64,000 bases of DNA from Minisyncoccota bacterium (lineage in GTDB: Bacteria > Patescibacteriota > Minisyncoccia > Phycocordibacterales > CAJBRS01), in contig JADGRH010000003.1 of assembly GCA_017881075.1 (NCBI GenBank), positions 64,682-128,681 on the forward strand, read 5' to 3'. Shown here one piece after another: positions 1-64,000 of this stretch (positions within the stretch are counted from its first letter, which is position 1; every line of letters begins with the position of its first letter). The position numbers were made by a program, and so were the translations under genes. The notes below the pieces were generated by a model. That model ran no database searches. It saw only the letters and a program-made list of their open reading frames with translations, and was not told the origin of the DNA.

Positions 1-218
1 TCCGGTCGATGGGGTCGAGAAACGACATGGTCACAGGCTCTGTTTCGTCAGTGAGGATACGGATACCTTCCGTCAGGATTTCAGATGTGTTCATTGCTCT
101 GCCCCCATGTTTAACACAGGACAAAACAAATGTCGAATACTTTGGCGGAGAGAGTGGTGTGAAGTTGGAACCAATTTGTTGGGAAATAAGGGTATTTGAG
201 GATTTTGTTCTACTTACT

Positions 219-554
219 CTAAAAATGTATTAGTGGTTTAAATCCTAATTTATTTTGTAATATAAAACCAATTGTTATAAGCAGAATTGGTACAATAACT
301 CTGATGACGAATTTTGTCGTTTTAGAATTTAAATTAGGATAGATTTTTCTTAAATAATACCAAATAAAAGTTTCGTTTCTATCTTTACCCATTTCTATGT
401 GGGTTAAAATACATCCATCAATTATCCAATACTGAATTTGCAAAAGAATAACTCCCAAAATGATTATTTTCCAGCTAATAAGTAAAGGTGAAAGATATGC
501 TGGTATTAACAGTAGTACATGTATCCAAAACCATAATCCAAATTCTTTTTTCAT
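219..554 (-). CDS. small hydrophobic membrane protein (start trimmed to internal Met so it does not overlap tRNA-Ser)
   Basis: ORF 219..653 minus; internal Met gives a 111-aa product with 3 predicted TM stretches; the untrimmed ORF would overlap the tRNA at 570..660. Confidence 0.3.
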   Translation of the reverse strand: MKKEFGLWFWIHVLLLIPAYLSPLLISWKIIILGVILLQIQYWIIDGCILTHIEMGKDRNETFIWYYLRKIYPNLNSKTTKFVIRVIVPILLITIGFILQNKLGFKPLIHF

Positions 555-569
555 AAATTTAAAATATAT

Positions 570-660
570 TGGCGGAGAGAGCGAGATTCGAACTCGCGGT
601 ACCCTTTCGAGCACACAGACTTTCCAGGTCTGCCCATTAAACCGCTCTGGCATCTCTCCA
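570..660 (-). tRNA. tRNA-Ser (anticodon GGA), type II with long variable arm, CCA encoded
   Basis: revcomp reads GGAGAGA.GCCAGAGCGG..; anticodon stem CAGAC/GTCTG with loop CTGGAAA; long variable arm; T-arm GCGAG-TTCGAAT-CTCGC; acceptor 3' CTCTCCG-CCA. Confidence 0.8.
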
Positions 661-858
661 AGATAATTAAAACTAACCTATTTTTGACACAAATTCAATT
701 CAGAGATGTCCGAAACGGGGTGTCGGACACCTCGTTTCGGACATTCAATTTGACTTGACAATAACTTCCATCAGGAGTAATTTCAAAAATAGATGATTGG
801 TCGAGTGATCAGCCAGTACTAAGACAAACCAAACAAGAACAAAAAAGAAAGGTTCATT

Positions 859-1455
859 GTGAACTTGAAGAAAAAAATAATGGTGTCCGTGGTAGCTGCC
901 GCGATAGTGGTGGCCACTATGGGGATTAGTGAGCATTTCCTTAACCAAGCAGAGATTCGCTTCAATCAACGACAGGAAGCAGAACTTGGCGCCAAACAGT
1001 TTCGTCAGGATGTCCAGCCGATGCTCGACAGCTTCTATTTTGAACACAACTTGCAGGCTGGAGACATGGCTCTTCATGCGGTGGCGTTGGAGAGGGCTCG
1101 TCTCGCAACCTACTACCATGGCGGCTTCGCCCATTACTTATGGGAATCGAATGACCCGATTGACCAAAAGAATGTTCCTCTCGTCGTTATGGCCCGGGAC
1201 AATCTACAACAGTATGTGATCGTCTCTGGAAAGATAACCTATCTGAAAGATGGTGATTGTCAGGAAGAACTCCGATTGGTTATCTATACCTTCCCGCACA
1301 AGAAAGGTGATCCACGACGTCGCGTTGACGAAAATGGGCAAGTGAGTGCCTTTATTAACGAAAAATGGCTCGTCGATCTGGATCAAACTCTTGCAGACAA
1401 AATCCGGGCCCAAGCTTATCTGGCACTTATTGATCGACCGCTTCATATACTCTGA
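859..1455 (+). CDS. secreted/periplasmic hypothetical protein with N-terminal signal peptide
   Basis: 198-aa ORF; N-terminus MNLKKKIMVSVVAAAIVVATMG is signal-peptide-like; GC richer than flanks. Confidence 0.5.
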   Translation: MNLKKKIMVSVVAAAIVVATMGISEHFLNQAEIRFNQRQEAELGAKQFRQDVQPMLDSFYFEHNLQAGDMALHAVALERARLATYYHGGFAHYLWESNDPIDQKNVPLVVMARDNLQQYVIVSGKITYLKDGDCQEELRLVIYTFPHKKGDPRRRVDENGQVSAFINEKWLVDLDQTLADKIRAQAYLALIDRPLHIL

Positions 1456-1583
1456 TGGATGTAGTCGGCGCCCATACTTCAAGTCCTTCACAACGCGACG
1501 TTGTGGAGGCTTTTTATTTTCCTCATGAAATTTTTTTAAAGTTTTGGTTTGAATAATCCTCGGCGATAGGCGATACTCTATCC

Positions 1584-3242
1584 ATGACTCAAGCAGAAGC
1601 ACTGGATATCTTAAAGATGGGACACAATGTATTTATCACCGGCGCAGCTGGAAGTGGCAAAACTCACACTCTGCGTGCCTATATTGATTATTTGAACAAG
1701 AGCAATGCGAGCGTTGCCATTACCGCATCCACGGGAATTGCGGCTACGCACATTGGTGGTAGCACCATTCACTCATGGAGCGGCCTGGGAGTCCGCGATT
1801 CTCTTTCCGAGCAGGACTTAAGTGAAATGGAAGAGCGACAATATCTCTGGCGACGATATGATCAAGTAAGGATTTTAATAATTGATGAAGTTTCAATGCT
1901 CCATCATTTTCGATTTGATCTTTTGGATAAAATTTGCCGATTTTTCAAAAGAAACGATGCCCCCTTCGGGGGCATGCAAATAGTGCTTTGCGGTGACTTC
2001 TTCCAACTGCCGCCAGTCACCATAATGGGGGAGCCGGAGGCAAGCTTCATTCATAAATCAGATGTTTGGGAAGAGATGAATTTGAAGATCTGCTATCTCT
2101 CCGAACAGCATCGCCAAAATATTGAAGACGAATATTTTAAAATCCTAAATGAGATCCGCGGGAATGATGTCGGCACGGATACATACGAACTCCTACAATC
2201 CCGTCTTAACCAAGAATCCGAATCAAAAATTCCGCCGACTCGTCTCTACACTCACAACATTGATGTTGATGCCGTGAATAACCGCGAGCTCGGAAAGATT
2301 GCGGGGGAGGCAAAAATTTACGCCATGTCTTCCAAAGGAAGGGCCGCTATAGTGGAGACTTTGAAAAAGAGTTGTCTTTCACCGGAGAAACTTTCTCTTA
2401 AAATTGGAGCCAAAGTAATGTTCGTTAAAAATAATTTTGAGAAACATTATGTTAATGGAACATTGGGGATAGTTGTGGCTTATGATTCAGCCGGTTATCC
2501 TATTGTGGAAACTCTTTCTGGAAAGAGGATACTGGCCACACCGGAGAGCTGGATGATAGAAGAAGAGGGCAAGATTAAAGCCGAGATCAATCAAGTGCCG
2601 CTCCGGCTCGCCTGGGCTATTACTGTGCATAAAAGCCAAGGAATGAGCCTTGATGCGGCAGAAATGGACCTATCAAAATCTTTCATTAAAGGGATGGGAT
2701 ATGTGGCTCTTTCGCGAGTGCGTAGTTTAAAAGGCTTGAAGCTACTCGGTATCAATCAAATGGCTCTGCGAGTAGATGAAGGTGTTTTTGAATACGATCA
2801 AACTCTCCGATCACTTTCAAAACAAAGCCAAAGTGAGTTAAAGAAGATGACCGCAAGCGAAATGAAAAAAGAGCAGGGAGAATTTCTGGCGAAAGTTGCT
2901 GGCTCCAAAAAAATTAAGGAAGAAAAAATAGCCACTCATCACAAAACCAAAAATCTTTTGCTCCAGAAGCTCTCTTTGGAAGAAATGGCAGAGGCGCGTG
3001 GGATGACCACCGAGACTATTGTCAGTCATATTGAGAAATTACTAGAGGAAGATCCGTCGTTTGATGTTCAGTATCTTTTCAATGCTAATTTTACTGATGA
3101 GCGTTTTCAGAAAATTGAAAAAGCTTTTGAAAAATCTTTAGCCAAGAATGGCGACTATCGTTTGGCGCCGGTGCGAGGTCTGCTTGGGCCCGATTTTGAT
3201 TATTTGGAACTGCGCATAGCGAGGTTGTTTTTGGGAAAGTAG
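1584..3242 (+). CDS. PIF1/RecD-family ATP-dependent DNA helicase
   Basis: Walker A GAAGSGKT, LIIDEVSM (motif II), FFQLPPV, AITVHKSQG, C-terminal HhH-like tail; typical PIF1-like SF1B motif order. Confidence 0.8.
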   Translation: MTQAEALDILKMGHNVFITGAAGSGKTHTLRAYIDYLNKSNASVAITASTGIAATHIGGSTIHSWSGLGVRDSLSEQDLSEMEERQYLWRRYDQVRILIIDEVSMLHHFRFDLLDKICRFFKRNDAPFGGMQIVLCGDFFQLPPVTIMGEPEASFIHKSDVWEEMNLKICYLSEQHRQNIEDEYFKILNEIRGNDVGTDTYELLQSRLNQESESKIPPTRLYTHNIDVDAVNNRELGKIAGEAKIYAMSSKGRAAIVETLKKSCLSPEKLSLKIGAKVMFVKNNFEKHYVNGTLGIVVAYDSAGYPIVETLSGKRILATPESWMIEEEGKIKAEINQVPLRLAWAITVHKSQGMSLDAAEMDLSKSFIKGMGYVALSRVRSLKGLKLLGINQMALRVDEGVFEYDQTLRSLSKQSQSELKKMTASEMKKEQGEFLAKVAGSKKIKEEKIATHHKTKNLLLQKLSLEEMAEARGMTTETIVSHIEKLLEEDPSFDVQYLFNANFTDERFQKIEKAFEKSLAKNGDYRLAPVRGLLGPDFDYLELRIARLFLGK

Positions 3243-3310
3243 TCTTGAAAGGAATTGAACAAAAACCAAAACTAAGTAATAATGGAATGGTTATATAATA
3301 AATCAAAACA

Positions 3311-3730
3311 ATGAGCGAAAAATTTGAACCAAATCCATTGACTCCTGAAACACCTCCTGAGAAATCGATTCAGAGACTTGCTGAAGAGATTTACAAGAAG
3401 AGACCAAAGGATGGCCCTATGATTATTATGGATGTGGACGAGACAAAAAGAGAAGCTCTTTTGACTGCAGTGTCAGTGCTCTGTAAGACTGGTGAAGTTG
3501 AGGAACCAATGCCTCCAATATTTTTTGTTAACGATAAAGAAGATCTTGCTTCATTAGCCCCGAAATTAGTGGATGACGAAAGCACAATAAGACAAGCAAT
3601 GGAAAAACTTCAGCTCGCCGATTTTCCCGAACCAATCTTAGTCGATGAGAAACCTCCAGAACCATGGCACCCAAAAGCTAAACATCCTCCCTGGGAAAAA
3701 CGTCCCAAGAAAAAAGGAAGGAGAAAATAA
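3311..3730 (+). CDS. hypothetical protein, Pro/Lys-rich C-terminus
   Basis: 139-aa ORF immediately upstream of the TrmB-like gene (8-nt gap), probably co-transcribed. Confidence 0.45.
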   Translation: MSEKFEPNPLTPETPPEKSIQRLAEEIYKKRPKDGPMIIMDVDETKREALLTAVSVLCKTGEVEEPMPPIFFVNDKEDLASLAPKLVDDESTIRQAMEKLQLADFPEPILVDEKPPEPWHPKAKHPPWEKRPKKKGRRK

Positions 3731-3737
3731 ATAAAAA

Positions 3738-4505
3738 ATGGCTCAAAATTTATATCAGTTTTTAAAAAACATAGGCATTTCTCAAAAAGAGGTAAATGTT
3801 TACATCTATCTTTTGTCGGTGGAATCAGCTCTGCCAATGGAAATTGCTAAGGAGACCAATCTTAAGAGGTCCACTGTATATGTAATCCTCGAACTCCTAA
3901 AAGAGAAAGGGTTAGTGCGCGAGGTAGAGCGAGGCAAACGCTCCGCCTATATCTCGGAAGACCCGGAAAGAATCAGATTTCTTTTGGAACAACTTCGACT
4001 TCAGACGGAAAATAGTATTAAGGGATTGAATATCATAATTCCTCAACTGAAAGCCACTCTTCGAAAAGAAGGGGAGCCGCCACTGATCAGATTCTTTGAA
4101 GGAGAAAAAGCGGTTCAGGTCTCAATGGAGGAATTGGCGGACAATCCTAAATTTAGAAAAGAGTTAAATTATGATGTTTTTCCACTTGAGCTAATCTATA
4201 AATTATTCCAGAGAAAGAATTTGCGAAAATATATTAATCTTCGCATTCATAACAATGAAAACTTCAAAATCCTCTATACATCAGATGAAGGAGGGTTAAC
4301 CAACGCGGAGACACACGGACAAGAAGCGATCAAGATTGACCAAAAAGAATTTCCTCTATCATGTGACATCGCCATCTTTGAAGATGAGGTTAGAATTCAT
4401 ATGTTGGGTAAACCTATTTACGGCATATTGATTAAAAACTTGGAATTGGCCCAGACTCTCACTAGTATTATCAAATTGGCAATAAAAGGAGCCAAGGTAA
4501 ATTAG
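3738..4505 (+). CDS. TrmB-family winged-helix transcriptional regulator
   Basis: N-terminal HTH pattern Y.FLK..G.S..E..VY.YLL......EIA.ET.L.RSTVY.IL..L.EKGLV typical of TrmB; ~255 aa. Confidence 0.6.
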   Translation: MAQNLYQFLKNIGISQKEVNVYIYLLSVESALPMEIAKETNLKRSTVYVILELLKEKGLVREVERGKRSAYISEDPERIRFLLEQLRLQTENSIKGLNIIIPQLKATLRKEGEPPLIRFFEGEKAVQVSMEELADNPKFRKELNYDVFPLELIYKLFQRKNLRKYINLRIHNNENFKILYTSDEGGLTNAETHGQEAIKIDQKEFPLSCDIAIFEDEVRIHMLGKPIYGILIKNLELAQTLTSIIKLAIKGAKVN

Positions 4506-4858
4506 GCAAATATTTCTCATACAGATTGTTTCAATTATCTAGTAAGAATTAGACAATTATTGTATTTAGTTTGTTAAAACAGGCCTGATTACCCAATTCT
4601 TTTGTTATATATAAACATTTTCTACTTAAAATGAGAGCAACAATTCTTACTCGTCTAATCATCATTGACACTTATTGTCACTTGCTCTAATTTTACATCA
4701 GAAACAGTTTTTTGACAGCCGGCACGGGCTTCCACTTACAGTTTCGCCGGCCTTCTTCACAGCTCGGAGGGGAATTCATTAATGCCCTCCAAGCTGTGAT
4801 CTGCGTTCAAATGGACGTGGAAGGCTAGCAAAACCAAGTAAATAAGGAGAAATAAGTT

Positions 4859-6139
4859 ATGAGTATACGTTTCGTTATCTCAGTTATGTTGGTTGGCCTT
4901 TACATGGCCATATCAATCCTGTATCCAGTAGCCCAAGGCCCGATCGAAGGAAAGATCGCGGCCAGTATGGTCCAAGATAGTGATGCGTCTTATGCAGCGG
5001 CTCACGCCCTGCTCACGACGCATTCGCCGATAACCATTATCGGTTGGGCAGTGTTCATAGCATTGCTCGTCATCTGGGTGCCAGTTTTACGGCGCGCCCT
5101 CAAGCGCCCCACTAAAACGGCAGCGACATTTCTCGGGTGTATCGCCTTTTTGGCGACCATTCTCACCACGGGATGTGTGGGACCTTATAAGGTAGAGAAG
5201 TTCGAGACCATCGAATCAAACGAGACGGCCTTCGTCGTTCCCTTGGAGGGTGCGACGCTCGCCAATCAAGCGAAGTTCATGTCTATCGACTATCTCAATT
5301 CGCCTGAAGTGAAAGTGGCGACCAAGCGGATCACTATTCCGCAACGGCAACGCGACACAGGACGGGTGGCCGGTAATTACGAATGGATTGACACCGTTCG
5401 CGTCATCAAGGTAAACCGGGCGCCTATCACCAGACAGTGGGTGAAGGCCTCAACACAAGGCACTTCTAAATCCGACGAGGCCATCGAGGTGGAGTCTAAA
5501 GAGTCAATCGACTTCTACACCGGAGCGGTCTGCAGCGGGTTTATCGCTGAAGAGGATGCGGCAAGGTTCCTCTATTATTTCGCCGGGAAACCTTTAAGCG
5601 AAGTGATGGACGAGAACGTACGCGGGTATGTTCAAAACCTGATGTGGGTGGAGTTTGGTACGCGGGACTTGACCGCTGCCAAAGAGGCCAAGAAAGAGAT
5701 CATGGATGCGGTTTCCAAATCGACGAAGGAGTTCTACTCCAAGCAAGGGATAACGATCTCTTACGTCGGTGGAGCTGAAGGTCTGACCTACAAGGATCCA
5801 AAGATCCAAGAATCCATCAACTCGGCCTTCATCGCCGAGAATGACCGCAAAGTGGCGGATCAGGAGAATCAGGCCCAAACGATTAGGAATACCAAATTGG
5901 TTTCCATCGCTACAGCACAGCGTCAGGCGGCTGAAGAGTTCGCCAAAGCGCAGAATGCCATGATTGCCAAGACCCAGCTCGAGATCCAAATGAAGCAGGC
6001 AGACGCCATGCTGGAGATCGCGCATAACTCGCACGGCATCAGCATCCAACCGGGTGCGATCTTGTCTGAAGGGTCGCCCTTCCTGTTTGGCCTGGATAAG
6101 GTCACGGGAGCTCGGCCGCCGGTCACTGCAAATAAGTAA
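4859..6139 (+). CDS. membrane-anchored SPFH/band-7-like protein (inferred), GC-rich
   Basis: N-terminal TM segments; C-terminal Ala/Gln/Glu-rich coiled coil resembling HflC/K tails; visibly higher GC than the backbone; SD AGGAGA upstream. Confidence 0.45.
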   Translation: MSIRFVISVMLVGLYMAISILYPVAQGPIEGKIAASMVQDSDASYAAAHALLTTHSPITIIGWAVFIALLVIWVPVLRRALKRPTKTAATFLGCIAFLATILTTGCVGPYKVEKFETIESNETAFVVPLEGATLANQAKFMSIDYLNSPEVKVATKRITIPQRQRDTGRVAGNYEWIDTVRVIKVNRAPITRQWVKASTQGTSKSDEAIEVESKESIDFYTGAVCSGFIAEEDAARFLYYFAGKPLSEVMDENVRGYVQNLMWVEFGTRDLTAAKEAKKEIMDAVSKSTKEFYSKQGITISYVGGAEGLTYKDPKIQESINSAFIAENDRKVADQENQAQTIRNTKLVSIATAQRQAAEEFAKAQNAMIAKTQLEIQMKQADAMLEIAHNSHGISIQPGAILSEGSPFLFGLDKVTGARPPVTANK

Positions 6140-6167
6140 CGACCTTTAAAACGTAGAGAGAAATCTC

Positions 6168-6206
6168 GGCGCGTGGTCCGGTTGAGCAATCAACCCCCAC
6201 GCGCTT
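6168..6206 (+). terminator. rho-independent terminator after the SPFH-like gene
   Basis: GCGCGTGG..loop..CCACGCGC followed by TTTTTT. Confidence 0.6.
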
Positions 6207-6316
6207 TTTTAATTTAACTTTTCTTTATGGGAGATTCATCACCCATTTATATATTTAAGTAATAGCAGAAAGATTTGCAAGGATTTGGGTATTCCTGAAG
6301 AAGATTAAAATTAAAA

Positions 6317-6347
6317 AATCCGGCCGAAGCATTTGTCGGCCGGATTA
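6317..6347. terminator. conserved hairpin AATCCGGCCGA-N8-TCGGCCGGATT (family copy 1), bidirectional terminator
   Basis: perfect stem; A-run upstream and T/A-run downstream; sits between convergent genes; same arms as copies at 7708 and 9474. Confidence 0.65.
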
Positions 6348-6361
6348 TCAAAACCATTCGC

Positions 6362-6733
6362 TTAGCTCACGGATGATTGTGTGAGCTGGAGATCAAGAAG
6401 TCGGATTACTGTGTCGGGCACGTCGTCCTTGCGCGATGCATGACTACATCCGGCCGACATCATCAGTTGTTGGACCTTAAAGCATCCCGCCGCTGTTACT
6501 ATCGGCATGGCAGACTTCTGGCGCAATTCGCGAATGAAAGGTTCAGTATTATAGGTATAGCCCGGAACACAGCCATCAACGACTACCAGATCAAAAGGAT
6601 CCGAGCGGTCCAGGATTTTCTGGGCACCCTCCAAGTCAAACGCTTGGTTGATAACAACCTCGTATCTGCAAAGTTTCTTCTCCCAGTCGAGCTGGTACTG
6701 CGGGTTATCCTCTACAAGTAAGATTTTTTTCAT
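6362..6733 (-). CDS. stand-alone CheY-like receiver domain protein (canonical acidic pocket: LLVEDN .. DLVVVD .. T .. K)
   Basis: MKKILLVEDN, FDLVVVDGCVPG, PIVTAAG motifs; 123 aa; paralog of 7736..8089 and 9503..9856. Confidence 0.6.
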   Translation of the reverse strand: MKKILLVEDNPQYQLDWEKKLCRYEVVINQAFDLEGAQKILDRSDPFDLVVVDGCVPGYTYNTEPFIRELRQKSAMPIVTAAGCFKVQQLMMSAGCSHASRKDDVPDTVIRLLDLQLTQSSVS

Positions 6734-6793
6734 AATTCTAAATCGGATACTACATTAAATGCCAAAAAAATCAAAATCAGGTAGTATTAACCC

Positions 6794-7705
6794 ATGGATC
6801 AATCTCAAAACTCCACTAGAGAATATTCTGCCATTAGCCCAACATCTCGCAGCTCATTTTGGATGAAAACTTTCACCGACATTCCTTACGTGCGGGAAAT
6901 ATACGACGAGCTGGAAAAAGGGAAGCAGAGTGGAGCGGAAAGCAAAATCAGGGATTACGGAATCAATCATGTTGGTCTCTCAAGTATTGCTCCATATTTT
7001 GAGGCGAGATACTTAATCATTAATAGATTATTGAAAGAAGTTGGAGCGACACAGATTATTGAATTAGCTTCCGGCCTCACTCCTCGGGGTCTTGAGCTTA
7101 CCAAAGATCCAAATATCACTTTCATCGAATTAGACCTCCCTGATGTAATCGAAGAGAAAAAGAAAATAGTGGAAAATATTATAAGAGAGCATAAAATCGG
7201 CGATCGTAACAATTTGTATCTGGAAGCAGGAAGCGCCCTGGAAGAAGCGGATATCATGAAAGCCGCCTCTCATTTTGATGAAAAGAAAGAGATCGCTATT
7301 ATTAATGAAGGATTACTTCGCTATCTGAAAAGAGACGAACAGGCAAAAATGGCTCAGGCGATCTTACCCGTGCTTCAAAAATTCGGGGGAGTATGGATCA
7401 CCCCTGATATTGGCATCAGAGATAAAATGCTGGCAGGACAAGCGAAATTGTCGCCGATATTCATAGACAGAACTAAAAAGTTGGAAAAAATGACGGGCGC
7501 TGGAAATTTTTCCGACAACCTTTTCGCCGATGCTGCAGAAGCCAAGGCAATCTATGAAAAACTAGGATTTGAGATAGAGATGCATACTTACTCTGAAGTA
7601 TCCGATCAACTCGTTTCACCCACTAAACTCGGTCAACCAAAAGAGATTACAGACTCACTTATGGAATGGAGCAAGGTCTTTGTGATGCACCCAAAGACCA
7701 AATAA
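6794..7705 (+). CDS. class I SAM-dependent methyltransferase, leucine carboxyl methyltransferase (LCM)/TcmP-like
   Basis: IIELASGLTPRGLEL resembles the LCM motif VV.LGAGLDTR; acidic residue after beta2 (IELDLPD); 303 aa; leaderless-style start 6 nt after TAGTATTA. Confidence 0.5.
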   Translation: MDQSQNSTREYSAISPTSRSSFWMKTFTDIPYVREIYDELEKGKQSGAESKIRDYGINHVGLSSIAPYFEARYLIINRLLKEVGATQIIELASGLTPRGLELTKDPNITFIELDLPDVIEEKKKIVENIIREHKIGDRNNLYLEAGSALEEADIMKAASHFDEKKEIAIINEGLLRYLKRDEQAKMAQAILPVLQKFGGVWITPDIGIRDKMLAGQAKLSPIFIDRTKKLEKMTGAGNFSDNLFADAAEAKAIYEKLGFEIEMHTYSEVSDQLVSPTKLGQPKEITDSLMEWSKVFVMHPKTK

Positions 7706-7707
7706 AA

Positions 7708-7738
7708 AATCCGGCCAGAGAATTCACGGGCCGGATTA
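7708..7738. terminator. conserved hairpin AATCCGGCC-N12-GGCCGGATTA (family copy 2)
   Basis: same arms as 6317 and 9474; between convergent genes. Confidence 0.65.
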
Positions 7739-8089
7739 CGAAAAACTTCTGAGTCCTAACAGCATGATGATGGTATTTACCAAATCGTCAGGATGAGCCT
7801 CATGGGTGCATCGAAAATAATTCAACATAATCTGTCGGATACCGGGACTTTTGTCCACAACCACAATGGGTCCATTGCAATGAGGAGGAAGACTCTTCAG
7901 AAGTGCTCCGGTGTTGAACGTTTTTGACCCAACACAAGTTTCGACGGCTACAAGGTCATAACGATCAGATTCCTCAATCGCGAATCTAACGTCGTAGGCG
8001 TAGCTTGCGCTGACGTCATATTCCTCCAACCTCCTTTGCCACTCGGTCGCCAGGTCATTGTCATTAGTCACAATTAAGATATTCTTCAT
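7736..8089 (-). CDS. receiver-fold paralog with degenerate phospho-acceptor site (ILIVTNDND .. DLVAVETCVG)
   Basis: 117 aa; ~65% identical to 9503..9856; the Asp of the DLVxxD pocket is replaced by Glu and the beta4 Thr is absent. Confidence 0.55.
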   Translation of the reverse strand: MKNILIVTNDNDLATEWQRRLEEYDVSASYAYDVRFAIEESDRYDLVAVETCVGSKTFNTGALLKSLPPHCNGPIVVVDKSPGIRQIMLNYFRCTHEAHPDDLVNTIIMLLGLRSFS

Positions 8090-8219
8090 TAGTCTTTCCT
8101 CATATTACACAGCCTTCCTTGGAAATCAAGGTAGAAATGGAAGTTATACCGAAAATAAAAAAGCGGCCACCCCTTTCGAAGTGCCGCTTGTTTGAACGCG
8201 ATGCGCGCTAAGATACCGC

Positions 8220-9350
8220 TTACTCTCTTAGCATCAGCGAGACCGTGTCGGGGAACGTTGTTGTGTAATCCCCGAAGATCTGCATGCCGAAACTTTTCGG
8301 CGTCACTTTGTCCCAAGTGATCTTCTCGTTGGCACCGGCGCCGGAATATGATCCGACACTCATTGGGGATGTGTGGTACTCGACGAAACCTCCCCATGGT
8401 CTGATGAGCTTGTCCTGTAGACGATGTGATTCGTCTGCGAGGAAGTCATGCTTGAGGTGGGGGACAACGCAAATGGCGAAGTCTCCAGCAATGCCGCCAC
8501 CAAGCTGGACGAAAGCCAGCGGAGTTTTGCGGGTCACGTCCATGTAGAATTCCGCGAGCGCATGCATGTACGAAATCCCCGGAAGGACCACGTTCATGTC
8601 GATCGGCGCCTCGATCTTGTAATTTTTCAAGAACCAATGGTCGCCCTTGTAGCACGCCTGAGCAAAAATATTGCCCATCGTAGAATCTTCGAATCCAGGA
8701 ACGAAGAGCGGAATGTCGAGTTTTGCAGCTTTGCGAAGCCAACATTCTTCCGCATTGGCCGTCGGATCTTTTCTGATCAGATCGTGCTTGAACAGGTGAT
8801 AGAAATACTGATGCCAGAGTTTCCGCTCCTTATTTACTCCGGCGATCCTCCATTGCTTCATGAGCTTGGGCAGGATGACTCTGACCGATTCGTCTTCCGG
8901 CAGGATCGTGTCTGTGATTCGGCGGAAACGAAGGCGGCGAAGCTCCTCTTCCTGTTTGGGCGTCAAGGATTGATAGTTGGGAATGTAGACATAATACTGA
9001 TTTGCTGAGAATCGGTAGGCGCTTTCTTCCATGTTCGCGCCGGTAACTGACATTCCGGCGATGTATCCGGCGTCCATCAGTCTGGTGATGGGTACACCGA
9101 GCTGGAATGATGATCCGGCTCCGGCCATTGATAAGAATATCTTGCCGCCCTCTTCGCAGAAATCTCGAAGCCAAAGGCCGGCATCGACAGTTCTTCCTCC
9201 GTTGCAATGGCGCTTGTTCTGGACCAGTGAATTTGAGACGGGGCTGTCTGCGCTGGGGGTATAACGTCGTTCTCCCACAGTGATCATCTTGCGAAGCCCA
9301 GGACTGAGCTGAGCCATTTTTTGTTTAAGGGACATGATTTGATTTGACAT
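8220..9350 (-). CDS. deoxyhypusine synthase-like protein (DHS/homospermidine synthase family)
   Basis: Blocks matching eukaryotic/archaeal DHS: IPLFVPGFEDSTMGNIF ~ IPVFSPALTDGSLGDMIF, LGGGIAGDF ~ LGGGVVKHH, YSGAGANEKITWDKV ~ DSGARPDEAVSWGKI, C-terminal F.D..TTFP ~ YADASLVFP. Confidence 0.7.
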   Translation of the reverse strand: MSNQIMSLKQKMAQLSPGLRKMITVGERRYTPSADSPVSNSLVQNKRHCNGGRTVDAGLWLRDFCEEGGKIFLSMAGAGSSFQLGVPITRLMDAGYIAGMSVTGANMEESAYRFSANQYYVYIPNYQSLTPKQEEELRRLRFRRITDTILPEDESVRVILPKLMKQWRIAGVNKERKLWHQYFYHLFKHDLIRKDPTANAEECWLRKAAKLDIPLFVPGFEDSTMGNIFAQACYKGDHWFLKNYKIEAPIDMNVVLPGISYMHALAEFYMDVTRKTPLAFVQLGGGIAGDFAICVVPHLKHDFLADESHRLQDKLIRPWGGFVEYHTSPMSVGSYSGAGANEKITWDKVTPKSFGMQIFGDYTTTFPDTVSLMLRE

Positions 9351-9473
9351 AGTGCTTTCCTCGGTTTGTGTTGTTCTTCTCTTCTGAAATCATATTACTT
9401 AAATAGGGGATTAGTTCAAGTTATGGGTTTTCCAAATTTTGAGCGGGTTTTTCACGAAATTGAAGAAAATAAA

Positions 9474-9505
9474 AAATCCGGCCTGTGAATCGGTCGGCCG
9501 GATTA
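9474..9505. terminator. conserved hairpin AATCCGGCC-N12-GGCCGGATTA (family copy 3)
   Basis: same arms; lies directly 3' of receiver paralog 9503..9856. Confidence 0.65.
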
Positions 9506-9856
9506 AGAATAGCGCTTCAATTCAAGAAGAGTGACGATGAGAGACACCAACAAGTCCGGATGCGCGCCATGTGTGCATCCAAAATCTCTAATCATTGCCT
9601 GACGGATCTCCGAACTCTCGTCCACGATCACTATTGGTCCATTAGAATGGGCAGGGAGACTCTTGAGGAGTGGGCCCGTATTGAATGTCTTGGAGCCAAC
9701 GCAGGTCTCTACCGCCACGAGGTCATAACGGTCTTGATTGGAAACCGCATAACTTACGTCATAGGCGTAGCTTGCGTTGACTGCGTATTCATCCAGTCTA
9801 TTCCGCCAATCGGACAGATGGTCATTGTTAGTAGACACAATTAGGATAAACTTCAT
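9503..9856 (-). CDS. receiver-fold paralog with degenerate phospho-acceptor site
   Basis: MKFILIVSTNND .. YDLVAVETCVGSKTFNTG; 117 aa; paralog of 7736..8089. Confidence 0.55.
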   Translation of the reverse strand: MKFILIVSTNNDHLSDWRNRLDEYAVNASYAYDVSYAVSNQDRYDLVAVETCVGSKTFNTGPLLKSLPAHSNGPIVIVDESSEIRQAMIRDFGCTHGAHPDLLVSLIVTLLELKRYS

Positions 9857-9954
9857 ATTTCTATTTCCGATACTACATCAAATATCCCAAAAATCAATTT
9901 TTCCTGGACACCCCTTGAAATTGAAGAAAAAACAAAATCGGGTAGTATTACCTC

Positions 9955-10353
9955 ATGAACATACCAGCTTGGTATTCACAATTAATTAAACCTTCTTGGG
10001 CGCCACCATCGTGGCTCTTCGGGCCGGTATGGACATTTCTGTATGTCTTGATCGCCATTTCATTTGGCAAAGTATTTTTGATGGCATGGAAGAAAGAGAT
10101 TGCCCTCATGGTGGCCTTGCCGTTTTTACTCAATCTAATATTCAACTTCGCTTTCACACCCCTCCAATTTGTCCTCAAAAGCAACCTCCTCGCCGCCCTC
10201 GACATCCTTCTAGTTCTCGGCACTCTCATCTGGGCCATGCTGGCTATCTATCCCTATGCCAGATGGATCGCCTATATCCAAGTCCCATACCTCCTCTGGG
10301 TCCTCTTCGCCACCATTCTCCAATTAACGATTACGTATCTCAATCTAAATTAA
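9955..10353 (+). CDS. tspO: TspO/MBR family tryptophan-rich sensory protein
   Basis: KPSWAPPSWLFGPVWTFLY signature plus further TM helices; 132 aa (slightly short, so the N-terminus may be truncated or extended). Confidence 0.75.
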   Translation: MNIPAWYSQLIKPSWAPPSWLFGPVWTFLYVLIAISFGKVFLMAWKKEIALMVALPFLLNLIFNFAFTPLQFVLKSNLLAALDILLVLGTLIWAMLAIYPYARWIAYIQVPYLLWVLFATILQLTITYLNLN

Positions 10354-10390
10354 ACCTGAACAAAAATTGAAGATTTAATGAATTTGTGGG

Positions 10391-10750
10391 ATGATTTTTA
10401 ATATGACTAAGATTGAGGATCTGATTACAAGAGTGACTGCATTTAGAGATGATAGAGACTGGAAACAGTTCCATAATCCCAAAGATAATGCTATCGGATT
10501 AGTTCTGGAAGCCTCGGAGGTTTTAGAGCTATTCCAGTGGAAAAATAAAGAAGAAATTGACAAGTATATAAAATCACATAGCGAAAATATTTCTGACGAA
10601 CTAGCGGATGTTATGTATTGGGTTTTATTAATGTCACATGACTTGAATATTGATATCGGAAAGGCTATAGAAAAGAAACTTAAGAAAACAGAAGAAAAAT
10701 ACCCTATAGAAAAATCCAAAGGTAATCATAAGAAGTACACAGAACTTTAA
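10391..10750 (+). CDS. MazG-like nucleotide pyrophosphohydrolase
   Basis: DWKQFHNPKDNAIGLVLEASEVLELFQW followed by ELADVMYW .. L: MazG/NTP-PPase EExxE-type helix pair; 119 aa. Confidence 0.7.
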   Translation: MIFNMTKIEDLITRVTAFRDDRDWKQFHNPKDNAIGLVLEASEVLELFQWKNKEEIDKYIKSHSENISDELADVMYWVLLMSHDLNIDIGKAIEKKLKKTEEKYPIEKSKGNHKKYTEL

Positions 10751-10754
10751 TCTT

Positions 10755-12608
10755 ATGATTCTATATAAAAATAATCTAAAGGATTTTAAAATTCACGTTG
10801 ATACTAATCAGATCGGGGATTTAATCGAGAAATCTTTTAGAGAAAAATTAGGGCACAAAGTTGCTCCAAATGAAAAAAGGTCATGGACTAATTCTATGTC
10901 GTTTATGGAGAAAATAGTCAGAAGGGCTGATCTTTCGGATACTTGCGGAGTTATGTTGGAATATATTATTCCAAACACTTCTAACAGAATCGACTTTTTA
11001 ATTTCCGGGGAAGACGAGAAAGGGAACAAGAATTTTATAATTATTGAATTGAAACAATGGGAAACATCAGAATCTACTGATAGAGATGGTGTAGTAAGGA
11101 CTTTTGTGGGAGGAGGAGTACGCGAAACTACGCACCCATCTTACCAGGCCCATTCCTATAAATTGTTTTTAAGTGACTACAATGAAAATATTGATTCTGG
11201 CATTCTTTCACCATACGCTTGCGCGTATCTGCATAATTATAAAGAGCGGAGTCCGGAGCCTCTAAAGGCTCAAATATATGAATCTGTTATTAAGGTAGCG
11301 CCAGTTTATTTTAAGGACGATTATGAAAAATTGGAGCAGTTTTTGCATAATTATGTTAGGTTCGGAAAAGGAGAAGAAATCTTGTATCAAATTGAAGCCG
11401 GCAGAATAAAACCTAGCAAAAAACTTATTGAGCATATTCAAAAAATGTATGAAGGAAACCAGGAATTTATATTACTGGATGAGCAAAAGGTGGCATATGA
11501 GACAGCTCGATCTGTAGCAAAGAAAGTTAAAGAAAAATCTGTCGTAATTATAAAAGGTGGTCCAGGGACGGGTAAATCTGTAATCTCAATGAATTTATTG
11601 GGAAGCCTATTAAAGGATGAACTTAATGTAAACTTTATTGCCCCTAACTCTGCCTTTAGAGAAGTAATGATTCATAGATTAGCAAGGAAGGAGACTAAAT
11701 TAAGGTTAAAAAACTTGTTTAAAGGCTCTGCTGGTTTTGTAAATGCCAAGAAAGACACATTTGATACTTTAATAGTGGATGAAGCACATAGATTAAAGAA
11801 AAAAGGTGCTTATCAATACAAGGGGATAAATCAGATAGAAGATATCGTTAATTCTGCTAGAACGTCTATCTTTTTTGTCGATGATAATCAGATGATTCGT
11901 CCAGACGATATAGGTTCAGTTCAGGAGATTAAAAGAGTGGCTGATAAAAATAAGGCAAGAATTTATGAAATAGAATTAGTCGCCCAATTTAGGTGTGCTG
12001 GGGCAGAAGGTTATCTTAATTGGCTCGACAATACATTACAGATTAAAGAGACAGCGAATTTTGATGGATGGGAGCAAAAAGATTTTGAGTTTAAGATTTT
12101 TAATGATCCTAACGACTTAAGGAAAATGATAAAAGAAAAGCATGATAAAGGATTTAATGCTCGAATTCTTGCTGGCTATGCTTGGAAGTGGACAAGTGTA
12201 GGGGAGGGCAATAAAAGTGGAGAAGTTGAAGATGTCTTAATCCCCGAATTCGATTTCAAAATGCCGTGGAATGCTCGACAAATTGGAACAACTTGGGCGG
12301 TTGATCCAAAAGGTATTGATCAGGCAGGATGCATTCATACTTCACAAGGTCTGGAATTTGACTACGTTGGAGTTTTGGTAGGCAATGATTTACGTTTTGA
12401 TTCCAAAAAACTTGACTACCATGCTCACTGGGTATCCTACAAAGATACGACGGGGAAAAAAGGGCTGAAAAATAACCCGGAAGAATTAACTAAATTAGTA
12501 AAAAATATCTACAAGGTTCTTATGAGCAGGGGTATGAAGGGATGCTATGTTTATTTTACTGACAAAGAAATGGAGAGATATTTTAAATCACGCTTAGGTA
12601 TCAAATAA
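10755..12608 (+). CDS. nuclease-helicase: N-terminal PD-(D/E)xK-like fold + P-loop SF1-like NTPase + DUF2075-type C-terminal region (Schlafen-helicase / Nhi-like architecture)
   Basis: N-term RIDFLI .. IIELKQWE (D .. ExK); Walker A VVIIKGGPGTGKSVIS; Walker B/DEAH LIVDEAHRL; 4-nt gap after the MazG-like gene (operon). Confidence 0.65.
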   Translation: MILYKNNLKDFKIHVDTNQIGDLIEKSFREKLGHKVAPNEKRSWTNSMSFMEKIVRRADLSDTCGVMLEYIIPNTSNRIDFLISGEDEKGNKNFIIIELKQWETSESTDRDGVVRTFVGGGVRETTHPSYQAHSYKLFLSDYNENIDSGILSPYACAYLHNYKERSPEPLKAQIYESVIKVAPVYFKDDYEKLEQFLHNYVRFGKGEEILYQIEAGRIKPSKKLIEHIQKMYEGNQEFILLDEQKVAYETARSVAKKVKEKSVVIIKGGPGTGKSVISMNLLGSLLKDELNVNFIAPNSAFREVMIHRLARKETKLRLKNLFKGSAGFVNAKKDTFDTLIVDEAHRLKKKGAYQYKGINQIEDIVNSARTSIFFVDDNQMIRPDDIGSVQEIKRVADKNKARIYEIELVAQFRCAGAEGYLNWLDNTLQIKETANFDGWEQKDFEFKIFNDPNDLRKMIKEKHDKGFNARILAGYAWKWTSVGEGNKSGEVEDVLIPEFDFKMPWNARQIGTTWAVDPKGIDQAGCIHTSQGLEFDYVGVLVGNDLRFDSKKLDYHAHWVSYKDTTGKKGLKNNPEELTKLVKNIYKVLMSRGMKGCYVYFTDKEMERYFKSRLGIK

Positions 12609-12658
12609 TTTATCTTTATTTTAGCGTTGCTTCATGATACACATGGTAGGTTGTCGTC

Positions 12659-12820
12659 ATGAAGAAACAAAAGATCAAAGATAGTGACAACGCCTATTTA
12701 ATAAGCAGTAACAACTATGAAGACGATAATTGCCCCATCTGCAATCTAATGAGGCGATGTGAAATAGAGGAAAGAGAACCCACCTCACAAGAGATTAAAG
12801 AGGTGATGAAATTTAAATGA
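12659..12820 (+). CDS. small CxxC zinc-ribbon-like protein (53 aa), speculative
   Basis: MKKQKIK .. CPICNLMRRC ..; not in the ORF track (under 60 aa); AT-rich. Confidence 0.25.
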   Translation: MKKQKIKDSDNAYLISSNNYEDDNCPICNLMRRCEIEEREPTSQEIKEVMKFK

Positions 12821-12910
12821 TCCTATTTATGCACGGCCTTTATCTAAAAAATGGCCAATGGACCAAAGAGAGAGCAGTAAAAATATCTGCGTATCATTTC
12901 ACTTATGGAT

Positions 12911-12932
12911 AATCCGGCCTGCTCTGCCACGC
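12911..12932. repeat. left arm of 22-bp terminal inverted repeat AATCCGGCCTGCTCTGCCACGC
   Basis: revcomp matches 13320..13342 at 21/22; shares the AATCCGGCC core with the three cassette terminators. Confidence 0.6.
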
Positions 12933-13319
12933 TTGTATTGCCCTCTACTTTTTTTATGGCATACTTAAAAAAGAAATCCATGACAGACCTAATCTGATCT
13001 TTAAATATAAACCCTATTTTGCAGGTATGAAGAGACAATAAAGCATCGATTAAAAAATAATATGACCAATAAATATAGCAATAATCTTGTTACATAGAAT
13101 TTCAAATTTACTTAAAATATGGCTCTAATCAAGAACTAATTAAGATATGCACAGCTTATCCACTGGTAAGCTATTTACAAAACTGCTAGATTATGATACA
13201 TTAAGAGAGGAATATTTCTTTTTCCCCTCTTGCTGATTATAATAAGCTTTTCTTTCATAATAGGAAAAATAATATTAGCTAAATACTTGACTCCAAAAAT
13301 TTTGGAGAGTATTATGCAA

Positions 13320-13342
13320 GCGCGGCAGAGCAGGCCGGATTA
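13320..13342. repeat. right arm of the 22-bp inverted repeat GCGCGGCAGAGCAGGCCGGATTA
   Basis: see 12911..12932; arms flank ~390 bp of AT-rich non-coding DNA. Confidence 0.6.
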
Positions 13343-13359
13343 TCAATAAATTAAATTAT

Positions 13360-13761
13360 ATGACCAACGACAAATCTTTTTTGGAGGATCTCTATACTGA
13401 CAGTGGGGGATTCGACCGCGAACGGGTAGTGCGGGTGCTCCAAACCATACTAACCATTCAGCGGGGCGACCATAAAGTCTTCTTTAAAAAAGAGGCAACA
13501 CTAGAAGCTGCGGACAAAATTTTGGCTTATGCGTTAGTAAAAAAGCTTTTAAAGACAGAGGGGGTAACTGAAACGAGTAGTGTCTCGGGAAAGGAACTGA
13601 AGAAGCAAACGGGTGTAAAGTCCGGGACGGTCGATTTTACAATTAAAAAACTTAAAGAGGAAGATGGTCTGCTTGTTGGCAGCGGTAGCAATTATGAAAT
13701 ACCAGCACACAAAGTTGAAGACATCTTAGAGCGTCTTGAAAAATGCGCTTCCAAAAAATAA
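13360..13761 (+). CDS. hypothetical protein with C-terminal winged-HTH-like motif
   Basis: SVSGKELKKQTGVKSGTVDFTIKKLKEEDGLLVG resembles a wHTH recognition helix/wing; first gene of a tight 4-gene operon. Confidence 0.4.
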   Translation: MTNDKSFLEDLYTDSGGFDRERVVRVLQTILTIQRGDHKVFFKKEATLEAADKILAYALVKKLLKTEGVTETSSVSGKELKKQTGVKSGTVDFTIKKLKEEDGLLVGSGSNYEIPAHKVEDILERLEKCASKK

Positions 13762-14206
13762 ATCTATGGAAAATAACATAAAAAAAATACTCGGAGAAAT
13801 ACTCACATCCATAAAGAGCCTTGAAAAACGAGTTACTCTCATAGAAAGCAAGACACCGAGCATGAGTACACCATCACATGATCTTCCCATTGCCTCGAAG
13901 AAGATGTCGATAAAGGAGTTCCTAATTGATCGCTCTCCAGCAAATGGAGTACAAACAACTCTCGCGGTCGCATATTATCTAGAAAAATATGACAAGATCT
14001 CGCCATTTAATGCCAGTGACATAGAGAAAGCATTTCGTTCCGCTAAGGAACCAGTGCCCAACAATATCAATGATAAAGCAAATATGTGTATTAAAAATGG
14101 TCATTTAATGGAAGGAGAGGATAAGAAAGACAATATGAAAGCGTGGGTAGTCACTCGAAGCGGAGAACAATACGTTCAGGAAAAATTTGATCGTTATAGT
14201 CATTAA
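13736..14206 (+). CDS. hypothetical protein; C-terminal domain shared with the next gene
   Basis: 26-nt overlap with the upstream gene; C-terminal pattern (hydrophobic stretch .. SPFNASD .. K.G .. KAWVVTRSGEQY) parallels 14236..14784. Confidence 0.4.
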   Translation: MKNALPKNKSMENNIKKILGEILTSIKSLEKRVTLIESKTPSMSTPSHDLPIASKKMSIKEFLIDRSPANGVQTTLAVAYYLEKYDKISPFNASDIEKAFRSAKEPVPNNINDKANMCIKNGHLMEGEDKKDNMKAWVVTRSGEQYVQEKFDRYSH

Positions 14207-14235
14207 AAATAAAATTATTCACTAATATAAATATT

Positions 14236-14784
14236 ATGTCTGAAGCAGAAATAGTAGAAATCGTAGGGAAAATTGTTACTGCACTCACTCCTCTTTCTCA
14301 TGAGGAACGACAGAGGGCGGTGCAAGCGTCTTTAAATGTATTTGGTGAATCCATGCTCAGGTCTACACAAAGAAAAGACGAACTCAATGAAATTCCCTCT
14401 GCATTTAGTGAACGCGCGCGGATATGGATTAAACAGAACGAGCTTTCTTTGGAAAATTTAGAACAAATTTTTCATATTACTGATACTGGAGCAGAATTGA
14501 TTATTCAAGAAGTGCCGGGAGGAAAGGATAACAAACCCAGGGTGCTAAATGTGTATGTTCTTTCTGGCGTAGCTTCCCTACTCACCTCAGAAAATTCTAA
14601 TTTCGACGACAAAGTTGCAAGAACCATATGTGAATCATTTGGATGTTACGATCCAACAAATCACACTAAATACCTAAAGAAAAGTAAATTCTTTACAGGA
14701 TCCAAAAAAACAGGATGGACCTTGACTGCTCAGGGTTTAAAACATGCAGCCATGTTAGTTAGAGAACTGAGTAAGCCCCAATAG
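14236..14784 (+). CDS. hypothetical protein; C-terminal domain paralogous to the previous gene
   Basis: C-terminal .. VYVLSGVASLL .. NFDDKVARTI .. TGWTLTAQGLKHAA aligns with the preceding protein's tail. Confidence 0.4.
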   Translation: MSEAEIVEIVGKIVTALTPLSHEERQRAVQASLNVFGESMLRSTQRKDELNEIPSAFSERARIWIKQNELSLENLEQIFHITDTGAELIIQEVPGGKDNKPRVLNVYVLSGVASLLTSENSNFDDKVARTICESFGCYDPTNHTKYLKKSKFFTGSKKTGWTLTAQGLKHAAMLVRELSKPQ

Positions 14785-14786
14785 AT

Positions 14787-15527
14787 ATGATTTTCACATT
14801 TAAAAATATTCCGATCAATCTTTCTGAAAAATTGGTTGAGGAATACTTGGAAATAAAGAAACGCCATTCAATGAGTGATTGGGGCCCAAGTCAATTAAAA
14901 GGCGGTAGATTTGCAGAAGCTATGTTACGCATTTTCCAACATTTGCTCGGTATTTCTATTACACCATTTGGGACCAACATTCCAAACAAAGACCGTATTT
15001 TAAATGCTGTAAAAATTCACCCGTCATTGGATGACCACATTCGTCAAAAAGTAGCACCTCTTATAAGACTTCTTCTAGATTTTCGTAATAATCGAGATGT
15101 AGCACACCTCGGAGGATTCAATGCAAATAGCATGGATACTCTTTTTGTGATGACAACAGCGACATGGATTTTGTGTGAACTGATCCGTGTTTATGGAGGG
15201 CAAAGTATGGACACCGCTCAAAAACTAGTAGACTCACTTTCCGTTAAAGAGTATCCAGTGCTAATGGAGTTCGAAGGAGAGCTCTTTATTACTCGACACA
15301 ATCTCAACGCAGAACAAGAAGTGCTAATATTTTTGTATAAAAATCGTAAAGCAGGCTACAATTTTTTGTCTTCAAAGACAAAGGACAGCAATTCTTCACG
15401 TTTTAAGAAAATTTTAGAGAAAATGGTTGCGGTAAAGTTCATTGGCAGCAAGGCAAATCAGTACTTTATCATGCCTCGTGGAATCGAGCGTGTAGAAAAA
15501 GAACGCTTATTGATCTATTCAAACTAG
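14787..15527 (+). CDS. hypothetical protein with HEPN-like R-x6-H motif (RNNRDVAH), candidate RNase
   Basis: 3-nt gap from the previous gene; motif LLLDFRNNRDVAHLGGF fits the HEPN Rx4-6H signature within a predicted helical context; inference only. Confidence 0.35.
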   Translation: MIFTFKNIPINLSEKLVEEYLEIKKRHSMSDWGPSQLKGGRFAEAMLRIFQHLLGISITPFGTNIPNKDRILNAVKIHPSLDDHIRQKVAPLIRLLLDFRNNRDVAHLGGFNANSMDTLFVMTTATWILCELIRVYGGQSMDTAQKLVDSLSVKEYPVLMEFEGELFITRHNLNAEQEVLIFLYKNRKAGYNFLSSKTKDSNSSRFKKILEKMVAVKFIGSKANQYFIMPRGIERVEKERLLIYSN

Positions 15528-15612
15528 GAATCAACAAGGCCAAGGCTGTTTTTTATATCTATTTCATCTTTTCTTCATAAATTTTTCATATTTAAAATGT
15601 TATGATGTGTGA

Positions 15613-16083
15613 ATGCAAAAGGACTTTACCTTTCAATTAATAAAGGGAAAAATCAGCGAAACTATATTTGATCAGATGTTTCGAGAAGCAGGGGAGTTTA
15701 CAGTTATCCCCTTTGGTTATGAAGCTTTAGTCCCGGAAATTGCTCAGCTTGCTCGTTCATTAGAACGCAAGGAAGTTCTGGACTCAATTAGGAATAGTCC
15801 TGATTTTGCACTGGTCTCTCATAGTCAGAAAAAGGTATTTCTAGTTGAAGTGAAATATAGGTCGCATTTACACGAAGATGACGTGTTAAATATTGCTCAG
15901 ATGGTTCACGACAGATGGAAACTAGCGTGGTTGTTCATTGCTACTCCGGAAGGATTCTATTTTGATAGTTGCTCGGATGTCTTAAATACTAAGACCATTA
16001 ATAAACTTAAACCAACATGGATCAATGCCGAACTCCAGGAAAAGTATTTAGCAGTAATGAATAAGTTTCAAGTTAACCATTAA
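15613..16083 (+). CDS. PD-(D/E)xK restriction-endonuclease-fold protein
   Basis: E(A)L .. PDFALVSH .. VFLVEVKYR = canonical E .. PD .. (D/E)xK arrangement; 156 aa. Confidence 0.5.
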   Translation: MQKDFTFQLIKGKISETIFDQMFREAGEFTVIPFGYEALVPEIAQLARSLERKEVLDSIRNSPDFALVSHSQKKVFLVEVKYRSHLHEDDVLNIAQMVHDRWKLAWLFIATPEGFYFDSCSDVLNTKTINKLKPTWINAELQEKYLAVMNKFQVNH

Positions 16084-16102
16084 GTAGAGGTAAGAATTTC
16101 TT

Positions 16103-16861
16103 ATGTTCTCAGATCCAATCATTGAAAATTTAAAGTATTACGTTTATATACTTGTTGATCCGAGCAATAATAAGCCTTTTTATATTGGAAAAGGAATAGG
16201 AAATAGGGTTTTTTCCCATCTAAAAAATGAAATTGAAGACGAGTCTAAGATTTCATTAAAACAAGCGCTTATTAAAAATATTCAGGATCAAGGGAAAGAT
16301 GTTGAGATATACATAGTACGACACGGTTTAAATGAGAAGGAGGCATTTGAGATTGAGGCGACACTTATTGATTTTATCCAACTTAGAAATCTTACTAATG
16401 AAATAGTAGAGCACGACTATAAGGAAGAAATACCAGCTAAAAATCTGGCTAATATTGTTTTAGGACATCATGCGGGAGAAAGGGGGCTTATGACGCTAAA
16501 TGAAATACTCCAGTTGTATGGTGCAGAAGAGGCTAATATTACCGACCCAGTAATAATAATTAATATAAATCGAAAATATAAACGGGGCATGAGTCCGAAT
16601 GAAATATATGAAGCAACTCGAGCATCTTGGGTCATAAGCAAAGATAGGTCACAGAAAGCTAAATTTGTTCTCGCATCATTTCGTGGAATAGTAAAAGAAG
16701 TTTTCTATGTTAATCATTGGCAACAATCTAAGAATTCAAACCGCTTAGAATTTGAAGGAGGTGTTGCTCAGTTAGAGATTGCTGAAAAATATAGAAACAA
16801 AGCTATAACTAATTATTTGAAGACGGGGGCACAAAACCCAATTAGATACGTAAATTGTTAG
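16103..16861 (+). CDS. GIY-YIG nuclease domain protein with ~150-aa C-terminal extension
   Basis: YYVYILVDPSNNKPFYIGKGIGNRVFSH .. E (GIY/YIG with Arg, His and Glu); 20-nt gap after the PD-(D/E)xK gene. Confidence 0.6.
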   Translation: MFSDPIIENLKYYVYILVDPSNNKPFYIGKGIGNRVFSHLKNEIEDESKISLKQALIKNIQDQGKDVEIYIVRHGLNEKEAFEIEATLIDFIQLRNLTNEIVEHDYKEEIPAKNLANIVLGHHAGERGLMTLNEILQLYGAEEANITDPVIIININRKYKRGMSPNEIYEATRASWVISKDRSQKAKFVLASFRGIVKEVFYVNHWQQSKNSNRLEFEGGVAQLEIAEKYRNKAITNYLKTGAQNPIRYVNC

Positions 16862-16963
16862 ATTAAATTGTACTATTCTCATGCCAGATGAATTGGAAAA
16901 TCAGGAATTAAAGGGGTCAGAAGTCATTTTTATATTAAATTTTATCTTTCTGTTGTATTAATC

Positions 16964-17107
16964 ATGGACTCCGATGAAATCTTAGAATTAGTTAAAGATG
17001 GCGTGATAGAGCCGGATCAGGTGGAAGATTTTCAGAATTTGGATGAGGAGATCCAGCAAATGGTGGCGGATGGGGATTTGGATGCAGATGAGGCGTTGAG
17101 TTTATAA
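16964..17107 (+). CDS. 47-aa highly acidic small protein (MDSDEILELVKDGVIEPDQVEDFQNLDEEIQQMVADGDLDADEALSL)
   Basis: not in the ORF track (under 60 aa); strongly acidic; sits between the GIY-YIG and NYN genes. Confidence 0.3.
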   Translation: MDSDEILELVKDGVIEPDQVEDFQNLDEEIQQMVADGDLDADEALSL

Positions 17108-17157
17108 ATTTATCTTTTCTTGACGGGGAATTCATCTGCAAGTTCTATTCTATATGA

Positions 17158-17661
17158 GTGGAAAATGAGTTTAAGAATCTTGCTTTTATAGATGGACAGA
17201 ATCTGTATATGGGTACGTCAAAGCGAGAGATCGATCCGTGGGAAATTAACCTTACCCGATTCTGTGTATATCTGGATGAAAAATACAATGTCGGTAATGC
17301 CTATTATTTTTTAGGATATGTGCAGGAGGCAAATCAAGAACTCTACGAAGAAATACAAAAGGCTGGTTTCTTGCTAGTATTTCGAGAACATAATCCAGCG
17401 ATGATTGGGAAGAAAAAAGGAAATGTGGATTCAGATATTGTCTTTCATGTCATGAAAAATCTATACAAGAAAGAGAATTTTAAAAAGATAATCCTTGTTT
17501 CTGGAGATGGTGACTATAAATTACTGGTTGATTTTTTGATAGCAGAGAACCGATTCGAGAAGATATTGTTTCCGAATAGAGAATTTGCGTCTTCTTTGTA
17601 CAAGAAACTCGGTTCGGAATATTTTGATTACTTAGAAAATATAAAGACATATATCACATAA
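17158..17661 (+). CDS. NYN-domain (PIN-like, LabA/YacP-like) ribonuclease
   Basis: AFIDGQNLY .. D .. VSGDGDY signature of NYN domains; terminator hairpin follows at about 17671..17708. Confidence 0.7.
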   Translation: MENEFKNLAFIDGQNLYMGTSKREIDPWEINLTRFCVYLDEKYNVGNAYYFLGYVQEANQELYEEIQKAGFLLVFREHNPAMIGKKKGNVDSDIVFHVMKNLYKKENFKKIILVSGDGDYKLLVDFLIAENRFEKILFPNREFASSLYKKLGSEYFDYLENIKTYIT

Positions 17662-17823
17662 AAAGAAAAGGGCTCCTAAGGCACTTACACCTTTCGGATC
17701 CCTTTTCGTCTGAATATTTAAATAATATCGAAATCTGCGAATCTGTCAAACCAAAACTTCATAAATTCTTTATATGAAAGCACCTTTTATGTTAATATGG
17801 AATAAATAATCATCTTTAAACCT

Positions 17824-18138
17824 ATGCAAAATAAATACCCAATTTGGCACAGTTTGGGGCATGCGATATTGGTCTTTCTATATGTATCGGGAGTATCGTG
17901 GCTTATGTTCAATAGCCAAAATCTTTTCGGCCAAGTCAAAGATAGTTTTCTCGATCCGCTTGCCGTACTTCTTCTTTTTGTGCTCTCGGCCACTATTGTC
18001 GGCACACTCGTCCTCGGCCGGCCGATTCTCCTTTATTGGGATGGTAAGAAGAAAGAAGGTCTAGAGTTTTTTGGCCTGACCGTTCTATGGATGATCATTA
18101 TCACCACTATTGTCTTTATTTATCTTTTGGCTAGGTAG
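17824..18138 (+). CDS. small membrane protein
   Basis: 104 aa, 3 hydrophobic helices. Confidence 0.4.
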   Translation: MQNKYPIWHSLGHAILVFLYVSGVSWLMFNSQNLFGQVKDSFLDPLAVLLLFVLSATIVGTLVLGRPILLYWDGKKKEGLEFFGLTVLWMIIITTIVFIYLLAR

Positions 18139-18379
18139 AAATAAAAGGGTCAGGAGACATTTTTATGGATTGATTGATCCCAATAATCGAAAGGACCACA
18201 ATAAGGAGGACCAATATTCCTATACAGATGAACAGTTTCTTTTCTTCGAGCAAAATCCGTAAGATCTTCATAAAGATTTTATCACGGAATAAAAAGGGCC
18301 AGTTTTTTGACAATATAAGGATTCTGGATCCTAAGGGGATATAAAAAATAAAAAGCGCCTGATTGGGTAATGAATCCAA
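18131..18379 (-). CDS. small membrane protein
   Basis: 82 aa, hydrophobic. Confidence 0.3.
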   Translation of the reverse strand: MDSLPNQALFIFYIPLGSRILILSKNWPFLFRDKIFMKILRILLEEKKLFICIGILVLLIVVLSIIGINQSIKMSPDPFIST

Positions 18380-18877
18380 TCAAGCAACTTTGAATGTACG
18401 AGTCAGGAGCTCACAAGCAGCTGGCTTGCCGAAGTCAACGATTCGGATTGTTCCGTCGGAGTATCGACAATACTGCCTAGCTTCCTGCAGATCGGCGAGA
18501 GATGTGTCCACCCCTCCAATATTGTCCCATCCGTTCGGAAAACGCTCACGCACTTCCTCCAGAGTAACGGCTGTTCCTCGATCTTGGGTGGCGATCAGGC
18601 CGCCCCACATCAGACGGCGCATTGGCATCAGCCTGTCATCATGGGTTCTGAGGTACTGGCTATATTCCAACCGATTCCCCAGAATTCCATCCATGAAGCT
18701 GTGTTTAATGGAGGAACGGTAGCTGCCGAAACGTTGGATGTGTCGCCGACGTCTGTCTGCCGAAACTGCTAACCCGAGCAGCCTCTCAATGAGCCGAAGA
18801 GGGCGGAAAAAACCGATTCTTATAGCGCGATCTTCCAAAAGAATGACCACGCGGGTAGAGCCTTTCAGGATTTTCAT
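18380..18877 (-). CDS. hypothetical protein, GC-rich relative to surroundings
   Basis: 165-aa Arg-rich ORF; visibly elevated GC; no family recognised. Confidence 0.4.
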   Translation of the reverse strand: MKILKGSTRVVILLEDRAIRIGFFRPLRLIERLLGLAVSADRRRRHIQRFGSYRSSIKHSFMDGILGNRLEYSQYLRTHDDRLMPMRRLMWGGLIATQDRGTAVTLEEVRERFPNGWDNIGGVDTSLADLQEARQYCRYSDGTIRIVDFGKPAACELLTRTFKVA

Positions 18878-18988
18878 CTGTAAAAATACTACAACTCTTA
18901 TTAGAAACAGTCAAATATGGGAAAAGGTGTAATGGTGTATGATGAAGGATCGTCACCTAAGGTAATTATTCTTTAATCATTTATTTAT

Positions 18989-19438
18989 ATGAACAAAGAC
19001 ATTAACGCCAAGGATCTAAAAAAAGAATCACCCCGAAGCGCTTACGAGACCATGGGAGGCTACGCCATTTTACCAAGAGCGATCGATAAAGGCCGTGCCA
19101 CCATTGCAGGAACGCAGTGGGAATATAATTTTGACTGCCCGGTGGATAATAAATTTTTAAGTTTTAGCGGTCTGAAAGGGGAAGATATGAAAGCGGTGCT
19201 CGCGAGCGGAGCGAGCGACGAAGAAGTGCTTGAATGGGTGAAGAAGAGTGCCACATCGCACACAGATGAAGAGATCAAAGAATGGTCCGATCATTTTCAC
19301 AGCGACTACTCCTATACCACCGATCCGGATAAAAGCGGCTGGTTTAGGGGAGAATGCGCTAAGTATGGTCTTGATCCCGACAAAACCACTCTGTTTGATT
19401 TTCTTGATGTAGATGACCGTGAGTCTCATAAGAGCTAA
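18989..19438 (+). CDS. conserved hypothetical protein
   Basis: 149 aa; MGGYAILPRAIDKGRA motif; terminator-like hairpin at 19477..19527. Confidence 0.45.
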   Translation: MNKDINAKDLKKESPRSAYETMGGYAILPRAIDKGRATIAGTQWEYNFDCPVDNKFLSFSGLKGEDMKAVLASGASDEEVLEWVKKSATSHTDEEIKEWSDHFHSDYSYTTDPDKSGWFRGECAKYGLDPDKTTLFDFLDVDDRESHKS

Positions 19439-19527
19439 AGTTATATAATAAACGGCAAGATGAATAAATTAAATGGACAGGTGCATTATTCATACATTAT
19501 TTAAAATACACCTGTCCCTTTTTACCC

Positions 19528-19791
19528 ATGAAAATCATCGTCAAGGCAAAACCAAAGGCGAAGGAGGAGAAAGTAGAGAGGGTGACCCCTCACCAAATTT
19601 CTTTGAATTTGAAATTTGGTGAGGGGGCTGAAATGGATGTCTATAAAGTTTCGGTCAAAGAGCCGCCGGTAGATGGACGGGCAAATGAGGCCATAACGAA
19701 AGCTTTGGCCAAGCATTTCGGCGTTTCTTTGTCTCAAGTCCGTCTGGTGTCTGGGGCGAGAGGAAAGAAGAAGATTTTTGAAATTAAGTAA
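19528..19791 (+). CDS. YggU/DUF167 family protein
   Basis: PVDGRANEAITKALAKHFGVSLSQVRLVSGARGKKK matches the DUF167 core. Confidence 0.7.
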   Translation: MKIIVKAKPKAKEEKVERVTPHQISLNLKFGEGAEMDVYKVSVKEPPVDGRANEAITKALAKHFGVSLSQVRLVSGARGKKKIFEIK

Positions 19792-19811
19792 TAGGGATTA
19801 TCATTTAGAAG

Positions 19812-20462
19812 ATGAAAAACCTATTTTACAAATTGCCAGAGAATGTTGCCGCCTGTTTTAAGGGCCGTAATTTGCTGTGGCAAATTGCGGCAATTGTTTT
19901 GACTTATCTTTTAGTGGTGACGGGGGCGGATTGGGCTTACTTTCAACTTTTTCAGGGGAAGGGGATCTATCAATATCTTTTCTTGGCCGGACTTGTAGGG
20001 TTTCTGGTGCCGGTGATCTTACCGATAATCTTTTTACTGATTGGGGTAATGAAGAAGAACGGGAGATTATTGAATGCCGGATGGGGAATTGCTCAAGCGG
20101 AAATTCTGGCCTGGTGTTTATCCGCTTTTTATAAATTTTTCACCGGTCGGGCACATCCGAGCATGTCGGGAGTCAATACAGACATCACCCATGTTTTTAA
20201 TTTTGGTCTTGATCGCGGCGGCATCTTCTGGGGTTGGCCGTCATCGCACACCATCGTCGCCTTTGCCATGGCCAGCGCCATCGCCGCTCTATTTCCCGAG
20301 AAAATGGCCACGAAAGTCTTGGTTTTTATCTACGCTTTCTATATAGGCCTCAGTGTCGCCGGCAGCTTCCACTGGTTCTCCGATTTCATTGCTGGTGCCA
20401 TCATCGGTGCCATCGTGGGTACGGTGGTGGGCAGGAGTTTTCGAATAAAGCCGTTTTCATAA
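19812..20462 (+). CDS. PAP2-family membrane phosphatase
   Basis: K-x6-RP-like KFFTGRAHP, PSSHT, and SFHWFSD (SR .. H .. D) motifs with TM helices. Confidence 0.65.
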   Translation: MKNLFYKLPENVAACFKGRNLLWQIAAIVLTYLLVVTGADWAYFQLFQGKGIYQYLFLAGLVGFLVPVILPIIFLLIGVMKKNGRLLNAGWGIAQAEILAWCLSAFYKFFTGRAHPSMSGVNTDITHVFNFGLDRGGIFWGWPSSHTIVAFAMASAIAALFPEKMATKVLVFIYAFYIGLSVAGSFHWFSDFIAGAIIGAIVGTVVGRSFRIKPFS

Positions 20463-20533
20463 TTCTTTTGTACCCTTTACAAAATCTTATTTTGTGTTAA
20501 TATGTAGGAAGACTTGAAAACTACATATTAAGA

Positions 20534-21133
20534 ATGAAAACTAACTCAACGAACCTTTTCCTGATTATTGTCGGTCTCGGTATTATGACCATCGGTCTAT
20601 TTCGAGAAGTTCCTCTAAAATTTGATCAACGTTTTTGGTGGAACACCGTTCCGCTAGCCGTGGTCTTTCTCGCCGTTATTACACTGGCTATTTATGTTGG
20701 AGGGATTAAATATTTCCTTGTCGGCATTGATGGAGCGGTGTCTACCTCGGCGACCTTCCTTCTGACTCTCGTTCTACTCATGCCACTCATTGGCTTTAGC
20801 GCTCCGGTCGCCCATCACTTTGAAGCGACTATTGGTCAGGCATTGAGCGGACCTTTCGGCTATGGATGGGGAATCATCAGCGCCTTTCTTACACCAGGCG
20901 GTAATGCTCTCTCCGGTGTGGTCAGCCGATTGTGGGCGGTTAATCACCACTTACGACCACTTCTTCTTTACTTTCTGACCACTGTGCCTCTTACTAGTTT
21001 GACGATCTACTATATTCGTCAGCTGGGACTTGGTCCGGAGATTGCCAAGGAGATGTACAAAGTCAACTGGATGGTAGCCATCTGGCTCATGCCGTTCTTT
21101 TGGGTCTGGGGCAGATACTTCTACAAGGTTTAA
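20534..21133 (+). CDS. polytopic membrane protein
   Basis: 199 aa, about 6 TM segments. Confidence 0.45.
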   Translation: MKTNSTNLFLIIVGLGIMTIGLFREVPLKFDQRFWWNTVPLAVVFLAVITLAIYVGGIKYFLVGIDGAVSTSATFLLTLVLLMPLIGFSAPVAHHFEATIGQALSGPFGYGWGIISAFLTPGGNALSGVVSRLWAVNHHLRPLLLYFLTTVPLTSLTIYYIRQLGLGPEIAKEMYKVNWMVAIWLMPFFWVWGRYFYKV

Positions 21134-21253
21134 ATCCTTTTGCATCCGACTGTTCATAGGAACTATCGGATGTTTTTATTTAATATCGTTCGGAGTGTTA
21201 TAATTACACCTAAGACGAACTCTTGCCAGATAAAATATGCTAGACTTCTTTTT

Positions 21254-21715
21254 ATGATAATGAATCTGTCGGAAAACATGAAAGATGATAAGGAACGCCA
21301 AAAAGACGTCGGTTCTATAGATATTACTCGGGAGAAAGTTCTCGGTCTAATTAAAGACACTCCCAATTTTCAGAAAAATCTAGAGAGCATATTGGACTTG
21401 TTGGATAATCTAACTACGGGGATTAAAACTTTTGAAGCAGATGGATTTCCAGAAACAGATGATTATGTGGCCTTCCTTGACCAGACGTATGATGCGGCGA
21501 GCGATGTTTTTGAGGCATTAAAAAAACAATTTATGGAATTGCCTTGGGCGCCGGAATCGATGGAGAAATTAAAGACGATTATTGCTACCGCCCGTGAGGC
21601 CTTTCAAGGGGTAAAAGAAGAAATGCCGGAGGAATATGAAGAATTTGATATGACTCTTATCGATCTTGAGGTGATGGTAAGTGATCAGCTGGAGATGGCC
21701 GGGGAGCATGTCTAA
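21254..21715 (+). CDS. hypothetical cytoplasmic protein (start uncertain; ORF opens at 21140)
   Basis: acidic helical protein; internal Met chosen to avoid an unlikely hydrophobic leader. Confidence 0.35.
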   Translation: MIMNLSENMKDDKERQKDVGSIDITREKVLGLIKDTPNFQKNLESILDLLDNLTTGIKTFEADGFPETDDYVAFLDQTYDAASDVFEALKKQFMELPWAPESMEKLKTIIATAREAFQGVKEEMPEEYEEFDMTLIDLEVMVSDQLEMAGEHV

Positions 21716-22811
21716 TTCTTGGAAAAAACTATCTGATTGGTATTGGCGATATGAGCGACATCTCTCCTCGCTCGGTCTTATTGGTGGTTTCCTTTTTGAT
21801 ATTTTTACTTTGACCAGAATAGATCACGCTCTGGAAAATATTTGGGTGGGATTCCATCTATTGGTGGCGGCCTTCGGAATCTTAATGCTTAATCTTTATG
21901 AAGAAGGGAAGTTAAAAGCGAAAGTGCCGGGGCGTGCACATTTTTGGTGGACTTTTGTCATTCAATTTGCTTTCGGAGGATTATTCAGTGTCTTTTTAGT
22001 TTTTTATTCCCGAAGTACTTCCTTTTTCGCCAGCTGGCCATTTCTTTTACTACTGGCTCTGAATTTCCTGGCCAATGAACGCCTGCGCAAGCATTATGTT
22101 CGCACCGGTTTTCAAATGGCAATGCTTTTTCTCGGCATCTTCTTTTACGATATCTACATTGTGCCTATCATCTTCAAATCAATCTCGTCGGGAATCTTTA
22201 TTATCAGCGGCGTGGTCAGCTTGATGATAATGGGAATTTTTATTTTTATTCTTTCTCTGCTTACACCCAATCGGATCTGGAAAGAAAAATGGATATTGGT
22301 CTGGAGTATCGGCGGATCCTTCCTTCTGATCAATCTTTTATATTTCACCCATCTTATTCCACCCATCCCGCTCTCGCTAAAAGAGGCGGGGGTTTATCAT
22401 TTAGTTTCTAAGGATGCTAGCGGAACGGGCTACAATGTTTTAGAAGAATATCAGAACGGCCAGTCTTGGTTCCACTATTTTCTGCCGGCGGACACTATTC
22501 ATTTAGTGGTAGGCCAGCCAGCTTATGTCTATAGCGCCGTCTTTGCTCCTACCAATTTTGCTACTTCCATTGTGCACCGATGGCAATATTACTCCGATAC
22601 GGAAAAGAAATGGCAGACGGTAAGCCTTATTCCGCTCACAATTATCGGAGGCCGTGACGGGGGTTTCCGAACCTTTTCGTTAAAGACTAATCTCGCTCCA
22701 GGCAAATGGAGGGTGAGTGTGGAAACTACGACGGGGCAGGTGATAGGCCGGCTCGACTTTTTGGTCGAGCCGGCCGAATTTACCCCGCTCTTGAGGGAAG
22801 TGGCTAGATAG
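21681..22811 (+). CDS. membrane protein with C-terminal extracytoplasmic domain
   Basis: 376 aa, 6-7 TM segments then a soluble domain. Confidence 0.45.
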   Translation: MISWRWPGSMSNSWKKLSDWYWRYERHLSSLGLIGGFLFDIFTLTRIDHALENIWVGFHLLVAAFGILMLNLYEEGKLKAKVPGRAHFWWTFVIQFAFGGLFSVFLVFYSRSTSFFASWPFLLLLALNFLANERLRKHYVRTGFQMAMLFLGIFFYDIYIVPIIFKSISSGIFIISGVVSLMIMGIFIFILSLLTPNRIWKEKWILVWSIGGSFLLINLLYFTHLIPPIPLSLKEAGVYHLVSKDASGTGYNVLEEYQNGQSWFHYFLPADTIHLVVGQPAYVYSAVFAPTNFATSIVHRWQYYSDTEKKWQTVSLIPLTIIGGRDGGFRTFSLKTNLAPGKWRVSVETTTGQVIGRLDFLVEPAEFTPLLREVAR

Positions 22812-23027
22812 GGTATGTTATAGATAAGATGAAAAAAAGATACGAATTCCTAATCATATTAATTATCCTCGTTCTTATTATCGGCCTCGGTCTGTGGCGA
22901 GCCATCTCCCTCTCTCTTCCTCCCCCGAGTCTTCACCCCCTATCTTCCAAAACTTTTGTGCCACTAAGTCCACCGATTTATTCTACTTCTTCTACTCCAA
23001 ATGCCACCTCCACTATTTAATTTTTTA

Positions 23028-23414
23028 ATGAAAATTGACGAAGAATTAAAAAAAGAAAATCCGGAGCTCTATCATGTGGCCAGAGAGAAGGGAACCGAGA
23101 TGCCTTTCACCGGCAAATATGTTCACGCTACGGAAAAGGGAACATACAACTGTGCCGTCTGTGGCCAGCCGCTTTTCAATTCTGATGTCAAATTTGATTC
23201 CGGAAGTGGTTGGCCGAGTTTTTATGATGCTATTTCGGGAAGTATTAAAAAAGAAGAAGACAATAGTGGTGGGATGAGAAGAATGGAGGTGACTTGCTCT
23301 CGTTGTGGCGCCCACTTAGGGCATCTTTTTGACGACGCGCCGCAGACTCCCACTGGCGCCAGATACTGTATTAACGGAGTCTGTTTGGATTTGGAAAAAA
23401 ATGAAAATAAATAA
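23028..23414 (+). CDS. msrB: peptide-methionine (R)-S-oxide reductase MsrB
   Basis: two CxxC pairs (CAVCGQ, CSRCGA); GSGWPSF; HLGHLFDD; RYCINGV; start set to MKIDEE. Confidence 0.8.
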   Translation: MKIDEELKKENPELYHVAREKGTEMPFTGKYVHATEKGTYNCAVCGQPLFNSDVKFDSGSGWPSFYDAISGSIKKEEDNSGGMRRMEVTCSRCGAHLGHLFDDAPQTPTGARYCINGVCLDLEKNENK

Positions 23415-24039
23415 ACTCGGACATTGCTGTCTAATAATAGAAGAAAACGGACTACGGATTTTAACTGATCCGGGCAATTACACTGAAAAACAAAATGAAG
23501 TGACCGGTATTGATATTGTACTCATTAGTCATGAACATAGTGATCACTATCATGTTGAATCGGTGAGAGCGGTAATGAAGAATAATCCGCAGGCGAAGAT
23601 TATTACCAATAGCGCCGTCGGTAAGATTCTGGATACAGAAGGTTTTATCTACACTATTATCGGTGATGGTCAGAGCATAACCGAAAAAGGAGTTTTGATC
23701 GAAGGTTTTGGAAAAGAACACGCTCCGATCTATAAAGATTTAATGATGGTGGAGAACACCGGATACTTAATCGCCTCACGACTTTATATTCCTGGTGACG
23801 CATTCCATAATCCGGCAAAGCCCGTGGAGCTTCTGGCTTTGCCGGTTGCCGGACCGTGGGTCAAAATTTCCGATTCAATAGATTATGCAATTGCCGTAAA
23901 TCCTAAAATTGTTTTTCCGGTTCACGATTCTAATTTACGAGTACTTGGCGGGGCGCCATACTATATTACTGAAGGAGTACTGGCAAAACACAGCATCAAA
24001 TTCTTACCCCTTGAAATTGAGAAGGAAACAGAGATATAA
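23401..24039 (+). CDS. MBL-fold metal-dependent hydrolase
   Basis: HEHSDHYH (HxHxDH); further His/Asp ligands; start set to MKINKLGH to avoid overlap with msrB. Confidence 0.6.
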   Translation: MKINKLGHCCLIIEENGLRILTDPGNYTEKQNEVTGIDIVLISHEHSDHYHVESVRAVMKNNPQAKIITNSAVGKILDTEGFIYTIIGDGQSITEKGVLIEGFGKEHAPIYKDLMMVENTGYLIASRLYIPGDAFHNPAKPVELLALPVAGPWVKISDSIDYAIAVNPKIVFPVHDSNLRVLGGAPYYITEGVLAKHSIKFLPLEIEKETEI

Positions 24040-24046
24040 TTAATCC

Positions 24047-24349
24047 ATGGAAACCATCTTTGCTTACGGCACTCTGAAGGATCCCAAGGTCCAGCAGGAG
24101 GTGATAGGTAGAAAAGTTGTCGGCATGCCGGATCATTTGGACGGCTGTATTAAATCTCATTTTCAACACGGCACCCGCAAGACCTACCCGGTCATTCTTT
24201 GTTCTATTGAAGGGCATGGAGTGGATGGTCTGCTCTTTTCTGTGACGCCGGAGGAACTTACAAAAATTGACGAATATGAAAACGACATCTATCGACGGGA
24301 AAAAGTGACATTGAAGAGCGGCACTCCCGCCTGGGCATACGTTAAATGA
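24047..24349 (+). CDS. gamma-glutamylcyclotransferase (AIG2/GGCT-like) family protein
   Basis: IFAYGTLKDP start and a conserved Glu near the C-terminus. Confidence 0.6.
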   Translation: METIFAYGTLKDPKVQQEVIGRKVVGMPDHLDGCIKSHFQHGTRKTYPVILCSIEGHGVDGLLFSVTPEELTKIDEYENDIYRREKVTLKSGTPAWAYVK

Positions 24350-24434
24350 GAACATAGAAGGTTTTTTATTATATTTTTAATTTCTTTTCATCAGTCACCA
24401 GTTAAAATGGTGAATTATTATTTAATAATTCGCC

Positions 24435-25556
24435 ATGAATACAATCAAAGCAGGGGTTTTTCTTCTCGGTCTAATTCTTCTCGGGCTACCTCTTCCCTCG
24501 CTTGCTAGTTCCAAGATTACTGATTTCAAAGCTCGGCCGCCGGTGCATGTGCTCGGCGCACCGGCGGCCTTCCCCAAAGGTCTTTCTCCAGATCAGGTTA
24601 AAGGTGTTTACCATCTGCCGAAAACTGGCGGTCATGGAACCATTGCCATCATTGTAGCCTATGACGATCCGACTATTGAAAACGATCTAAATGTTTTTAG
24701 TCGAGCATTTAATTTACCGACCTGTACATATCAGAATAATTGTTTAGAGAAACATCCGATGGGCGAAAATCTTTCTTCCAATAAGAATTGGTCGCTCGAG
24801 ACCTCGCTTGATGTTGAGTGGGCACATGCCATAGCTCCAAGAGCAAAGATTCTTTTAATTGAATCAAAAACATCCGGCGGTAATAATCTTCTTGGAGCTA
24901 TTGATTATGCAAGAAGTCGTAGAGATGTGGTAGCTGTATCAATGAGTTGGGGAGGGGCGGAGTTTCCGAGTGAAGTTAATTTGGATTCTCAATTCCAAAG
25001 TTCATCTGGCGCCACTTTCTTTGCTTCTTCTGGCGACAACGGCGCCGGTGTAAGTTGGCCATCTGTTTCTTCAAATGTAGTATCTGTCGGTGGTACTTCT
25101 CTCGGGTTTTCTTTAAACGGGAATTTTCTTAAAGAAATGGCCTGGAGTGGAAGCGGTGGTGGGGTAAGTAAATATGAGAAAGAACCGACATACCAACTCT
25201 CTTACAATATCCCAAGATCAAATAGTATGAGATCTATTCCGGATGTTTCTTATAATGCCGATCCGGCTTCAGGCTTTTCGGTCTATCGAAGTGTTCCGCA
25301 TTCATTACAGTCAACTAAAAATTGGTACGTCATTGGTGGCACCAGTGCTGGCGCTCCACAATGGGCCGCCATAAAATCTCTTGGCCTCTCAGCGTCCAAT
25401 GAAAAGTTTTACACTGATAAAGCAGCGGATAACAATGCCTCATATTTTCGTGATATAACCAGCGGCACGAATGGCGATTGCACCTATTATTGTCAGGCCA
25501 GAAAACATTATGATTATGTTACCGGTCTCGGCAGTCCACAAACTATCTCTTTCTGA
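24435..25556 (+). CDS. secreted S8/S53 (sedolisin-like) serine peptidase
   Basis: signal peptide; SSGDNGAG and GGTSAGAPQWAAI motifs. Confidence 0.5.
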   Translation: MNTIKAGVFLLGLILLGLPLPSLASSKITDFKARPPVHVLGAPAAFPKGLSPDQVKGVYHLPKTGGHGTIAIIVAYDDPTIENDLNVFSRAFNLPTCTYQNNCLEKHPMGENLSSNKNWSLETSLDVEWAHAIAPRAKILLIESKTSGGNNLLGAIDYARSRRDVVAVSMSWGGAEFPSEVNLDSQFQSSSGATFFASSGDNGAGVSWPSVSSNVVSVGGTSLGFSLNGNFLKEMAWSGSGGGVSKYEKEPTYQLSYNIPRSNSMRSIPDVSYNADPASGFSVYRSVPHSLQSTKNWYVIGGTSAGAPQWAAIKSLGLSASNEKFYTDKAADNNASYFRDITSGTNGDCTYYCQARKHYDYVTGLGSPQTISF

Positions 25557-25568
25557 TATAATCGCCAG

Positions 25569-26024
25569 ATGAAATTCAAGTCCATTTTGATCATTATTGT
25601 CGTTGTTTTGATTGTGGTGACGTTATCTTTTTTATATTTCTCTCATTCTCCCTCGCAACAAAAAAACTACGGATTTGAGCCACTTTCTATCGGACAGAGC
25701 ACTGTTAATGTAGAAATCGCCAACACCGAAGCTAAAAGAACTTTAGGCTTGGGTAATCGTTCCACTCTGTTAGAAAATAATGGCATGCTCTTTGTATTTG
25801 ATAAACCGGGTACCTATGGTTTTTGGATGAAGGATACGAATTTTCCGCTAGATTTTATCTGGATTGATGAAAATAAAAAAATTATTGACATCACCAATGA
25901 TGTTTTACCAGAAACGTACCCGAAAGTTTTCTATTCGTCCAGTCCGGTGCTCTATGTCTTGGAGGTAGGGGGTGGATGGGCCGAATCTCACGGAATCAAA
26001 ATTGGGGCAGAGGTTGGTTTCTAA
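25569..26024 (+). CDS. DUF192 domain protein
   Basis: NGMLFVFD .. FWMKDTNFPLDFIWIDENKKII pattern. Confidence 0.6.
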   Translation: MKFKSILIIIVVVLIVVTLSFLYFSHSPSQQKNYGFEPLSIGQSTVNVEIANTEAKRTLGLGNRSTLLENNGMLFVFDKPGTYGFWMKDTNFPLDFIWIDENKKIIDITNDVLPETYPKVFYSSSPVLYVLEVGGGWAESHGIKIGAEVGF

Positions 26025-26030
26025 AAATTG

Positions 26031-26068
26031 ACGGCAAAAGAGCCCTATTTCCTAGGCTCTTTTGCCGT
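26031..26068 (+). terminator. rho-independent terminator
   Basis: GGCAAAAGAGCC..loop..GGCTCTTTTGCC. Confidence 0.6.
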
Positions 26069-26167
26069 CGCCGTTTACATTTAAAAATTTTCATTTCCGT
26101 CTGAGGAATTTCCTTGCTTCGGTATAGAAATTCAGCTTTCATTGATGTAGAATGGTGGAATAAAGTC

Positions 26168-28828
26168 ATGGCAATCTCAATCACCAAACACGACGGCACC
26201 AAAGAAACTTTCAATGCCGATCAAATCAATCGATCAATTGAAAGAGCCTGTCGTGGATTGATGGATCCTATCGCCATGGTTACTCAAATCGCCACTGAAA
26301 CTCGATTAACTCTTTATGATGGCATCACAACCGAAGAAATGGACAAGGCCACCATCAATGCGGCCCTTCAAAACGTCAAAGATGATCCTGCCTATGACAA
26401 AGTAGCCACCCGCATTCTATTAAAAACTATTTACAGACAGGTTTTAGGTGATTACGACAAAGATAACAACCTCGCTTTAACTAAGAAGCATCGCGAAGGG
26501 TTCACTAAATATATTAAAGAGGGAATTGCCGATAATAAACTTAGTCCGCGCATGGCGGAGAAATTTAATCTGAAAGAATTAACAAACACTCTTGATCTTG
26601 AGCGTGATGATCTATTTCAATATGCCGGTCTCTCCACTTTTCTCAATCGCTACTCCTTAAAAAATATGGATCAGACTCCGCGCGAGACTCCGCAATATTT
26701 TTTCATGCGAGTGGCCATGGGACTTTCTTTCAATGAAAAGAAACCAACGGAGTGGGCTAAAAAGTTTTACAACAAAATGTCTCGGTTTGAATATATTCCC
26801 GGCGGCTCTACTAATCTCGGGGCCGGCACTGTGAAGTCGGCACTCTCAAATTGTTTTTTAATGGAAGTGCATGACGACATGGGACACATTGCTAAGACCG
26901 TCGCTGACGTCATGATGCTTTCAAAAGATTCCGGTGGTCTTGGCGTATCGGTGACCAAGCTTCGCGCCGCAGGATCTCCGCTGAAATCAAATAATGGAAT
27001 TTCCACCGGCCCGACTCCTTTTGCCAAGATTATGGATACTGCCATCAGAGCCATTCAGAGAGGAGGAAAGAAAAAAGGAGCACTTTGCTTCTACATGGAG
27101 AACTGGCACGTTGACTTCATTGAATTTATTGATTGGAAGAACAGTAGTGGAGATGACTATATGAGAATGAGAACGGCCAATACAGCGGCCTTTATCTCCG
27201 ATGAATTCATGAAAAGGGTTAAAAATAAGGATATTTGGTATATGTTTGATCCTGCGGAGACCGCCGATCTCAATGAACTTTACGGAAAGGCCTTTAGTAA
27301 ACGATATGCCGAATACGTAAAGATGGCAGATGAAGGAAAACTGCGCATGTTCAAGAAAATTCCGGCAGCCGAGCTCTATCGCAAGATGCTTGTTTCCCTT
27401 CAGACCACTTCTCATCCATGGCAGATTTGGAAGGACGCTGTTAATATTCGGGCCCTTAATAACAATACCGGCACCATTCATATGTCTAATCTCTGCACCG
27501 AAATTTGTTTGCCACAAGATAAAGAAAATATTGCAGTCTGCAACCTCGCCTCCCTTAACTTGGCGGCCCATGTCATTAATAAGGAAGTCAGCTGGGGAAA
27601 ATTGGAAGAATCTGTACGGCTGGCCATTCATCAACTTGATAATTTGATTGATATTAATATTTTGTCGGTAAAAGAAGCGGAGAAAGCAGACAAAGAGAAT
27701 CGGGCCGTGGGCTTAGGTGTCATGGGCTTCGCCGATGCATTGGAAAAAATGGGCCTTGCTTACGACAGTCAGCCAGCATATGACTTTGCCGACAGAATTT
27801 TTGAATTCATTAGTTACATGGCTATTGATGAAAGCACAAACTTAGCGGCAAGCCGCGGCAGTTACAAAAACTTTAAAGGATCGGAATGGTCAAAAGGAAA
27901 AGTACCGTTCGATACCATCGCGAAATTACAGGAAGAAAGAGATCTGCCGGTAACTGTTACTATGGAAAGCAAGCACAAGGGACTGAACTGGGATATTTTA
28001 CGAGAGAAAGTAAAGAGAGGAATGAGAAATGCTACCTTACTCGCCGTTGCCCCGAATGCCAACATTGGTCTCCTTGCCGCTACCACTCCCGGAGTGGACC
28101 CTCGATTTGCCCAAGTATTCTCGCGCAATAAAATTTCCGGAAAATATTTGGATATCAATCATAATTTAGTAAAAGATTTAAAAAATCACGGCATCTGGGA
28201 AAAAGTAAAAGAGAGAATCATTGAATACCAAGGAGACATTTCAAATATCGAAGAGATTCCGGAATACATTAAAGCTGTTTATAAAACCTCGTTTACCACT
28301 TCACCCTATGGTTTTATTGAGGTGGCGGCCAGAGCCCAAAAATGGGTTGATCAGGCACTTTCACGCAACATATATCTTAGGACTCGGGATATTGACGAAA
28401 CGATGGATATTTATACTAGCGCTTGGGAAAAAGGACTGAAGAGCACTTATTATCTACACATGGAACCACGCCACACGGCCGAGCAGAGCACTGTTGCTGT
28501 CAATAAATCTCAGAAAATGGGACGAGCGGGCTTTGGCTCTTTGCGAAAACATACAGCGGTGGAAAAAGCAGATGAATCGGAGCTTTTGGCTGATAGCGCA
28601 CCAGAGACGATGATAGTGGAGCCGATGGTCAGCCCGATTACGGAAGCGGAAATGCCACAGCCGGTGCCGGTAGTAAAGGTGGCACCGGCCCTAGAGGCAA
28701 TGGAAAAAGAGATGCCGGATAATAACCCAGCACCTAAATCAGAATCTAAACCTAACGTTCGTTTTATCGGCGCCAAGACCTGCCCGACCGACCCCGCCGA
28801 ATTCAATCAGTGTGATAGCTGTCAGTAG
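26168..28828 (+). CDS. nrdA: ribonucleoside-diphosphate reductase alpha subunit (class I) with ATP-cone
   Basis: ATP-cone VTKHDGTKETF; NLCTEI active site; C-terminal Cys pair; long low-complexity tail; start trimmed to MAISITK. Confidence 0.85.
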   Translation: MAISITKHDGTKETFNADQINRSIERACRGLMDPIAMVTQIATETRLTLYDGITTEEMDKATINAALQNVKDDPAYDKVATRILLKTIYRQVLGDYDKDNNLALTKKHREGFTKYIKEGIADNKLSPRMAEKFNLKELTNTLDLERDDLFQYAGLSTFLNRYSLKNMDQTPRETPQYFFMRVAMGLSFNEKKPTEWAKKFYNKMSRFEYIPGGSTNLGAGTVKSALSNCFLMEVHDDMGHIAKTVADVMMLSKDSGGLGVSVTKLRAAGSPLKSNNGISTGPTPFAKIMDTAIRAIQRGGKKKGALCFYMENWHVDFIEFIDWKNSSGDDYMRMRTANTAAFISDEFMKRVKNKDIWYMFDPAETADLNELYGKAFSKRYAEYVKMADEGKLRMFKKIPAAELYRKMLVSLQTTSHPWQIWKDAVNIRALNNNTGTIHMSNLCTEICLPQDKENIAVCNLASLNLAAHVINKEVSWGKLEESVRLAIHQLDNLIDINILSVKEAEKADKENRAVGLGVMGFADALEKMGLAYDSQPAYDFADRIFEFISYMAIDESTNLAASRGSYKNFKGSEWSKGKVPFDTIAKLQEERDLPVTVTMESKHKGLNWDILREKVKRGMRNATLLAVAPNANIGLLAATTPGVDPRFAQVFSRNKISGKYLDINHNLVKDLKNHGIWEKVKERIIEYQGDISNIEEIPEYIKAVYKTSFTTSPYGFIEVAARAQKWVDQALSRNIYLRTRDIDETMDIYTSAWEKGLKSTYYLHMEPRHTAEQSTVAVNKSQKMGRAGFGSLRKHTAVEKADESELLADSAPETMIVEPMVSPITEAEMPQPVPVVKVAPALEAMEKEMPDNNPAPKSESKPNVRFIGAKTCPTDPAEFNQCDSCQ

Positions 28829-28921
28829 GATAGAGTGAAACCATTTTGCCTTTTTTAGCCTAGCGCCAGGTACATTTTTTGTCTACAATATAAAAACTAT
28901 TAATTTAACTTTTAACTACCC

Positions 28922-29932
28922 ATGCCACTAATCGGAAAAGCGTCGCCGGAGGATATGAATTTACACCCAATGAAGTATCAGTGGGCCTATGATCTTTATA
29001 ATCAAGCAGTTCGAAATACATGGTTTCCTCATGAGATTGCTTTGAAGGAAGACTTGGAAGATTGGGAAAAGATGACGGAGGACGAAAGACACGCAGTGAA
29101 ATTCCTGATGGCCTTTTTTAATCCGGCCGAGCTGATCGTAAATCGCTCCATCGCTCTCGGCATTTATCCGTATCTGAAGTCGCCGGAGTGCCATCTCTAT
29201 CTAGCCAAGGTGATGTGGGAGGAGGCTAATCATTGCGTTGCTTTTGAGTATGTTCTAGAGACCTTTCCGCTCGATCGCGAAAAAGTTTTCGGCATTCATC
29301 TGGAAGTGCCCTCAATGAAGGCTAAGGAGGATTATATTTTTCGCTACATGAAACGCATGACCGAAAACACCTTGGATATTGAAACAGTAGAAGGGAAGAA
29401 GGATTTCATCCGCAACCTTGTGGCAACTAACATTGTCATGGAAGGCATCTGGTTTTATTCCGGTTTCATGGTGGCTCTTTCCTTTCGTCAGCGCAATCAG
29501 CTTCGCAATTTTGGCTCCATGATCAACTGGGTTTTGCGAGACGAGTCACTTCACTTAAAATTTGGCATCAATCTCATTCATACCATCCTGGAAGAGAACG
29601 CCGAGTTAATTACCGAAGAATTTGCCGCCGAGATTCGCAATATCGTTATTGAAGGAGTGGACAAAGAAGTGGCCTATAACAAGGATCTCTTTCCAAATGG
29701 TATTCTTGGTTTAAATGCCGACTATGTTAATCAGTATGTGCAGTATGTGGCTGACAGGCGACTGGAAGAGTTGGGAATGGAGAAACATTACAATGCTACT
29801 AATCCGGCCAAGTGGATGAGCACTGCAACTGATGTTTTTGAATTGGTTAATTTCTTTGAGGCGCAAAACACTAGCTACGAAGTGGATGCGAGAGCGCATT
29901 CGGAGAAAAAGAAAGATGAACCAGCCGTTTAA
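28922..29932 (+). CDS. nrdB: ribonucleoside-diphosphate reductase beta subunit (ferritin-like, class I)
   Basis: EEANHC, E..H pairs, and a C-terminal tail typical of R2. Confidence 0.85.
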   Translation: MPLIGKASPEDMNLHPMKYQWAYDLYNQAVRNTWFPHEIALKEDLEDWEKMTEDERHAVKFLMAFFNPAELIVNRSIALGIYPYLKSPECHLYLAKVMWEEANHCVAFEYVLETFPLDREKVFGIHLEVPSMKAKEDYIFRYMKRMTENTLDIETVEGKKDFIRNLVATNIVMEGIWFYSGFMVALSFRQRNQLRNFGSMINWVLRDESLHLKFGINLIHTILEENAELITEEFAAEIRNIVIEGVDKEVAYNKDLFPNGILGLNADYVNQYVQYVADRRLEELGMEKHYNATNPAKWMSTATDVFELVNFFEAQNTSYEVDARAHSEKKKDEPAV

Positions 29933-29941
29933 GGACGAAAC

Positions 29942-30009
29942 CTACAACTTTTTTAGAGACTAAGACTTGGGCAAACGCCCCGGAGTGGTCTCTAAAAAAG
30001 TTCGTAGGT
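29942..30009. repeat. 68-bp structured palindromic element, copy 1 (20-bp stem + loop TAAGACTTGGGCAAACGCCCCGGAGTG)
   Basis: near-perfect inverted repeat CCTACAACTTTTTTAGAGAC / GTCTCTAAAAAAGTTCGTAGG; a second copy in opposite orientation lies at 55729..55794. Confidence 0.7.
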
Positions 30010-30061
30010 GAGTCATTAAACGGACTTGTCTTATTTAAAAAATTTTATATAATAGACTCTT

Positions 30062-30453
30062 CTTGAATCGGGTAATTGCTCCGCCACCTAAAAAGGGCGG
30101 GGAGGAAAGTCCGAACACAGGCCCTTCACCAAAATTGGTGAAGGGAAGAGTAGCGGGTAATACCCGTCTGGAGCAATCCACGAGGTGCGAACAGAGACGA
30201 ACCGGTTAAGTCCGGGTGAAACGGCTAAATCCTTACTTCTGTGCAAGGCCGCGCGCCAATTTTGTCCGCTAGAGGCGGTTACAAAATTGAGCGTCCCGAG
30301 ATTTTCGAGGGATTGATCCTTCGACAAGCTCAGGGCACTCAATCTTGCAGCCACCTGCAGTGGGCAAGATTGGTGAGTGCCGCTTGACTCCGAGAGTAAT
30401 CGAGGAGCTAGATAAATAATTATCGATAACAGAATTCGGCTTATAGATTCAAG
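30062..30453 (+). ncRNA. rnpB: RNase P RNA (bacterial type A)
   Basis: P4 GGAGGAAAGTCCG.ACACAGG and 3' ACAGAATTCGGCTTAT conserved blocks; P1 pairing CTTGAATC/GATTCAAG; the minus-strand ORF 30088..30504 is spurious. Confidence 0.85.
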
Positions 30454-30464
30454 AAGACAAATCA

Positions 30465-30494
30465 AAAGCCTCCGCCTAACGGCGGAGGCTTTTG
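30465..30494 (+). terminator. terminator hairpin after rnpB
   Basis: AAAGCCTCCGCC taac GGCGGAGGCTTT. Confidence 0.6.
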
Positions 30495-30497
30495 CTA

Positions 30498-30590
30498 TTT
30501 GCATCGTCTTTTCAAGATGTTATAATAAATGAAAGCTAATGAAAGAATTTGCATCGTCTTTTCAAAATGTTATAATAAATGAAAGCTAAT
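30498..30590 (+). promoter_or_regulatory. tandemly duplicated (~50 bp x2) promoter segment carrying an extended -10 TGTTATAAT
   Basis: TTTGCATCGTCTTTTCAA[G/A]ATGTTATAATAAATGAAAGCTAATG occurs twice with one mismatch; the second copy ends at the ATG of 30589. Confidence 0.55.
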
Positions 30591-32985
30591 GGAAAAAATT
30601 GAAATCAAAACAGAAGAAGTTGTTCCGGAGAGAAATATTTTAACTACCATCCCTCATGTTCTGGTCGGAGCCTTATTGTTTCTGTTGCCAATATTTTTTA
30701 TCCCATCACCTCTTATTGCTTTTGGTTACGGTAAAATGATAATTGTGGCGGTGGTTGTTCTAATCTCACTTTTTAGCTGGATCGTCATTGTTTTTAAAGT
30801 TGGTAAGCTAACCTTGCCGATCAATTGGCTCTCTCTTTCTATTGTAGCTATTCCAATAATTTTTTTATTGGCCGCCATCTTTTCCCCTAATAGAGCAACT
30901 TCACTTATAGCCTCCGGTCTTGAACCTGGCACCTTCAGTTTCATCTTACTACTCTTTCTCTTAATGTTTCTGGTTTCCGTCTTTGTTCGAAACAAAAAAA
31001 ATATTTTTTCTTGCTACCTTTGGTTTGGAGTCGGGTTTATTGTTCTGGCCATTTATCAGATACTTCATTTGTTTTTAGGACCAAACTTTTTATCCTTTAA
31101 TTATTTTACCGATGTTGCCTCCAGTCCTTTGGGCAAATGGAATGATTTAGCCATCTTTGCGGGTGCTGCTGTTTTACTGACGCTTGTCAGTCTGGAGCTT
31201 TTGGTTTTAAGTCGTTTGGCGAAAAGTTTACTTTACACCCTTTTAATTATCGAATTATTTCTTTTAGCCATAACAAACTTTACCATCATTTGGGCTACTC
31301 CCGTCAGTATCATTACTCTCATCGGTTTTTTTGCCCTGCTCTTTTTTGTATATTTCATTTCATCAAATCACCTTTCCACAAATCAGGCTCCGGAGATGGG
31401 AAATTATTACCAGGCGACGACCCCACAAGGACTGGGGCACCGCCGTCTACCCTGGCCTTCATTAATAGTGTTGGTTTTTGCGGTGATCTTTACCCTGGGG
31501 GCCGGCCCGATTGGATCTTCCATCACTTCATTTTTTAAAATTAATGTTCTGGACGTCTCACCCACCTGGCAGTCCACTTTCACGGTGGCCAAGGCTAGTA
31601 TTTCTCGAAGCCCGATTTTGGGAATTGGACCCAACCGTTTTAGTAGTGAATGGAATCTTTCAAAACCGGACGGAGTCAATGCCACCGACTTCTGGAGCAC
31701 CGATTTTGACTCTGGAGTAGGAACGATTCCGACATTCTTAGTCACTACCGGCTCTTTGGGAATCTTAGCCTGGCTTATCTTTTTAGGCTTTCTTCTTTAC
31801 TTGGGTGGAAAAGCGATCTTTTCTGGGGTTAAAGATCAGCTCTCTCTTTATTTGATTATTTCCTCTTTCTTTGTGGCTATCTATCTATGGATTGTCCATA
31901 TTATGTATGTGTCGGGTGTTGTGATGTTTATCTTTGCCTTTATTTTTACCGGTCTCTTTTTAGCTTCTCTTTTTCGGGAGGGTATGCTTAAGGAGAGGAC
32001 CATTTTTTATGTTCAAGACTCTCGGAAAGGGTTTGTGACAATCTTGCTTTTAGTACTAATTTTAATCGGAGTGATTAGCGGAGGGTATTTATTATCAGAA
32101 AAAGTTTTGGCCTCGGTTTATGCCAACAGAGGAGTTACAACTCTCAATTCGGCAGATGTTCAAGGGGCCGAAAATTACACCCTTCAGGCAATTAACGCTG
32201 ATAAAAATCCGGCATATTATCGTTTACTTTCCCAGATTGAATTAGTCAAAATTAGTAATATTCTTCAGCAAGGCAGTCTCACTGCCGATATTGTCAAAAC
32301 CCAATTTCAGAATGGTCTGACTAACGCTGTTTCTGCCGCTTCTACCGCTACCAGTCTAGACCCAACCGATTATCAGAATTGGCTCTCTCTCGGGGCTGTT
32401 TATGAAAATGTCATTCCCCTCGGTGTAGCGGGGGCTTCAGGACAAGCGGCAAGTGCTTATCTGGAAGCCTTGAAGAGAAGTCCACAGAATCCATCTATAT
32501 ATCTAATGTTGGCTCGAGCAGAGTTAGCAAATAAGAATTATGATAAATCCAAGGAATATATTCTGGATGCTCTTCGGTTAAAAAATAATTATCTTGATGC
32601 CATTTATCTTTTGACACAACTTGATCTTTCTCAAGGTAACGGAGCGGCCGCTCTGGCTGATTTAGGTGTAGCGGTCACAGTAGCTCCAAATGATGCAGGA
32701 CCCTATTTCCAGATCGGCGTTTTAAATTATAATTTAGGTAATTATGAACCGGCCGCCACCGCCCTCACTCAATCTCTACGTTTAGTACCCAATTATGCGG
32801 ATGCAAAATACTATCTCGCTCTTAGCGACTATAAACTGAACCAAAAAGATGAAGCCACCAGACTTTTTCAGGAGCTTGTTGATGCTAACCCTATTAATAC
32901 CACTCTTACCGCCATTTTGGACAACATTAAGGGTGGTCGCGACCCTCTTTCAACTTCCACCGCGGCTACCAGTAGTAAAAAATAA
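30589..32985 (+). CDS. large polytopic membrane protein with C-terminal TPR repeats (O-antigen-ligase-like, inferred)
   Basis: more than 10 TM helices then a TPR-like helical repeat region. Confidence 0.45.
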   Translation: MEKIEIKTEEVVPERNILTTIPHVLVGALLFLLPIFFIPSPLIAFGYGKMIIVAVVVLISLFSWIVIVFKVGKLTLPINWLSLSIVAIPIIFLLAAIFSPNRATSLIASGLEPGTFSFILLLFLLMFLVSVFVRNKKNIFSCYLWFGVGFIVLAIYQILHLFLGPNFLSFNYFTDVASSPLGKWNDLAIFAGAAVLLTLVSLELLVLSRLAKSLLYTLLIIELFLLAITNFTIIWATPVSIITLIGFFALLFFVYFISSNHLSTNQAPEMGNYYQATTPQGLGHRRLPWPSLIVLVFAVIFTLGAGPIGSSITSFFKINVLDVSPTWQSTFTVAKASISRSPILGIGPNRFSSEWNLSKPDGVNATDFWSTDFDSGVGTIPTFLVTTGSLGILAWLIFLGFLLYLGGKAIFSGVKDQLSLYLIISSFFVAIYLWIVHIMYVSGVVMFIFAFIFTGLFLASLFREGMLKERTIFYVQDSRKGFVTILLLVLILIGVISGGYLLSEKVLASVYANRGVTTLNSADVQGAENYTLQAINADKNPAYYRLLSQIELVKISNILQQGSLTADIVKTQFQNGLTNAVSAASTATSLDPTDYQNWLSLGAVYENVIPLGVAGASGQAASAYLEALKRSPQNPSIYLMLARAELANKNYDKSKEYILDALRLKNNYLDAIYLLTQLDLSQGNGAAALADLGVAVTVAPNDAGPYFQIGVLNYNLGNYEPAATALTQSLRLVPNYADAKYYLALSDYKLNQKDEATRLFQELVDANPINTTLTAILDNIKGGRDPLSTSTAATSSKK

Positions 32986-33009
32986 AAAGAAAAAGAAAAT
33001 CCTCCCCCT

Positions 33010-34698
33010 ATGGTTAGAAGGATTCTCAATATTTTCAATAAAGAGATAGGCGGCGTTCATGAGGCCGCCTATCTTCTTGGCTCCTTTGCCATAATCTCCC
33101 AAATTCTAGCCCTTATTCGGGACCGGCTTTTGGCTCATTACTTCGGCGCCGGTCAAACCTTAGATATCTATTACGGCGCTTTCAGAATTCCCGATTTTTT
33201 ATTTGCTTCCATTGCTTCGTTAGTCTCTATTTCAGTACTTATTCCGTTTCTGGTGGAGAGGTTGGATCGCGACAAGGAGGAATCAAAGATATTTCTCAAT
33301 AATATATTTACCGCTTTTTCAATTGTGATGGGACTGGGTTGTCTGATTGCCTTCTTTTTAATCCCTCATCTTTTGAAATTCATTCTGCCGGGCCTCGCGG
33401 TCGGGCCCCAACAGACCGAATTAATAACCTTATCAAGACTTTTGCTTCTTTCTCCGATTTTTCTTGGTATTTCAAATTTTCTTGGATCCATCACTCAGAC
33501 TTTCCGCCGTTTTTTTATTTATGCCTTGAGCCCGATTGTTTATAACGCCTCCATTATCTTCGGCATCATTTTTCTCTACCCTCATTTCGGCATCAAGGGA
33601 GTGGTTTTTGGAGTAATCATTGGAGCCTTTCTTCATTTTTCCATTCAGGTTCCTTTTGTCAAAAGTCAGAAAATGATTCCACGTCTTGTTTCCAATCTTG
33701 ACTGGCAAAAGGTTAAACAAGTTATTTTTCTTTCTTTGCCCCGTACCCTGGCCCTTTCGGCGGACAGCCTTTCTCTTTTAGTAGTCACGGCATTTGCCTC
33801 GCTGATGATTGGTGGCTCTATTTCCATTTTTAATTTCGCTCTTAATCTTCAGTCGGTGCCACTGGCCATTATCGGAGTCAGTTATACCCTGGCTGCTTTT
33901 CCGACCTTAGCCAGGCTCTATTCGCGTGGAGAGAAGAGTCAATTTGTGGAGCAGGTCATTACGGCTGCCAGGCACATTATTTTTCTCTCCATTCCCATCA
34001 CCGTTCTTTTTATCGTTCTGCGAGCCCAAATTGTTCGATCAATTCTGGGGTCCGGTAATTTCAGTTGGGCCAATACTCGGCTAACAGCGGCGGCACTTTC
34101 AATGTTTACCATATCGCTCTTTGCCCAGGGGCTAACACTTCTTTTTGTCCGAGGGTATTACGCCGCCGGCAATACTAAAAAACCCTTAATCATTAACGCT
34201 ATTACTACTGTTGGGGACATTCTTTTTCCGTTTTTACTCTGGAAAGCTTTCTTGCATTATCCGATGTTTCAATATTTCATTGAAAGTCTTTTCAAGGTTA
34301 GTGATGTACCGGGAACGGTGGTGTTGATGTTGCCTCTCGGTTATTCTCTCGGTGTTCTATTGAATGTTTTAATATTTTTCATTTGCTTCGAGCGCGACTT
34401 TCAAAATGTGTCGCGCTCGCTTCTCCGCACCTTTCGGGAAAGCTTCTCGGCCGGTATTTTAATGGGATTTGTTTCATATCTCTGTCTTAATATTTTTGAC
34501 AAAGTTTTTGACTTGACCACACTCCCCGGTATTTTCTTCCAAGGACTCTGTTCCGGCCTTATCGGTATTTTCTTCGGTGTGTTGATCCTGAAGCTCCTGA
34601 AAAATCGGGAGATAGAGGAGGTGTGGCAGACGCTTCATACCAAGATCTGGAAGACCAACGAAGTGGTCATCGCCGAGCAGGAGAAGTTGGAGGTGTGA
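33010..34698 (+). CDS. murJ: lipid II flippase MurJ (MviN)
   Basis: LLGSFAIISQILALIRDRLLAHYFGAG .. DIYYGAFRIPDFLF, 14-TM MOP family. Confidence 0.8.
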   Translation: MVRRILNIFNKEIGGVHEAAYLLGSFAIISQILALIRDRLLAHYFGAGQTLDIYYGAFRIPDFLFASIASLVSISVLIPFLVERLDRDKEESKIFLNNIFTAFSIVMGLGCLIAFFLIPHLLKFILPGLAVGPQQTELITLSRLLLLSPIFLGISNFLGSITQTFRRFFIYALSPIVYNASIIFGIIFLYPHFGIKGVVFGVIIGAFLHFSIQVPFVKSQKMIPRLVSNLDWQKVKQVIFLSLPRTLALSADSLSLLVVTAFASLMIGGSISIFNFALNLQSVPLAIIGVSYTLAAFPTLARLYSRGEKSQFVEQVITAARHIIFLSIPITVLFIVLRAQIVRSILGSGNFSWANTRLTAAALSMFTISLFAQGLTLLFVRGYYAAGNTKKPLIINAITTVGDILFPFLLWKAFLHYPMFQYFIESLFKVSDVPGTVVLMLPLGYSLGVLLNVLIFFICFERDFQNVSRSLLRTFRESFSAGILMGFVSYLCLNIFDKVFDLTTLPGIFFQGLCSGLIGIFFGVLILKLLKNREIEEVWQTLHTKIWKTNEVVIAEQEKLEV

Positions 34699-34757
34699 AG
34701 TTTTTTATTTTCACAAAAGCTGAAATTTAGGCCGTTTCCTGCTAAGATAGACAAACT

Positions 34758-36584
34758 ATGGACTTGGAAAGAATCAGAAATTTCAGTATCATTGCTCATA
34801 TTGACCACGGAAAATCGACGCTGGCGGACCGTATGCTGGAGATCACTCATACTATAGAAAAGCGCAAAATGATGGATCAGGTGCTGGATAATATGGAGCT
34901 TGAGCGGGAGAAGGGAATCACCATCAAGATGCGGCCGGTGAGGATGATTTACACCACCTCCAACCCCCTCCTTGATCAAAGAGGGGGCACATCCTACATC
35001 TTAAATCTTATTGACACCCCCGGCCACATCGATTTCTCCTACGAAGTGTCGCGGGCCCTGAAAGCCGTGGAGGGCTCTATTTTGCTCGTAGATGCCACAC
35101 AGGGCGTCCAGGCGCAGACCCTTACAACCTTAGGCATGGCTCGCGACCTTGGCCTTACCATCATCCCAGTGCTCTCAAAAGTGGATTCACCACTGGCTCG
35201 AATTAAGGAGGTAAAAGAGGAAGTGTCGCGACTATTAGATTGTCTACAGGAAAGCATTTTAGAGACTTCCGGTAAAACAGGTCAAGGGGTTGACAACTTA
35301 CTTCAGGAAATCATTCGAAGAGTGCCGCCACCTCACGAATTATTGAAGTCAGACTTCGATAAATCTAATTTTCGTGCTCTAGTTTTCGATTTCCAGTACT
35401 CAAATCATAAGGGGGTAATTGTTTACGTGCGAGTTTTGGATGGACAGGTGGCTAAGAATGCCGAGCTTTTATTTACTGTGGCGAAAGAAAAGTTTTTTGC
35501 ACTAGAAGTGGGGATTTTTAAGCCGGAAGAGTCGCCGGCGGCGGTCTTAGCCGCCGGCGAGATTGGCTATATTGTCACCGGCATTAAAAAGCCAGGCATT
35601 GCTTCGGTTGGAGACACTGTCACTCTTCTGAAAAAACCACTGCCGGCTCTTTCTGGTTACGAGCGACCAGCTCCGGTGGTTTGGGCATCAATTTATCCAG
35701 AAGATGCTGATGATTTTGATTTGCTTCGACAGGCGCTTGGGCGTCTTCGCCTGTCGGACTCCTCCTTTTCATATGAAGAGGAATCATCAGGCTCGCTGGG
35801 CCGCGGCTTTAGATGCGGTTTTCTTGGACTGTTGCATCTTGAAATTATCACGGAGCGATTGAAGCGAGAATTTCGTTTGCAACTAATTATCGCTACCCCT
35901 TCTATTACCTATGAGGTGACGTATAAGAATGGGAAGAAGGCGATTGTTTATTCACCATCATTATTTCCCGAACAGAACGAAGTGGAAAGCGTCTTGGAAC
36001 CGTGGATGAAGCTACAAATCCTTACCCCATCATTATATTTAGGGAAACTATCCCAGCTTCTCTATGACCACGAAGGAGAAATGGATCATTCAGAAACATT
36101 TGGTGATGGCAGAACTTCGCTCTCTGTTAAGATTCCGCTTCGGGAACTGATGCGGAACTTTTTCGATGAGTTAAAAAGCGTTTCTTCCGGCTTCGCCTCA
36201 CTCTCATACGAATTTGAAAGTATGCGTCCGGCCGAAGTGGTGCGGCTGGATATTTTGGTAGCAGATGAGCCGGTGGAGGCTTTTACCAGAGTGGTATCGG
36301 TGAGGAGAGTACAGGAAGAGGCGGAGAAAGCGGTGGAAAAACTCCACTCCATTTTGCCTCGACAAATGTTTGTAACTAAGATTCAAGGAAAGGCCCTTGG
36401 CAGAATTCTCTCATCTGCAACCCTATCAGCTATGAAGAAAGATGTTACCCAGCACATGTATGGAGGAGATATCACTCGAAAGATGAAGCTGCGGGAAAAA
36501 CAAAAAAAAGGAAAGAAAAAAATGAAGGCGCGCGGCAAGGTCAATATTCCGCACGAGACGTTTTTGAAGATGATGAAAAGCTAG
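34758..36584 (+). CDS. lepA: elongation factor 4 (LepA)
   Basis: NFSIIAHIDHGKSTLADR, DTPGHIDF, LepA-specific C-terminal domain, Lys-rich tail; contains the in-frame palindrome at 34964..34987. Confidence 0.85.
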   Translation: MDLERIRNFSIIAHIDHGKSTLADRMLEITHTIEKRKMMDQVLDNMELEREKGITIKMRPVRMIYTTSNPLLDQRGGTSYILNLIDTPGHIDFSYEVSRALKAVEGSILLVDATQGVQAQTLTTLGMARDLGLTIIPVLSKVDSPLARIKEVKEEVSRLLDCLQESILETSGKTGQGVDNLLQEIIRRVPPPHELLKSDFDKSNFRALVFDFQYSNHKGVIVYVRVLDGQVAKNAELLFTVAKEKFFALEVGIFKPEESPAAVLAAGEIGYIVTGIKKPGIASVGDTVTLLKKPLPALSGYERPAPVVWASIYPEDADDFDLLRQALGRLRLSDSSFSYEEESSGSLGRGFRCGFLGLLHLEIITERLKREFRLQLIIATPSITYEVTYKNGKKAIVYSPSLFPEQNEVESVLEPWMKLQILTPSLYLGKLSQLLYDHEGEMDHSETFGDGRTSLSVKIPLRELMRNFFDELKSVSSGFASLSYEFESMRPAEVVRLDILVADEPVEAFTRVVSVRRVQEEAEKAVEKLHSILPRQMFVTKIQGKALGRILSSATLSAMKKDVTQHMYGGDITRKMKLREKQKKGKKKMKARGKVNIPHETFLKMMKS

Positions 36585-36586
36585 GT

Positions 36587-36707
36587 TTGCCTCGCTTGAA
36601 ATTGTACGTTTGTCCGGCCCTACGCCAAAAACTCTTCGTTGCGTCTGACGCAAGTCGAGTTTTTGGTCTGCGGGCACTCTGCCACCCTTCAGCGTAGCGC
36701 GAGGCAA
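36587..36707. repeat. complex ~120-bp palindromic structure (outer stem TTGCCTCGC/GCGAGGCAA, inner 20-bp stem CCAAAAACTCTTCGTTGCGTC/GACGCAAGTCGAGTTTTTGG)
   Basis: nested inverted repeats immediately 3' of lepA; GC-rich. Confidence 0.55.
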
Positions 36708-36843
36708 TCTTATCGAAATGCCGGGAAGTAGAGCAAGATCATACTAATAATGATCAAGACGCAGACTACGCTCCAGACGATTTTAATGATTTTTTGGTTC
36801 TTTTTGTGGAATAACATAGAGAATTATTATATCATAGACACTG

Positions 36844-37230
36844 ATGAGAGAATTTCAAGAAAGAAAAAGACTAAAAAGGCTCATCTACTCTAAACCAGTC
36901 CTAATTTTCCTATTTATCTTACTGGTCTTAGTGATTGACGGGACATGGAAAATCTACCAGAAAGAAAGGGAGAGCCGAGCCAATCTGGCGCGAGTGGAAA
37001 ATCAGCTAACGACTTTAAAAGAAAGAAGCGGCAATCTTTCGTCTGACGTGACTAGGTTAAAAACGGAGCAGGGAATGGAAGAGGAGATTCGCAGTAAATA
37101 TGAGGTTTCAAAACCTGGGGAACAGCTCCTAGTCATTGTGGATAAAGATGCGGCGGCGACTACGTCGCCGCCGCAGAACCTCTGGGAGCACTGGTGGTCC
37201 AGTTTTACCAATCTTTTTAAGCGGAATTAG
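36844..37230 (+). CDS. FtsB/DivIC-like septum formation initiator (inferred)
   Basis: single N-terminal TM then coiled coil; 128 aa. Confidence 0.35.
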   Translation: MREFQERKRLKRLIYSKPVLIFLFILLVLVIDGTWKIYQKERESRANLARVENQLTTLKERSGNLSSDVTRLKTEQGMEEEIRSKYEVSKPGEQLLVIVDKDAAATTSPPQNLWEHWWSSFTNLFKRN

Positions 37231-37291
37231 TTTAGTGGTAGAACTAGTGCTTCCCAAGCATTGGGCGGGAGTTCGATTCTCCCATTCCGCA
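37221..37291 (+). tRNA. tRNA-Gly (anticodon CCC)
   Basis: GCGGAAT acceptor, D-loop AGTGGTAG, anticodon loop TTCCCAA, T-arm GGGAG-TTCGATT-CTCCC; no CCA encoded. Confidence 0.75.
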
Positions 37292-37344
37292 CATTTTATC
37301 TTTCTTTTAAGGATCCTTCATCAGTCATTGTTTATGATTGATGG

Positions 37345-37815
37345 ATGAAAAACATACAAAAACAAAAGCCTAACGGCTTTACATTAATAGAAATTTTGGT
37401 CGTAATTGGTATCATTGCTATTTTGGCCGCAGTGGTTCTGATCGCTATTAATCCAACAAGACAATTCAAACTCGCTCGTGATTCACAACGACAAAGCAAT
37501 ATCACTGCCATTTTAAATGCAGTGGGGCAGGACATGGCGGAAAATAGAGGAGTCTTTACTTGTGGGGCAGCTTCTACTTCGCTTCCTACTACGGCGACCA
37601 TAATGAAAAGTCCGGGAGGATTTGATATTGGGACGTGTGTAGTGCCCATCTATATTTCTTCTCTTCCGTTTGACCCGAGCGCGACAGGTGCTCACTACAC
37701 CAGCACTACTGATTACGACACTGAATACACTATCATTTCAGACGCTAATGGTCGTGTTACTGTCAGTGCGCCGGCGACAGAGTTGGCCACTCCGGTAATT
37801 TCTGTCACAAGATAA
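37345..37815 (+). CDS. type IV pilin / pseudopilin (prepilin N-methylation motif)
   Basis: KPNGFTLIEILVVIGIIAILAAV class III signal sequence. Confidence 0.8.
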   Translation: MKNIQKQKPNGFTLIEILVVIGIIAILAAVVLIAINPTRQFKLARDSQRQSNITAILNAVGQDMAENRGVFTCGAASTSLPTTATIMKSPGGFDIGTCVVPIYISSLPFDPSATGAHYTSTTDYDTEYTIISDANGRVTVSAPATELATPVISVTR

Positions 37816-37825
37816 AGATAAATAA

Positions 37826-37858
37826 AAACGGCGGCCATTTTTTAAAGGCCGCCGTTTT
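37826..37858. terminator. bidirectional terminator
   Basis: AACGGCGGCC attttttaaa GGCCGCCGTT with flanking A/T runs. Confidence 0.65.
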
Positions 37859-38085
37859 CTATTACTTCTTGTTTTTCTTAGGCTTCTTCTTTTCCTTCTT
37901 TTGTCTATTTGCTCCTTTGGCCATTTTTAGTCAGCTTATAGGTATTTAGCTGATAGCTTATAGTCTTTATTTTTTCTATAAGTTAATTTCCTATAAGCTA
38001 TAAGCTATTTAATAAAGTCGACCTATTTAATTCACATCGAAATTGTCGTCACCCTCATTATACATAAAAAGTATCTGTAATAGGA

Positions 38086-38340
38086 GTGAAATTCAATACG
38101 TCATATACTGTATACAGAAGGTCGCTACTTATTAATCCAATAACTCGTTTCTCTATGAATATAAATTATAAAGGCGGAAATAGCACCGGAATTATCATTG
38201 GCATCGTCGTGATAATTCTTCTGGTCGCTTTCTTTGTCTATGTTCTTCCTGCCATTCGGGGCAATAACAATGGGGGCAGTGCTACTGTCACCCTTCCAAA
38301 CACTACGTCGAATGGCAATAGCGGCGGGCCAGCATACTAA
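38086..38340 (+). CDS. small membrane/secreted protein with Gly/Asn-rich tail
   Basis: 84 aa, one TM; terminator at 38364..38398. Confidence 0.35.
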   Translation: MKFNTSYTVYRRSLLINPITRFSMNINYKGGNSTGIIIGIVVIILLVAFFVYVLPAIRGNNNGGSATVTLPNTTSNGNSGGPAY

Positions 38341-38447
38341 AAAGGTCTCTTAATCTAGGGAAAAACACCCGCCGACCCAAGGGTTCGGCGGGTGTTTGCG
38401 TTGATTATTGGGGGTGATATACTATTGGCACATTAAATAATAACCAT

Positions 38448-38681
38448 ATGAAAAAAGTCTCAATTTACACCACGGATACCTGTACCTATTGCAAGATGGC
38501 TAAGGAGCTATTCAACGAATACAAAGTAAAATACGACGAATATAATGTCGGCAATGACCTGGAAAGGCGCAAGGAGATGATTGAAAAAAGCGGCCAAATG
38601 GGAGTGCCAGTCATTGTGGTGGATAATGAAGTAATGGTTGGATTTGATCGAGACACTCTGAAAGAAAGCCTCGGAGTCTAA
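38448..38681 (+). CDS. glutaredoxin-like protein (NrdH/Grx family)
   Basis: CTYC active site in a thioredoxin-fold 77-aa protein; GVPVIVVD. Confidence 0.75.
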   Translation: MKKVSIYTTDTCTYCKMAKELFNEYKVKYDEYNVGNDLERRKEMIEKSGQMGVPVIVVDNEVMVGFDRDTLKESLGV

Positions 38682-38697
38682 TTTTTCAACCCTCTCC

Positions 38698-38769
38698 GCC
38701 CTCGTAGTTCAACGGATAGAACGGATCCGTCCTAAGGATTTGATGTCAGTTCGATTCTGGCCGGGGGCA
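38698..38769 (+). tRNA. tRNA-Arg (anticodon CCT)
   Basis: acceptor GCCCTCG/CGGGGGC, D-stem GTTC/GAAC, anticodon loop GTCCTAA, T-arm GTCAG-TTCGATT-CTGGC. Confidence 0.75.
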
Positions 38770-38778
38770 CTTTAAGTC

Positions 38779-39678
38779 ATGAATGAAATTCTTATAACTA
38801 AAGCTTCTAAAGATTACGAGCTTATTGATAGTGGAAAAGGGGAGAAACTGGAACGATACGGTCAGTTTGTTTTGCGTCGGCCGGATCCGCAGGCTCTTTG
38901 GCCTAGATTTTTAAATAAGGAAGTTTGGGAAAAGGCCGACGCCATTTTCGCCCCGCCTCGGGCGGGACAGGGTGGCGTCGGCAAACCGAGTTGGACATTA
39001 AAATCCGGCATTCCTAATAGCTGGCAGATTAATTTTGGCGGATTGAAATTTGTAATTAAACTGACAGCTTTCAAGCATACCGGTCTTTTTCCGGAGCAAC
39101 TGTCTAATTGGGAATGGATTGAGGAAAGAGTAAGGGCGGCCGCCGGAGGCACAGGCGGCCGCCAGTTGTCTATTCTCAATCTCTTCGGTTACACAGGCGG
39201 TGCAAGCCTCGCTGTCGCCAAAGCTGGTGCCTCTGTCACCCACGTGGATGGCTCTAAAAGCGCCATAACTTGGGCTAAAGGGAACGCCGAGGCCTCCGGC
39301 CTCGGCTCCGCCCCCATCCGCTGGATTCTCGACGATTGCCGCAAATTTCTAGAACGAGAGATAAAAAGAGGTAATCACTACGACGGCGTTATCATGGATC
39401 CGCCCGCCTTCGGCCATGGGCCAAATAAGGAGCTGTGGAAGATAGAGGACCATTTTTTAAAACTTTTAGAACTATCTTTTCAAGTTCTTTCGCTGAATCC
39501 CGCTTTCTTTTTGATTAACGGTTATGCTTCTGGATACTCGGCAGTAGCTTATGAAAATAATTTGAAAGTACTCGTAGATAAATTCGGCGGCAAAATTGAA
39601 AAAGGGGAACTCACCATCATGGAATCCACTGGTAAGCGCCTCTTACCTTGTGGCATTTTTGCCAGATGGGCTGATTAA
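38779..39678 (+). CDS. class I SAM-dependent RNA methyltransferase (RlmI/RlmK-like)
   Basis: NLFGYTGGASLAVAKAGA (motif I), VIMDPPAFG (motif IV), N-terminal PUA-like region. Confidence 0.55.
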   Translation: MNEILITKASKDYELIDSGKGEKLERYGQFVLRRPDPQALWPRFLNKEVWEKADAIFAPPRAGQGGVGKPSWTLKSGIPNSWQINFGGLKFVIKLTAFKHTGLFPEQLSNWEWIEERVRAAAGGTGGRQLSILNLFGYTGGASLAVAKAGASVTHVDGSKSAITWAKGNAEASGLGSAPIRWILDDCRKFLEREIKRGNHYDGVIMDPPAFGHGPNKELWKIEDHFLKLLELSFQVLSLNPAFFLINGYASGYSAVAYENNLKVLVDKFGGKIEKGELTIMESTGKRLLPCGIFARWAD

Positions 39679-39707
39679 TATTGCAAAATATGATATAAAA
39701 ATAGAAT

Positions 39708-39783
39708 GCCGGGGTAGCTCAGTTGGTAGAGCATGTGCCTGAAGAGCATGGGGTCGGCGGTTCAAGTCCGCCCCCCGGCACCA
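39708..39783 (+). tRNA. tRNA-Phe (anticodon GAA), CCA encoded
   Basis: GCCGGGGTAGCTCAGTTGGTAGAGC .. CTGAAGA .. GGTTCAAGTCC .. CACCA. Confidence 0.8.
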
Positions 39784-39792
39784 ATGTCGTTA

Positions 39793-40068
39793 TTATTTAC
39801 TTATAAAAAAACTGGAAAAGTTGGGCATCTGGTGCCCGGTTATAGTTTGATAGGAAGTGGCCAAAGAATCAATAACGGGCTTTAAATAGTAGAATAGGCC
39901 TATGGTGGCGGCCACGATCACTATCCACTTAACTACAGAAAAGACAGAAGACCATTTAGTGGAGCGATAGATATATCGAATCATCCGATTGTTCTCATTT
40001 TCCAATCGAGCATTCTCTCTCAAGAGATTTTTTAGTTCCGGATCTTCTATCCCGTTAGGAGTAGTCAT
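39793..40068 (-). CDS. small membrane protein
   Basis: 91 aa with one TM. Confidence 0.35.
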   Translation of the reverse strand: MTTPNGIEDPELKNLLRENARLENENNRMIRYIYRSTKWSSVFSVVKWIVIVAATIGLFYYLKPVIDSLATSYQTITGHQMPNFSSFFISK

Positions 40069-40070
40069 TT

Positions 40071-40562
40071 TTACGATGCTCGCACTTTCAATTTTGTCTG
40101 TTTTTCCTTATCAATTTTGGGTAGTTTGATGGAGAGAAGCCCCTGGTTCTCAACCGCCTCCGCTCCTTCAATTTCTATCTCATGCGGTAAAAGAATAGTT
40201 CTGGAAAATCCTCCCCAATAAAGCTCCTTATGGAAATAATCCTGCTCTGAAATACCACCCTCTTCTTCTCGTCGCCCTTTAATGGTAACCATATCGCGGG
40301 TGATGGAAATATCCAGATCTTCTCTTCGGACCCCGGCTACCATTGTTTTAATAACAATTTCTTGAGGTGTCTGATAGACATCCACATTTAACTCTCCTTC
40401 GCCGGTATCTTCCTCAAGCCAGTTGCTAGTGGTAGATTTTTCTTTAGCAATACCCGCAATACCTACAGGACTCTTAGCTACCGCCGTCTCCTCATCCTCC
40501 TCATACTCATTCGCATTGACACTACCCGTCAGTCTCTCAAAAAATGATTTTTTTTCTTTCAT
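40071..40562 (-). CDS. Hsp20/alpha-crystallin family small heat-shock protein
   Basis: alpha-crystallin domain: VDVYQT .. VIKTMVAGV .. ITRDMVTIKG .. LLSIKLPK. Confidence 0.7.
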   Translation of the reverse strand: MKEKKSFFERLTGSVNANEYEEDEETAVAKSPVGIAGIAKEKSTTSNWLEEDTGEGELNVDVYQTPQEIVIKTMVAGVRREDLDISITRDMVTIKGRREEEGGISEQDYFHKELYWGGFSRTILLPHEIEIEGAEAVENQGLLSIKLPKIDKEKQTKLKVRAS

Positions 40563-40573
40563 ATAAATTAAAT

Positions 40574-41296
40574 TTAAGAATTAGTTTTTTTGATACCTTT
40601 AATTTTTTCAAACACCAGAATCAATATAATGATAGAAAGCCAAACTAAGCCAAAAATGATTATCAGACTGTGTCCACTATCGTTTATTATAGAAAAATTA
40701 AAGAGAGCATGCAAGATGATTGCTAGGGCAATACCACATAGAAGGAAAAGCCTTTTCTGCCACTTATTTTTATAAAAAGCAAAGGCAATAAAGACTCCTA
40801 TGATGGCTGAAGAAATAACATGGAGAAGATTGGCTCCGACAAAACGAAGATTACCGGTAATAATTCCTCTTAGATCATCATTGGACAAGAAAGGTTGAAT
40901 AAGGAAGAAAATGTTTTCAAGAGCGGCGAATCCTAGGGCGCTTGTAATAAGGTAAATAACGCAATCAATAGGCTCGTCGTCATGTTTTGTTTTTAAAGCG
41001 CTCCAAGAAGCCGCCCAGTATTTCAAAAGTTCCTCAACAACAGCAAATAAAAGGAAGGCGATAATAGCTGTTTCTTCAAAGTGAACGCTAATGAAGTGCT
41101 CAAAAGGAAGAGCTATTACCACCGCAATCATACCGGCGATGAAGGACCGGATGATTATCCGTTTCGGTTCAGGATGAAGCTTGTCTTCCTGGAGCCAGAA
41201 CCAAAGCCAAATGATGGAGGGAAGAATACCGGCGCCGACAGCGTAAATTAAAGCCCTGAAGATCATATAATTAAGTCGAAACTGGCCATTTTGCAA
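40574..41296 (-). CDS. PrsW-family intramembrane protease (inferred)
   Basis: EELLKY (EExxK), FAALENIFF, HALFNF motifs across TM helices. Confidence 0.5.
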   Translation of the reverse strand: MQNGQFRLNYMIFRALIYAVGAGILPSIIWLWFWLQEDKLHPEPKRIIIRSFIAGMIAVVIALPFEHFISVHFEETAIIAFLLFAVVEELLKYWAASWSALKTKHDDEPIDCVIYLITSALGFAALENIFFLIQPFLSNDDLRGIITGNLRFVGANLLHVISSAIIGVFIAFAFYKNKWQKRLFLLCGIALAIILHALFNFSIINDSGHSLIIIFGLVWLSIIILILVFEKIKGIKKTNS

Positions 41297-43343
41297 CCAT
41301 TAATAAACCCGACTCCTGATTCGGAACGAGTGACCAAATCTCTTCGGTGATGAATGGCATGAAGGGGTGAAGCAGTTTCAGAATGATATTTAAAGTATAA
41401 CCCAAAACTTGAGCAGTCGTTTCGGTGTCTTGTGTCTTAGAATACTCAATATATTTATCAGCGAAATCATGCCAAATAAAATCATACAGGTCGTGAGAGG
41501 CTTTACCGAACTGGTAAGTTTCAATATTCTGACTAACGAAAGCCCCGACCTCGTCCAATCGGGTCAAAAGTTCATGATCTTCGTCACTACTAATATTACC
41601 GGGTAATTTGACACCGATTTTGTCACCAGTCTTTTCTAAAACATAGCGACTGATATTCCAAAGCTTGTTGCTGAACTTCTTTCCCATAGCAATATTATCT
41701 TCGCTGAATCGGATCTCTTGTCCACCGAATTCCTGGTAGATCAGTCCAAAACGAACGGCGTCGGCCCCATACTTATCAATGAAAGTTACTGGATCAAGCC
41801 CAGTGCCGAGAGATTTACTCATTCTTTTACCGTCCTTAGTCAGAATGGTGGCGTGGATAAGCGCATCTTTAAAAGGTTTCTCGTTCATGAATTCCAGACC
41901 GGAGAAAATCATTCGAGACATCCACAAATGCATGATATCTCGAGCTGAAGTAACAAAGGCCGTTGGATAAAAAGTGTCTAAATCCTTTGTTTTCTCTGGC
42001 CAACCTAAAGCGGCAAAAGGCCAGAGAGCGGCGGAAAACCAGGTATCAAAAGTATCCTCACTCCCTTCAATTGGAATTTTATGACCCCACCAAATCTGTC
42101 GGGAAATACACCAGTCTCTAACGTTTCCAAGCCAATCAAGCGCTACTCCTTTCCATCTATCGGGATAATAATTAACCTCGCTGGATTCAATGGCCTTAAT
42201 GGCTTTTTCGGCGAGTGGTTTCATTTTCAAAAACCATTGTTTGGAGAGCAGGGGTTCGATAGTGGATCTGCAGCGGTAACATTTTGCCACGTTGTGAGTG
42301 AAATCTTCCTCTTTCTCTATCAGATTTAATCTTCTTAATTCATCTAGGATTTTTTCTCGAGCGGCGGCGATTTTAAGCCCATCGAAATCGCCGCCGATAT
42401 TTATAATCTTTCCGATCTCGTCAACGACTTTGTGATAGGGAAGTTTATTTTGATCAGCCACCTGACTGTCAAAATAATCGTGAGCCGGAGTGATTTTCAC
42501 CGCGCCGGTGCCGAATTCTTTATCAATCAATCTGTCGGTAATAATTGGAATCTTTCTATTAAGGATCGGCAAAACTGCCGTTTTGCCGATCATTTTTTTA
42601 TATCGTTCGTCATTCGGATTGACTGCGACAGCGCTGTCACCAAGCATTGTTTCCGGCCGAGTAGTGGCGACGGTAATAAATTCAACGGAATCTTCAATCG
42701 GATATTTAATATAGTAAAGTTTTGATTTCTCCTCCTGATATTCCAATTCCAGATCAGATAGGGCCGTTTGGTCTTTAATACACCAATTAATCACACGCTC
42801 TCCTTGATATATTAAACCCTTCTCGTGATAATGATTGAAAGCGGTTTTAACCGCCTGCTGATATTTCTCGTCCATGGTAAATCGGAGCCGTGACCAATCA
42901 AGAGAACAGCCCAATGATTTTAGTTGTTCTAGAATAGTACTGCCGTATTTTTCTCTCCATTCCCAAATTTTCTCAATAAATTTTTCTTTACCGAGATCAT
43001 GACGAGTCAGCCCCTGTTTTTTCAGATCTTTTTCCACAACATTTTGAGTGGCAATGCCAGCGTGGTCGGTGCCAGGGACCCACAATGTTTTGAAACCGCG
43101 CATGCGGTGATATCGTATTAAGACGTCAGAGACGGTATTCTCCAGCGCGTGACCCATGTGGAGCGAGCCGGTAATGTTGGGGGGAGCGATCATGATGGTG
43201 TAGGGCTTCTTTCGCTCGCCCGGCAGGTTATCCGGATTAAAAAAACCGCTCTTTTCCCAGAGCGAATAGATGCGGGACTCAGTGTCCTTTGGATCGTAAG
43301 GTTTAAGCAGTTTTTCGGGAGTCATTGGGATAAATATTAACAT
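41271..43343 (-). CDS. valS: valyl-tRNA synthetase (short form lacking C-terminal coiled coil)
   Basis: PPNITGSLHMGHA, KMSKSLGTG, ValRS editing/CP1 region; 690 aa. Confidence 0.8.
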   Translation of the reverse strand: MLIFIPMTPEKLLKPYDPKDTESRIYSLWEKSGFFNPDNLPGERKKPYTIMIAPPNITGSLHMGHALENTVSDVLIRYHRMRGFKTLWVPGTDHAGIATQNVVEKDLKKQGLTRHDLGKEKFIEKIWEWREKYGSTILEQLKSLGCSLDWSRLRFTMDEKYQQAVKTAFNHYHEKGLIYQGERVINWCIKDQTALSDLELEYQEEKSKLYYIKYPIEDSVEFITVATTRPETMLGDSAVAVNPNDERYKKMIGKTAVLPILNRKIPIITDRLIDKEFGTGAVKITPAHDYFDSQVADQNKLPYHKVVDEIGKIINIGGDFDGLKIAAAREKILDELRRLNLIEKEEDFTHNVAKCYRCRSTIEPLLSKQWFLKMKPLAEKAIKAIESSEVNYYPDRWKGVALDWLGNVRDWCISRQIWWGHKIPIEGSEDTFDTWFSAALWPFAALGWPEKTKDLDTFYPTAFVTSARDIMHLWMSRMIFSGLEFMNEKPFKDALIHATILTKDGKRMSKSLGTGLDPVTFIDKYGADAVRFGLIYQEFGGQEIRFSEDNIAMGKKFSNKLWNISRYVLEKTGDKIGVKLPGNISSDEDHELLTRLDEVGAFVSQNIETYQFGKASHDLYDFIWHDFADKYIEYSKTQDTETTAQVLGYTLNIILKLLHPFMPFITEEIWSLVPNQESGLLMVAKWPVST

Positions 43344-43539
43344 AAAAGCAAACGACCCCCGAACACAATATGCGCTCTAGGGGGTCGAAAAAGGAGAAGG
43401 TTCTAACGTCCGGACCTAAGACCCAAAGGTGCTCAATGGGAAAATGATTCGTCCCTTTGCGGCTGGCCATAACTCTCAATCAACTTTTCTATTTAGAATT
43501 ATAGCATATCGGTGAAAAAAGTCAAGGTTAGAATAGGTC

Positions 43540-44793
43540 TTATTTTAAGGCTAGATTTCCATTAGCTCCGAAATCGGATTTCGGGTTTTTGTCACTTAAA
43601 TAATTGAAATAACCAGCCATGGCGATCATAATGGCGTTGTCGGTGGAGAGGTGGGAGTCGGGAATTAGGAGTTGGGTGTCAGGAGAAGCAGCGATTAAAT
43701 CTTGAAAGGAGCGGCGGAGGTGGGTATTGGCGATTACACCTCCGCCGACTATTAGAGTTTTAATATCAAATTCTTCAATGGCTCGTTTGGTTTTGGTAAT
43801 CAATACTTCAGTGACCGAATCTTCAAATTCTCTGGCCATTTTTGCTTTCCATTCTGGATCTGATTTTTCTTTGTCGGTCATTTTTTTAATTGTGTAAAGG
43901 ACGGCAGTTTTCAATCCGGAAAAAGAGAAATCGTAATCGTTTGATTTGATCATTGGTCTGGGCAAAACAAAGTTGCAGAGGTTTGACCTCTGCAAGTGAT
44001 CTGCAGAGGTCAGACCTCTGCAACGCTCTAAATCGGCCAATTTTGAGATTTCAGGCCCGCCAGGGTAGGGAAGATCCAGCATTCTAGCCACCTTATCAAA
44101 AGCTTCTCCAACCGCGTCATCACGAGTTTGACCAATGATTTTGTATTTTTTCCATGCTTCAATTAAGACTAGCTCAGTATGGCCACCGCTAATGAGAAGT
44201 GCTAAAGCTGGAAAAGAAAAGCTGACAGTTGGTAACTGATAGCTTTCAGCTTTAGATTTTTTTGGTAATAAAGCTGACATAATGTGTCCTTCCATGTGAT
44301 TAGTAGGAATGACAGGCAGATCCCAAACGAATCCCAACGCCTTGGCAAAATTAATACCGACCCAAAGTGCTGGCTCAAGACCGGGGCCGGTGGTGACGGC
44401 AATGGCTTCAATATCCGGCTTAGGAATTGTCGGAATAAATTTAAGAAATTGTTCGAGTAATTCAGGCTCGCGTTCTAGGATCTTTTTCAAACCCCCTCCA
44501 ACTCCCCCTTGTCTAAGGGGGAGAGGAAGCCCCCCCTCCTCAAACGAGGAGGGGGTAGGGGGTGGTGTTGAACCCAATTTATCTAATAACTCTTTTAACA
44601 ACGGAATCAGATTTCTAGAATGCTCTCTCTTCGCCATCATCGGATACACTCCGCCATATTTTTCATGAATTTTAGTCTGGGAATTAAGCGCTTCAGCAAT
44701 CACTTTAAATTGAGGTCGCTCAAAACCGCCATTGGATTCCACGATAGCGAGCGCTGTTTCATCACAGCTAGTTTCAATACCTAGGATTTTCAT
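43540..44793 (-). CDS. tsaD: tRNA N6-adenosine threonylcarbamoyltransferase TsaD with two in-frame repeat-derived insertions
   Basis: MKILGIETSCDETA, HMEGH, GGVAN-type, DFSFSGLKTA motifs; 417 aa vs ~340 typical; see findings for the insertions. Confidence 0.8.
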   Translation of the reverse strand: MKILGIETSCDETALAIVESNGGFERPQFKVIAEALNSQTKIHEKYGGVYPMMAKREHSRNLIPLLKELLDKLGSTPPPTPSSFEEGGLPLPLRQGGVGGGLKKILEREPELLEQFLKFIPTIPKPDIEAIAVTTGPGLEPALWVGINFAKALGFVWDLPVIPTNHMEGHIMSALLPKKSKAESYQLPTVSFSFPALALLISGGHTELVLIEAWKKYKIIGQTRDDAVGEAFDKVARMLDLPYPGGPEISKLADLERCRGLTSADHLQRSNLCNFVLPRPMIKSNDYDFSFSGLKTAVLYTIKKMTDKEKSDPEWKAKMAREFEDSVTEVLITKTKRAIEEFDIKTLIVGGGVIANTHLRRSFQDLIAASPDTQLLIPDSHLSTDNAIMIAMAGYFNYLSDKNPKSDFGANGNLALK

Positions 44794-44816
44794 TTGCTTG
44801 CCATGAGTTTATCGAA

Positions 44817-44893
44817 TGGTGGGCGATAGAGGACTCGAACCTCTGGCATCAACAACGTCAATGTTGCGCTCTACCAGCTGAGCTAATCGCCCG
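44817..44893 (-). tRNA. tRNA-Val (anticodon GAC), CCA encoded
   Basis: revcomp GGGCGATTAGCTCAGCTGGTAGAGC .. CAACA-TTGACGT-TGTTG .. GGTTCGAGTCC .. CCACCA. Confidence 0.8.
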
Positions 44894-44930
44894 TTCGTTT
44901 AATCTATCATTTTAACAATTTGTAAACAAT

Positions 44931-45018
44931 GCGGAGGAGAGAGGATTTGAACCTCTGATGCGGTTTCCCACATGCCGGTTTTCGAAACCGGTGCCTTCAA
45001 CCACTCAGCCACTCCTCC
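44931..45018 (-). tRNA. tRNA-Ser (anticodon CGA), type II
   Basis: revcomp GGAGGAGTGGCTGAGTGGTTGAAGGC .. CCGGT-TTCGAAA-ACCGG; long variable arm; GGTTCAAATCC. Confidence 0.75.
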
Positions 45019-45046
45019 GTGAGAATTTATGGTAGCATATTTTGGA

Positions 45047-45118
45047 GGCCCTATCGTCTAACGGTTAGGACATCGCCTTTTCAAGGCGGTAATCCGGGTT
45101 CGATTCCCGGTAGGGTCA
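45047..45118 (+). tRNA. tRNA-Glu (anticodon TTC)
   Basis: GGCCCTATCGTCTAACGGTTAGGAC .. loop TTTTCAA .. GGTTCGATTCC .. TAGGGTC-A. Confidence 0.75.
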
Positions 45119-45239
45119 CAGATTTTGTAACTATATTTTGCAACGTATTTTGACTTACCCGATAGGATGTTCAGAACTTTTGTTGTGTTCTATTGATCAT
45201 CCTTTCGTGAGCCGAGTAAAATTTGATATAATTGAAACA

Positions 45240-45515
45240 ATGAATAACATTACCAAAAGTTTTTTACTTTTTATTTTCTCCTATATTCCCATATTAATTC
45301 CTTATTACTTATCTCTGAACATTCAGGGTGATTATTTTTCTTATATAACTTATGGATTATGGCTTTTATTGTCTGGAATATCTGCCTATTTCGCTTATAA
45401 AACATTTAAAAAAGATGAGCATCGTGTTGGAGGAGTTCTTCTTTTTATGGTTGACTTACTCCCTTTTATCTTGACCTTATATCTTTGGTATTTAAACGAA
45501 AATCTTTATGGTTGA
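45240..45515 (+). CDS. small membrane protein
   Basis: start trimmed to MNNITKSF; 3 TM helices. Confidence 0.35.
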   Translation: MNNITKSFLLFIFSYIPILIPYYLSLNIQGDYFSYITYGLWLLLSGISAYFAYKTFKKDEHRVGGVLLFMVDLLPFILTLYLWYLNENLYG

Positions 45516-45524
45516 TAAGTTTTA

Positions 45525-45670
45525 ACATCCTCTACTAGACTGATCAAGCGTGAACTTGTGAACGTCGTGAACCTTATCTAACCACCAACTCCAACTCTTG
45601 AATACTACTTTTTATACAATACTTATAACTCACCAGTTCTGAAAGCCACCCTATAGGGTCATATCATTAA
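45525..45670 (+). repeat. ~150-bp direct repeat, copy A (about 70% identical to 47823..47990)
   Basis: shared blocks CATCCTCTACT, ACTTGTGAAC..CGTGAAC, AGTTC.GAAAGCCACCCTAT.GGGTCAT. Confidence 0.55.
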
Positions 45671-45835
45671 TGAGGAGAGGCGTCTGATACAACGCCAACA
45701 TAGTGTTGACGAGCGTGCGGAGACATTACATTCATTCCATATAAAAAAGCATTGATCAATATTAGTAAAACAATAGTGGTTATAGCCCCTTTTAATGCTT
45801 TAGATGAAAATATGGAATGTGCTTCGGGCATAGAA

Positions 45836-46432
45836 TTATACGTATTGTGGGTTCTTTTTGAGCTTGTTAATTTCTTTCACTAATTCTCCGATATGGATCT
45901 CCAAGTTCTGTGTTCGCTCCGCCAGTTTTATTTCCAGTTGATTTGAATGTTTGGCCATTGTTTCGGCGATCTTCATCATTTCAGTTACATCTTCTATGGC
46001 CAAAAGAATAATTGGTGGAAATATTTTTGAGGCACTTTCTTCTTGAAAATGTATTTGCCGAGCATTTAAGATCATTACCTTACGGCCGATGGAAGGAAAT
46101 TCATGGGCCACTTCAAAACCTTTGAGGAAAGTATTTTTAGGTAGAATGTCTTCCAATAGATCACGCAGTGATGGGATATTCCATTGACCATTACCGAGTT
46201 CATAAACATGCGTATGAGTAGTATCTTTTTCTTCCACTTGAAACATCTTGTAGAAGGACTCGTTGGCCGCCATGACACAGAGATCTTTATTAAGGATTAA
46301 GACTGGTTCCCGTACTACATCCACTACCGTTTTAATGTATGTCCATCCTTCTGCCGATAAGCGCTCGAAAAAACTAGCCCCAAATGGCTTAGAAGACTCG
46401 GCTATCTCATTTTTAGGTGCTTTCATATTCAT
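45836..46432 (-). CDS. PAS-domain protein with C-terminal coiled coil (paralog of 47210..47791)
   Basis: about 70% identity to the other PAS gene over the PAS fold: VREPVLILNKDLCVMAANESFYKMFQVEEKDTTHTHVYELGNGQWNIP. Confidence 0.6.
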   Translation of the reverse strand: MNMKAPKNEIAESSKPFGASFFERLSAEGWTYIKTVVDVVREPVLILNKDLCVMAANESFYKMFQVEEKDTTHTHVYELGNGQWNIPSLRDLLEDILPKNTFLKGFEVAHEFPSIGRKVMILNARQIHFQEESASKIFPPIILLAIEDVTEMMKIAETMAKHSNQLEIKLAERTQNLEIHIGELVKEINKLKKNPQYV

Positions 46433-46570
46433 ATAGCCGAGAGCGTGCCTAAAGCATTACAGCTTGCTATAAGTAGCATAATGTGATAGGCTTAAAGTCT
46501 AGTTACAGTCTCCTTGGTGGCAACACTGAAATACTCTTGTAATAGAAGCTCGCCGCGTGCGGCATATCTT

Positions 46571-47104
46571 ATGATTAGTCCAAAACAACTGACAAAGATG
46601 CAGGGGGTATTAACGAGCGCCCACCTCGACTTTGAAAGGGCGCTTAATAAACATGCCTTTTTCAAGGTAAATGACCATAATATCGGTGAAGATTTGGTAC
46701 AAGACACTTTCCTAAAAACATGGGCCTACCTTGTAAAAGGTGGGGAGATTGTTTTGATGAGAGCTTTTTTATATCACATCCTCAACAATCTCATTATTGA
46801 TCAATATCGAAAACCAAAAACAACCTCTCTTGACGTTTTGCTTGAAAAAAACTTTGAGCCGAGCACCGATATTACCGATAGCCTTTTTAATATCATTGAT
46901 GGCAAAGCAGCCGCTTTACTCATTGAACGTCTGCCTGAAAAATACCAAAAGGTCATGAAGATGCGACACATAGAGCTTCTGTCACTTAAAGAAATATCCG
47001 CCATCACCGGACAATCCCAAAATACCATTGCCGTTCAAACCCATCGCGGATTAATGAAACTGAAGGTGTTGTATGATAATCCTCTACCGGGTGGAGCAGA
47101 TTAG
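46571..47104 (+). CDS. ECF-type sigma-70 family RNA polymerase sigma factor (start uncertain; ORF opens at 46514)
   Basis: region 2 DLVQDTFLKTWAY; region 4 HTH LSLKEISAITGQSQNTIAVQTHRGLMKLK. Confidence 0.65.
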   Translation: MISPKQLTKMQGVLTSAHLDFERALNKHAFFKVNDHNIGEDLVQDTFLKTWAYLVKGGEIVLMRAFLYHILNNLIIDQYRKPKTTSLDVLLEKNFEPSTDITDSLFNIIDGKAAALLIERLPEKYQKVMKMRHIELLSLKEISAITGQSQNTIAVQTHRGLMKLKVLYDNPLPGGAD

Positions 47105-47209
47105 ATTTTATTAATTGGAGGCATGGTAAGATACTGGAACCCCTATTAGAAAACCCTGATACTGAAACTTGTCTTGTAATAGGCTAGCCTATCCAATGGC
47201 TTCATTGTT

Positions 47210-47791
47210 ATGAAAAAATACAAAAAGGACCTTGGCCGAGAATTTAATCAAGCGGAGATAGATTTTATCGAGCGTATAGATAAAGAAAGTAGGTTATATA
47301 TTAAGACCTTGGTGGATATTGTCCGGGAGCCAATTTTAATACTTGATGAAGATCTTCGGGTGAAGATGGCCAACGAGTCCTTCTACAAGATGTTTCAAGT
47401 GGAAGAAAAAGATACTACTCATATGCATGTTTATGAACTCGGTAATGGTCAGTGGAATATTCCTGCTCTCCGAAAACTTCTTGAAGAGATTCTGCCTAAA
47501 AATACCTTCTTCAAAGGTTTTAATGTTACTCATGAGTTTCCTATAATCGGCCAGAAATCAATGGTCTTAAATGCCCGCAAGATTTATTTCGCGGATAACA
47601 CTACTCCACAAATATTTCCGTCTATTATCTTTCTTGCTATAGAAGACAACACCGCAATGATGGCTGTTGCTGAAACTCTGGCTATTCACGTAAAAGAACT
47701 TGCATCTAAAAATGCAGAACGAACCTGGAAACTAGAAATGTATATCTCTAAATTAGAAAAAGAAATTAATGAAATCAAGGAGAATATTTAG
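47210..47791 (+). CDS. PAS-domain protein with C-terminal coiled coil (paralog of 45836..46432)
   Basis: see paralog; opposite orientation. Confidence 0.6.
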   Translation: MKKYKKDLGREFNQAEIDFIERIDKESRLYIKTLVDIVREPILILDEDLRVKMANESFYKMFQVEEKDTTHMHVYELGNGQWNIPALRKLLEEILPKNTFFKGFNVTHEFPIIGQKSMVLNARKIYFADNTTPQIFPSIIFLAIEDNTAMMAVAETLAIHVKELASKNAERTWKLEMYISKLEKEINEIKENI

Positions 47792-47822
47792 ATCCCGACA
47801 CTAGACAAACATTCTGTAGAAA

Positions 47823-47990
47823 TCATTGGATGGTCTGGTTCTAGCATCCTCTACTGGGCGGGGCAAAGGTATACTTGTGAACACCGTGAACGTTATTTCA
47901 TTACTAAACTCAATTCTTGTATGCTAGATTTGATATAATCACTCTGACCTTCAAGTTCGGAAAGCCACCCTATGGGGGTCATGCCATATG
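47823..47990 (+). repeat. ~150-bp direct repeat, copy B; also the promoter/5' region of the HAD gene
   Basis: contains GATATAAT -10-like box; ends at the ATG of 47988. Confidence 0.55.
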
Positions 47991-48608
47991 AACGCTCACA
48001 TGCAGTCCAAATCAGTTATAGCAATTGATGTCGATGATGTTATTGCTGCAAACGCAAAGGCTTTTATAGAATATAGCAATCAGAAATTTGACACTAATTT
48101 AACGATTGATGATTACCAAGAACATTGGGGTGAAGTTTGGAAGGTAGAGTATAACGAGGGAGAAGAGCGTGCGGTTGAATATATTGATTCTGGTCACATA
48201 GCAACATATGGGATGATTGAAGGTGCTAGAGAGGCTCTTCTGCAACTAAAAAAACATTTTGAACTCATAGTATTAACTACAAGGCGAAATTCTGTAAAAC
48301 AGCTGACGAAAGACTGGCTTGAAAAATATTATCCCGACGTTTTTGACGACTTCATTTTTACCGGATTTTTCGATTCTCCAACTAAAGATAGTATTAATAT
48401 GACTAAAGCAGAATTGGCCAAAAGTATTAGGGCGGATTATCTTATCGATGATCAACTAAAACACATTATGGCTGCATCAGAGATCGGCATAAAAGGTCTT
48501 CTCTTTGGTAATTATTCATGGAATAAGACTGATAATCTTCCGAAAAATGTTACTCGAGTTACGGATTGGCAACAGATACTTATTTATTTTGAGAATCATA
48601 TAAGCTGA
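47988..48608 (+). CDS. HAD-superfamily 5'(3')-deoxyribonucleotidase-like hydrolase
   Basis: IAIDVDDVIA (DxDx[TV] nucleophile motif); NT5C-like spacing of later motifs. Confidence 0.5.
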   Translation: MNAHMQSKSVIAIDVDDVIAANAKAFIEYSNQKFDTNLTIDDYQEHWGEVWKVEYNEGEERAVEYIDSGHIATYGMIEGAREALLQLKKHFELIVLTTRRNSVKQLTKDWLEKYYPDVFDDFIFTGFFDSPTKDSINMTKAELAKSIRADYLIDDQLKHIMAASEIGIKGLLFGNYSWNKTDNLPKNVTRVTDWQQILIYFENHIS

Positions 48609-48693
48609 TTCCAATTCTCTCCCACTCGGGTCACGTCATTCGTTACTTTTTGTCTATTCACGAAGCGGTTGTTCCCTGTTAAAATAGGAGATT

Positions 48694-49476
48694 ATGAAAT
48701 ATTTTTCAATCCTCGAACAGTCAAGCAAAGAAGCTATTCGAGAATTTGCAGAAAAGAGAAATCTTACTGATTATATTAAAGGAAATTATCAGCACTCCCA
48801 AGAAGACTACTTAATCGCTTCGAATACTCCTCCAATTTTTGTCGTTTCAGACGGCGTTACTTTGAATTTTATGAAATTAGTCGAAAGTAATACTAAATAC
48901 CCGAATCCTTCGCCTGCCGGTGCAGTTGCGAAGATATTTTGTGAAGCGGTGATAAAAAGCGTTAAAGAAAAATATGAGAAATTTAATGAGAAAGATCTTG
49001 CGGCTGTTTTCAAAGAAGCCAATAATGAAGTCGCTGAATATAATAGAAGGGTCGGAAAGAGTGATATTTCAGGAAATAAAACAGGATTTTATTCGGCGAC
49101 AGGCTCATTTGTAATCATTCGTGATAATAAAGCATATTGGGTATCTATCTGTGATTCCTTCGTTGCCCTTTTTGATAATGAAATGAATCTAAAATTTATG
49201 TCTACCGGAGTATGTAGTCCTTATGCCGTCATCAATGGCGAGAAATATATGGTTGATTATTTAGAAAAAGGGATTTTTAATCTAGAAAGAGGAGATCGTA
49301 TTTTTGTCTTTACCGACGGCTTCGAACAATACGTTAGAAATCCTGATTTTCAGAAACTCTTTTTAGAATGGAATGGAAACATAAAGGAACGCATTGCGAT
49401 ATTTTCTGAAAAAATGAACCTCGAAGACCCTACAAAATATGGGCAAGAGCGTTCTATCATAGCAATATCTAGTTAA
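48694..49476 (+). CDS. PP2C/SpoIIE-like phosphatase fold protein (divergent, inferred)
   Basis: FVVSDGVT, IIRDNKAYWVSICDSFVALF, IFVFTDGFEQYV spaced like PPM motifs. Confidence 0.35.
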   Translation: MKYFSILEQSSKEAIREFAEKRNLTDYIKGNYQHSQEDYLIASNTPPIFVVSDGVTLNFMKLVESNTKYPNPSPAGAVAKIFCEAVIKSVKEKYEKFNEKDLAAVFKEANNEVAEYNRRVGKSDISGNKTGFYSATGSFVIIRDNKAYWVSICDSFVALFDNEMNLKFMSTGVCSPYAVINGEKYMVDYLEKGIFNLERGDRIFVFTDGFEQYVRNPDFQKLFLEWNGNIKERIAIFSEKMNLEDPTKYGQERSIIAISS

Positions 49477-49575
49477 ATATTTTGAAGTGAAAAATGGCTC
49501 CTGACCCCATTTTTCTACTCAGTGATGTGGTAGAATCTGAAGACGGAATTTTTATTCGTTAATTAATATAAAATC

Positions 49576-49845
49576 ATGGTTGACCCAACAAAAATAGACA
49601 TGAATCAGTTGCCGAAGAAATTTTGTGACGGTGCCATTGGGGCGTTCGGTAAGGAACTTTTTTCTTTTGCTCTTACTTCTGGCAATAACCTAGATTCTTT
49701 TGCCACCACACCCCAGACAATGAAAAGTATTGCTGTCTGGATGGGAGCTCAAATAGAGAATTACGAAAAACAATTCGGAGTTATTGATATGACCCCGCCA
49801 CAAATCCAGAGCCCAATCCAGGCAGCTGATTTGGATAATAAATAG
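49576..49845 (+). CDS. hypothetical small protein
   Basis: 89-aa ORF. Confidence 0.3.
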   Translation: MVDPTKIDMNQLPKKFCDGAIGAFGKELFSFALTSGNNLDSFATTPQTMKSIAVWMGAQIENYEKQFGVIDMTPPQIQSPIQAADLDNK

Positions 49846-49847
49846 CC

Positions 49848-50771
49848 CTATTTTGTATGTAGATGGACATAAATGTCCTCGAGAGCCTTGACGGCGTCGC
49901 CGGCGGCGATGTTGTTTTGGTGATAGAGACCATCGGTGCAGTCACCGGCGGCCCAGATGCCAGGCGAGCTAGTCTGCTGGGTGCGAGGGTCCACAATGAT
50001 TTGGCCGTAAGTATTTTGAGCTACCAGACCCTTGGTAAAATCAGTTGAGGGAATAAGGCCAATTTCTACGAAAACGCCGGTGACCGAAAGCTCGGTATTT
50101 TCTTTCGTCTCTCTATTTTGATAGACAATTGATTTAACAAATTTTTCACCTTTTACTTCCACCAGATCGGCATTTAAAACGGCATGCATTTTTGGATTGG
50201 AGAGTACTTTTTTAACAGTGACGGGATCAGCTCGAAACTCCTCGCTTCGATTGAGAAGGGTGACGCTTTTGCAATAAGCTAAAAGTTGAGCGGCTGTCTC
50301 AAATGCGGCATTGCCGCCGCCTATCACCACCACGTCCTGATCGGAAAAGAGTGGGCCGTCGCAGGAGGCGCAATAAGTAATGCCTTTATTCTCAAACTCC
50401 ACAGCGCCGGGAACAATCAATTTTCGGCGAGTACTGCCGGCAGTAAGAAGAACGGTCTTGCCTTCAAAATCACCCTCGGAAGTTTTAACCATGAAACCGT
50501 CAGAAGTTTTTTTAATAGAATTAACATATCCACCTTCTTTAATATCCACTGTGTCGCCGGCGTAAGCTTTTAGGTGCTGGCGAAAATTATCAGCCAGCGC
50601 CAATCCTTTAATTGAAATGGTCCCTATCCAATTTTGGATGTCTTCAGAAACATTACTCTGTCCGCCGATCTCTTTAGCCACTAGAACAGTCTTCAGGCGC
50701 TTGCGCGCCGCATATACTCCGGCGGCGACCCCTCCGGGGCCGCCGCCAATAATTATTAAATCGTAAATCAC
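49848..50771 (-). CDS. trxB: thioredoxin-disulfide reductase
   Basis: GGGPGG FAD site, CASCDG redox-active disulfide, GGGNAA NADPH site. Confidence 0.85.
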   Translation of the reverse strand: MIYDLIIIGGGPGGVAAGVYAARKRLKTVLVAKEIGGQSNVSEDIQNWIGTISIKGLALADNFRQHLKAYAGDTVDIKEGGYVNSIKKTSDGFMVKTSEGDFEGKTVLLTAGSTRRKLIVPGAVEFENKGITYCASCDGPLFSDQDVVVIGGGNAAFETAAQLLAYCKSVTLLNRSEEFRADPVTVKKVLSNPKMHAVLNADLVEVKGEKFVKSIVYQNRETKENTELSVTGVFVEIGLIPSTDFTKGLVAQNTYGQIIVDPRTQQTSSPGIWAAGDCTDGLYHQNNIAAGDAVKALEDIYVHLHTK

Positions 50772-50774
50772 AAT

Positions 50775-51914
50775 TTATTTTAACTTTGATCTTCGAAGAA
50801 AGGCCGGAACGGCACCCCAGTCGTTGTCATCATCGCCGACGGTCTCCAGTTTTTTTTCTTCCACTGCCGTTTTGGTTGGTTCTTTAGGAACAGAATTGTA
50901 TATTTTGCCTTTTTCGGCTTTTAGATCAAACTCGCTTTGAGGGCTGTTGCGCCGGGCACTTTCAGGGAAGCCAGAAGCAATAACTGTTACTCGCACTTCG
51001 CCTTTCTTAAGCCGATCGTCTTTAATAGTACCGAAGATAACCTTTGCTCCTGCATCAATTGATTCAGTAATGACCTTGGCGGCATCCTGGATTTCATGAA
51101 GAGTGAGGTCATCACCGCCGGCCACGGAAAAGAGAACCCCTTTGGCGCCATGTATGGAAGTATCAAGAAGGGGAGAGTTAATAGCCATTTTGGCAGCCTC
51201 TACAGCACGACTTTCACCACTCGCCGTGCCGATGCCCATAAGGGCCGATCCGGCATTGGCCATTACAGATCTAATATCGGCGAAGTCTATATTAATAAAC
51301 CCCGGAGTAGTAATTAGATCGGAAATGCCTTCCACAGCCTGTCTTAGAACCTCATCGCACATAGCGAAGGCGTTTTTAGCCGTAGTTTCCTTAGTAACGG
51401 TACTAAGCAGACGATCATTCGGGATAACAATCAGAGCGTCCACTTCCTTTGATAGCTCATCCAATCCTGCTTCAGCGATTTTCATCCTCTGCATACCCTC
51501 AAAGAAAAAAGGTTTAGTGACTACTCCGACAGTTAAAGCCCCTAGCTCTTTGGCTACCCGAGCCAAGATTGGTGAAGCGCCGGTGCCGGTGCCTCCACCT
51601 AATCCGCAAGTGATAAAAACCATATCCGCTCCCTTAATCGCTTCCTGAATTTCTTCCTTGTTTTCTTCAATGGCACGCTTTCCAAGATCAGGACTCATGC
51701 CAGTGCCCAAACCTTTGGTCAGGTTTTTGCCGATGTGAATTTTTTTCTTCGCTAATGCATGATGAAGATCTTGAGCATCAGTATTGACGGCAATAAAATC
51801 AACACCTTTCACTTTACTACTAACCATATGATCTAGAGCGTTATTACCGGAGCCTCCGACGCCGATCACTTTTATTCTGGCAAATGTTTCAACTTCTGGT
51901 TTTATTTGTGGCAT
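50775..51914 (-). CDS. ftsZ: cell division GTPase FtsZ
   Basis: VIGVGGSGNNAL, GLGGGTGTGASPI tubulin signature; start trimmed to MPQIKPEV. Confidence 0.9.
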   Translation of the reverse strand: MPQIKPEVETFARIKVIGVGGSGNNALDHMVSSKVKGVDFIAVNTDAQDLHHALAKKKIHIGKNLTKGLGTGMSPDLGKRAIEENKEEIQEAIKGADMVFITCGLGGGTGTGASPILARVAKELGALTVGVVTKPFFFEGMQRMKIAEAGLDELSKEVDALIVIPNDRLLSTVTKETTAKNAFAMCDEVLRQAVEGISDLITTPGFINIDFADIRSVMANAGSALMGIGTASGESRAVEAAKMAINSPLLDTSIHGAKGVLFSVAGGDDLTLHEIQDAAKVITESIDAGAKVIFGTIKDDRLKKGEVRVTVIASGFPESARRNSPQSEFDLKAEKGKIYNSVPKEPTKTAVEEKKLETVGDDDNDWGAVPAFLRRSKLK

Positions 51915-51964
51915 ATAGAGTAGAATACAAAAGAAATAGAAAAAAGACAAATGGCCAAAAAGGA

Positions 51965-53152
51965 TTATGGTAATAACTTCTTGATCCAGCGCCAAAAGTT
52001 GCTGGGCGCCTTATCTATAGCCCTAATTCCTAGGCGGGTTAAAGAATCATCCTCACTTGCAGAAAGGCCGAAAATACAAAGGCCGTAGGCCACAGCCCAC
52101 TCTGCTCCTTTAATAATGCTTCGGACATTACCCTCCAATCGGAGGTCCGATTTCTTAGAAGGCAGTTTTAAAGCGGCCTTAGCTAAGTCTTCAATGGTGG
52201 CAATGCCGGAGCCGCCGCCACTGATAATAACTCCGGCCGGCAACAAACCGTTTCGGCCTATTTTTTTTAGATGAGCCTCAATTAATTCAAAGATGTCAGA
52301 CATTCGAGCGACCACTATCTCATCTAATTTTTTCTTGGAATAATTTTCCGCTCGGCTGCTGCCAAGTTTAACCAACTCCGCTTCTTCAATCGGAATCTTC
52401 AATCCGAGAGCAATGTCATTAGTAATATCATTTGAACCGATAGGAAAGACTTCCAGCGAAATGGGAATATCATTTTCAAACACCACTATGGATACTGTTT
52501 CCGATCCAATATTAGCCAAGACACAGCCAGCGATTTTTTGAGTTTTAGTAAGAGAGACTAAACTGGCGGCAATGGGTGCGGCCATGACGTCTTCTACTTG
52601 GATACCGGCTTCTTCTACGGCACTAATAATGTCGTTAAGGTGATTGGAGAGGGAATTAATGAACAGGGTCCTTACCTCGAGCCTGGTGCCCTTCATCCCT
52701 TGAGGCCTTCCAAGAACCGCTTTGCCGTCTATCTTGAACTGGAGGGGTATGCTGTGAAGTATGGTGCGGTTTAGCGAAAACGATGGCGGTATTTCGCTTT
52801 CGCTGGCTTCAATAACCTTTTTAATATCAGATTCACCGATCTCCGAATCGGCTCGACTAATGACTAGCGAGCCGATAGAGATAAAGGCCGAGAGCCCGGT
52901 GCCTCCGATGGGTAGATAGGCCTTGGAGATTTTTAGGCCGCTGGCGGCTTGAGCTTGGCGGACAGCCGATCTTATACTTTTAGTGGCTTCAGGAAGGTTA
53001 ATAACATAACCGTGCCGTAAACCCTTGGTCTCGGCGGATCCGGTGCCAATGATCCGCACAGTTTCCTTGCCATTTTCGATCACTGCTTCAGCCACCACCA
53101 CCTTTATTTGGTAGCTGCCGATATCTATTCCAGCTGCGATGTGACGGGCCAT
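51965..53152 (-). CDS. ftsA: cell division protein FtsA
   Basis: actin-like ATPase; IAAGIDIGSYQIKVVVAE; immediately upstream of ftsZ. Confidence 0.85.
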   Translation of the reverse strand: MARHIAAGIDIGSYQIKVVVAEAVIENGKETVRIIGTGSAETKGLRHGYVINLPEATKSIRSAVRQAQAASGLKISKAYLPIGGTGLSAFISIGSLVISRADSEIGESDIKKVIEASESEIPPSFSLNRTILHSIPLQFKIDGKAVLGRPQGMKGTRLEVRTLFINSLSNHLNDIISAVEEAGIQVEDVMAAPIAASLVSLTKTQKIAGCVLANIGSETVSIVVFENDIPISLEVFPIGSNDITNDIALGLKIPIEEAELVKLGSSRAENYSKKKLDEIVVARMSDIFELIEAHLKKIGRNGLLPAGVIISGGGSGIATIEDLAKAALKLPSKKSDLRLEGNVRSIIKGAEWAVAYGLCIFGLSASEDDSLTRLGIRAIDKAPSNFWRWIKKLLP

Positions 53153-53524
53153 TTAAATATTAAAAAATTTGTGATAGGTTTTCTCCTTACTCTCCATTCT
53201 ACTACCATGACTAAAGCCTTTCAAATGACAGAGGCCGTGGATAAAGAGAGAAATTACTTCTTCTTTTAATTTGTTCGAGAGAAAAATCTCGCCCTGGGAA
53301 GGAGTGATCGAGAAGCTTAAAATATTTGCCGGCTGGTTTTTCTTCCGATAAAGTCGATTGAGTTTTTTAGAATGAGAGGTAGTAGTGAAGACCAGACTCA
53401 ATGTATATTTCCTCCCCAAGACCTTATTTTTTATTTTACTTAAAAACACCCCGCTTATTTTCGGAGTGTTCTTGACTAGAAAGGTGATGGTGAAATTGTT
53501 CTGGTATTGGCGAGTTCTCTGCAT
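53153..53524 (-). CDS. ybeY: rRNA maturation endoribonuclease YbeY
   Basis: HGLCHLKGFSHG (H..H .. H zinc motif). Confidence 0.7.
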   Translation of the reverse strand: MQRTRQYQNNFTITFLVKNTPKISGVFLSKIKNKVLGRKYTLSLVFTTTSHSKKLNRLYRKKNQPANILSFSITPSQGEIFLSNKLKEEVISLFIHGLCHLKGFSHGSRMESKEKTYHKFFNI

Positions 53525-53527
53525 GTC

Positions 53528-53779
53528 TTATCCGCGCTTGCCCATATTATTTTCTCTGGGTCGCATTTTGCCCAACTTAATCAGTTTCTCAACCTCTTCT
53601 TTTCGACGCAGAGATTTTAAAGTCTTTTTCTTGCGAACATAGGGTGATGCGGCGCGCTTGGCATATCTTAATGAGCGCACTCGATTTAAAACTCCCGATT
53701 CCTGAACCCGCCGGGTGAATTTCCGAATCATACTGACATTATTTTCGTTGCGGGTTTTATTTATTTCTACGTTAATCAT
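53528..53779 (-). CDS. rpsU: 30S ribosomal protein S21
   Basis: basic 83-aa protein; KFTRRVQESGVLNRVRSLRYAKRAASP pattern typical of bS21. Confidence 0.55.
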   Translation of the reverse strand: MINVEINKTRNENNVSMIRKFTRRVQESGVLNRVRSLRYAKRAASPYVRKKKTLKSLRRKEEVEKLIKLGKMRPRENNMGKRG

Positions 53780-53798
53780 GGGCTAATAGAATAGCATA

Positions 53799-55025
53799 CT
53801 ATTTCAACTTCTTCAAATATTTCACCAAATTTTCTATTTTGATGGTTTCTTGGGAGCGACTGTTCATGTGGCGGACCACCACGCTATTTTCCAGAGCCTC
53901 TTTTTGACCCATGATAATGATGTAAGGGATATTCATTTTTTCAGCGCTGGCAATTTGAGCGGTTAATTTATCTTTAGAAAGTGATTGATGAACGGGAATT
54001 TTAGCCTGTCGAAGCATCTCAATGATCTTCAAACTTTTCAATTTAGCTTCAAAAGCGAATTGAATAAAATAAAATTTCGGTCTGACTTCCGCTTTGTTGG
54101 CCGTTCGTTTTAAGTGATCTGGCTGGATAAGAATGGCTACACCTATGGCCGGCACATCTTTTTTGTTCCAGATTTTTTTAGCCAGGCCATTATATCGTTC
54201 ACCGATAGCCAAAGTCTTTACCTCAGTGCCTTTTTGGTTAGTGCCGCGAATCTCAAAGAGAGTACCGGTGCAGAAGCTGCGACTACCCACCAATGAATGC
54301 TCGATATCATAAGAGATGGAAAGAGACTCTAGATACTCCAAGATCTCCTTGAAATGAATCCGGCTTGGCTCGGAGAGAAAACTCATTGGTTTAGGAGCGC
54401 CTTCCAGCAACTCCAGGCACTTTCCTTCCTTGCAATGGAAAAGACCAAATACATCCTTTTTAAAAGTCTGTCGGCAATGGACCGGCAAAACATTCCAATT
54501 TTTTCTATAATAAAGAGTTAGCTCTCGGACGAATTTAGCCAACGACTCTTTGTCGCCCAGACTATTGATGTGCAGGTAAAGATTCTGGTGCGGGTATTGC
54601 TCTTTTAAAATAACGTAAGCCGTTTCAATAATCATGACATCGGCGATACTTTTTGAATTCCCGATGATTTCCAGATTAAAAGTCTTTTCTCTTTTGATCT
54701 TGCGGATGTGGGGGTTGCCTTCAATAGGACCCTCGTAATAGATCATTATGGGCGAGGAAAGATGGACCATTCTCTTTTCCATATAGGTTCGTAAGATGGA
54801 AATTTTTTCTTCCAGATATCCGGAGAATTTAAATTCGTCCTCTCTAAATGGGTGGACTTCCTTAGTGTGAGATTCTTTGAAGGCTCTGGCTCGAGAGAAG
54901 TCTTCCTTTTCTATTTTAAATTTAGGCGCTTCAAAATAACCATAGAATTTGGCGGTTTGAGTGGCTTTTTCATATTCTCGACTGCTGTTTTTAGAGCGCA
55001 CTCTCTTTTTGATCTTTGTTTTCAT
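53799..55025 (-). CDS. hisS: histidyl-tRNA synthetase-like class II aaRS (divergent N-terminus)
   Basis: INSLGD .. Y .. L .. YY; IGERYNGL (HisRS GGRYD-like); C-terminal class II anticodon-binding domain. Confidence 0.5.
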   Translation of the reverse strand: MKTKIKKRVRSKNSSREYEKATQTAKFYGYFEAPKFKIEKEDFSRARAFKESHTKEVHPFREDEFKFSGYLEEKISILRTYMEKRMVHLSSPIMIYYEGPIEGNPHIRKIKREKTFNLEIIGNSKSIADVMIIETAYVILKEQYPHQNLYLHINSLGDKESLAKFVRELTLYYRKNWNVLPVHCRQTFKKDVFGLFHCKEGKCLELLEGAPKPMSFLSEPSRIHFKEILEYLESLSISYDIEHSLVGSRSFCTGTLFEIRGTNQKGTEVKTLAIGERYNGLAKKIWNKKDVPAIGVAILIQPDHLKRTANKAEVRPKFYFIQFAFEAKLKSLKIIEMLRQAKIPVHQSLSKDKLTAQIASAEKMNIPYIIIMGQKEALENSVVVRHMNSRSQETIKIENLVKYLKKLK

Positions 55026-55027
55026 GA

Positions 55028-55705
55028 TTATTTAACTGCAGTTTCTGAAACACTACCGGGGAGAATAGCAATTCTGTCAGGTGGCAGTAATCTCAAGAAA
55101 GCTCTTCCAACAATCTCATTTCGCGAGACTGGTCCCCATGAACGGGAATCATAACTTACCGGTCGATTATCACCCATAACAAAATATTGGTCGGGACCGA
55201 GGGTAACAGTCATATTTTTTTCACCTTGGTATTTGATGTATGACTCGTCCAACTGAAATCCTTCGAGATTAGAAGCATTTTTTATGATTATTTTGTCATT
55301 GCGAATTTCCAAAGTCTCATTAGGCAGACCAATAACTCTTTTAATATAAAAAACCTTTTGATCAAGTGGCGGACGGAAGATTACCACATCGCCACGGTTC
55401 GGATTATGTAGGTGATACGACAATTCATCCACAATCAAATATTCTCCCCCGGAAAAGTTTGGTTCCATGGAAGTGCCGACAACAATAAATGGTTGAGCAA
55501 CGAAGAAGCGCAGAGGTACAAGCACTACCAAGATGAAAAAAACAAATTTCAGAAGCTCTTTGAAAAAACTGGCACTCTTAAATGTTTTATTAGTTGGAAT
55601 TTCTACTGATCTTGCCATTTTTTCACTCTCAATCTCTTCATTCATGGCCACATAATATAGGCAAAGAGTGCTTGACACAAGGATATAAGCCGTGTTATGG
55701 CTCAT
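55028..55705 (-). CDS. lepB: signal peptidase I
   Basis: VVGTSMEP (catalytic Ser), KRVIGLPNE, FVMGDNRPVSYDSRSWGPV. Confidence 0.8.
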   Translation of the reverse strand: MSHNTAYILVSSTLCLYYVAMNEEIESEKMARSVEIPTNKTFKSASFFKELLKFVFFILVVLVPLRFFVAQPFIVVGTSMEPNFSGGEYLIVDELSYHLHNPNRGDVVIFRPPLDQKVFYIKRVIGLPNETLEIRNDKIIIKNASNLEGFQLDESYIKYQGEKNMTVTLGPDQYFVMGDNRPVSYDSRSWGPVSRNEIVGRAFLRLLPPDRIAILPGSVSETAVK

Positions 55706-55728
55706 TTTGTCCTACTTCGAAATCTCGT

Positions 55729-55794
55729 CTACGAACTTTTAAACAGACCACTCCGGGGCGTTTGCCCAAGTCTTAGTCTGTTTAAAAGTTGTAG
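55729..55794. repeat. 68-bp structured palindromic element, copy 2 (reverse orientation relative to 29942..30009)
   Basis: CTACGAACTTTTAAACAGAC CACTCCGGGGCGTTTGCCCAAGTCTTA GTCTGTTTAAAAGTTGTAG; about 90% identical to the revcomp of copy 1 including the loop. Confidence 0.7.
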
Positions 55795-55824
55795 ACTTCG
55801 CTTCCGAAGTAGTAAGATACAAAG

Positions 55825-56415
55825 ATGTTTTATATTATTGGCCTAGGAAATCCTGGAGAAGAGTACGACAACACTCGACACAATGTCGGCAGAATGAGCG
55901 TGGAAATTTTCAGCAAGAATCATAAGCTTCCTGAATTTTCCATAAATAAAAAATTAAGAGCGCTGGTGTCCGAGGGGAAGGTCGGCCGCGATAAAGTGAC
56001 GCTTGTCTTGCCGGAAACTTTTATGAATAAGTCCGGTGAATCGGTGAAGCCGATAATTACCAGTAAGAAAAAAGCGGCCAGTCTTGTTGTTGTTTCCGAC
56101 GACCTGGACTTGCCGCTCGGCCGTTTCAAGATTGCTTTCAATCGCGGCTCCGGCGGACACAAGGGCGTGGAGTCCATTATTCGAGCGGTGAAGACAGAAG
56201 AATTTATCAGAGTGAAAGTGGGTATCTCACCCTCGACCGCCTCCGGTAAATTAAGAAAGCCCGACAGCAAAGAAATTCTAGATTTCATCATTGGTAAATT
56301 TAAAAAGCCAGAATTGGAAAAAATGAAGAAAGTTTTTAAAAAAGTCTCCGAAGCACTCGAGATGATTGTTGTTGAAGGAAAAGATAGAGCCATGGGAGAA
56401 TTCAATAGCCGATAA
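55825..56415 (+). CDS. pth: peptidyl-tRNA hydrolase
   Basis: IIGLGNPG..Y..TRHNVG; DDLDLPLGRFKI; GGHKGV. Confidence 0.85.
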   Translation: MFYIIGLGNPGEEYDNTRHNVGRMSVEIFSKNHKLPEFSINKKLRALVSEGKVGRDKVTLVLPETFMNKSGESVKPIITSKKKAASLVVVSDDLDLPLGRFKIAFNRGSGGHKGVESIIRAVKTEEFIRVKVGISPSTASGKLRKPDSKEILDFIIGKFKKPELEKMKKVFKKVSEALEMIVVEGKDRAMGEFNSR

Positions 56416-56419
56416 AATT

Positions 56420-56662
56420 ATGGATTCCAATTGGAAAGAAGAAAATAATTTTTTAAAAGCCACCTTTAAATTTAAAGATTTTAAAGAAGCACTTATTTTT
56501 GTAAATAAGGTGGGGGAGTTGGCCGAGCGACAGAATCATCATCCTGATATATGCATCAAGGATTATAACACCGTCACCATCGCCACCACTTCTCACGACG
56601 CCGGAAAGACTGTCACTCAAAAAGACCATGATCTTGCTAAAGCGATTGATGACTTGAGCTGA
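56420..56662 (+). CDS. pterin-4a-carbinolamine dehydratase (PCD/DCoH)
   Basis: F.F.DF.EAL.FVNKV..AE..NHHPD..I..YN.V.I..T.HD; start trimmed to MDSNWKE. Confidence 0.7.
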   Translation: MDSNWKEENNFLKATFKFKDFKEALIFVNKVGELAERQNHHPDICIKDYNTVTIATTSHDAGKTVTQKDHDLAKAIDDLS

Positions 56663-56778
56663 AACAGACCCACCTTTACTTTTGCCCTCCTTTTGAGTAA
56701 TTTGAGACTAGAGTTTCGTTGAAAACTACACAAATTTTCGGTTCAAACACAAACAAAAAAAGGAGAAAGTAGCAGCTT

Positions 56779-59700
56779 ATGATAACAACTCTCTACCAGA
56801 GTAACGGCGATAATCGTCGTGAATTTTGTTTCTGCGTGGAGACTAGTGCTCCGCTCACAGAAACAGAAATGCAGTTATTGCACGGGCTTCTGGCTGAGAC
56901 TTCTCAACCAGAGCTTACCAGAACAAATTCATTTTTGTCTGGCGGTGTAATGCAAGTAGGTCCGCGGCCGGCAGTTGAAACTGCGGCGTCATCAAACGCT
57001 GTGGCCATCTGTCGCTCTTTGGGAATTAACAAGGTGACGCGCATTGAAACTTTGCGCCGATACCTCCTTCCTATGGAAGGTCCATTCGATCGGATGACGG
57101 AGTGTGTCTACAACGTCATTCCTGAATCGTTCACCAATAACACAACTCCCGAGCCAGTCAGCATCATTCCGCTCATCGAGGATGGGCCGAAGGCGCTTCA
57201 AGTCATTAATCGTGACTGGGGTTTGGGCATGGATGACTTCGACATCGAGTTCAATTACGATCTCTTCGCGAACGTCTTCAAACGGAATCCGACAATCGTC
57301 GAGTGTTTCGGTTTGGCTAATGCGAACAGTGAACATTCTCGGCACTGGTTCTTCAAAGGGAAGATGATTATTGATGGCATTCCGATGCCACGCTCGCTGA
57401 TGCAGTTGGTAAAAGAATCACTTCGTCTGCTGGGCCAACATTCAAACAGTGTCATCGCCTTTGCCGATAACTCAAGTGCCATTCAAGGGCGCGAGATCAA
57501 GGTTCTCGTTCCGGCTCAAGTCGGTCCGAGGGCATTCAGTCTGCGACATCGCTTGTACGACATTATCTTCACTGCGGAAACCCACAATCATCCAACGATG
57601 GTTGAAGAGTTTCGCGGGGCTGAGACGGGTACCGGTGGTCGCATTCGCGATATTCAAGCCACCGGTCGCGGTGGTTTAGTGGTTGCGGGAACTGCCGGCT
57701 ACTGTGTCGGCAATCTCTTGATTCCGGGATTCAGTATTTCGGGTGAAAATCTAGATTTCAAATATCCCGAGAAATATCGGCGACCGCTCCAAATTCTCAT
57801 CGGCGCCTCTAACGGTGCTTCCGATTACGGAAATAAATTCGGCGAGCCGCTTATCAACGGCTTTGTTCGAAGTTTCGGTCTCTCTTTACCTAACGGCGAG
57901 CGGCGTGAGTGGATCAAACCAATTATGTTCACCGGAGGCATTGGCCAAATGGAGAGGAGTCATGTAAAGAAACGCAACCCCCAGAAGGGGATGTTCATCA
58001 TTCAGATCGGCGGTCCAGCATATCGGATTGGTCTCGGCGGCGGTGCAGCTTCAAGCATGACTCAAGGACAAAACACCGAGAATCTCGACTTTAATTCCGT
58101 CCAACGCGGCAACGCGGAGATGGGACAAAAAGTGAATCGTGTTGTTCGTGCCTGCGTGGAACTTCGAGAGAAGAATCCCATTCTCTCTATTCACGATCAG
58201 GGTGCGGGCGGACCATGCAATGTGCTTACAGAGCTGGTTCATCCGGCAGGTGGCAAGGTGAATATCCGCGCCATCAATGTTGGTGATACCAGTATGTCGG
58301 TTTTGGAAATCTGGGGGGCGGAGTATCAAGAGAGACTAGCCATTCTTCTTAAGCCGGAGGACCTGGAAATGTTTCAGGAAATCTGTGCGAGGGAAGTGGT
58401 GCCGTGTGAAGTCTTGGGAGAGGTGACGGGCGATGGCAACATCACTGTTTATGACTCTAATGACGGAACAACTCCTGTTAACCTGGTCTTGGATAAAATC
58501 CTTGGCTCGGTTCCGCAGAAAACTTTTCGGTCAGATTATCCGAACATGAAGCTTCAACCACTAGCAATTCCTTCAGAGGAGTCGGTGGGAGAGCTTCTCA
58601 AGAAAGTTCTTCGTCTCCCTTCAGTGGGATCGAAGGGTTACCTCATTCGGAAAGTCGATCGGAGCGTTACGGGTTTGGTTGCGCAGCAGCAGTGCTGTGG
58701 GCCGCTGCATCTTCCTGTTAGTGATTTCGCAGTCTGTGCTCAAAGTCATTCCGATCTCTTCGGTATGGCGACGGCGAACGGCGAACAGCCGATTAAGATG
58801 CTTGTGAATGCGGGGGCGGGCGCTCGGATGGCGATCGGCGAAATGTTGACCAACATCGTCTGGGTCAAGTCGGAAGGATTGGTGACTATTAAGTCGTCAG
58901 GTAATTGGATGTGGCCGGCAAAACTTCCCGGCGAAGGAGCTCTCATTTACGATGCGGCGGCCGCAGCTAGCGACTTGCTCGTCGCACTTGGAGGAGCGGA
59001 AATTGATGGAGGTAAGGACAGTCTTTCCATGGCGGCCAGTTTTGATGGAGAGACGGTCAAAGCACCGGGGCAATTTGTGGTGTCGGGGTACGTCGCCGTG
59101 CCGGATATCACGAAGAAAGTTACGCCCGATCTGAAAAAATGGGGGAAAAGCAAACTTGCTCTCATCGATATATCCGCGGGACAGTCTCGTCTCGGCGGAT
59201 CGGCGCTTGCACAAGCATTTGGACAGATCGGAAACGAAAGTCCTGATGTCGATGGTCCGATACGCCTTCGCCGCGGGTTTGAGGCAGTGCAGGAAATGAT
59301 TGATCAAGGTTTAATTTTGTCAGGGCATGATCGGAGTGACGGTGGCCTCATCGTAGCTTTGGTCGAAATGGCTCTGGCAGGAAATATCGGGATCGATGTG
59401 ATTCTAAAGGGTCAATACGACGAGGTGGCGAGACTGTTTGCCGAAGAGCTTGGTCTCTTGATTGAGTATTTGCCGGAGAAGGAAGAAGAAATTCTCTCTG
59501 TGCTGGATAAACATTTTCAGCATTTACCTCTGGACGAGTGCTTCCATGAGCTCGGCTCTACAACAGTGGACAGCAGAGTGAAGATTGGTTTCGACGGTCT
59601 CGATTCGACAGATGTCGTATTAAATGAAGACCTAGAAACAATTCGCTCCTGGTGGGAAGCGACGAGTGATAAACTCGAGGAGTTCCAGATGAATCCCGAG

Positions 59701-60615
59701 TGTGCGAAAGCAGCTGCGTCTGCTAGACGTCAGCATGTGCCTTGCTCGCATCTCTCATTTACTCCGTCGACAACACCGAAAGAGTGGATGAAGAGGGATG
59801 GTAGGCCAAGAGTGGCAATCGTTCGTGAGGAGGGATCAAACGGCGATCGGGAAATGGCGGCAGCTTTCTACGCTGCTGGCTTTGAGCCCTGTGATGTGCC
59901 AATGGCAGACCTTCTGAAAGGAAAAATTAATCTCAACGATCCTCGCGTGGGGTTCCGAGGAGTCGCCTTTGTTGGAGGATTCTCCTATGCCGACGTCTTT
60001 GGCAGTGCCAAGGGCTGGGCGGCAATCATTCGTTCAAACGAGCGACTGAAAGAGATGTTCGAGACGTTTAAACGACGTTCCGACACTTTCTCTCTGGGAG
60101 TCTGTAACGGCTGTCAGCTGATGGCCATTCTCGGATGGGTTCCGGGAATCGTCGAAGATGAGCGCGACCAATTACGGTTTGTGCACAACACGTCGGGGAG
60201 ATTTGAATCAAACTGGCTGCGTGTGCGAATCGAAAAAAGTCCTGCAATCATGCTTCGGGAAATGGAAGGGTCCGTTCTCGGAGTATGGGTTGCTCATGGC
60301 GAAGGGAGACTCTTTGCTCCAAAGGAAGAGATTCTCCTCGACGTCATTGAAAGGAGGCTAGCGCCGATGGTTTATGTGGATCAAGGGGAAATTTCTACGG
60401 AGTCTTATCCCTTAAATCCGAATGGCTCGCCAAGAGGAATCACTTCACTGTGTTCACCTTGCGGCAGACATTTGGCAATGATGCCTCATCCGGAACGCAG
60501 TTTTCTGAAATGGCAATGGCCGTGGTTGCCCAAAGAAGTGGCCGAAGCCGAAGTCTCGCCATGGCTCCGACTATTCCAAAATGCCCGTGAGTGGTGCGAG
60601 TTAAGAGAAGTGTAG
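56779..60615 (+). CDS. purL: phosphoribosylformylglycinamidine synthase, single-chain large form (lgPurL)
   Basis: 1278 aa; N-terminal PurS-like domain, duplicated PurM-like domains, C-terminal class I glutaminase with GVCNGCQLM; GC visibly above backbone. Confidence 0.85.
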   Translation: MITTLYQSNGDNRREFCFCVETSAPLTETEMQLLHGLLAETSQPELTRTNSFLSGGVMQVGPRPAVETAASSNAVAICRSLGINKVTRIETLRRYLLPMEGPFDRMTECVYNVIPESFTNNTTPEPVSIIPLIEDGPKALQVINRDWGLGMDDFDIEFNYDLFANVFKRNPTIVECFGLANANSEHSRHWFFKGKMIIDGIPMPRSLMQLVKESLRLLGQHSNSVIAFADNSSAIQGREIKVLVPAQVGPRAFSLRHRLYDIIFTAETHNHPTMVEEFRGAETGTGGRIRDIQATGRGGLVVAGTAGYCVGNLLIPGFSISGENLDFKYPEKYRRPLQILIGASNGASDYGNKFGEPLINGFVRSFGLSLPNGERREWIKPIMFTGGIGQMERSHVKKRNPQKGMFIIQIGGPAYRIGLGGGAASSMTQGQNTENLDFNSVQRGNAEMGQKVNRVVRACVELREKNPILSIHDQGAGGPCNVLTELVHPAGGKVNIRAINVGDTSMSVLEIWGAEYQERLAILLKPEDLEMFQEICAREVVPCEVLGEVTGDGNITVYDSNDGTTPVNLVLDKILGSVPQKTFRSDYPNMKLQPLAIPSEESVGELLKKVLRLPSVGSKGYLIRKVDRSVTGLVAQQQCCGPLHLPVSDFAVCAQSHSDLFGMATANGEQPIKMLVNAGAGARMAIGEMLTNIVWVKSEGLVTIKSSGNWMWPAKLPGEGALIYDAAAAASDLLVALGGAEIDGGKDSLSMAASFDGETVKAPGQFVVSGYVAVPDITKKVTPDLKKWGKSKLALIDISAGQSRLGGSALAQAFGQIGNESPDVDGPIRLRRGFEAVQEMIDQGLILSGHDRSDGGLIVALVEMALAGNIGIDVILKGQYDEVARLFAEELGLLIEYLPEKEEEILSVLDKHFQHLPLDECFHELGSTTVDSRVKIGFDGLDSTDVVLNEDLETIRSWWEATSDKLEEFQMNPECAKAAASARRQHVPCSHLSFTPSTTPKEWMKRDGRPRVAIVREEGSNGDREMAAAFYAAGFEPCDVPMADLLKGKINLNDPRVGFRGVAFVGGFSYADVFGSAKGWAAIIRSNERLKEMFETFKRRSDTFSLGVCNGCQLMAILGWVPGIVEDERDQLRFVHNTSGRFESNWLRVRIEKSPAIMLREMEGSVLGVWVAHGEGRLFAPKEEILLDVIERRLAPMVYVDQGEISTESYPLNPNGSPRGITSLCSPCGRHLAMMPHPERSFLKWQWPWLPKEVAEAEVSPWLRLFQNAREWCELREV

Positions 60616-60728
60616 TGTAGGTTGCCCTGTCCGTTCGTACGCGAATGGCCGGGGCACTTTTATTTTTAATTTAGACCAATTTGTTTTTGTTTATATTTCT
60701 GCTAATCTGAATCGAGAAGAATTTCATT

Positions 60729-61400
60729 ATGAGTAGAATAAAAACAGCAAAGTTTGTTGAACCGAACGATCCGGTTCTCACTAGGGTCGCCGAAGAAGTG
60801 TACTTGCCGGAACTTTTTTCTGAGGAGATTTCCGACTATATAGACACCATGTTCTATATGGCGAGGGAGAATCAGTCGAACAGGGGTGAGCGAGTGTTAG
60901 TCGGCCTTGCCGCGCCACAGATTGGCATTTCCAAACGAATCATTCTAGTGGATGTCATTGCCGACGGAGAAGGAGAAGTGGGAGACCTACGTCTCTACAT
61001 CAATCCGAAGATCACTTGGCGCTCGGAAGAGGAGAGCGAGTGGTATGAAGGGTGTTTTTCTACGAGTTGTGTTTGCGGTGTATTTTTACGACCAACCACA
61101 ATAAGGGTTAAGGCTCTGAAAATCGATTGGAAGAAAAAGACCATGGAGACGTCAGAAGAAGAGGAGTATTCCGGTTACGTCGCCCGCATCTTCCAACACA
61201 AAATTGATCACTTAGATCGAAAGGAATTCACCACTCATGTGACGGATCCTGAAAAACTTCACTGGGTAGAGAAGGACGAATTCTTTGAGTATCGTGATAA
61301 GCAGGGCTGGAAAAACTGGCCAAATAAATGCTCTCTCGATGATTGGGAGAAAATCAAACTTTTTGGGCTCCTCGCCCGGAAAGTGATCGCTCGGGAATAG
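60729..61400 (+). CDS. peptide deformylase homolog with catalytic Glu replaced by Lys (QHKIDH) and an internal insertion
   Basis: GLAAPQIG (motif 1), YEGCFS (motif 2), QHKIDHL instead of QHEIDHL (motif 3). Confidence 0.6.
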   Translation: MSRIKTAKFVEPNDPVLTRVAEEVYLPELFSEEISDYIDTMFYMARENQSNRGERVLVGLAAPQIGISKRIILVDVIADGEGEVGDLRLYINPKITWRSEEESEWYEGCFSTSCVCGVFLRPTTIRVKALKIDWKKKTMETSEEEEYSGYVARIFQHKIDHLDRKEFTTHVTDPEKLHWVEKDEFFEYRDKQGWKNWPNKCSLDDWEKIKLFGLLARKVIARE

Positions 61401-61431
61401 GTATTCCGAGCGATTTTTATTTAACAGCTAT

Positions 61432-62556
61432 CTACGCGTGCTCTACAAACGAGAGAGCCATCTTTTGCTCTTTGGCATCAAAGAGAGTGATGCGGAAGGT
61501 GTAGCTTTTGCCGAGCTCCAGTTTTTGTCGGAGTTTTTCTTCACTACCGAATTCGGAGATATGAACGAGGCCGGCGACACCCTCTTCAATGGAAGCAAGA
61601 GCACCATGCTTATTGAACTTAATAATAACAGCTTGAACAACGTCATCTTTTTTATATTTTTTCTCCGCCTCTTTCCATGGATTTTCTTTCAAAGCCTTAA
61701 TGGAGAGAGAAATCTTGCCGTCCTTAATCTCAATAATCTTTACCTTCACTTTATCACCAACGCTGAAAAGGGTTCGCGGATCGTCTATCAACGACCAGTC
61801 AATTTCAGAGATGTGAACCAATCCTTCCAATCCTTCCTCAACTCTGACGAAGACGCCGAAGTCCACCATACCTGTTACTTCGCCTTCCATTTCATCACCG
61901 ACGGTATATTTGCCGATGATTTTTTCTTTATCTTTCAATTCCGGATTCTTTTCGGAGAAAATAAGTTTGCCCTCTTTTGGCAGAGCGGAGATAACGGCAA
62001 CGGAAATTTTCTGGCCAATTAATTTTTTTAGCTCTTCTAAAATCTTGTCCTTGTCGCCATCCATTACCCGAGGGTAATGCTCAGTCTTTAATTGTGAAGC
62101 TGGCAAGAATCCCTGGAGGCCCTGCCAGGTCAAAATAAGCCCACCTTTGTTTGCTTCAATTACAAGAAGATCCAAAATGCGTTTATCGCGAATAGCTGAT
62201 TCCGCCTCGCTCCAAATGAGGGCCTGTTTTGCTTCCTTCAGAGAGAGTTCCAGATATCCTTCAACATTTTCCAAGTCAACAACCTTGGCCGCCACTCGGT
62301 CGCCAATGTTTATTCTCTTAATGATGTCTCGGGCGTTGATGTATTCCTTGCCGTAGATGATACCGGTACCATATGGAGGCAGATCAACAAAAACACCGCT
62401 TTTATCAATAGCGATAACAGGACCTTCCACAAGGTCTCCGACACTTGGAGGAGTGACGGAATCATTGAGGAATTTCCCCATAGCGTTTTCTTTTTTTGGT
62501 TTAGCCTCTTTTTCCTGTTTTTCTACTTCAGCTTGGGCTGTAATTGTTTTTGGCAT
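61432..62556 (-). CDS. rpsA: 30S ribosomal protein S1 (four S1 domains)
   Basis: repeated S1/OB motifs: GD.V.G.V..I...G.FV.L..G..GL.HISE. Confidence 0.75.
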   Translation of the reverse strand: MPKTITAQAEVEKQEKEAKPKKENAMGKFLNDSVTPPSVGDLVEGPVIAIDKSGVFVDLPPYGTGIIYGKEYINARDIIKRINIGDRVAAKVVDLENVEGYLELSLKEAKQALIWSEAESAIRDKRILDLLVIEANKGGLILTWQGLQGFLPASQLKTEHYPRVMDGDKDKILEELKKLIGQKISVAVISALPKEGKLIFSEKNPELKDKEKIIGKYTVGDEMEGEVTGMVDFGVFVRVEEGLEGLVHISEIDWSLIDDPRTLFSVGDKVKVKIIEIKDGKISLSIKALKENPWKEAEKKYKKDDVVQAVIIKFNKHGALASIEEGVAGLVHISEFGSEEKLRQKLELGKSYTFRITLFDAKEQKMALSFVEHA

Positions 62557-62808
62557 ATTAATTTTTGTACAAAAAATATCCCCGCGTTTCGCCTGAAAAT
62601 CTATCGTGACAAGGGCGAGATTACGCTACAGGGGTTTGGTTGGTAATAAGATGAGTATATAGGAGAAAAGGGATTTGTAAACACACATAGGCCGCAACAT
62701 ACTCGATATCAGCCTAACTATGGTTCCAATCCTTGACCCCCAGCTAGACAATTTTCCTTTCTATGATAGTAGAAAATACCCGACATCGGATATCGGGTTC
62801 GAGCGAAG

Positions 62809-62998
62809 CCAAAAGACTCTTGCGAAACCCACGCAGGAGCTTAGAAAATTAAGAGGCAAAAAGCTTCAGAACGGAGGAGACTGTTTGAGCGAAGCGAGTT
62901 TGACGGAGTAGGAGCTTTTTGACTCTATAATTTTCTTGAGCGACGAGTTAAGCAAAAACTCACCAGAGTTTTATGCGGGTTCCGCAAGAGTCTTTTGG
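62809..62998. repeat. imperfect 28-bp (perfect 16-bp core CCAAAAGACTCTTGCG) inverted repeat pair flanking ~160 bp
   Basis: CCAAAAGACTCTTGCG at 62809..62824 and its exact revcomp at 62983..62998; triplicated TGAGCGA[A/C]G words inside. Confidence 0.55.
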
Positions 62999-63021
62999 CA
63001 GAGCTATGTTATAATCCCGCC

Positions 63022-63627
63022 ATGGTAATCACATATCACGGACTGGAATTTTTTAAATTACAGCTAGGGGACTTAACAATTGCCCTAAATCCTCCATCAA
63101 AGGAGTCTAAATTCAAGGCGCCAAGATTCGGTGCTGATATTGTTCTTATTTCAATGAATAATCCCGATATGAACGGAGCCGAGCAGATGTCTCATGGCGA
63201 CCGCCAACCTTTTGTCATCTCCGGCCCGGGCGAATACGAAGTAAAAGAAATATTTATTAAAGGTTTCCCCGATTCTGCAAATACTATTTACACCCTATCT
63301 CTTGATGGAATGAATCTCTGTTTTCTCGGAGCGTTGTCGTCAAAAGAATTACCAAAAGAAACCGTGGAATCTTTAGACGACATCGATATATTATTTGTGC
63401 CGATCGGTGGCCACGGAGTGCTTGCCCCACCTGAGGCCTATAAACTGGCAGTCAGTTTGGAACCGAAAATTGTCATCCCTATGCATTATGTAGATGCCGA
63501 CAAAGCCCCACTGAAAGCCTTTCTCAAAGAGTCAGGGGAAGAAGTCAAAGCAATTGACAAGCTGACCATTAAGAAGAAAGATTTGGAAGGTAAGGAAGGA
63601 GATGTAATTATATTAAGTGCTGTCTAA
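63022..63627 (+). CDS. MBL-fold metal-dependent hydrolase (UPF0173-like)
   Basis: start trimmed to MVITYHG, 6 nt after TGTTATAAT; later His/Asp ligands. Confidence 0.5.
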   Translation: MVITYHGLEFFKLQLGDLTIALNPPSKESKFKAPRFGADIVLISMNNPDMNGAEQMSHGDRQPFVISGPGEYEVKEIFIKGFPDSANTIYTLSLDGMNLCFLGALSSKELPKETVESLDDIDILFVPIGGHGVLAPPEAYKLAVSLEPKIVIPMHYVDADKAPLKAFLKESGEEVKAIDKLTIKKKDLEGKEGDVIILSAV

Positions 63628-63629
63628 TC

Positions 63630-63917
63630 ATGTGGAATTTTATAGGTAAATTACAGAAGAAGCCCAAAGGCGAACGAAAGCGAATTGTATTTATGACTGC
63701 CAGTGGAATTACCTTAATAATTGCCGGCATCTGGTTTGTGTCATTTTATTTTAATGTACTTACCGTTAGGCAAACAAAAAAGACGGCCGAGACAAGTCCA
63801 ATTATGATTTTGAAAGCAAACCTCTCAAACGTCTATCAAAGCTTTTCTCAAACTGCTCCGACTACGACGAATTCAACCACCACCCTCACAAATTCCAGCA
63901 CCACCACTTCCCAATGA
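63630..63917 (+). CDS. small membrane protein with Thr-rich tail
   Basis: one TM helix plus low-complexity TTTNSTTT tail. Confidence 0.3.
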   Translation: MWNFIGKLQKKPKGERKRIVFMTASGITLIIAGIWFVSFYFNVLTVRQTKKTAETSPIMILKANLSNVYQSFSQTAPTTTNSTTTLTNSSTTTSQ

Positions 63918-64000
63918 AGCCTTTAAAACTGGCTGATTTTGTGTTAAAATTGCTAAATAATGGCTTCCAAACCTGATAAAAAAGACGGCTCGGCCGCATC

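Follow-up and report, generated by a model that had tools for sequence, protein, structure and literature searches.

Two PAS-domain genes on opposite strands around the gene for an ECF sigma factor, with a direct repeat on either side, raise the question of how such a module was assembled and whether its three genes work together. The stretch of DNA analyzed here (the window, 64,000 nucleotides) comes from a genome (G000) of 716 kb in 6 contigs with a completeness of 97%, and protein look-alikes as well as site-bearing records indicate that it belongs to the Patescibacteria. The gene order in the window is tRNA-Val, tRNA-Ser, tRNA-Glu, PASa, sigma, PASb, and a HAD-like 5′-nucleotidase gene. 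The arrangement reported in the first-pass annotation holds, i.e., PASa (45836..46432) is on the minus strand, while sigma (46571..47104) and PASb (47210..47791) are on the plus strand. Compared with the window, the tRNA-Ser/Glu genes are inverted relative to tRNA-Val and tsaD in G001 and G002 (L115 and L116). Two in-frame stretches within tsaD (43972-44024 and 44500-44566) are palindromic. Among the genomes compared, G249 is counted in tallies and supports no conclusion by itself.

The direct repeats are present on recomputed alignment (45519-45662 versus 47838-47982, 71.7% identity over 145 nt, E of 1e-14 against the genome; 71% over 140 nt in a second alignment), in agreement with the earlier figure of about 70%. 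They do flank the module; however, each repeat is a composite rather than one unit, and its parts are not private to the module. In order, each contains a 29-bp tRNA-Asn-type site on the plus strand (A, 45518..45546, somewhat degenerate, PWM score 31.9; B, 47837..47865, PWM score 38.9), a plus-strand GTGAAC motif (copy A, a triple motif, 45550..45572; copy B, 47869..47891), the detached tail of a large serine recombinase (LSR) gene on the minus strand (A, 45574..45657, the last 27 codons and stop, PIGWLSEL...IKSSIQEL; B, 47893..47976), and a tRNA-Glu-type attachment site on the plus strand (A, 45635..45661, PWM score 46.2 against a shuffled maximum of 8.5; B, 47954..47981). The first 29 bp alone have 17 copies in the genome with PWM scores >20 (shuffled maximum, 15). 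In both window repeats, the Asn-type site abuts the GTGAAC motif and the Glu-type tail. Because this adjacency is absent from 44 Glu-type sites elsewhere, copies A and B could have one ancestor. The GTGAAC motif lies behind 4 of these 44 sites and ahead of 3, and it was found beside none of the 62 Asn-type sites of other genomes. At L078 (oriented 1365-1473), tRNA-Glu is followed directly by a GTGAAC motif, a tail, and a Glu-type site, as in an empty cassette, and a sigma homologue lies across the tRNA cluster from it. At G000 C1:2380-2585 (minus strand), an Asn-type site, a GTGAAC motif, a tail of another sequence (LAWRDTLRT...), and a final site follow one another, an arrangement that matches the window repeats but uses a third family of sites; the right flank of this last site copies the DNA after tRNA-Asn. 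An Rfam search of the repeats gave no match, and a structured RNA or riboswitch at the hairpin-like repeat end was rejected when this end was mapped to the LSR coding end.

Several lines of evidence connect the Glu-type site to an LSR. First, on its opposite strand the site reads PIGWLSEL...I..SI.EL, with a stop after 27 to 34 codons in 19 of 22 cases; of the other three, one stops at 12 codons and two pass 36. Matches to the Glu-site pattern were found in 15 metagenome stretches on 14 contigs, where up to 4 sites form an array. Searched over 400 genomes of the class, the exact pattern matched only 1 other genome, and a protein profile was therefore needed. This profile, built from 18 tails, matches 47 of 400 other genomes of the order, and the 53 tail matches listed are all in frames of 26 to 298 aa, none of LSR length. 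Second, at L111 a tRNA-Glu is followed by an LSR ORF (PF07508), which ends in CDPTGNRPPV inside the tRNA, and then by two site-closed cassettes; the tail profile also finds proteins with an upstream part homologous to this ORF. Third, among 77 LSR homologues, 20 have tRNA-Glu-derived ends, with CDPTGNRT, the minus-strand translation of the tRNA-Glu end, as C-terminus, 19 end in the PIGWLSEL tail, and 38 have other or cut ends; both end forms have full-length examples (P0093 with the tail and P0097 with the tRNA end). The comparison thus shows an LSR with two alternative C-termini, tRNA-derived where the gene abuts the tRNA and PIGWLSEL-tailed where the site is intact, and a detached tail with its site closing each cassette. 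Because homologues end in one way or the other, the element-side site lies within the LSR gene, and integration would then leave the tail at the far end.

Asn-type sites also recur. In this genome they are co-oriented around small accessory ORFs, and the longest run, on C1, begins behind tRNA-Asn. Fifteen further sites lie at C1:1146-3208, C6:164285-168889, C4:9041-16374, and C5:73453 and 80876, co-oriented within each cluster, and the C1 run may cross a contig gap into C6. A degenerate Asn pattern matched 22 of 400 other genomes of the order and its reverse none, and 29 GTDB records carry the pattern, mostly with Patescibacteria or unnamed labels and some with other labels. These 29 loci have at least two sites in 16 cases and a single orientation in 28. 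An LSR is found at the site in only one of them, L044, where the C-terminal half of the LSR reads through the site as LRMLNDVRT. Four loci (L045, L043, L054, and L031) carry the labels Desulfosporosinus, Ignavibacteriaceae, and Emticicia, which could reflect binning error or wider spread. In G001, of the same genus, an Asn-type site lies two ORFs downstream of tRNA-Glu(CTC) on C1 (L112); G002 has a Glu-type site at the corresponding position (L113).

In 15/15 loci that hold both, the Glu-type site follows tRNA-Glu on its strand, 81 to 3085 nt away, and the window has the same order, with co-oriented repeats behind tRNA-Glu(TTC) (45047..45119, plus strand; ARAGORN). This order together with the LSR ends supports a model, which we hold with good confidence, whereby the region consists of cassettes stacked at the 3′ end of tRNA-Glu by LSRs that carry the element-side site in their own gene. 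As in composite islands, the sites belong to an LSR, for the Glu type generally and for the Asn type at one locus. Each insertion would leave one tail and site at its far end, giving rise to two direct repeats. Cassette 1 would then carry a hydrophobic ORF of 91 aa without family assignment (45240..45515, plus strand; GC content 0.32 compared with 0.44 for tsaD), and recombination between sites A and B would excise a circle of ∼2.3 kb with PASa, sigma, and PASb. A second LSR system, using the tRNA-Asn-type sites, would have acted inside the cassettes. Downstream, the low-GC HAD/NT5C gene (PF06941; 47988..48608) and a gene for a PP2C-like phosphatase (PF13672; 48694..49476), both on the plus strand, are probably older cargo. 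A GGGTCAC past the HAD gene (48600-48634) resembles the tRNA-Glu end; as an eroded Glu-type site it was rejected because its PWM score is under the threshold.

Sites A and B are the only good Glu-type sites in this genome, and site B may be dead, having a core one base longer than those of 18/18 measurable profile-found sites. No LSR with Glu- or Asn-type ends is encoded in this 97%-complete genome, i.e., neither the element nor the genome provides a cognate recombinase. The two LSRs of the genome end differently, and any site activity would therefore need an outside enzyme, with excision depending on supply in trans. Both LSR genes are intact and of other specificity (C1:65129-66700 and C2:16136-17602); the latter ends inside tRNA-Ser(GCT). 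Viral contigs searched with the Glu- and Asn-site patterns gave 0 matches. The opposite strand of tail B contains TG-n-TATAAT at 47931-47939, and 19 of 44 related sites have a −10-like hexamer at the same offset, while a sigma-70 scan did not call this element; that repeat copy B serves as promoter of the HAD gene is plausible.

The suggested cargo is an ECF sigma factor that promotes its own expression, together with a stand-alone PAS sensor, a pair that would normally be resident in the chromosome. The sigma factor has regions 2 and 4 only, as expected for ECF (group IV) proteins, and scores 58.4 bits against TIGR02937 (cut-off, 42.9), in line with its Pfam matches. Its likeliest start is ATG 46571 (177 aa), 7 nt after a promoter motif, rather than TTG 46514. 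Relatives of the PAS proteins were found in 40 of 301 genomes, this one included. We compared the neighborhoods of the 30 best PAS loci; in the 29 besides the window, a full sigma gene lies head-to-head with PAS in 24, a sigma fragment in 1, and none in 4, arguing that PASa and sigma represent a standard pair. PAS and sigma are absent, by these queries, from two genomes of the same genus. In 20 other PAS-sigma loci, ∼6 kb on each side were without Glu-type tail, Asn-type site, or LSR.

An ECF-type motif, TGTAAT-N15-17-CG(G/T)C, precedes 17 of the 24 sigma genes and 12 of the 24 PAS genes, and TGTAAT alone is upstream of sigma in 22/24 loci compared with a background of 12%. In the window, TGTAAT-N16-CGGC is found before both PASa (46436..46461, minus strand) and sigma (46538..46563, plus strand), and a copy with one mismatch, TGTAAT-N16-TGGC, before PASb (47175..47200, plus strand). 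An own promoter motif upstream, the sequence signature of sigma autoregulation, is thus shared by 17 of 24 orthologues and the window. In 16 of these 24 loci, the full motif also occurs immediately past the PAS gene. At the orphan TGTAAT downstream of PASa (45725..45730, minus strand), relatives have the promoter of the next gene, which is missing here; the usual peptidoglycan-binding neighbor has no close orthologue in G000, G001, or G002. Genome-wide, the promoter motif is only about twofold enriched (10 occurrences versus 2 to 8 in shuffles), and the regulon scan was weak. We infer that sigma transcribes itself, the PAS gene, and genes for surface proteins. At 38076-38340 of the window, TGTAAT-N17-CGTC precedes an ORF for a 61-aa membrane protein that resembles small ORFs beside PAS in L003 and L023, a possible target of this sigma factor.

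Both PAS proteins had been proposed as partners of sigma. PASa is a good candidate based on the 24/29 head-to-head loci and the common promoter motif, while PASb has the promoter with one mismatch. From linkage, we suggest, at slightly under an even chance, that PAS feeds back on sigma as a soluble, signal-gated inhibitor. The predicted structure of PASa has a PAS fold between an N-terminal helix and a C-terminal helix of 44 residues (pLDDT 83), a sequence search of the PDB gave one weak kinase PAS match, and a predicted complex of sigma and PASa scored 0.00, which speaks neither for nor against binding. Alternatively, and still a serious contender at clearly less than an even chance, PAS could be a sensor under sigma control that passes its signal to other proteins, e.g., a histidine kinase or a phosphatase, without binding sigma. 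Consistent with this alternative, PAS has a sigma-type promoter of its own and is divergent from sigma in 24/24 paired loci rather than co-transcribed as an anti-sigma gene would be; PASb is downstream of sigma, but also with its own promoter motif. Moreover, PASa is closest in fold to short LOV proteins and to the PAS domains of kinases (8 to 19% identity), and two of the four PAS loci without a nearby sigma adjoin larger signaling-type ORFs. By contrast, the tight head-to-head linkage across many families while the neighbors change, and the lack of a membrane anti-sigma gene beside sigma here, speak against this alternative.

The repeats and the second PAS gene had been attributed to segmental duplication and inversion, and we consider it improbable that such a local event made both. 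In its favor, the two repeats share a four-part layout not seen at 44 other Glu-type sites, and the PAS genes are 72% identical in DNA. However, the parts of the repeats are found in many genomes with unrelated cargo, in the manner of attachment-site scars. Over 28 codons, the two tails show 10 synonymous and 9 replacement differences, a mostly synonymous divergence that fits the ends of two different coding elements. In addition, the repeats are direct while the PAS copies are inverted, and thus no single event gives both. The repeats therefore look like LSR attachment-site scars, for which duplication/inversion is not the best reading.

The PAS sequences point in the same direction with less force. 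PASa and PASb, described as about 70% identical proteins, are 61% identical (118/192) and 75% similar, and 72-73% is the DNA figure. The median for orthologue pairs is 65% identity, so the value for PASa and PASb gives no sign of recent duplication. Outside a tract of 93 nt, PASa is 58% identical to PASb and 77% identical to a PAS protein from another family, and 21 of the 27 sequences compared resemble PASa more closely than PASb does. Duplication in place is disfavored, with PASa and PASb joined in 0/200 bootstrap trees, yet AU tests of their sisterhood gave p = 0.285 for whole genes and, with the tract removed, p = 0.11 or, with a fast search, p = 0.04, and the first two values do not reject it. 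A separate origin of the two genes is favored, not proved, and PASb, which has a long branch, is probably an extra, separately acquired copy. The 93-nt tract (46176..46268 in PASa, minus strand; 47368-47460 in PASb) has 91/93 nt in common with 56 nt exact, and a 154-nt interval including it is 89% identical between PASa and PASb compared with 65 to 78% at other loci. The tract is best read as recent gene conversion. PASb would, in the cassette-stack model, probably have arrived as its own Asn-type cassette and exchanged these 93 nt with PASa later.

Could the same tract, inverted between the two PAS genes, flip the sigma segment and swap the N-terminal thirds of the sensors? Such a switch seems very unlikely, even though the 56-nt exact inverted repeat is real by depth, being covered ∼2x as deeply as its flanks in X1, a run from which this DNA possibly derives, and even though a 31-mer contig graph leaves the orientation of 46239-47397 unfixed. 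The two halves of PASa show the same nearest foreign orthologue pattern, PASb is divergent over both of its halves, no invertase is nearby, the tract is short for RecA, and sigma is flanked by two PAS genes of this family in 0/20 other loci. Contigs of three runs from one sample, which drop rare forms, contained no excision or inversion joints. A dif-module reading, with the 28- to 29-bp sites serving as dif-like Xer sites, is hardly credible despite the 28-bp length, the single tyrosine recombinase in the genome, and what we take to be a partial resemblance of one site class to dif, given that the best canonical dif match has at least 9 mismatches, that the sites do not have the 11-6-11 layout of Xer sites, and that they are co-oriented with both types inside LSR coding ends.

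Within the cassette-stack model, the end of the sigma gene is relevant to how the cassette was made: fused to its final codons is the right half of an Asn-type site (47070..47098, plus strand; PWM score 15.0). Against three sites, this half-site matches 17/20 positions of the right part and 3/9 of the left part. A score of 15 is expected 0.55 times per shuffled genome and ∼0.001 times in the interval, which was chosen after the fact. Extended to 65 nt, the likeness is no better than that of several unrelated genome tiles, and only the 20-nt right part was therefore counted. Homologous sigma factors have short variable ends where the half-site overlaps the last codons. The half-site may record a capture; if it is real, PASb would be its own cassette of 767 bp and the sigma end a capture junction. 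More tentatively, and on balance doubtful, the locus could be a snapshot of cassette birth in which an Asn-type LSR used the look-alike at the sigma end and captured the switch, and a Glu-type LSR then moved the unit to tRNA-Glu. Two cooperating LSR families would here form an integron-like platform, with the detached tail as outward promoter and the second PAS as a second input to sigma.

Patescibacteria have tiny genomes and few known routes of gene gain. Stacks of tRNA-anchored LSR cassettes would be one such route, and with a transcription switch as cargo in place of one enzyme, the cassette could rewire a regulon. The two alternative LSR C-termini suggest a built-in switch for directionality or stability, of interest for genome-engineering enzymes, and the PAS-ECF pair may be a new form of ECF regulation whose defined promoter lends itself to assay. 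For integrons, how new cassettes originate is an open question, and the half-site at the sigma end offers a concrete, testable route. Altogether, the sequence comparisons support a view of this locus as serine-recombinase cassettes stacked behind tRNA-Glu, with a conserved sigma-PAS switch and an extra PAS as cargo.

In integrons and integrase-less arrays, co-oriented sites lie between accessory cassettes of one to three genes. The region is similar in its co-oriented sites separating cassettes and in a possible outward promoter at the junction. It differs in that no IntI is linked to the array, the only tyrosine recombinase being on C5 among core genes, in that the sites are LSR coding ends where integrons have attC palindromes, and in that the cargo has both orientations. 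In BPs-type phages, attP likewise lies inside a gene, and integration at a tRNA changes a protein C-terminus; there, the repressor is cut and the integrase is a tyrosine recombinase, while here the serine recombinase itself would change its end (PMC9262239). The sigma-PAS pair resembles autoregulated ECF/soluble anti-sigma pairs in having regions 2 and 4 only, a CG(G/T)C −10 box, and an adjacent small soluble partner; it differs in that the candidate partner is a stand-alone, divergently transcribed PAS-coiled-coil gene and in that the −35 element is TGTAAT instead of AAC (PMC8103513). A literature search of mostly open-access papers found neither LSR cassette arrays nor a PAS-ECF pair in Patescibacteria; the published ECF classification may already include this sigma group with its PAS neighbor.

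Among the close parallels are SCC/SCCmec and enterococcal ECC islands, which are mobilized by Ccr large serine recombinases (PMC6222049). Common to both would be insertion by an LSR at the 3′ end of a conserved target, att sites in direct repeat, composites with several distal att sites, and recombinase-less remnants. By contrast, the target here is tRNA-Glu (and tRNA-Asn) and theirs rlmH, and the units here are 0.1 to 2.3 kb and theirs tens of kb (PMC6222049). The rlmH 3′ end, ccr genes, and TATCATAA core that define those islands are not found here, where the anchor is tRNA-Glu and the consensus core differs; moreover, the att site inside the recombinase gene here would swap its C-terminus, and two site families interlock. 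Tycheposons of Prochlorococcus are also tRNA-anchored islands, assembled by integrative elements that leave behind partial-tRNA att repeats, and have adaptive cargo; however, 910 of the 937 rely on tyrosine integrases and many have replication genes, whereas here the scars are of LSR type and the cassettes are without a replication gene (10.1101/2020.12.28.424599). By analogy, the region would work like SCC/ECC islands and tycheposons while departing from their defining target or enzyme. Particular to this locus are the interlocking of two site types and the half-site at the 3′ end of sigma.

Follow-up and report, generated by a model that had tools for sequence, protein, structure and literature searches.

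The window analysed here is a 64-kb stretch of a 197,977-bp contig, and in most respects it is an ordinary Patescibacteria chromosome, carrying leuS, tsaD, ftsZ, ftsA, ybeY, a hisS-like gene, lepB, pth, rpsA, nrdAB, murJ and lepA. Towards its right end, an open reading frame of 223 amino acids (60729-61400, plus strand) encodes a homologue of peptide deformylase (PDF) belonging to a PDF family typical of Paceibacterota; we refer to the gene as def. Upstream of it lies purL (56779-60615, plus strand), whose Pfam domains identify a large-type FGAM synthase of 1278 amino acids. The pair is bounded on the left by a gene for pterin-4a-carbinolamine dehydratase (56420-56662, plus strand; 65% identical by tblastn to the Pterin_4a gene of L007, a contig from a relative) and on the right by rpsA, encoding ribosomal protein S1 (61432-62556, minus strand; recognized by its Pfam S1 domains and 85-91% identical to the rpsA genes of relatives), which is convergent with def. 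A promoter-like site matching the consensus (TTTAGA, a 16-nt spacer and TATATT; 60670-60697, plus strand) precedes the def start by 32 nt. At the other end, a terminator-like hairpin with a 12-bp stem followed by TTTATTT (61385-61415, plus strand) overlaps the def stop codon and is common to the convergent rpsA.

The def product matched the Pfam family PF01327 (Pep_deformylase) with an E value of 5.6e-30; its score of 104.4 bits exceeds the gathering cutoff (22.8), and the match covered positions 3-154 of the 156 in the profile. Its best sequence match in the PDB was 3uwa (1.3e-19). An AF2 model (pLDDT 87.7, pTM 0.86) predicted the α+β fold of PDFs, and when this model was submitted to Foldseek the top PDB matches, among them 6jf9, 6jfe and 3uwb, were all PDFs, with E values around 1e-12 and target-normalised TM scores of 0.8-0.87. 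Against the equivalog model TIGR00079 the protein scored 86.7 bits, compared with a cutoff of 103.95, a shortfall that may be a trait of the whole family; it also fell under the cutoff of each of the remaining NCBIfam PDF equivalog models.

Motif 1 (VGLAAPQIG, residues 58-66; 60900-60926, plus strand) is intact, with VGLAAPQ (residues 58-64) satisfying the pattern φ-G-φ-A-A-x-Q of motif I; the core GLAAPQ was found in 120 of 120 family sequences. Motif 2 (EGCFS, residues 107-111; 61047-61061, plus strand) aligns with EGCLS of E. coli PDF and retains the metal ligand Cys109. Its Phe is the family norm, EGCFS being present in 98 of the 120 sequences (the window protein and 119 listed relatives). 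Motif 3 reads QHKIDHLDR (residues 156-164; 61194-61220, plus strand), and alignments with PDB entries place both of its histidines, His157 and His161, at the usual positions. All the metal ligands (Cys109, His157 and His161) are thus retained, as is Gln64. Motif III has been defined as HExxH-φ-xG (PMC12690207), and the sequence HKIDHLDR does not match it, the catalytic Glu being replaced by Lys158 and the conserved Gly by Arg164. Lys158 is specified by an AAA codon (61200-61202, plus strand), which a single G-to-A transition would derive from the Glu codon GAA. In HMMER alignments it lies opposite the catalytic Glu in the QHEIDH motifs of 3uwa (from cyanophage S-SSM7), 1q1y (from S. aureus) and 2okl, and it aligns with Glu133 of the E. 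coli enzyme. The initial annotation had described motifs 1 and 2 as intact and motif 3 as having Lys in place of Glu, and both descriptions are borne out; it had also allowed that motif 3 might have been misregistered, which the alignments to solved PDFs show not to be so.

A further claim, that def carries an unusual Cys-containing insertion of about 35 residues, did not hold. The segment concerned (TSCVCGVFLRP...YSGY) is canonical PDF core, equivalent to E. coli residues ~93-126, and in an alignment of 16 family members with E. coli PDF it matches the β-core column for column. Cys116 is at least 90% conserved in that alignment and invariant in another of 67 sequences, and Cys114 is also present in some relatives. 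The sole real insertion is of six residues (~KKTMET; 61137-61154, plus strand), opposite which all 17 other aligned sequences have a six-column gap; it adjoins the substitution G134W and is placed by the model in a distal β-hairpin turn between strands 124-133 and 138-148. Beyond the core comes the Trp/Cys-rich C-terminal extension of Paceibacterota PDFs (61230-61361; consensus LHWVEkxEFpxYRnxxGWRNWPnKCxrxkWxxIKG). The window protein has both this extension and the family core EGC[FY]S-T-x-x-VCG, and H178, W179, V180, E184, Y188, R189, W194, W197, C201, W206 and K210 are invariant. Past the usual family end (...IKGI) follows a private tail, FGLLARKVIARE (61362-61397, plus strand), identified from the alignments and modelled with low confidence (pLDDT 60-66). 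This tail of ~12 residues runs into the terminator hairpin, within whose 12-bp stem structure the stop codon lies. The arrangement suggests that the 3′ end of def was remodelled when the gene landed at its present site.

The 119 closest homologues listed were 201-242 amino acids long, came from Paceibacterota/Patescibacteria MAGs and metagenomes, and were 54-62% identical to the window protein over 91-100% of its length; five relatives at 55-61% identity were found among GTDB representative genomes. Every one of the 119 had the motif QHE[IVT]DH, so that among the 120 sequences Lys158 was present only in the window protein. This refutes the suggestion that the lineage as a whole uses an atypical catalytic arrangement, and disposes of the related proviso that HKIDH might be uniform in related organisms. 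On identity or shared residues, P0081, P0016 and P0002 were candidates for the closest def, but they were set aside, since none of them has the Lys or the synteny of the window lineage or comes from its sample.

Lys158 is not the only unusual residue. At columns conserved in at least 95% of sequences, the window protein differed at 6 of 77 (G47E, E48N, V119F, G134W, E158K and G164R), compared with a family median of 1, and three of these (V119F, E158K and G164R) affect positions that were invariant in all 119 relatives. Position 119 (61083-61085, plus strand), where the window protein has Phe, aligns with Val100 of E. coli. The ratio of deviations at conserved sites to those at variable sites was 0.156, the second highest of the 120 and to be compared with a median of 0.027. 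In a neighbour-joining tree of the family the window protein had the longest terminal branch (0.32, median 0.128), which is partly due to the absence of close relatives from the sample. On the other hand, the six changes at conserved sites are to be set against ~38 expected if changes were spread evenly across sites, the frame is intact, and 71 of the 77 highly conserved residues, including all the metal ligands, have been kept. Judged from the sequence, constraint on def appears to be relaxed or shifted, but not collapsed.

Other PDF-like sequences lacking the catalytic Glu were found at greater distances. An exact scan of metagenome contigs with degenerate DNA encoding FQHKIDHL gave 43 matches, only one of which was in a PDF, a fragment on contig L039 unrelated to the Paceibacterota family, and no clade of HK-type PDFs emerged. 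This fragment (L039:425-823, plus strand; JGI Ga0209217_1058150) reads EGCLSIPG...ARIFQHKIDHLDG and likewise has Lys where the catalytic Glu would be expected. No in-frame motif 1 precedes it, and it may be an exon of a eukaryotic gene or a pseudogene. Among 150 diverse representatives of the wider family, Ala or Gln occupied the Glu position in four PDF-like proteins bearing signal peptides. These four (P0375, P0405, P0456 and P0493) have N-terminal signal-peptide-like segments, carry QHAIDH, QHAVDH, QHQVDH or LHQMDH in place of the usual motif, and are partly degenerate in motifs 1 and 2 (e.g., GLSAPE and ECCLC), with the C-terminal LHWVE...W..W extension kept. They may constitute a secreted pseudo-PDF subfamily. 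PDF-fold proteins without the Glu thus recur in the wider family.

Comparison with relatives indicated that purL and def occupy a lineage-specific insertion. DNA homology with L007 ends at position 56662, at the stop codon of the pterin-4a dehydratase gene, and resumes at rpsA. In the four contigs from relatives whose Pth is 72-90% identical to that of the window, lepB and pth are followed by a pterin-4a dehydratase gene or a short ORF, then by rpsA in the opposite orientation, Lactamase_B_3 and gyrA, and purL and def are absent. This order, pth-(pterin_4a)-rpsA without purL or def, is that of L007, L008, L014 and the JGI contig of P0129. Because homology with L007 breaks at these points, and because the relatives have neither gene there, we take the 4.77-kb segment from the dehydratase stop to the rpsA stop (56663-61431) to be a lineage-specific insertion. 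No direct or inverted repeats flanking its borders were found.

In the closest relative for which a long contig was available (GCA_035652395.1; 462,702 bp), def is flanked by CofD and rbfA/infB, at a distance of ~14 kb downstream from pth. The genome of the window remains syntenic past the window end, where Logan contig L015 carries gyrA, a methyltransferase, SBP and pilin genes, but L015 ends at a window-equivalent position of 69473, and the expected CofD-def-rbfA site would lie ~5 kb beyond this. The position of def is variable among family members generally, so relocation without duplication is possible.

The degree of identity between def genes also bears on their relationship. Compared with GCA_035652395.1, 13 flanking orthologues were 54-87% identical and def, at 56%, was near the bottom of the range without being an outlier, ybeY being 54% identical. 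In the family alignments the window def was no closer to the def of that genome, being 57-59% identical to it and up to 62-63% identical to those of more distant genomes, whereas Pth was clearly closer: its identity to relatives was 84-90% with two contigs of JGI samples 3300067032 and 3300061213 and, varying with the alignment method, ~72-76% with two NCBI MAGs, values far above those for def. Ratios of def to Pth identity were lower in pairs that included the window genome than in other genome pairs. The low identity of def against the closeness of Pth would fit either acceleration of the gene or a non-orthologous copy.

The co-inserted purL has an overall GC content of 51%, compared with a window mean of 42.6%. 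Its closest homologue is 64% identical and comes from a Paceibacterota MAG, followed by homologues in Actinobacteria and Acidobacteria MAGs at ~59%. It is orphan-like in that no other purine-biosynthesis gene, and no Formyl_trans_N, was present among the 50 window ORFs scanned. The GC3 of def is +1.1 SD, and that of purL up to +1.2 SD, in a window that is itself heterogeneous, and deviations in GC3 and codon usage are ~1-1.5 SD. Codon usage in def is average for the window, and its composition thus gives no indication that the gene was acquired recently from a foreign source. Transfer of purL and def together from one donor was considered and rejected: the purL nearest in identity (64%, in GCA_035491955.1) has Formyl_trans_N, not def, as the next gene downstream, and the members of the def family that were examined never adjoin purL.

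When the 64-kb window was searched in six frames with an HMM of the family, def itself was the one hit (9e-102) and nothing else scored below E = 1, so that the earlier statement that this is the only def-like gene in the window stands. No fmt was found in the window either, a regular expression for fmt motifs giving no match and Pfam detecting no Formyl_trans_N domain among the 50 ORFs. The DNA of this genome available to us comprised the window and a further 5.4 kb.

In PDFs the Glu of the HEXXH motif (Glu133 in E. coli) is the general acid/base, activating the metal-bound water and protonating the leaving amine. The substitution E158K would remove this proton-shuttling residue, while G164R would break the Gly of HLxG and V119F would replace the invariant Val. 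Deformylase activity without the Glu would be expected to be little or nil, whereas the fold and metal binding are probably kept, and binding of formyl-Met peptides perhaps so, the backbone that binds the substrate having been retained. Provided that the substitution is real, we consider it quite likely that canonical catalysis has been lost, a view based on mutagenesis of other PDFs. No data for Glu-to-Lys mutants were found in the literature on Glu133 mutants, in which usable full text is sparse. We propose that the def lying beside purL in the 4.8-kb insertion arose by duplication or relocation, and that it came under relaxed or altered constraint. The reading that we prefer, with a probability of roughly 55%, is that def is a catalytically dead or crippled copy of PDF, private to this lineage and either extra or relocated, and that a canonical def elsewhere in the genome does the housekeeping; the existence of that second def we infer to be somewhat probable. 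The initial annotation had suggested a pseudo-enzyme or altered paralogue, and this is favoured by the six changes among 77 conserved columns, the longest terminal branch, the lineage-specific insertion of the locus, and the location of def elsewhere in the relative; its argument from a 35-residue insertion within the protein falls away.

Several other explanations have to be weighed against this. One is that the population truly has GAA (Glu), the AAA codon having arisen through a mistake in consensus calling or assembly, or coming from an uncommon strain captured in the MAG. One G-to-A transition would suffice, and the sequence is from one sample only; every neighbouring protein that was looked up was either the sole full-length member of its 90% cluster or absent from the collection. 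However, contig L001 of an independent Logan assembly of SRR10489828 matches 3,725 bp of the window without a single mismatch, the AAA codon included, and the codon is thus reproducible between the assemblers of the NCBI MAG and of Logan. Moreover, the Lys is accompanied by V119F, G164R, three further changes at columns conserved in at least 95% of sequences, the six-residue insertion and the new tail, and because single-base errors cannot yield such accompanying changes, an indel and a tail, an artefact is most unlikely; we regard E158K as very probably real. A second explanation accepts the substitution but holds that the genome has no def other than this one, the ancestral gene having moved beside purL and its activity being lost or waning because deformylation became dispensable, for example once formylation of Met-tRNAfMet (by fmt) was lost or weakened; in a variant of this, a residual trickle of activity would be enough for a slow-growing symbiont. 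We found no other def, fmt-like gene or Formyl_trans_N in the 64 kb, the location of def is not conserved across the family and its codon usage is native-like, and it is established from work cited in PMC12690207 that loss of fmt makes def dispensable in other bacteria. On the other side, 64 kb plus 5.4 kb is little of a genome, and absence from it says little; preservation of the frame and of 71 of the 77 conserved residues argues against long-standing dispensability; the relatives retain a canonical def; and reference genomes without PDF number only 31, of which 29 are from endosymbionts (PMC12690207). We consider a sole def unlikely.

It is also conceivable that the protein is an active enzyme with altered chemistry or substrate, in which the nearby metal would lower the pKa of Lys158 and so allow it to act as the general base, or another formylated or acylated molecule would be the substrate, V119F and G164R reshaping the pocket. 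Most of the core has been retained under purifying selection, as have Gln64 and the metal ligands, and three of the six conserved-site changes are in or beside active-site motifs. The substrate of PurL, FGAR, is itself formylated, a link to def that is speculative. Yet we know of no active HKXXH metallohydrolase, and the window protein is a singleton, the scan for its motif having found one unrelated fragment and no clade. Exact conservation of the motifs is not always needed for activity, and the type 3 PDFs of T. brucei are active (PMC12690207), but replacement of the same Glu by Ala (E133A) inactivates B. subtilis DefA (PMC11194573), and altered chemistry is in our judgement highly improbable. 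A related suggestion, which we consider improbable, is that the gene for the protein with Lys158 is not decaying but has been kept by selection for a PDF-fold protein that is not a deformylase, binding formylated N-termini or the ribosome, or partnering PurL on an FGAR-like molecule. The signal-peptide-bearing relatives with QHA or QHQ motifs (P0375, P0405, P0456 and P0493) hint at a recurrence of PDF-fold proteins without the Glu in the wider family. A precedent for a non-catalytic role is B. subtilis DefA, which has a function that is independent of catalysis: DefA with the E133A mutation still inhibits the kinase PtkA (PMC11194573), so that a PDF lacking the Glu can keep a biological role. 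That protein, however, is an engineered mutant of an active Firmicute enzyme with a kinase partner, and there is no pointer to such a partner here.

The favoured reading, a dead or crippled copy beside a canonical one, can be placed among known PDFs as follows. With canonical Def proteins (PF01327; type 1B, as in E. coli, P. aeruginosa and S-SSM7) the window protein shares the fold, motifs 1 and 2, and both His residues of motif 3; it differs in having Lys for the catalytic Glu and Arg for the Gly of HLxG, and the Trp/Cys-rich extension of the Paceibacterota family replaces the ribosome-binding helix of type 1B. With the PDFs of Paceibacterota/Patescibacteria (P0002-P0120, for example that of Candidatus Taylorbacteria PLXZ01000003.1) it has in common EGCFS, VCG-x-x-RP and the C-terminal extension, but in that family it alone has the Lys, and it differs also in V119F, G164R, G134W, G47E, E48N, the six-residue insertion and the ~12-residue tail. 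[quoted passage not shown] Accessory copies of PDF are common and often horizontally mobile (PMC12690207). However, in type 3 PDFs the substitutions are in motifs I and II, whereas the def product has kept both of these and deviates in motif III; the window protein belongs phylogenetically to the local Paceibacterota family and not to a separate type like type 3; and accessory PDFs coexist with a canonical PDF, whereas no second copy was found in the 64-kb window.

If def is an accessory copy, the more likely case, it would add one more example to a class of degenerate PDFs already known, and would be notable for a broken motif III rather than motifs I and II, and for travelling with an orphan purL. 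If, on the other hand, the Lys is genuine and the organism has no other def, it would represent a free-standing bacterial lineage without canonical N-terminal deformylation, with consequences for PDF as an antibiotic target and for our view of translation in Patescibacteria with reduced genomes. As a single sequence from one metagenome, it also cautions against the functional annotation "peptide deformylase".

Elsewhere in the window, two ORFs at 4859-6139 (plus strand) and 8220-9350 (minus strand) have GC3 values of 0.62-0.64, compared with a window mean of 0.43. They are more deviant than purL or def and are possibly foreign genes; the product of one resembles deoxyhypusine synthase, and that of the other matches nothing in Pfam. 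Proteins resembling a Schlafen-group-3 helicase (10755-12608), a PIF1 helicase (1584-3242), and GIY-YIG (16103-16861) and NYN (17158-17661) domain proteins, all on the plus strand, are encoded amid low-GC ORFs without Pfam matches, in what is possibly a region of defence genes or mobile DNA. Beyond the window, arrays of small T4SS_pilin (PF18895) genes, each with three to six members, were observed at L015:5431-6549, L008:17353-19620 and L014:17685-20029, and the placement of such an array after gyrA, the methyltransferase gene and SBP is conserved in the window lineage and its relatives.
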